Source: a virus (Duplodnaviria; Heunggongvirae; Uroviricota; Caudoviricetes). Taken from it: a DNA stretch of 18,681 bases. Location of the stretch: the IMG/VR virus record IMGVR_UViG_3300025575_000276; one strand, written 5' to 3'. The notes under the pieces are model-generated. The model was not told where the DNA came from and did no database searches. It was given only the letters and a program-made list of their open reading frames with translations. Positions 1 to 18,681 of this stretch are shown in pieces. Both the position numbers and the translations under genes were made by a program. Positions within the stretch are counted from its first letter, which is position 1, and the number at the start of each line of letters is the position of its first letter.

Positions 1-1
1 T

Positions 2-196
2 AAGGTAGGAGATAAAGTCCGGGTACATGAGGAGACACGTTTTAGCGAAAAGTCAAGTAAAGACCTATTTATAGGTGGTATAAAACTACTTAATGACTAT
101 GAACCAATATATGCATTCCTTAAATCTAAAAAAGATGGTTCACCATCAAAAATAGCAGAGTACTGCTGGAGCATAGTAAGTATTGAGAAAATCTAA
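2..196 (+). CDS. 3' end of a small phage-type hypothetical protein (truncated by window edge)
   Basis: Frame 2 is open from the window start to TAA at 194-196: KVGDKVRVHEE...KSKKDGSPSKIAEYCWSIVSIEKI*. It ends 16 nt before the ligase ATG. Confidence 0.6.
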   Translation, partial: KVGDKVRVHEETRFSEKSSKDLFIGGIKLLNDYEPIYAFLKSKKDGSPSKIAEYCWSIVSIEKI

Positions 197-212
197 CATT
201 TAAAATTATCCA

Positions 213-1358
213 ATGAAAACATTATATGGCCTTACCAAAGAAGGCAAAGTAAAAATTGTAAACGTCTACTCAGACGGTGCTCACATGGTTGTTGAATCAG
301 GTAGGTATGGAGGAAAACTTGTTACCCATGACAAGGTGTGTAAGGAAAAGAACACCGGAAGAGCTAACGTCGTTAGTGCGGAAGAACAGGCTAAACTAGA
401 GGTGTCTAGGGAGATCAAGAAGAAGATCGAACAGGACTTCTATGTTGAGATCCCGGCAGCAATCGAAGGCAACCTAACCCTTATTGAGGAATTCCTTGGT
501 GAGAATATTGACAAGTCTTCAAGTCCGATGTTGGCCGAGACCTACGAGGACTTTAAACACAAGGTTGACTACTCTCAAGGAATTCTTGAATCAGAAAAAC
601 TTGATGGGAACAGGTGTACCTTAACTGCGTTCAATGGAGTTATTTCCTTGAAGTCTCGAAAAGGTAAAGCTATCACGACCATGAGTCATATCGAGAAGCA
701 AGCCATGCAAATCCACATGAACTCAAAGTTGAACTTCATATTGGATGGTGAACTTTACAACCACAATACTGACGATGATCAGTTTGAAATGCTCCAGTCA
801 GCAGTAAAGAAGTACCATGCAGGTGTATCAGAACTTGTTGAACTTCATGTCTACGATATGATCTTCGACAAACCTGTTGCTGCTGTTTCCCGGTATAACT
901 ACTACAAGGAGTTCCTTACTAAGTTCGGAACTTCCCACATCTTTGCTCACAAGCAATATGTTGTACACAGTGAGCAGGAAATGATGGATCTATTCCGGTC
1001 ATTTACTGCAAATGGTTTTGAGGGAGCTGTACTTAGAATGCCAGGTGCATTTTATGAGAACAATAGAACTCAATCGATGCTGAAAGTAAAGGAGATGCAG
1101 GACGATGAGTTTAAGATCCTTGATGTTATTCCAATGGAGTCTCGTCCTGAATTTGCTCGGGTTGTCTTATGCACTGCTGATGGGAGGTCTTTCAAAGCCA
1201 CTCCTAAATGTTCAGAACCTCAGAAGATCGAGATGCTCAAAAACCGTGAACAGTATCTTGGAAAGGTTGGAACCGTTCAGTTCTTCAGTAAAACGAAGAA
1301 TAACATTCCAAGGTTCCCTGTATTCAAAGGACTCAGAGAACTCTCAGATTTGAACTAA
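213..1358 (+). CDS. lig: ATP-dependent DNA ligase (phage type) with an N-terminal extension
   Basis: Motif I EKLDGNR (KxDGxR), motif III FILDGELY, IIIa LHVYDM, IV GFEGAVLR, V MLKVK, and an OB-fold tail ending GTVQFF...PRFPVF. Confidence 0.93.
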   Translation: MKTLYGLTKEGKVKIVNVYSDGAHMVVESGRYGGKLVTHDKVCKEKNTGRANVVSAEEQAKLEVSREIKKKIEQDFYVEIPAAIEGNLTLIEEFLGENIDKSSSPMLAETYEDFKHKVDYSQGILESEKLDGNRCTLTAFNGVISLKSRKGKAITTMSHIEKQAMQIHMNSKLNFILDGELYNHNTDDDQFEMLQSAVKKYHAGVSELVELHVYDMIFDKPVAAVSRYNYYKEFLTKFGTSHIFAHKQYVVHSEQEMMDLFRSFTANGFEGAVLRMPGAFYENNRTQSMLKVKEMQDDEFKILDVIPMESRPEFARVVLCTADGRSFKATPKCSEPQKIEMLKNREQYLGKVGTVQFFSKTKNNIPRFPVFKGLRELSDLN

Positions 1359-1360
1359 CT

Positions 1361-1933
1361 ATGGAAAGAAAGTTCAGTCCAAACGGAGGGCAGATAACCG
1401 CAGCTCAAAACCTGTTTATTGCAATGGCATTCAATCAGGTTGCACAAGAAGCATTTGAGAAGTTCGAGACTCAAATACTTTCCACTGGTGAGTACCACTA
1501 TTCAGATAGGTGTTATGATCCAAAATACGCAGGAATGCAGGATCTTCCAGAGGACAGAATCATTAGGAAGGTAAGTGACACTTGTCAGATGAAGGGCCTT
1601 ATGAACCTTGGGAAACCAGAGTACGAAGGATCTGATTGTGAAAAGTATTACAAAGAACTAGGCAGATTAGCTTCCAATGCAGGTTTTGTTAAAGCTGAAA
1701 ATGGTGGTGCATCAGCAAGTTATGATGTAACAAAGTGTGAGCGAATTCTATTCAATGAAACAAAGGAAATTCATAAGATTGATGATGAAATTCTTTGCAG
1801 TAATATGGAAGTTAGGAAAAAGGTTTTAGACTTACTACTTAGCCTGTTTGCGAACCTTGTACAAGAACGTGACATGGAGTATGCAAAACGCAAGTACTTT
1901 AATGAACGAATGAACCCAGTTAAAGAAGGTTAA
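1361..1933 (+). CDS. Hypothetical protein (190 aa)
   Basis: Starts 2 nt after the ligase stop and has the same codon style. No recognisable motif. Confidence 0.8.
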   Translation: MERKFSPNGGQITAAQNLFIAMAFNQVAQEAFEKFETQILSTGEYHYSDRCYDPKYAGMQDLPEDRIIRKVSDTCQMKGLMNLGKPEYEGSDCEKYYKELGRLASNAGFVKAENGGASASYDVTKCERILFNETKEIHKIDDEILCSNMEVRKKVLDLLLSLFANLVQERDMEYAKRKYFNERMNPVKEG

Positions 1934-1984
1934 CTGACGAGACTCTTAATGAGCGAAACTCCCTAGAAATAGGGAGTCTTAACC
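1928..1984 (+). ncRNA. Type I hammerhead ribozyme
   Basis: Stem I GGTTAA (1928-33) pairs with TTAACC (1979-84). Core CTGACGA (1934-40). Stem II is G-A-CTC-TTAAT-GAG-C (1941-54, G-C closing pair, bulged A). GAAA (1955-58). Stem III CTCCCTA-GAAA-TAGGGAG (1959-76) plus the A1958-T1977 pair. Cleavage triplet GTC (1976-78). All core nucleotides are present in the correct order. Confidence 0.88.
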
Positions 1985-1996
1985 AAATAATTTGAA

Positions 1997-2233
1997 ATGA
2001 ATAAATCCAACAAGATAAATGATGCGGAACAAGAAAGGATGTGTGCCTTGTGCGAGACGTACATTATCGAAGGTTCTAGTAACTCCTCAATGTTTTTATG
2101 CGAGGGCAGGTATTGTGAGTCTGCTTATGATCTGTTGGTTGAAGAGCAACCTACTTTACTTGAGTCTATTACCTACAAACTAAACCTAATCTTAAAATAT
2201 TTATGGCCGTTAAAACTAAAAAAGACGAACTAG
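1997..2233 (+). CDS. Small Cys-containing hypothetical protein (78 aa)
   Basis: ORF follows the ribozyme. Contains CxxC (CALC) and CxxxxC (CEGRYC). Overlaps the next ORF. Confidence 0.65.
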   Translation: MNKSNKINDAEQERMCALCETYIIEGSSNSSMFLCEGRYCESAYDLLVEEQPTLLESITYKLNLILKYLWPLKLKKTN

Positions 2234-2514
2234 TTCTGATTGCATCTATAATGTCTTACCACATTGGAGATGCATTATTTGTAAAACACCAAATGCACTT
2301 CATTGATTCCCATGAAATCATCGTTGGATGGGCAAGGGAATTCCAGAAGATACACAAGAAAACCAACTGGGACTTTATCTTCGACCAAGAGAATACAAAG
2401 ATCCAGCCACTCTCCAAGGCATATAGTGACGATGTTATTATAACTTGGGATGAAGTTATCGAAGACTACATTTATTATAAACTTGAAAATTTTAACAATG
2501 ATACTAAAAGTTAA
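2203..2514 (+). CDS. Hypothetical protein (103 aa)
   Basis: Overlaps neighbours on both sides in the co-directional run. No motif recognised. Confidence 0.65.
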   Translation: MAVKTKKDELVLIASIMSYHIGDALFVKHQMHFIDSHEIIVGWAREFQKIHKKTNWDFIFDQENTKIQPLSKAYSDDVIITWDEVIEDYIYYKLENFNNDTKS

Positions 2515-2932
2515 TGCTGAAGAATTGGCAAGAAGCCTAGCTCTTATGGACATGGCACTTGATGAGGTGCCTTGTGAAGTTCACGGAACTGCTGACTTCG
2601 AATGGTACACTTCCCTTTACGACAAGTTCTTTTCAGTCATAATAGAACATGCTCCTGAACTTGAACCTAAAGTTGAGAGACCAAATCATCGTAGAATGAG
2701 CATGTTGGAGTGGATTGAAGAATTTAACCCATGTACTGATGATGAGGGTGGATTAAGAGAGTTCACTTCTGAAATGTTGGATATGGGATCTCTTCATAAA
2801 GACTCAAAGAGAGTCTGGACAAGATATCGGAGAGATAACATTTTCTATGTTACCACTGGTAGGCACCGTTTATTCGCTTACTGTTACTATGTTACTGAGA
2901 AAGAGTTTGAAGAAGATATTTTAATAAATTAA
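2498..2932 (+). CDS. Hypothetical phage protein; C-terminal domain paralogous to the N-terminus of 3109-3825
   Basis: Likely start is ATG 2498 (in frame with the track ORF at 2450). Contains EWIEEFNP..DDEG..REF...RVWTR...G.H...YYVTEKEFE. Confidence 0.75.
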   Translation: MILKVNAEELARSLALMDMALDEVPCEVHGTADFEWYTSLYDKFFSVIIEHAPELEPKVERPNHRRMSMLEWIEEFNPCTDDEGGLREFTSEMLDMGSLHKDSKRVWTRYRRDNIFYVTTGRHRLFAYCYYVTEKEFEEDILIN

Positions 2933-2957
2933 ACCAACCAAAACAACAGAATAATCT

Positions 2958-3131
2958 ATGGAAGAAGACTATCTATTTACTATCGGAGTTGACGGATGGA
3001 CAAGGCTAGATGAGAGAAAACGGATCATCGAATTTCTATCACAAGGCTCCTGTCATACTCCAAGACAATACAGAAAATTAAGTACAAACGATTTACAAAT
3101 AATGTATAATGAGTACACAGAAAGAGATTAA
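2958..3131 (+). CDS. Small hypothetical protein (57 aa), not in the ORF track
   Basis: ATG 2958 to TAA 3129-31: MEEDYLFTIGVDGWTRLDERKRIIEFLSQGSCHTPRQYRKLSTNDLQIMYNEYTERD. It fills the otherwise empty gap, has an A-rich leader and overlaps the next start. Confidence 0.5.
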   Translation: MEEDYLFTIGVDGWTRLDERKRIIEFLSQGSCHTPRQYRKLSTNDLQIMYNEYTERD

Positions 3132-3825
3132 AGCAGTAGAAGAAACCCGGTTAGTTACACTAACCTTCGATGAGTGGGTGGAGAAGTATAAACCAATACT
3201 GGATGATGAAGGTTGTCCGAGGGCGTTTGAAACTTACGGTGCAGACTTTGTTCAAGTAAAAACACATCCTGTGAATCGGGTCTGGACAAGACTAAATTGT
3301 GATGGGAGTATGCCCATTGCAAATGGATGGCACTTTGTTAACCGGGATGTATACTTTCTCACAGAAGTTCCTTTCGAGAAAGGTGAAGAGATTGAAGTAA
3401 AGGATGATTTTGAACTGACAGAAGATGAAAAACTTGCAGAGTTCATCAATAACATGGATTGGGGCGGTACAGAAATATTCCCTAATGAGGAGAATGGATT
3501 ACCAACTACTCAGCAATTGGGGTTTAACTACCGTGTCTTTGATACTCACAGTGATGATGGTCACGACATCCTGGTAGAAGATGGTGGAGTTGCCAGTACC
3601 CACAATGCAGGTGAGTATATGCTCCTAACTCTTTACAAAGGCAGAATAAACCTTGATTCTGACATGGAAGATATTTGGACTGCATTAGGAGAAAATGACC
3701 ATGTTTACCTTCAGGAATTCTCTCTTGAGGCTCCGTTAAAGGAAATGGTGGAGTACGCTCTTGACTGGCTTGTAATGGGTTGTATTAGTGAACTTAAAGA
3801 GAAAAAAGAAAATGAAAAAGAATAA
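3109..3825 (+). CDS. Acidic two-domain hypothetical phage protein (238 aa)
   Basis: N-terminal domain EWVEKYKP..DDEG..RAFETYG...RVWTR...NGWHFVNR..YFLTEVPFE, followed by an acidic C-terminal domain. Confidence 0.8.
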   Translation: MSTQKEIKAVEETRLVTLTFDEWVEKYKPILDDEGCPRAFETYGADFVQVKTHPVNRVWTRLNCDGSMPIANGWHFVNRDVYFLTEVPFEKGEEIEVKDDFELTEDEKLAEFINNMDWGGTEIFPNEENGLPTTQQLGFNYRVFDTHSDDGHDILVEDGGVASTHNAGEYMLLTLYKGRINLDSDMEDIWTALGENDHVYLQEFSLEAPLKEMVEYALDWLVMGCISELKEKKENEKE

Positions 3826-4300
3826 TGCAGGTACAGAGGAAGTCATTGATATATTCCTCTCTGAAGAAAAGTTCCCTATTGCTTTTAAAGCAAAGGTCGA
3901 TGAATTAGTCGGGCAGGGATGGGAAGAAGCTGAGGCAAGGGAATGGATACCAAAGGTTACCTTCCAAATGGAACTTTACTACTCCGTAGATCAAGGATTA
4001 TTTATGGTTGAGGCTGAGGCCGTAGAGTCAATTGCAATCTTCAATCCTTACTCTGGTGATGAACTGGAAGAGTGCGAAGATTCAATCATTGAACAAGCTG
4101 ATTCCAATTATTACTGTTGCCCTAAATGTGGGTCAACTGATGTCCATATAAAAGCATGGGTTGGTTTAAACACCAGTAAGTATATTGGGACTGCTGAGGA
4201 AGAACGTATCTGGTGTCCCCATTGTGAAAGACATTTTGAACCTGTAACAGTTGAAGAGTTTAAAACTGACGGACCAACGGAGGAGGAAGGAGAAGAATAA
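3812..4300 (+). CDS. Hypothetical protein with C-terminal Zn-ribbon
   Basis: Likely start is ATG 3812. C-terminal CPKCGS...WCPHC pair. Its stop overlaps the next start (TAATG). Confidence 0.8.
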   Translation: MKKNNAGTEEVIDIFLSEEKFPIAFKAKVDELVGQGWEEAEAREWIPKVTFQMELYYSVDQGLFMVEAEAVESIAIFNPYSGDELEECEDSIIEQADSNYYCCPKCGSTDVHIKAWVGLNTSKYIGTAEEERIWCPHCERHFEPVTVEEFKTDGPTEEEGEE

Positions 4301-4890
4301 TGGCAACATACCTTGTGTACGACACGGAGACAACCGGGAAAATCCCCAAACACATCAAAACACTATACTCAAATAACATCCATGAGATCCCGAGACTAAT
4401 TCAGTTAGCTTGGGTTCTCTACGATGAGAAAGGGGTGGCTATTAATAAAAGGTGTGAACTGATTAAACCTAATGGGTGGACCATGCCAACAGAGAAGTTC
4501 TGGATCGACAATGGTTACTCCCATGAAAAGAACCTGAAGTTTGGAATTCCAATTGAGTACATCCTTCCTGACTTTGCAGACAAGATCCTGAAAGCAGACT
4601 ACCTTGTTTCTCATAACATGTGGTTTGATGAGAAAATCATGGCAGCAGAGTTTATAAGGCTCAATGCCGTAGTTGGTAAGAAGATCGACAAACTCTGCAC
4701 AAAAGAAATGAGTACTGACTTCTGTAAACTACCTGGTAACTATGGCAAGTATAAGTGGCCAACACTTACTGAACTCCACACAAAACTGTTTGGAGTTGGG
4801 TTCGATGGCGCTCACGATGCCTTGGCAGACGTTGAGGCTTGTGCTAGGTCTCTATTCCAATTGAAAAATCTGGGAATAATCCCCCAATAA
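4300..4890 (+). CDS. DEDDh 3'-5' exonuclease (DnaQ / Pol III epsilon-like)
   Basis: ExoI YDTETTG, ExoII SHNMWFD, ExoIII HDALAD. Confidence 0.9.
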   Translation: MATYLVYDTETTGKIPKHIKTLYSNNIHEIPRLIQLAWVLYDEKGVAINKRCELIKPNGWTMPTEKFWIDNGYSHEKNLKFGIPIEYILPDFADKILKADYLVSHNMWFDEKIMAAEFIRLNAVVGKKIDKLCTKEMSTDFCKLPGNYGKYKWPTLTELHTKLFGVGFDGAHDALADVEACARSLFQLKNLGIIPQ

Positions 4891-4902
4891 AAAGTATATT
4901 GT

Positions 4903-4948
4903 TACTACGTTTTAATGTGTATGCAATCATTAAAACGTAGTATCTTTG
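4903..4948 (+). promoter_or_regulatory. Perfect 15-bp inverted repeat overlapping a Bacteroidota-type -7 promoter element upstream of nrdJ
   Basis: TACTACGTTTTAATG (4903-17) and CATTAAAACGTAGTA (4928-42), 10-nt spacer. TATCTTTG at 4941-48 matches the TAnnTTTG consensus. No clear -33 TTTG. Confidence 0.65.
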
Positions 4949-4993
4949 TACTTCGTAATCACGAATTTTAATACTACTATTTACTTTTTATAA

Positions 4994-7444
4994 ATGAAAC
5001 AATCGACTAACGTAGAGGCGATTAAAATCCCTCTTAACGACTTCTCTATGGAAGTCTTTGATCAGACCTATAGCCATAAAGGTGAAAGTGTTGCAGGTAT
5101 GTGGGGCAGAGTAGCTGGATCCCTTGCTGCATCAGAGAAAGACAGGAAAAAGTGGGAACTTCAGTTCTTTAACTTATTACTGGATTTTAAAGCTATCCTT
5201 GGAGGTAGAATACTCAGCAACGCTGGCGCAGGATATGAGAGCACTACCCTACTCAACTGCTTTGCAGATGGTGTTCCCGGCAAAGATAAAGACTCAATGG
5301 AAGGAATACTTCGAGCATTGAGGCATCAAGCTCTCATCCTTAAATCTGAAGGTGGTTATGGAATGTGTGCAGATGTCCTTCGACCTCGTGGTGGGTACAT
5401 TGCCGGCATAGGAAGTACAACTCCCGGTGCTGTAAAGATGCTTGAAATGTGGAACACACAGTCTGTAGTTATTACAGAAGGATCTGGTATGGAGTCAGAC
5501 AAGGGTAAGAAGAAGAATAGAAAAGGTGCTCAAATGTTCACTATGTCTGTCCATCATCCTGATATTGAAGAGTTCATAACAGCTAAACAAACAGCAGGGA
5601 GATTGACTAAATGCAATATGTCAGCGTTGATCACCGATCAGTTTATGAATGCCGTACAACAGGACCTAGATTGGATACTGTACTATCCTTCCTTTGAAAC
5701 ACAAAAAGAACTTTATAAGGAGGAATGGGATGGGAATTGGGATCACTGGGAAGAAGTTGGAGGAAAATATGACACTTATAAAACCCTTAAAGCAAGGGCA
5801 CTTTATGATTTGATTATGTCTGCAACTTACAATCGCAATGAACCCGGAGTGATATTCATTGACCTTATTAATAGGATGAACAATCTTACTGAGATTGAAT
5901 TCATTAATACAACAAATCCATGTGGAGAAGTACCATTGCCAGTTGGAGGGGCCTGTCTACTTGGGTCGATAAACTGTACTCAGTACGTTCTTCCAGACCT
6001 AAGTGATTGGGACTTCGTAAAATTAAATAGGGATGTTCCGACTCTAGTAAGGATGGCAGATAATGTTATTGACATTACCTACTTACCTTTACCTGAGCAA
6101 ATCATTGAGGCCAAAAATAAACGAAGACTTGGCCTTGGTAATTTAGGAGTGGGGTCTGCATTGATGATGATGAAAGTCAGATATGGTTCGGAGAAGGGTT
6201 GCCAGTTAGCAAGTGAGTTTGAAAACATGTACGCCAATTTGTGCTACCAAGCATCCGCTTTACTGGCCAAAGAGAAAGGAGCTTTCCCATTGTGGAATTA
6301 TGAAAACTTCCTTAAAGGAGGTTACCATAAGATCCTTTCTAAAGAAACAATGGAATTGATTAAGTTACATGGATTACGTAACTCTCATTTACTTGCATTT
6401 GCTCCTAATGGTAATACTGGCATACTGGCCAATTGTGTGTCTGGCGGTTGCGAACCTGTATTCATGCCGGAGTATATTCGCACATCAGCAGTTGAAGTTT
6501 TACCTAAAGGTATACCTACTTATCCGTTATGGCCTACCATTGGTAGAGAAGGAGACGTTAATGTACATCTCTGGGAGACTGAAAATGGAACTCTTTATAA
6601 ATGGGACAAGGACCGGGGATATACAAAGGAGACTCTAGTTGAAGATTATGCTGTCCGAGTACTCAAGGCTCGTGGTGAGTGGGATCCAAAAGCTGATTGG
6701 GCTGCAACAACAACTACTCTTACGGTAACTGACCACATCAACATGTTAAAGGCGATTGCTCCTTATGTTGATCAGGCGATAAGTAAGACTATCAACTTAC
6801 CAAATGATTACCCTTATGAAGATTTCAAAAACATGTACATGGATGCATGGGAATCAGGGGTAATTAAAGGACTAACTTCTTACCGTGAAGGGACAATGAC
6901 AGCAGTTCTAAAGGCTGTTGATACACCCGATGTGCCTTGTACTACTAATACCAAGAAGAGACCTAAGAAGGTACCTTGCGACATAAACTCCATCAAAGTA
7001 AAAGGAGAGGATTGGATAGTACTGGTAGGATTGGATGAGGGAAGGCCGTTTGAGGTGTTCGCATTTCAACCAGTAGATATCTCACTATCTAAATCCATTA
7101 CAAAAGGAACACTTGTAAAAACTGAAAAGGGGTACGATCTGGTTACAGATACTATCACTATTCGAAACATTGCAAAGCATTTCCTCTCTGACGAAGAGCA
7201 AGCACTGACCCGAATGATTAGTGTCCTCGGACTTAAGCAAGGAACAGACATTGCATTCATCGTGGAACAACTTAATAAGGTTCCGGGTAATGTTACATCT
7301 TTCGCCAGAGCTATCAGTAGAACGCTTGCCAAATATATTGGTGCTACCGACACTGGGGAATTATGCCCTACCTGTGGGAAAAAGTTGGTACGAGAAGCCG
7401 GTTGCACCGGATGTAAAAACTGCGGTTACTCCAAGTGTGGGTAA
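4994..7444 (+). CDS. nrdJ: Class II adenosylcobalamin-dependent ribonucleotide reductase with C-terminal TSCPD-like and Zn-ribbon domain
   Basis: GGRILSNAG, LLNCF, TNPCGE, GACLLGSIN, RRLGLG, APNGNTG...GCEP, DQAISKTINLP, and C-terminal CPTCG...CTGCKNCGYSKCG. No beta subunit gene nearby. No intein seen. Confidence 0.95.
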   Translation: MKQSTNVEAIKIPLNDFSMEVFDQTYSHKGESVAGMWGRVAGSLAASEKDRKKWELQFFNLLLDFKAILGGRILSNAGAGYESTTLLNCFADGVPGKDKDSMEGILRALRHQALILKSEGGYGMCADVLRPRGGYIAGIGSTTPGAVKMLEMWNTQSVVITEGSGMESDKGKKKNRKGAQMFTMSVHHPDIEEFITAKQTAGRLTKCNMSALITDQFMNAVQQDLDWILYYPSFETQKELYKEEWDGNWDHWEEVGGKYDTYKTLKARALYDLIMSATYNRNEPGVIFIDLINRMNNLTEIEFINTTNPCGEVPLPVGGACLLGSINCTQYVLPDLSDWDFVKLNRDVPTLVRMADNVIDITYLPLPEQIIEAKNKRRLGLGNLGVGSALMMMKVRYGSEKGCQLASEFENMYANLCYQASALLAKEKGAFPLWNYENFLKGGYHKILSKETMELIKLHGLRNSHLLAFAPNGNTGILANCVSGGCEPVFMPEYIRTSAVEVLPKGIPTYPLWPTIGREGDVNVHLWETENGTLYKWDKDRGYTKETLVEDYAVRVLKARGEWDPKADWAATTTTLTVTDHINMLKAIAPYVDQAISKTINLPNDYPYEDFKNMYMDAWESGVIKGLTSYREGTMTAVLKAVDTPDVPCTTNTKKRPKKVPCDINSIKVKGEDWIVLVGLDEGRPFEVFAFQPVDISLSKSITKGTLVKTEKGYDLVTDTITIRNIAKHFLSDEEQALTRMISVLGLKQGTDIAFIVEQLNKVPGNVTSFARAISRTLAKYIGATDTGELCPTCGKKLVREAGCTGCKNCGYSKCG

Positions 7445-7464
7445 TCCTATAATTTGACAATAAC

Positions 7465-7527
7465 ATTCCCTCTTAGAGGGGATTTTGAAAGGTTGATCAA
7501 GGGGATGAGTGGTTACTTCCCCTTTTT
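7465..7527 (+). terminator. Tandem intrinsic terminator-like hairpins after nrdJ
   Basis: Hairpin 1 is ATTCCCTC-TTA-GAGGGGAT (7465-83) followed by TTT. Hairpin 2 is AGGGGA(TG)AGT-GGTT-ACTTCCCCT (7500-23) followed by TTTT. Confidence 0.65.
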
Positions 7528-7552
7528 CTTCTAAAATATAATCTATCAATAA

Positions 7553-7960
7553 ATGAGTAAAAAACTAACAGAAATAATCAACTTCAGAAAACTCGATGCT
7601 CAAATAATGACTCTCGTTAAAATGACTGACAATCCAAAGAATCATACGAAAATGGACGTTAAGAATGCATACGAGATACTTGATTTCATTGTAGAAGTTA
7701 AGAATTATATAATTGAGAACGAAGGAAAAACAGAAGTAGAGATGTTTCCATTTGTATACGCAGATCACCTTTATCAACCTGAGTTTGATGAAGGTCAACC
7801 GGGAAAAGTAACAGAGTCCGATAAAGTCATACCCCAAATTTTATTTTGGGAAAACTCCGAGACCTGCCAGGCAAAGTTTCCCAACACTTTAATACTAATT
7901 TACAGGAAGGAAGAAGTTCCTCCTAATTATATTGTAATCGATTCTACAGAGGATCAATAA
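7553..7960 (+). CDS. Hypothetical protein (135 aa)
   Basis: ORF with an A/T-rich leader in the co-directional run. No motif recognised. Confidence 0.75.
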   Translation: MSKKLTEIINFRKLDAQIMTLVKMTDNPKNHTKMDVKNAYEILDFIVEVKNYIIENEGKTEVEMFPFVYADHLYQPEFDEGQPGKVTESDKVIPQILFWENSETCQAKFPNTLILIYRKEEVPPNYIVIDSTEDQ

Positions 7961-7972
7961 AACCAGAGACAA

Positions 7973-8269
7973 ATGACAGATAAGAAAGCTGGCCGGGTAA
8001 TCAGTATGGGGCCAACAAAACCTGAACCCAAACAAAAAGAGGTTCCAGTAGAAGTAATCGAGGAAACCATCGAAGTTCCTCTATTAGAAGGACAGTCCAT
8101 CATGTATGTGCTAGATCCAAGTGCTATTGAAACTATTGAAGACGTAGCAATAATTTTGGATGGGTTACACATTGGATTACTTCCGGACAATTTTAATTCC
8201 CTTGATGGAAGAGTACAACAACTCTTTAGAAGGGCAGTAGTAGAAACAATACCTAAATCAAATAACTAA
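7973..8269 (+). CDS. Hypothetical protein (98 aa)
   Basis: Stop abuts the next ATG (TAAATG). Confidence 0.75.
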   Translation: MTDKKAGRVISMGPTKPEPKQKEVPVEVIEETIEVPLLEGQSIMYVLDPSAIETIEDVAIILDGLHIGLLPDNFNSLDGRVQQLFRRAVVETIPKSNN

Positions 8270-8800
8270 ATGGACAAAACCCAATTTATCCAATTTATCC
8301 GTAGAAACGGATGCAGAGTAGATGCAACAAAGCTACTCGCTATGCTTGATCAGGTGATCGAAGCAAACTTCAACATTGATGAAGAACTTATTGAATCTCC
8401 GGAAGTGGAGATTTCTGTTGAAGATTTGGAGACGATTGATCCTCCCACAGCAGACGACATCGAAGGTTTCCCAAGAGACAAGTTTACACCCACTGCTGAG
8501 AACCTGATACCAATTGAACCTCTTACTGAAGAAGAGATTCAGAGTATTAACAATATCGTGAAGACAAGGGAAGAAGTCGATCCTGAACCAAAGGAAGGTA
8601 TTATCAAGTTAGGTCACGAACATATTTTGAACAAGGTCAATTATACTGGAGGAAAAGAGTTTGCAGCCAACTTTGCTGATATTTCTCCAACTGGGCAGAA
8701 TCCAAGCCCATTTAAAGATCATGCCTCATTAGGTGTTACTTTAATACCTGAAGTAGTCCCAGAGAAAATGGATGAACCAGTTGCAGAAATAGCGGAGTAA
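8270..8800 (+). CDS. Acidic, probably largely disordered hypothetical protein (176 aa)
   Basis: Glu/Asp/Pro-rich after a short helical N-terminus. Followed by a strong terminator. Confidence 0.75.
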   Translation: MDKTQFIQFIRRNGCRVDATKLLAMLDQVIEANFNIDEELIESPEVEISVEDLETIDPPTADDIEGFPRDKFTPTAENLIPIEPLTEEEIQSINNIVKTREEVDPEPKEGIIKLGHEHILNKVNYTGGKEFAANFADISPTGQNPSPFKDHASLGVTLIPEVVPEKMDEPVAEIAE

Positions 8801-8823
8801 TAAAATTAAGGTGTAAACAAACG

Positions 8824-8861
8824 GCCCCCTGTAGCAATCGTCTACAGGGGGCTTTTTTTTT
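8824..8861. terminator. Intrinsic terminator between convergent genes, probably bidirectional
   Basis: 11-bp perfect stem GCCCCCTGTAG-CAATCGT-CTACAGGGGGC followed by 9 T. The T run overlaps the stop codon of the minus-strand nuclease gene. Confidence 0.88.
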
Positions 8862-9843
8862 AGTTAAGTTGGGCAGTGCTGTAGATCTGCCCTCTATTTG
8901 CTTCAAGGTAATTGTATATAAGCATAGCATCGTTGTAGTGATCCATAGGATTGATCTCAATAGTTTCAAACATACCTGTGTTCCTGTTACCCCAAAGAAG
9001 GAAGTTACTACCAAGTCCATAACCGGGATACAACTGGAGTACCATTAATTGATATAGGCAAAGTTGTAGTTGGTAATGGGTGATCGAGTGGTCCTTTACG
9101 TGAGGGATGATAAACTTGAACTTACCATAACTCTTATCCTCTAGGGAACCTGGTTTATGTTTATTGGTTTTGTAATCGAGGATGTGAATAAGTTTCCTCT
9201 GGTGATCAATCAACACAAGATCTGCTTGGCCAGCGATAAGCTCACACAAATGAAGTAAGGGTTCTGTGAAAACTTCGAAGCAAGCGAACTTGGGGAAATA
9301 ATTATTAAGTAAGTCCTGTAGGAAGTACTGAATAATTGGATGGTCAAGTTGGAACCTATCTCTACCATAATTATAGGTATCGATTGCAGGAAGGTTTCTA
9401 TTCTTTGCTCCATGTTCAAAAATTAAATGTGCCATCGAACCGTAAGTTGTTCCGGTAACATTTGTAATTTTCCAAGCTCTAAGAATTCTCTCTTGACGTT
9501 CTAATATCGAAATAAGATTCCAATTGCTTACATCAAGGTTGTCACATGTGTAATAATCCTTATTTGCGCATTGGAAGGATTTCAAGTTTTCATTAAAGGG
9601 CTCACACAACACACTTAAAAGTGTGGTGACAGAAATGACAGGTGTAAGAGTACTTCTCTTGAAATAAATGTGCTGTGAATCATTATACCAAAGATTTCCT
9701 GCATTCTTAAACTCAGGAGCAGTTTCTTTTGGGTCTAATCGATCCGGTAGGGTTATACCCTTTATTTTTGGTATTTGTGAATTAAGTTTACCTAATAATA
9801 TAGGTAAGGGAGTCTCTTCAATGATAGTAGATCTTAACAACAT
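8860..9843 (-). CDS. PD-(D/E)xK nuclease (RecB/Cas4-like exonuclease family)
   Basis: ISVTTLL, G..YGSMAH..FE, TE....IAGQADLV...ILDYKTNK, YQLQLCLYQL. No CRISPR array in the window. Confidence 0.88.
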   Translation of the reverse strand: MLLRSTIIEETPLPILLGKLNSQIPKIKGITLPDRLDPKETAPEFKNAGNLWYNDSQHIYFKRSTLTPVISVTTLLSVLCEPFNENLKSFQCANKDYYTCDNLDVSNWNLISILERQERILRAWKITNVTGTTYGSMAHLIFEHGAKNRNLPAIDTYNYGRDRFQLDHPIIQYFLQDLLNNYFPKFACFEVFTEPLLHLCELIAGQADLVLIDHQRKLIHILDYKTNKHKPGSLEDKSYGKFKFIIPHVKDHSITHYQLQLCLYQLMVLQLYPGYGLGSNFLLWGNRNTGMFETIEINPMDHYNDAMLIYNYLEANRGQIYSTAQLN

Positions 9844-10055
9844 TTTTTCCTTTCGTTTTTATTATTTTCTAACATAACATACTCTAGCTCTTTGTCCATT
9901 CGAGAAACTAGCGAAGTTTTAACTTCTTGAATATTGAATTGTATTGATTGGTCTTCAACAGACCCAGTTAGTGAGAATAGTGCAGTAGACAATACAAATG
10001 CCTTTCCAAGCAGTTCATTCATAAATTGAACTATCTCTTTTTCAGTAGATTTCAT
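9834..10055 (-). CDS. Small hypothetical protein (73 aa)
   Basis: Overlaps the nuclease start by 10 nt, consistent with coupling. Confidence 0.65.
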   Translation of the reverse strand: MKSTEKEIVQFMNELLGKAFVLSTALFSLTGSVEDQSIQFNIQEVKTSLVSRMDKELEYVMLENNKNERKKCC

Positions 10056-10093
10056 TAAGTTGTAGTCGTGGTTAGTACTATGATTATTGTGTA

Positions 10094-10252
10094 GTAAAAG
10101 TATGTCTTTATTTACATACTCGATTACTTTTTAATGTTATTTATACAAACTATAAACAACAAAAATAGGCTTGTTAAAGTAATATTAAGATTTTTTATTG
10201 AATATTTTATGCATTGGTTAACCTATATTACGAAATAATGTCATACCTTTAC
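10094..10252. promoter_or_regulatory. Divergent promoter region with a shared 11-nt motif
   Basis: CATACTTTTAC on the minus strand (10094-10104) and CATACCTTTAC on the plus strand (10242-10252). Both resemble the Bacteroidota -7 box (TAnnTTTg) and each lies a few tens of nt upstream of a divergent gene. Confidence 0.5.
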
Positions 10253-10277
10253 ATTATAATTTTTCAATACAACAATA

Positions 10278-11582
10278 ATGAACAGTAATCAAACTAATTG
10301 GATCTTTATTCCGGGGTTCGATGAACACTATAAACTGTATAAAGACGGTAAAGTGGTGTCATTGCACAACAATGTGGAGGCAGAACTGAAACCATTTATA
10401 GCTAATGGGTATTATTCAGTTGCTCTCTCTCTCTCAGGGACTAAAAGAGTACATCCTATCCATAAACTAGTAGCAACTGCATTCCTACCTAATCCAAAGG
10501 GATTAACTCAAGTACTCTTTAAAGAAGACGACGTTTCAAAATTTAATGCTGAGAACCTCGAATGGGGTACAAGGTCTGAATTACTCTCCAGAAGGAAAGG
10601 TGGTCAATTCAATAAGAAGAATAAATTTACTGAAGATAACGAACTCCCGGAAAGGGCTAACATTTCATCCTCAAGCATGGTACTTTCTGACACGAAACTT
10701 GTCAAAAAGACGGAGAATAGAATTGATAAAGAGTATCGAACTCTAGCCTTAAAAAAGAAAAAAGTAAAGTCCAAGTACGAAAGCCAGAGGAATAAACTCT
10801 ACAATGAGACAACTCTAAAAAAAGAAACCATTAAGAATAGCACTGCCCTTAATAAAGAAGCAAAACTTCGGGAAATAGAGACAGCCTATACCTTTAAATT
10901 GAATAGGATTAATAAAAGGGAACGAGATCAACTATTTGTTCTTTCTAAAGAAGTAGTTGCTGGATCTCAGGTTAAACTTGAAACTAATCGATACTTCAAA
11001 TATAAAGGAGAATTCAACAAAATAACAGACACTGGAGATTCTTTAATTATAAGAGTTAAGGGAGACGATAAATGGGACACAATTCCCGTTGCTAAAATTA
11101 TTCTTGAAGACATGATGGGCCAACTTAAACCCGGAAAAGGTTACTTTGTAGGTTATAAGGATTTTGACTACAGGAATATTTCTGATCTCAATCTAATTTG
11201 GGAAACCGGTCCTCAGAAACATGCTCGTTACTATGCTTTAATGCCTGTCTCCAAGATAACTAAAGTATCAAAGGTTAAGGATAGTAATACCTATAATATA
11301 AACCCTTTAAAAGAGAAGGAGATTTTGACCTTTCTTGAGAAGGGAAATAGTATAAGAGTTGTTGCTAGAAAAATAGGAATACCATTTTGGACAGTTTACC
11401 GATATTGTAAGGAAAAAGGACTTGTTTCTAACTCCCCTCCAAGTAAACTAGATGAAATTAAATCTCTCCATGAAGAAATAGTCGAAAGACTTAAATCCGG
11501 AAAGTCTAAACAAAGTATTGTAGATGAATTTGACTTTTCAAGAACAATGTTCTACAAGTACTGTGAAGACATGGAAATATAG
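10278..11582 (+). CDS. NUMOD4 / tandem degenerate-HNH / double-HTH DNA-binding protein
   Basis: N-terminal NUMOD4-like WIFIPGFDEHYKLYKDGKVVS. HNH-like 1: IHKLVATAFLPNP...VLFKEDDVSKFNAENLEW. Basic coiled coil. HNH-like 2: VGYKDFDYRNISDLNLIW. Two C-terminal HTHs (SIRVVARKIGIPFWTVYRY; SKQSIVDEFDFSRTMFYKY). Confidence 0.82.
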   Translation: MNSNQTNWIFIPGFDEHYKLYKDGKVVSLHNNVEAELKPFIANGYYSVALSLSGTKRVHPIHKLVATAFLPNPKGLTQVLFKEDDVSKFNAENLEWGTRSELLSRRKGGQFNKKNKFTEDNELPERANISSSSMVLSDTKLVKKTENRIDKEYRTLALKKKKVKSKYESQRNKLYNETTLKKETIKNSTALNKEAKLREIETAYTFKLNRINKRERDQLFVLSKEVVAGSQVKLETNRYFKYKGEFNKITDTGDSLIIRVKGDDKWDTIPVAKIILEDMMGQLKPGKGYFVGYKDFDYRNISDLNLIWETGPQKHARYYALMPVSKITKVSKVKDSNTYNINPLKEKEILTFLEKGNSIRVVARKIGIPFWTVYRYCKEKGLVSNSPPSKLDEIKSLHEEIVERLKSGKSKQSIVDEFDFSRTMFYKYCEDMEI

Positions 11583-11694
11583 TTCCAAAAAAGGAACGTT
11601 AAATGGAACTACAAAAATCTACTAAAAAGTGGCCATATGTAGTTCCATTATCTCGTTCCATTAATAAGTTCCATAAAATCCCTTTAATAGAACT
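11581..11694. promoter_or_regulatory. res-like multi-subsite recombination / operator region for the serine recombinase
   Basis: GTTCCA or its complement occurs five times (11582, 11604, 11642, 11655, 11668), plus variants GGAAC (11593) and TAGAACT (11688). A 30-bp dyad AGTTCCA...TGGAACT (11581-11610, central AA). A 12-bp perfect IR AATGGAACTACA (11602-13) / TGTAGTTCCATT (11638-49). A 28-bp dyad AGTTCCA...TAGAACT (11667-94) immediately before the ATG. Confidence 0.75.
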
Positions 11695-11697
11695 AAT

Positions 11698-12264
11698 ATG
11701 ATAATAGGATACGCTAGAGTTTCTACTAAAGATCAAAATTTAGATCTTCAACTCAACGCACTTAAAACTGCCGGGTGTGAAAAAATTTACAAAGAAAAAA
11801 TGAGTGCTGTTAAAGATCGTCCAGAACTTGAGGCTATGCTCTCAGAATTGAGATCTGGAGATACAGTTATTGTATGGAAACTTGATCGACTAGGAAGGTC
11901 ATTAAAACATCTGGTAGATTTAGTTGCCATCTTCAACAAAAGAAATGTTGACTTCGTAAGTTTAAGTGATAGTATAAATACGACAACTCCTCAAGGAAGA
12001 TTAGTGTTTAACTTGTTCGCTTCTTTTGCGGAGTTTGAAAGGGAGTTAATAACTGAACGTACCAGAGCAGGAATAGCTGCTATGAAACTTCGTAATCCCG
12101 GAGGAGGAAGAGTCCGTGGATTAAGTAAAGATAATTTAACAAAAGTGGCACTGGTTAAAAGTATGTCTCAAAGAGGGGAAATGAAACCGGCAGATATTTA
12201 TAAAAGTCTTGGTATTGGAAAGACAACTTTTTACAGGTATCTCCAGATGGAAAATATTTCTTAG
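11698..12264 (+). CDS. Small serine recombinase (resolvase/invertase, Hin/Pin/TnpR family)
   Basis: GYARVST (catalytic Ser), DRPEL, VWKLDRLGRS, FAEFERELITERT.AG, and a C-terminal HTH ending GKTTFYRY. Confidence 0.95.
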   Translation: MIIGYARVSTKDQNLDLQLNALKTAGCEKIYKEKMSAVKDRPELEAMLSELRSGDTVIVWKLDRLGRSLKHLVDLVAIFNKRNVDFVSLSDSINTTTPQGRLVFNLFASFAEFERELITERTRAGIAAMKLRNPGGGRVRGLSKDNLTKVALVKSMSQRGEMKPADIYKSLGIGKTTFYRYLQMENIS

Positions 12265-12510
12265 AATCAAATAGGGTTCAGTGTAAATATTAATTGGGGT
12301 AACATAAGTTGTTATTCCTAAAAAAAAAGGTTCAAATCGATCTAAAAATTTGTCCAATTTTGAGGTTTCAAAAAAATAAATGTGCGGTTCATCCAAAAAA
12401 AGAGGGGGTTCATACAATAACTTGAGGATTTACTTGCTTTATTAAAAATAAATATTAAACCTTTATAATACTGCAATCAATTTATTTTTTAATCTCAATC
12501 AATATTTAAT

Positions 12511-13095
12511 ATGGAAAATATCAAGTGTCCTAAATGTGGATCAGAGCAAATCACAGCAAACAAAAAAGGGTTTAGCGGTAAAAAAGCAGTAGTAGGTGGT
12601 TTACTTACCGGAGGCATAGGACTACTCGCAGGAACAATTGGCAGCAACAAAGTAAAAATTACTTGCTTGGCGTGTGGGAATGTATTTAACCCAGGTGAAC
12701 AAAAAGTTACCTATCCGGTAAGACCTCACTCAAATTTAACCATAAAATCAGACCCCGAAAAAGATGCACAAATTATTGAAACCGCAAAACTGAAAGGAAA
12801 ACTTGAAGCGGTTAATGTTTGTAAATCGCTTTATGTAACAGAACTTAAAACCTCAATGGATCATGTTAACGAAATAACTAAAGGTTTAGACATTCCAAAA
12901 CCAGTTGTCCAAAAACCTATCTTAGCAAAAGTCATGCTTTTAATATTTATGATAATTTGCTCATTTACTGTTTTGATAGCGGCAACCTTAGAAGGATGGA
13001 CTACTTTTACTATTTTCCTTATTTTGGATATTTTCTTTTTTGTGATGTACAGAAATGTAATAAGGGGGTATAAAGAAAATAAAGGAGTTTACTAA
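12511..13095 (+). CDS. Zn-ribbon (LITAF-like) membrane protein
   Basis: CPKCGS...Gly-rich hydrophobic segment (AVVGGLLTGGIGLLAGTIG)...CLACG. A central helical segment loosely resembles the ribosomal L7/L12 C-terminal domain (KLEAVNVCKSLYVTELKTSMDHV). Two C-terminal hydrophobic helices. Confidence 0.7.
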   Translation: MENIKCPKCGSEQITANKKGFSGKKAVVGGLLTGGIGLLAGTIGSNKVKITCLACGNVFNPGEQKVTYPVRPHSNLTIKSDPEKDAQIIETAKLKGKLEAVNVCKSLYVTELKTSMDHVNEITKGLDIPKPVVQKPILAKVMLLIFMIICSFTVLIAATLEGWTTFTIFLILDIFFFVMYRNVIRGYKENKGVY

Positions 13096-13272
13096 TTCAA
13101 CGCCAATGAAAAATAAAAAACCATTTCCATTGCTCAATTCTATTACTAAAGGCTATTTTATATTTTGTACTTTGGTTGAAAGTAATATTTAACTGCCTAT
13201 TATTTGGTTTTTTTTTCATAATCATAAATCAATTTAATACTTTTATAGAAACTTAATCCTAAAACCAAATCC

Positions 13273-14739
13273 ATGAAAATCAATCGTGCGATTTACCCGG
13301 TACTACTCTCCGGACTATTGTTAACAATAGCGTTTAGTTGCAAAAAAGAATCCCCCAAGGCAGTTCCTTCCATTACAATTGCAACAGTAACTAATATCAC
13401 AGCAAATACGGCCATATCTGGAGGAGAGGTTACATCAGATGGTGGAGCTGCTGTTACCACCCGTGGAGTTTGTTGGAGTGTCAACCAGAACCCAACAATA
13501 GTAGATAGCAAAACTAGTGATGGTGCGGGAATTGGAAGTTTCACGAGTTCCATTACAGGATTAAAGCCAGGTGTTACCTATTATTTTAAGGCTTATGCCA
13601 TTAATGCGGTAGGAACGACTTACAGTAGTCAGATAATATGTTTAACTTTAACTTTGGCACCAGTTTTGACAACTATAGATTTATCTTCTGTTACATCCAC
13701 AACCGCCAGTAGTGGTGGTAATATCACATCAGATGGTGGTTCTGTTATAACTGCAAGGGGTGTTGTGTGGGGCACAATTTCAGAACCCACTATTTCATTA
13801 AGTACCAAAACAATTAATGGAACAGGTATAGGTAACTTTACAAGCAATATAACTGGACTTAACCCAGGTGCCACTTATTATATTAGAGCTTATGCTACTA
13901 ATAGCGTTGGAACAGGTTATGGAAATCAGGTAACTGCAACCACAACTGCTATTTTACCATCAATAACCACCAATATGGTTTCAGTCATTACATCGACAAC
14001 AACAACTTGCGGAGGAAATATAACATCTGACGGTGGTACACCAATTTTAGCATGTGGAGTTTGTTGGAATACAACAACCGGACCGACAACAGCGTTAATC
14101 ACCAAAACCTCAGATGGAATAGCCACTGGTAATTTTAACAGCAATTTAACAGGGCTTACTTATAGTACTACTTATTATATAAGAGCCTATGCGACAAATA
14201 GTGTGGGTACAGTGTATGGTAATGAGGTGAGTTTTACAACAACTCCATTATTTATTGGTGATAGCTATCAAGGGGGTAAAGTGGCTTATATTTTGCAATC
14301 AGGCGACCCTGGATATATTACAAGCCAAACTCACGGATTAATAGCTGCACTAAGTGACCAAGCAACATACACAGAACAATGGTACAATGGGAGTTATACC
14401 ACTACTGGTGCAACAGCAACAGTATTAGGTTCAGGAAGTGCAAATACCAGAGCCATTATTTTAAGTCAAGGGAATACTGTTTATGGATATGCAGCACAAT
14501 TATGTAGAGGTTATAACGGAGGTGGTTATGTAGATTGGTATTTACCAAGTAAAGATGAATTATACAAACTATACATCAATAAGTTGATTATTGGTGGTTT
14601 TCAAGATAGCAACGCCTATTGGAGTTCCAGCGAAGCTAGTGATGTTCTTGCATGGGTCCAAGCATTCGCTGGCAGTGGTTTACAAACAACCCATTACAAA
14701 GACATTACCCACTCCGTTCGTGCCGTTAGGTCTTTTTAA
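13273..14739 (+). CDS. Surface lipoprotein with three FN3-like repeats and a C-terminal DUF1566 (Lcl / C-type-lectin-like) domain
   Basis: Signal peptide with lipobox AFSC (Cys23) followed by KKES. Three Thr/Gly-rich repeats. C-terminal DWYLPSKDEL...YWSSSE...AW...VRAVRSF. Confidence 0.85.
   Translation: MKINRAIYPVLLSGLLLTIAFSCKKESPKAVPSITIATVTNITANTAISGGEVTSDGGAAVTTRGVCWSVNQNPTIVDSKTSDGAGIGSFTSSITGLKPGVTYYFKAYAINAVGTTYSSQIICLTLTLAPVLTTIDLSSVTSTTASSGGNITSDGGSVITARGVVWGTISEPTISLSTKTINGTGIGNFTSNITGLNPGATYYIRAYATNSVGTGYGNQVTATTTAILPSITTNMVSVITSTTTTCGGNITSDGGTPILACGVCWNTTTGPTTALITKTSDGIATGNFNSNLTGLTYSTTYYIRAYATNSVGTVYGNEVSFTTTPLFIGDSYQGGKVAYILQSGDPGYITSQTHGLIAALSDQATYTEQWYNGSYTTTGATATVLGSGSANTRAIILSQGNTVYGYAAQLCRGYNGGGYVDWYLPSKDELYKLYINKLIIGGFQDSNAYWSSSEASDVLAWVQAFAGSGLQTTHYKDITHSVRAVRSF
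13366..14245 (+). repeat. Three tandem intragenic FN3-like repeats of about 98-99 aa
   Basis: Repeat starts at Pro32, Pro130 and Pro229. Each has GG.(V/I)TSDGG...GV(C/V)W...PT...KT..G...G.F.S..TGL....TYY..AYA.N.VGT. Confidence 0.88.
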
Positions 14740-14813
14740 TAATTTGAAAAACAAGTAGTTGATAATGCAGGGTTTCTATTCCTGAAATATAAACTATTAC
14801 TAAAATAATAAAA

Positions 14814-15092
14814 ATGGAACAATTTAATTTAAGTGACTATTCAAATCTTTCAACGGACAAAATTTTAAAAATCAAGTTAAAGAAAGATAATAAATTTATC
14901 TATGGTACAATTATAAGGACAGGTATGCTTACTAAACCAACTGATAAACCTTTAAATAAAGGTATTTGGAAGGATTTCAATAAAATTAATGACTTTGATA
15001 ATTATAGGGAAGACAAACTAACTTACAATGATTTTACTTTACTGAAAATAACAGGATCTGAAATTGAAGACATTGAAATAATTACAGTGTAA
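14814..15092 (+). CDS. Hypothetical protein (92 aa)
   Basis: Very AT-rich ORF with an A-rich leader. No motif recognised. Confidence 0.65.
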   Translation: MEQFNLSDYSNLSTDKILKIKLKKDNKFIYGTIIRTGMLTKPTDKPLNKGIWKDFNKINDFDNYREDKLTYNDFTLLKITGSEIEDIEIITV

Positions 15093-15113
15093 CAATACAC
15101 CCATAATAATTAT

Positions 15114-15157
15114 GACTTCCTATTGTTCACACAACTCGGTATGAAGTCCTTTTTTTT
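15114..15157 (+). terminator. Possible intrinsic terminator
   Basis: GACTTC (15114-19) / GAAGTC (15143-48) with a long loop, followed by C and 8 T. Confidence 0.4.
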
Positions 15158-15242
15158 AATCAAAAAGCTGCATTAAATACTTAAATTTAGCAACTTAAAT
15201 AAATACAATCGAAAAAGGGATAAACAAATCATTAATAACAAT

Positions 15243-15665
15243 ATGATGAAAGGTAAAACTCCATTTGATAAAATTGACACTATTTTAGAATATATCTGCA
15301 AAGCAGACAACCCTCCTTTTAGAACAGACGGGCAAATCTACAAAGACAATGGGTTTGATAATAATTCTAAAGAACTTTTTGAAATTCTATTAAAACTTGA
15401 GAAGGACAACTATATTGATAAACAAATTGGCTCTCCAAATAGTAAATACTATTCAACTTTTGAAGGACAAATGTTTTTAACAAAAGGTGCTTATAAACAA
15501 AACCAATCAGAAGAAGAACAAAATAGAGCAAAAATAAACCGGATTGAAAAAATCACAATAAGAAATAATAATGTTTTGACTTACGGAACTGTCTGTGGAA
15601 GTCTAATTGCTTTTTTACTTCTTTTTCTTGAAATTTTTAAATATCTATCTTGTGAATGCAAATGA
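15243..15665 (+). CDS. Putative winged-helix protein with C-terminal transmembrane helix
   Basis: wHTH-like ELFEILLKLEKDNYI...YYSTFEGQMFL..G, then a coiled coil, then hydrophobic VLTYGTVCGSLIAFLLLFLEIF. Confidence 0.6.
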   Translation: MMKGKTPFDKIDTILEYICKADNPPFRTDGQIYKDNGFDNNSKELFEILLKLEKDNYIDKQIGSPNSKYYSTFEGQMFLTKGAYKQNQSEEEQNRAKINRIEKITIRNNNVLTYGTVCGSLIAFLLLFLEIFKYLSCECK

Positions 15666-15793
15666 CAGTTAGATAATATGAATTAACCTAAATTAGCTTC
15701 ACGGGGTCGTCCTAACTTGAAACCATTGTATAATCGGTAAATAACACTGCACAGTTTTCTTTATAGGGAACTAGTTCACTGAAATAATCAAAT

Positions 15794-16918
15794 ATGAAAA
15801 AGAACAACAAACACTCTTGCCCTCTCTGTGGAACCCCTCTTGCGGAATATGAAAGATATCCTTGGTATGTATGTCCAAAATGTGCAAGTAAAGTAACAGA
15901 TATTAATGGGAGGAGACTCGTTTTTTATAACCTTGATTTTTCGGGTGGCTTCTCTGCAAAATATAACGACACCGGTGAAATTTACAATAGTCATACTTGC
16001 TATATTGAATGTATTGAATGTTATGCAGATGAAGCAAGATTTGGTGGCATTGTTGTTCAGAAAGTAATACTCGATGTGGATGATGGTTCTGAATTGGGTG
16101 AAGCATCAATAAATGTCGGGATCTTTAGCAAGAAGAAATATATCATAGGAGCTATCATTGGAGATATTATTGGTTCTGTTTATGAATGGAATAATGTAAA
16201 AACAACTGAATTTCAAATGTTTGGTAAGAATACCGATTTTACTGACGACAGCGTACTGACATTTGCAACTATGGACAGTATTCTCCATCAAATAGATTAT
16301 ACTGAAGCATACCAGACCTATGCTAGGAAGTTTCCAAACAGAGGTTACGGGGGTAATTTTGCATCCTGGATAAAAGACAATCACCCTAAACCCTATAATA
16401 GTTGGGGTAATGGTTCTGCAATGCGTATAAGTCCAGTTGGATGGGCTTACGATTCCCTTGATGAAGTGTTATCCCAAGCTAAAAGAAGTGCAGAGGTTAC
16501 TCATAATCACCCTGAAGGAATTAACGGGGCACAAGCAACAGCATCAGCAATCTTCCTAGCTCGAAAGGGTAAAAGCAAGCTTGAAATAAAAAAATTTATT
16601 GAGCAAACTTTTAACTATAATTTAGATAGGAGCATAAAAGAAATAAGACCTGCTTTTCGATTTGATGAAAGTTGTCAAGGCACAGTCCCGGAGGCTATCA
16701 TTGCATTCCTGGAAAGTATGGATTTTGAAAATGCAATCAGATTAGCGATATCTCTTGGAGGAGATAGCGACACAATTGCTTGTATTACAGGTGGAATAGC
16801 TGAAGCTTTTTACAAAGAGATTCCTGATTCTATCATTGAAAGTTCATTGAGAGTTCTCCCGACAGAAATCATTAAACTAATTGAAGAGTTTTCAATAAAG
16901 TTCAGAAATTCCGATTAA
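15794..16918 (+). CDS. ADP-ribosylglycohydrolase (DraG/ARH family) fused to an N-terminal Cys-rich Zn-binding domain
   Basis: GAIIGDIIGS, FTDDSVLT, GNGSAMRISP, THNHPEG, GGDSDTIACITGGIAEA. The N-terminal ~90 aa carries CPLC...CPKC...ADEARFGGIVVQ. Confidence 0.9.
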   Translation: MKKNNKHSCPLCGTPLAEYERYPWYVCPKCASKVTDINGRRLVFYNLDFSGGFSAKYNDTGEIYNSHTCYIECIECYADEARFGGIVVQKVILDVDDGSELGEASINVGIFSKKKYIIGAIIGDIIGSVYEWNNVKTTEFQMFGKNTDFTDDSVLTFATMDSILHQIDYTEAYQTYARKFPNRGYGGNFASWIKDNHPKPYNSWGNGSAMRISPVGWAYDSLDEVLSQAKRSAEVTHNHPEGINGAQATASAIFLARKGKSKLEIKKFIEQTFNYNLDRSIKEIRPAFRFDESCQGTVPEAIIAFLESMDFENAIRLAISLGGDSDTIACITGGIAEAFYKEIPDSIIESSLRVLPTEIIKLIEEFSIKFRNSD

Positions 16919-16962
16919 CTATTAATCCAAATATAAACAATCTACTCTAGGTTGAATAATCG

Positions 16963-17741
16963 TTATAAATTTTTAAATATTATACCAAAATTTTTTTTCA
17001 TAATCTCAGTCCTAAAAAACTTTAAATCTGTATATTCTTTTGATTTAGCTAATTTAATTATTCGATTTCGCTTGCATTCATCGATGCGAAATCCAAAATA
17101 TATTTCAGTAATTGCTGTTTTATTAAAATTGTATAATCCAGGATTCCTTTTTAAAACTCTAAATTCTTCTTCATATTCCCAAGCAATTGATTTTGTTTCT
17201 ACTATAAGCTTTGAAAGCGTGTCTTCATCTCTCAAATAATTAAATACAGGATATTTAGGCTCATATTTAACAAGAAAAGGAAGATAGAAAAAATCAATAT
17301 CTTCTAAATATCAAATTTAATGCATACTCCATTATATGAATCTGCATAATGAGCCCACATCAGTAGATTGCTATTACATTTTGAAAAACATGATAATCCA
17401 TGTGAATCTATCCTTTTTTTTATTGCAGTACTTGTTATTCGAAATCTTTCATTTGGGTCAAGCATATTTGATAAAAAAGTTTCTCTATCTGCTTGGTTTA
17501 AGTTTTTATTATTTGCTATGTCATTAACAAAGGCATGAACCTCTTCATCTGTATTATTTGTATCAATAGTAATATTACAATCAAAAGGATCGTTAAAACT
17601 TGATGGCTTTGAAAACTTTATGCATCCTTTTTTCAATATAACAATTAATATGTCTATGGAAGTAAACTTATATACAAATCTTGGAAGTTCATTATTATCA
17701 ACCATTTTTTTTATGATCATAGTGTATTCTTGTGAATCCAT
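16963..17741 (-). pseudogene. DUF2971-like gene split by a 1-nt deletion
   Basis: N-half has YKF...FSKPSSFNDPFDC...SCFS...LLMWAHYAD...GVCIKFDI then TAG (17304-06). The shifted frame continues EDIDFFYLPFLVKY...TKSIAWEYEEEFRV...ITEIYFG. Restoring one T (ATT TTA GAA) gives a 259-aa ORF. Confidence 0.8.
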
Positions 17742-17790
17742 ATTAAATATTGTAATTAAGTGTTGTCAATAAAAGGGTGCTCAAAATGTG

Positions 17791-17895
17791 ACCTAACGTT
17801 TGGTGGTATAAACAATAGATGACGTTTTTGGTGAATCACTTGTCCAGTTACAAAGGATGATGCAGTCTTTGCTGTATCGGCAATTGTTATACCAC
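17791..17895 (-). repeat. attC-like imperfect inverted repeat between two cargo genes
   Basis: Plus strand: ACCTAAC (17791-97; GTTAGGT = GTTRRRY on the gene strand), 5-nt spacer, GTGGTATAAACAAT (17803-16) pairing with ATTGTTATACCAC (17883-95) with one extra base. It ends 12 nt from the HNH gene stop. The second core site is not intact. Confidence 0.55.
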
Positions 17896-17907
17896 ACTTT
17901 GCGATAT

Positions 17908-18681
17908 TTACTTGTTGAATTCAAATTTGGCACCCTTTATATTTATTGTTGTCGGAATGCCACTATTCATAAGTGCTATAGCTAAATCAAAAGGTTTTTG
18001 TGCTCCTTCGGGACGAAAAGCAATATAAACAACAGTACCCCCATAAAATACCATTTGTAAGCCTATTAATCCAAATTGATCTGGTTCACAAAATTGATAG
18101 CAAAAAACTGATGGATTATCACCTTTTACGCCAGTTGTTTTTTCATCAACTTCAAATTTTTTGTTAATTAGTTTAACAAGTGTATTTGTGTTATCGTCGC
18201 ATTTTAGAAATCCTGGTAAAACTTCAATTTCCCCTTTGAAAGAATGGTGAAACTCGTGATAATATAATCCATAGCCAATATTTTTAAAACAACATATTAA
18301 TCTATTCAAATCGGGATTACCGTAAATAATAGGTTGTTTTTTTCCAAAAGATAATTCAATTTCACCTGATTTATAATTTTTTAGTATTACTTTGTTAAGA
18401 AAGTCTTTACTCTTTCTTCTTAGTGCTCTGTTCACTTTTGTTTCTGCATGAAAATATCCTAAAGGGTTATTACCAAAAATACCCGCAATTGAAACCATAA
18501 GGAACTCATCGTCTTTAGATTTTTTAGAGTTATGTTCATCACATGATGGAACGGTAATTAAATTTTGCCGGAAGTCTAATCCTATTATATCTTTCCCTTC
18601 GGGGAATAAGCATAATGGAGGAACATGTTCTCTTGTTGTTGCTATTTTATCACAAACATAACATGTTTTATTCTCTTTCAT
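17908..18681 (-). CDS. HNH-family (Zn-binding His-Me finger) endonuclease domain protein
   Basis: N-terminal CYVC...EHVPP...TVPSCDEHNSKKSKDDE. The ATG coincides with the window edge, so the true start is not confirmed. Confidence 0.78.
   Translation of the reverse strand: MKENKTCYVCDKIATTREHVPPLCLFPEGKDIIGLDFRQNLITVPSCDEHNSKKSKDDEFLMVSIAGIFGNNPLGYFHAETKVNRALRRKSKDFLNKVILKNYKSGEIELSFGKKQPIIYGNPDLNRLICCFKNIGYGLYYHEFHHSFKGEIEVLPGFLKCDDNTNTLVKLINKKFEVDEKTTGVKGDNPSVFCYQFCEPDQFGLIGLQMVFYGGTVVYIAFRPEGAQKPFDLAIALMNSGIPTTINIKGAKFEFNK

Follow-up and report, generated by a model that had tools for sequence, protein, structure and literature searches.

A type I hammerhead ribozyme built on the stop codon of an upstream gene in a phage operon

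The window examined here is the whole stretch of DNA analysed, 18,681 nucleotides from a member of the Caudoviricetes (IMG/VR record IMGVR_UViG_3300025575_000276). Its plus strand carries all of the genes from 213 to 8800. These begin with ligase, ORF190, a hammerhead, ORF78 and ORF103, in that order; several small ORFs which belong to no family lie between the ribozyme and an exonuclease gene, and a ribonucleotide reductase gene is located beyond it (Table 1). ORF190 is part of an unnamed family of 53 clusters at 50% identity (homologues P0004–P0055) whose neighbours are KorB-like, HTH, integrase and DUF6876 genes, which marks it as a mobile-element protein. A search of the protein atlas with ORF190 yielded no usable match, and blastn against phage records gave weak ribonucleotide reductase matches only. 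Start codons (for example those at 213, 1361, 4994 and 10278) are almost devoid of Shine-Dalgarno sequences and follow A/T-rich leaders which, together with a GC content of 36%, suggests a Bacteroidota-like host. On the minus strand a weak match to His_leader at 8816–8933 (29 bits against a threshold of 49, E 0.31) is probably due to chance.

Table 1. Features of the hammerhead locus and its flanking genes in the window
Feature	Position	Strand	Remarks	Basis
ATP-dependent DNA ligase	213–1358	+	Would head the 5' cleavage product	Pfam PF01068, PF14743; phrog_114
ORF190	1361–1933	+	190 aa; upstream gene, ends inside stem I; no family found	
Possible competing hairpin	1917–1936	+	CAGUUAA/UUAACUG, 7 bp; holds the stop codon, sequesters C3–G5	
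Unpaired A	1927	+	Immediately 5' of stem I; with A1985 fits the family signature	
Type I hammerhead ribozyme	1928–1984	+	Complete, 57 nt	Sequence reading, fold, model R2, shuffle test
Stem I, 5' strand	1928–1933	+	GGUUAA, ending in the TAA stop of ORF190	
Core C3 U4 G5 A6 C7 G8 A9	1934–1940	+	CUGACGA	Columns invariant in family alignment
Stem-loop II	1941–1954	+	4 bp; loop UUAAU 1946–1950; bulged A1942	
Core G12 A13 A14	1955–1957	+		Sequence reading
Stem III	1958–1977	+	8 bp, A1958–U1977 (A15.1–U16.1) to A1965–U1970; GAAA tetraloop 1966–1969	
Predicted scissile bond	1978–1979	+	After C17 (1978), before U1.1 (1979)	Hammerhead consensus (PMC3088659)
Stem I, 3' strand	1979–1984	+	UUAACC	Sequence reading, fold
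ORF78	1997–2233	+	Cys-rich, no family; first gene after the predicted cut	
DnaQ-like exonuclease	4300–4890	+		
Class II ribonucleotide reductase	4994–7444	+		

A sequence-only reading of this DNA had placed a type I hammerhead in a phage operon, on the coding strand and 3' of the DNA ligase gene and ORF190, with the TAA at 1931–1933 which ends the latter forming part of stem I. Upon reading 1900–2000 against the ORF list we found every one of the hammerhead elements, and the stop codon, where that reading had put them. The isolated 57-mer folds into a three-way junction (−16.7 kcal/mol, z −3.4) as both the MFE and the centroid structure. [quoted passage not shown] The consensus core of PMC3088659 is complete (1934–1940, 1955–1958 and 1977–1978), and the standard pairs adjacent to it, G1941–C1954, U1979–A1933 and A1958–U1977, are all present. 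By sequence reading stem II is composed of G1941–C1954 (10.1–11.1), C1943–G1953, U1944–A1952 and C1945–G1951, with A1942 treated as an insertion by covariance model R2 (described below). This is a single bulge rather than multiple ones, yet it weakens a helix of 4 bp, and RNAfold gives the closing G–C pair of stem II a predicted probability of only 0.2–0.4. Cleavage after C1978, as the earlier reading had also predicted, would, if the ribozyme is active, yield a downstream RNA with a 5'-OH end and 18 nt of leader, from 1979 to the ATG at 1997. There is a single hammerhead copy in the 18.7 kb of the window. No U-run comes after stem III, and a scan for sigma-70 promoters and terminators near the element revealed nothing beyond shuffle expectation.

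A relaxed descriptor, asking for 5/6 stem I pairs and 4/5 stem III pairs and tolerating one bulge in stem II, matched 1928–1984 alone in the window and had no matches in 4000 dinucleotide-preserving shuffles scanned on both strands. Model R2 is a covariance model constructed from 19 hammerheads located on other contigs, of phage and metagenome origin, the window and its syntenic relatives having been left out; it awarded the site 50.9 bits (E ~5e-14, a rough calibration), its sole match in the window. The Rfam search which the sequence-only reading had recommended called no hammerhead at gathering thresholds in the window or in 13 related loci, but a permissive search of 211 nt recovered two below threshold, the best being RF03152 RAGATH-1-hammerhead (30.1 bits against 56.3, E 0.0019 on the 211 nt) and the other the RF00163 type I hammerhead (15.4 bits against 34). 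Scores below the Rfam thresholds are what might be held in favour of a chance resemblance within AT-rich intergenic DNA, an explanation to which we attach a negligible probability. Because none of the shuffles matched, the independent model scores the site highly and the element is conserved with covariation, this is a genuine hammerhead.

Pattern scans revealed 26 contigs, viral and from marine or other metagenomes, whose type I hammerheads have the stem-loop II GACU-UAAUG-AGUC in common. A generic finder recognized 29 distinct hammerheads in those loci, often 4–6 per contig between successive small genes. For the alignment a subset of 20 members was used, members with a long stem III or a different stem II, which MAFFT misaligned, being set aside; a model-based alignment was employed as well. 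In this clean subset of 20, 99.3% of cells pair, against 25–36% in slid controls, and 12 of 15 pairs show changes on both sides; for the 35 distinct model-aligned members the values are 98.7% and 13 of 15 (perfect pairing of stem I was a selection criterion of the finder, pairing of stems II and III was not). The geometry of the family is fixed: stem I is exactly 6 bp, position 17 is C, stem II is 4 bp and its loop is a U-rich 5 nt. All 29 have A at position −1; at +1 there are 24 with A and 5 with G. The window has the same signature, with A1927, A1985, the loop UUAAU, the stop at +3 and the next ATG at +18. Hammerhead activity at physiological Mg calls for a tertiary contact between stem I and loop II; here the conserved purines at −1 (A) and +1 (A/G), unpaired and separated from the core by the six pairs of stem I, face a 4-bp stem II and suggest that a non-Watson-Crick contact may be made.

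A second subfamily, recognizable by another stem-loop II which we describe below from contig L034, numbers over 112 distinct hammerheads in IMG/VR, itself a lower bound. Rfam 15 at its gathering thresholds called no hammerhead in L008–L013 or in L008:7400–10397, the best scores being 20–25 bits to RAGATH-1-hammerhead or HH9. The present hammerhead thresholds of Rfam thus miss two abundant phage type I subfamilies. The element of the window belongs to a large and already known sort of phage hammerhead and is no new kind of element.

Close homologues of ORF190, at 99, 87 and 80% identity, are found on contigs which are syntenic with the window (ligase, ORF190, ribozyme, small ORFs, exonuclease, reductase), and all of these close syntenic contigs have the ribozyme at the same ORF190 stop codon. 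Taking the window as reference, the 87% lineage is represented by L034–L039 and the 80% lineage by L040; the orthologous elements lie at L034:3568–3628 and L040:802–862. In both lineages a U–A pair of stem III is replaced by C–G, and loop III is GAGA instead of GAAA, one GNRA for another. Their stem-loop II is wholly different, a perfect 5-bp helix (GUCUU, an 8-nt loop, AAGAC). L040 has in addition exchanged the distal pair of stem I, G–C for A–U, on both sides. Between the L034 and L040 elements there are two differences, a compensatory pair and a base in a loop. Compensatory changes thus occur in stems I, II and III and have maintained the helices among the syntenic relatives. The orthologous site therefore carries, on near-identical stems I and III, the stem-loop II modules of two separate widespread subfamilies.

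Covariation in related genomes had been proposed as a check by the sequence-only reading, and while the pairing is compensated in all three stems, the core has not been preserved in two lineages: L034–L039 and L040 have A13C, that is, GCAA where the window has GAAA, and C13 takes L034–L040 outside the consensus core. Perreault et al. 2011 counted any core change as disqualifying (PMC3088659), and mutations in the core generally abolish hammerhead activity (PMC7092961; PMC3088659). Among the matches listed, C13 occurred in 0/127 IMG/VR hammerheads with exactly the stem-loop II of L034 and L040. RNAfold pairs C13 with G8 in both, and this pairing would be expected to compete with the catalytic C3–G8 pair. 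On these grounds the L034–L040 alleles have probably lost some or all of their ribozyme activity, yet their pairing would still seem to be constrained. Since A13C is present in both sister lineages, ribozyme activity at this locus may not be under strong selection.

A search of viral contigs with ORF190 for related loci gave none. The distant ORF190 homologues which were examined (35–46% identity, in plasmid- or integrase-type neighbourhoods) have no downstream hammerhead, nor is there one at ligase-related loci of 28–34% identity. The element would thus appear to be specific to the close lineage, and a recent acquisition by these phages.

The relatives also permitted an assessment of a distal extension of stem I, AGUUA (1918–1922) with UAAUU (1988–1992), that had been suggested for the window. 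The two segments are indeed complementary there, but the 3' arm is absent in L034 and L040 and such pairing is not enriched in the family, in which the 5' and 3' flanks score 3.90 compared with 3.95 ± 0.17 for permuted partners. We have rejected the extension. A pseudoknot between loop II and the flanks was likewise rejected as a feature of the family, a member's own flanks being no more complementary than those of permuted partners.

The layout of the locus, with the ribozyme starting upon a stop codon, is not unusual among the relatives. Of 56 with a scored upstream ORF, drawn from two subfamilies, some 85–90% have the stop of that ORF between about −10 and +35 nt relative to the first base of the ribozyme, a range which opens shortly ahead of the ribozyme and closes within stem-loop II. 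Among the 29 relatives of the window's own subfamily approximately 14 stops are 2–6 nt before the ribozyme, four are in stem I (+3), four are at the UGA of the core (+7), four are in loop II (+17 or +20) and three are elsewhere. In the second subfamily 23/27 fall between −10 and +35. A start on the stop codon is the rule and not a peculiarity of this locus. The hammerhead sequence itself offers stops in all three frames (UAA of stem I, UGA of CUGA and UAAUGA of loop II), and in 27 of the 29 relatives the next start is 18–49 nt past the cut. The placement of the stops is explained equally well by compaction and by a link to translation.

We estimate at roughly 0.75 the probability that this is an active hammerhead which processes mRNA. 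The element would be transcribed as part of a plus-strand replication-module operon and, once its 57 nt have been made and are free of ribosomes, the three helices would form and the RNA would cut itself after C1978. The upstream product, the ligase–ORF190 message, would keep its stop codon and end at its 3' terminus in the compact stems II and III with a 2',3'-cyclic phosphate. The downstream product would begin with a 5'-OH and an unstructured, A-rich leader of 18 nt before the ATG at 1997. Structured 3' ends resist 3' exonucleases, and 5'-end-dependent RNases act poorly on 5'-OH ends; the two halves of the operon are for this reason likely to acquire separate stabilities, and separate translation rates. 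In a host which uses unstructured A-rich leaders, initiation at ATG 1997 may also benefit from UUAACC no longer being held in stem I. Cleavage in vivo and an effect on expression are what we infer here. Processing into transcripts of different stability has been suggested as a role of hammerheads, and the role of the thousands found in bacteria and phages is still open (PMC6765202).

Translation might be superimposed upon this processing role. From the dimensions of the ribosome one which terminates must cover stem I and the core, so that interference with folding is certain in principle. On such a reading a ribosome on the TAA at 1931–1933 would cover stem I, the core and part of stem II, and cleavage would be gated by translation. 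In a variant of it ribosomes would melt the hairpin at 1917–1936 which hides C3–G5 and so license folding, with the result that cutting reports the translation of ORF190. We regard either version as rather unlikely. Both have in their favour the position of the stop inside stem I, a geometry which would follow from established ribosome footprints, and the frequency with which stops are found near the ribozyme in the 56 relatives; the position of the stop is, however, variable among the 29, and fits genome compaction together with the three-frame stops of the hammerhead. The competing hairpin (1917–1923 with 1930–1936, −5.9 kcal/mol) is such that 1/200 shuffles folds as well, and inclusion of the native flank lowers the stem I probability from 0.9 to 0.02–0.25, the hairpin being preferred by RNAfold, which works without tertiary contacts. 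The hairpin is identical in L034 but is abolished in L040. Nor does the family treat it as a common device, for the same drop in stem I is seen with swapped flanks (0.26 native versus 0.30), competitors on the 5' side score 4.79 against 4.70 ± 0.10 with swapped flanks, and helices of at least 7 bp occur in 7.6% against 5.4 ± 2.4%. The hairpin was accordingly rejected as a design of the family, there being no enrichment over swapped flanks, and we view it as a local possibility, not design. That ribosome traffic on the last ORF190 codons decides the folding, the phage thereby cutting its operon mRNA by upstream translation, is a claim we consider more doubtful again. Were it true, cutting which depends upon upstream translation could be general for phage intergenic hammerheads, because most of the relatives also start at an upstream stop.

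One could also suppose that the element is a decaying or inactive relic, which has kept the hammerhead shape while cleavage has become weak or been lost, the stable pair of hairpins serving as a passive RNA stabilizer or spacer. The A13C change in both sister lineages, its absence from the matches listed that share their stem-loop II, the generally inactivating nature of core mutations and the predicted C13–G8 pair which would compete with C3–G8 all point this way, as does the bulge in stem II of the window. The core of the window is, on the other hand, fully canonical; the L034 and L040 elements are separated by a compensatory G–C to A–U exchange in stem I and one loop change, suggesting that pairing is still selected; and the changes between lineages in stems II and III are all compensatory. 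A relic is in our opinion decidedly unlikely. To an active, mRNA-processing hammerhead might be added a function as a cassette boundary, the ribozyme being also a junction at which small genes are gained or lost or ribozyme modules are exchanged between phages. An alignment of 1988–2200 of the window with L032, L034 and L040 indicates that ORF78 constitutes an indel of ~205 nt which begins 3–4 nt past the 3' end of the ribozyme and ends at the start of ORF103. ORF78 is missing from all three contigs, even though the 220 nt upstream and the ribozyme of L032 are identical to those of the window. The exchange of modules would be in keeping with the orthologous ribozymes having two different stem-loop II modules, which characterize two distinct and widespread subfamilies of phage hammerheads, and with the 4–6 such ribozymes which flank single small genes in other contigs. 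Opposed to this, there is a single indel event, and the far end of ORF78 has neither another ribozyme nor a repeat; we hold such a boundary function to be improbable.

The locus offers a clean, single-copy example with three natural alleles at one orthologous site: one has a canonical core and a bulged stem II, and two are A13C forms with the other stem-loop II. Together with the differing gene after the cut these alleles provide a convenient natural test set for whether cleavage matters and for its effect on the flanking genes.

The closest known counterparts are the type I hammerheads of bacteria, phages and metagenomes (PMC3088659; RF00163, clan CL00010). With these the window shares an open stem I, closed stems II and III and the full core, and further the pairs G10.1–C11.1 and A15.1–U16.1, C17 and an intergenic position on the phage coding strand (PMC3088659). 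Compared with RF00163, the subfamily of the window is distinguished by a 6-bp stem I flanked by an unpaired A and A/G, a 4-bp stem II and a 5-nt U-rich loop. Its likeness to RAGATH-1 (RF03152), by the Rfam model, consists of the GAGACU at the start of stem II, the stem III CGAAACUCCC...GGGAGUC and a stem I of 5–6 bp. Unlike the RAGATH-1 model, the window has no 5' hairpin, the region aligning to 6 unpaired nt, and its stem II is a real 4-bp helix where the model has a single pair.

Hammerheads between co-directional phage genes, as in the window, are also known from the prophages of Agrobacterium tumefaciens, Clostridium scindens and Azorhizobium caulinodans (PMC3088659). Such clustered prophage hammerheads cleaved polycistronic constructs of ~2 kb in vitro, and mRNA processing was proposed (PMC3088659). 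They form arrays, as do the relatives in L008, L009, L024 and L026, whereas that of the window is a single copy. HHphage of haloviruses HF1 and HF2 lies 13 nt before the start of an early/replication gene, compared with 18 nt in the window (PMC3088659), and a transcript 5' end maps within 3 nt of its cut site (PMC3088659). Those are archaeal viruses, and HHphage has a variant architecture and stands at the head of the transcript, while the element of the window follows an upstream ORF. [quoted passage not shown] They differ in that their setting is eukaryotic and cap-independent, in RNA genomes (PMC13725137), the window being phage DNA.

The allelic series, the A13C alleles, the subfamily signature of a 6-bp stem I with an unpaired purine on either side, and the escape of these subfamilies from the Rfam thresholds are points of some interest, none of them categorically new. 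Arrays in which 4–6 type I hammerheads occupy the gaps between small genes, one to a gap, were observed at L008:7495–10034 and L009:5342–6914 and in L024, L026 and L030. Each hammerhead of these arrays extends from the upstream stop to ~27–49 nt before an ATG preceded by a Shine-Dalgarno sequence, and some possess a long pyrimidine-rich stem III. A manA RNA (RF01745, 74 bits) is located at L006:7454–7663, in a viral contig of 184 kb which also encodes a distant homologue of the ligase.
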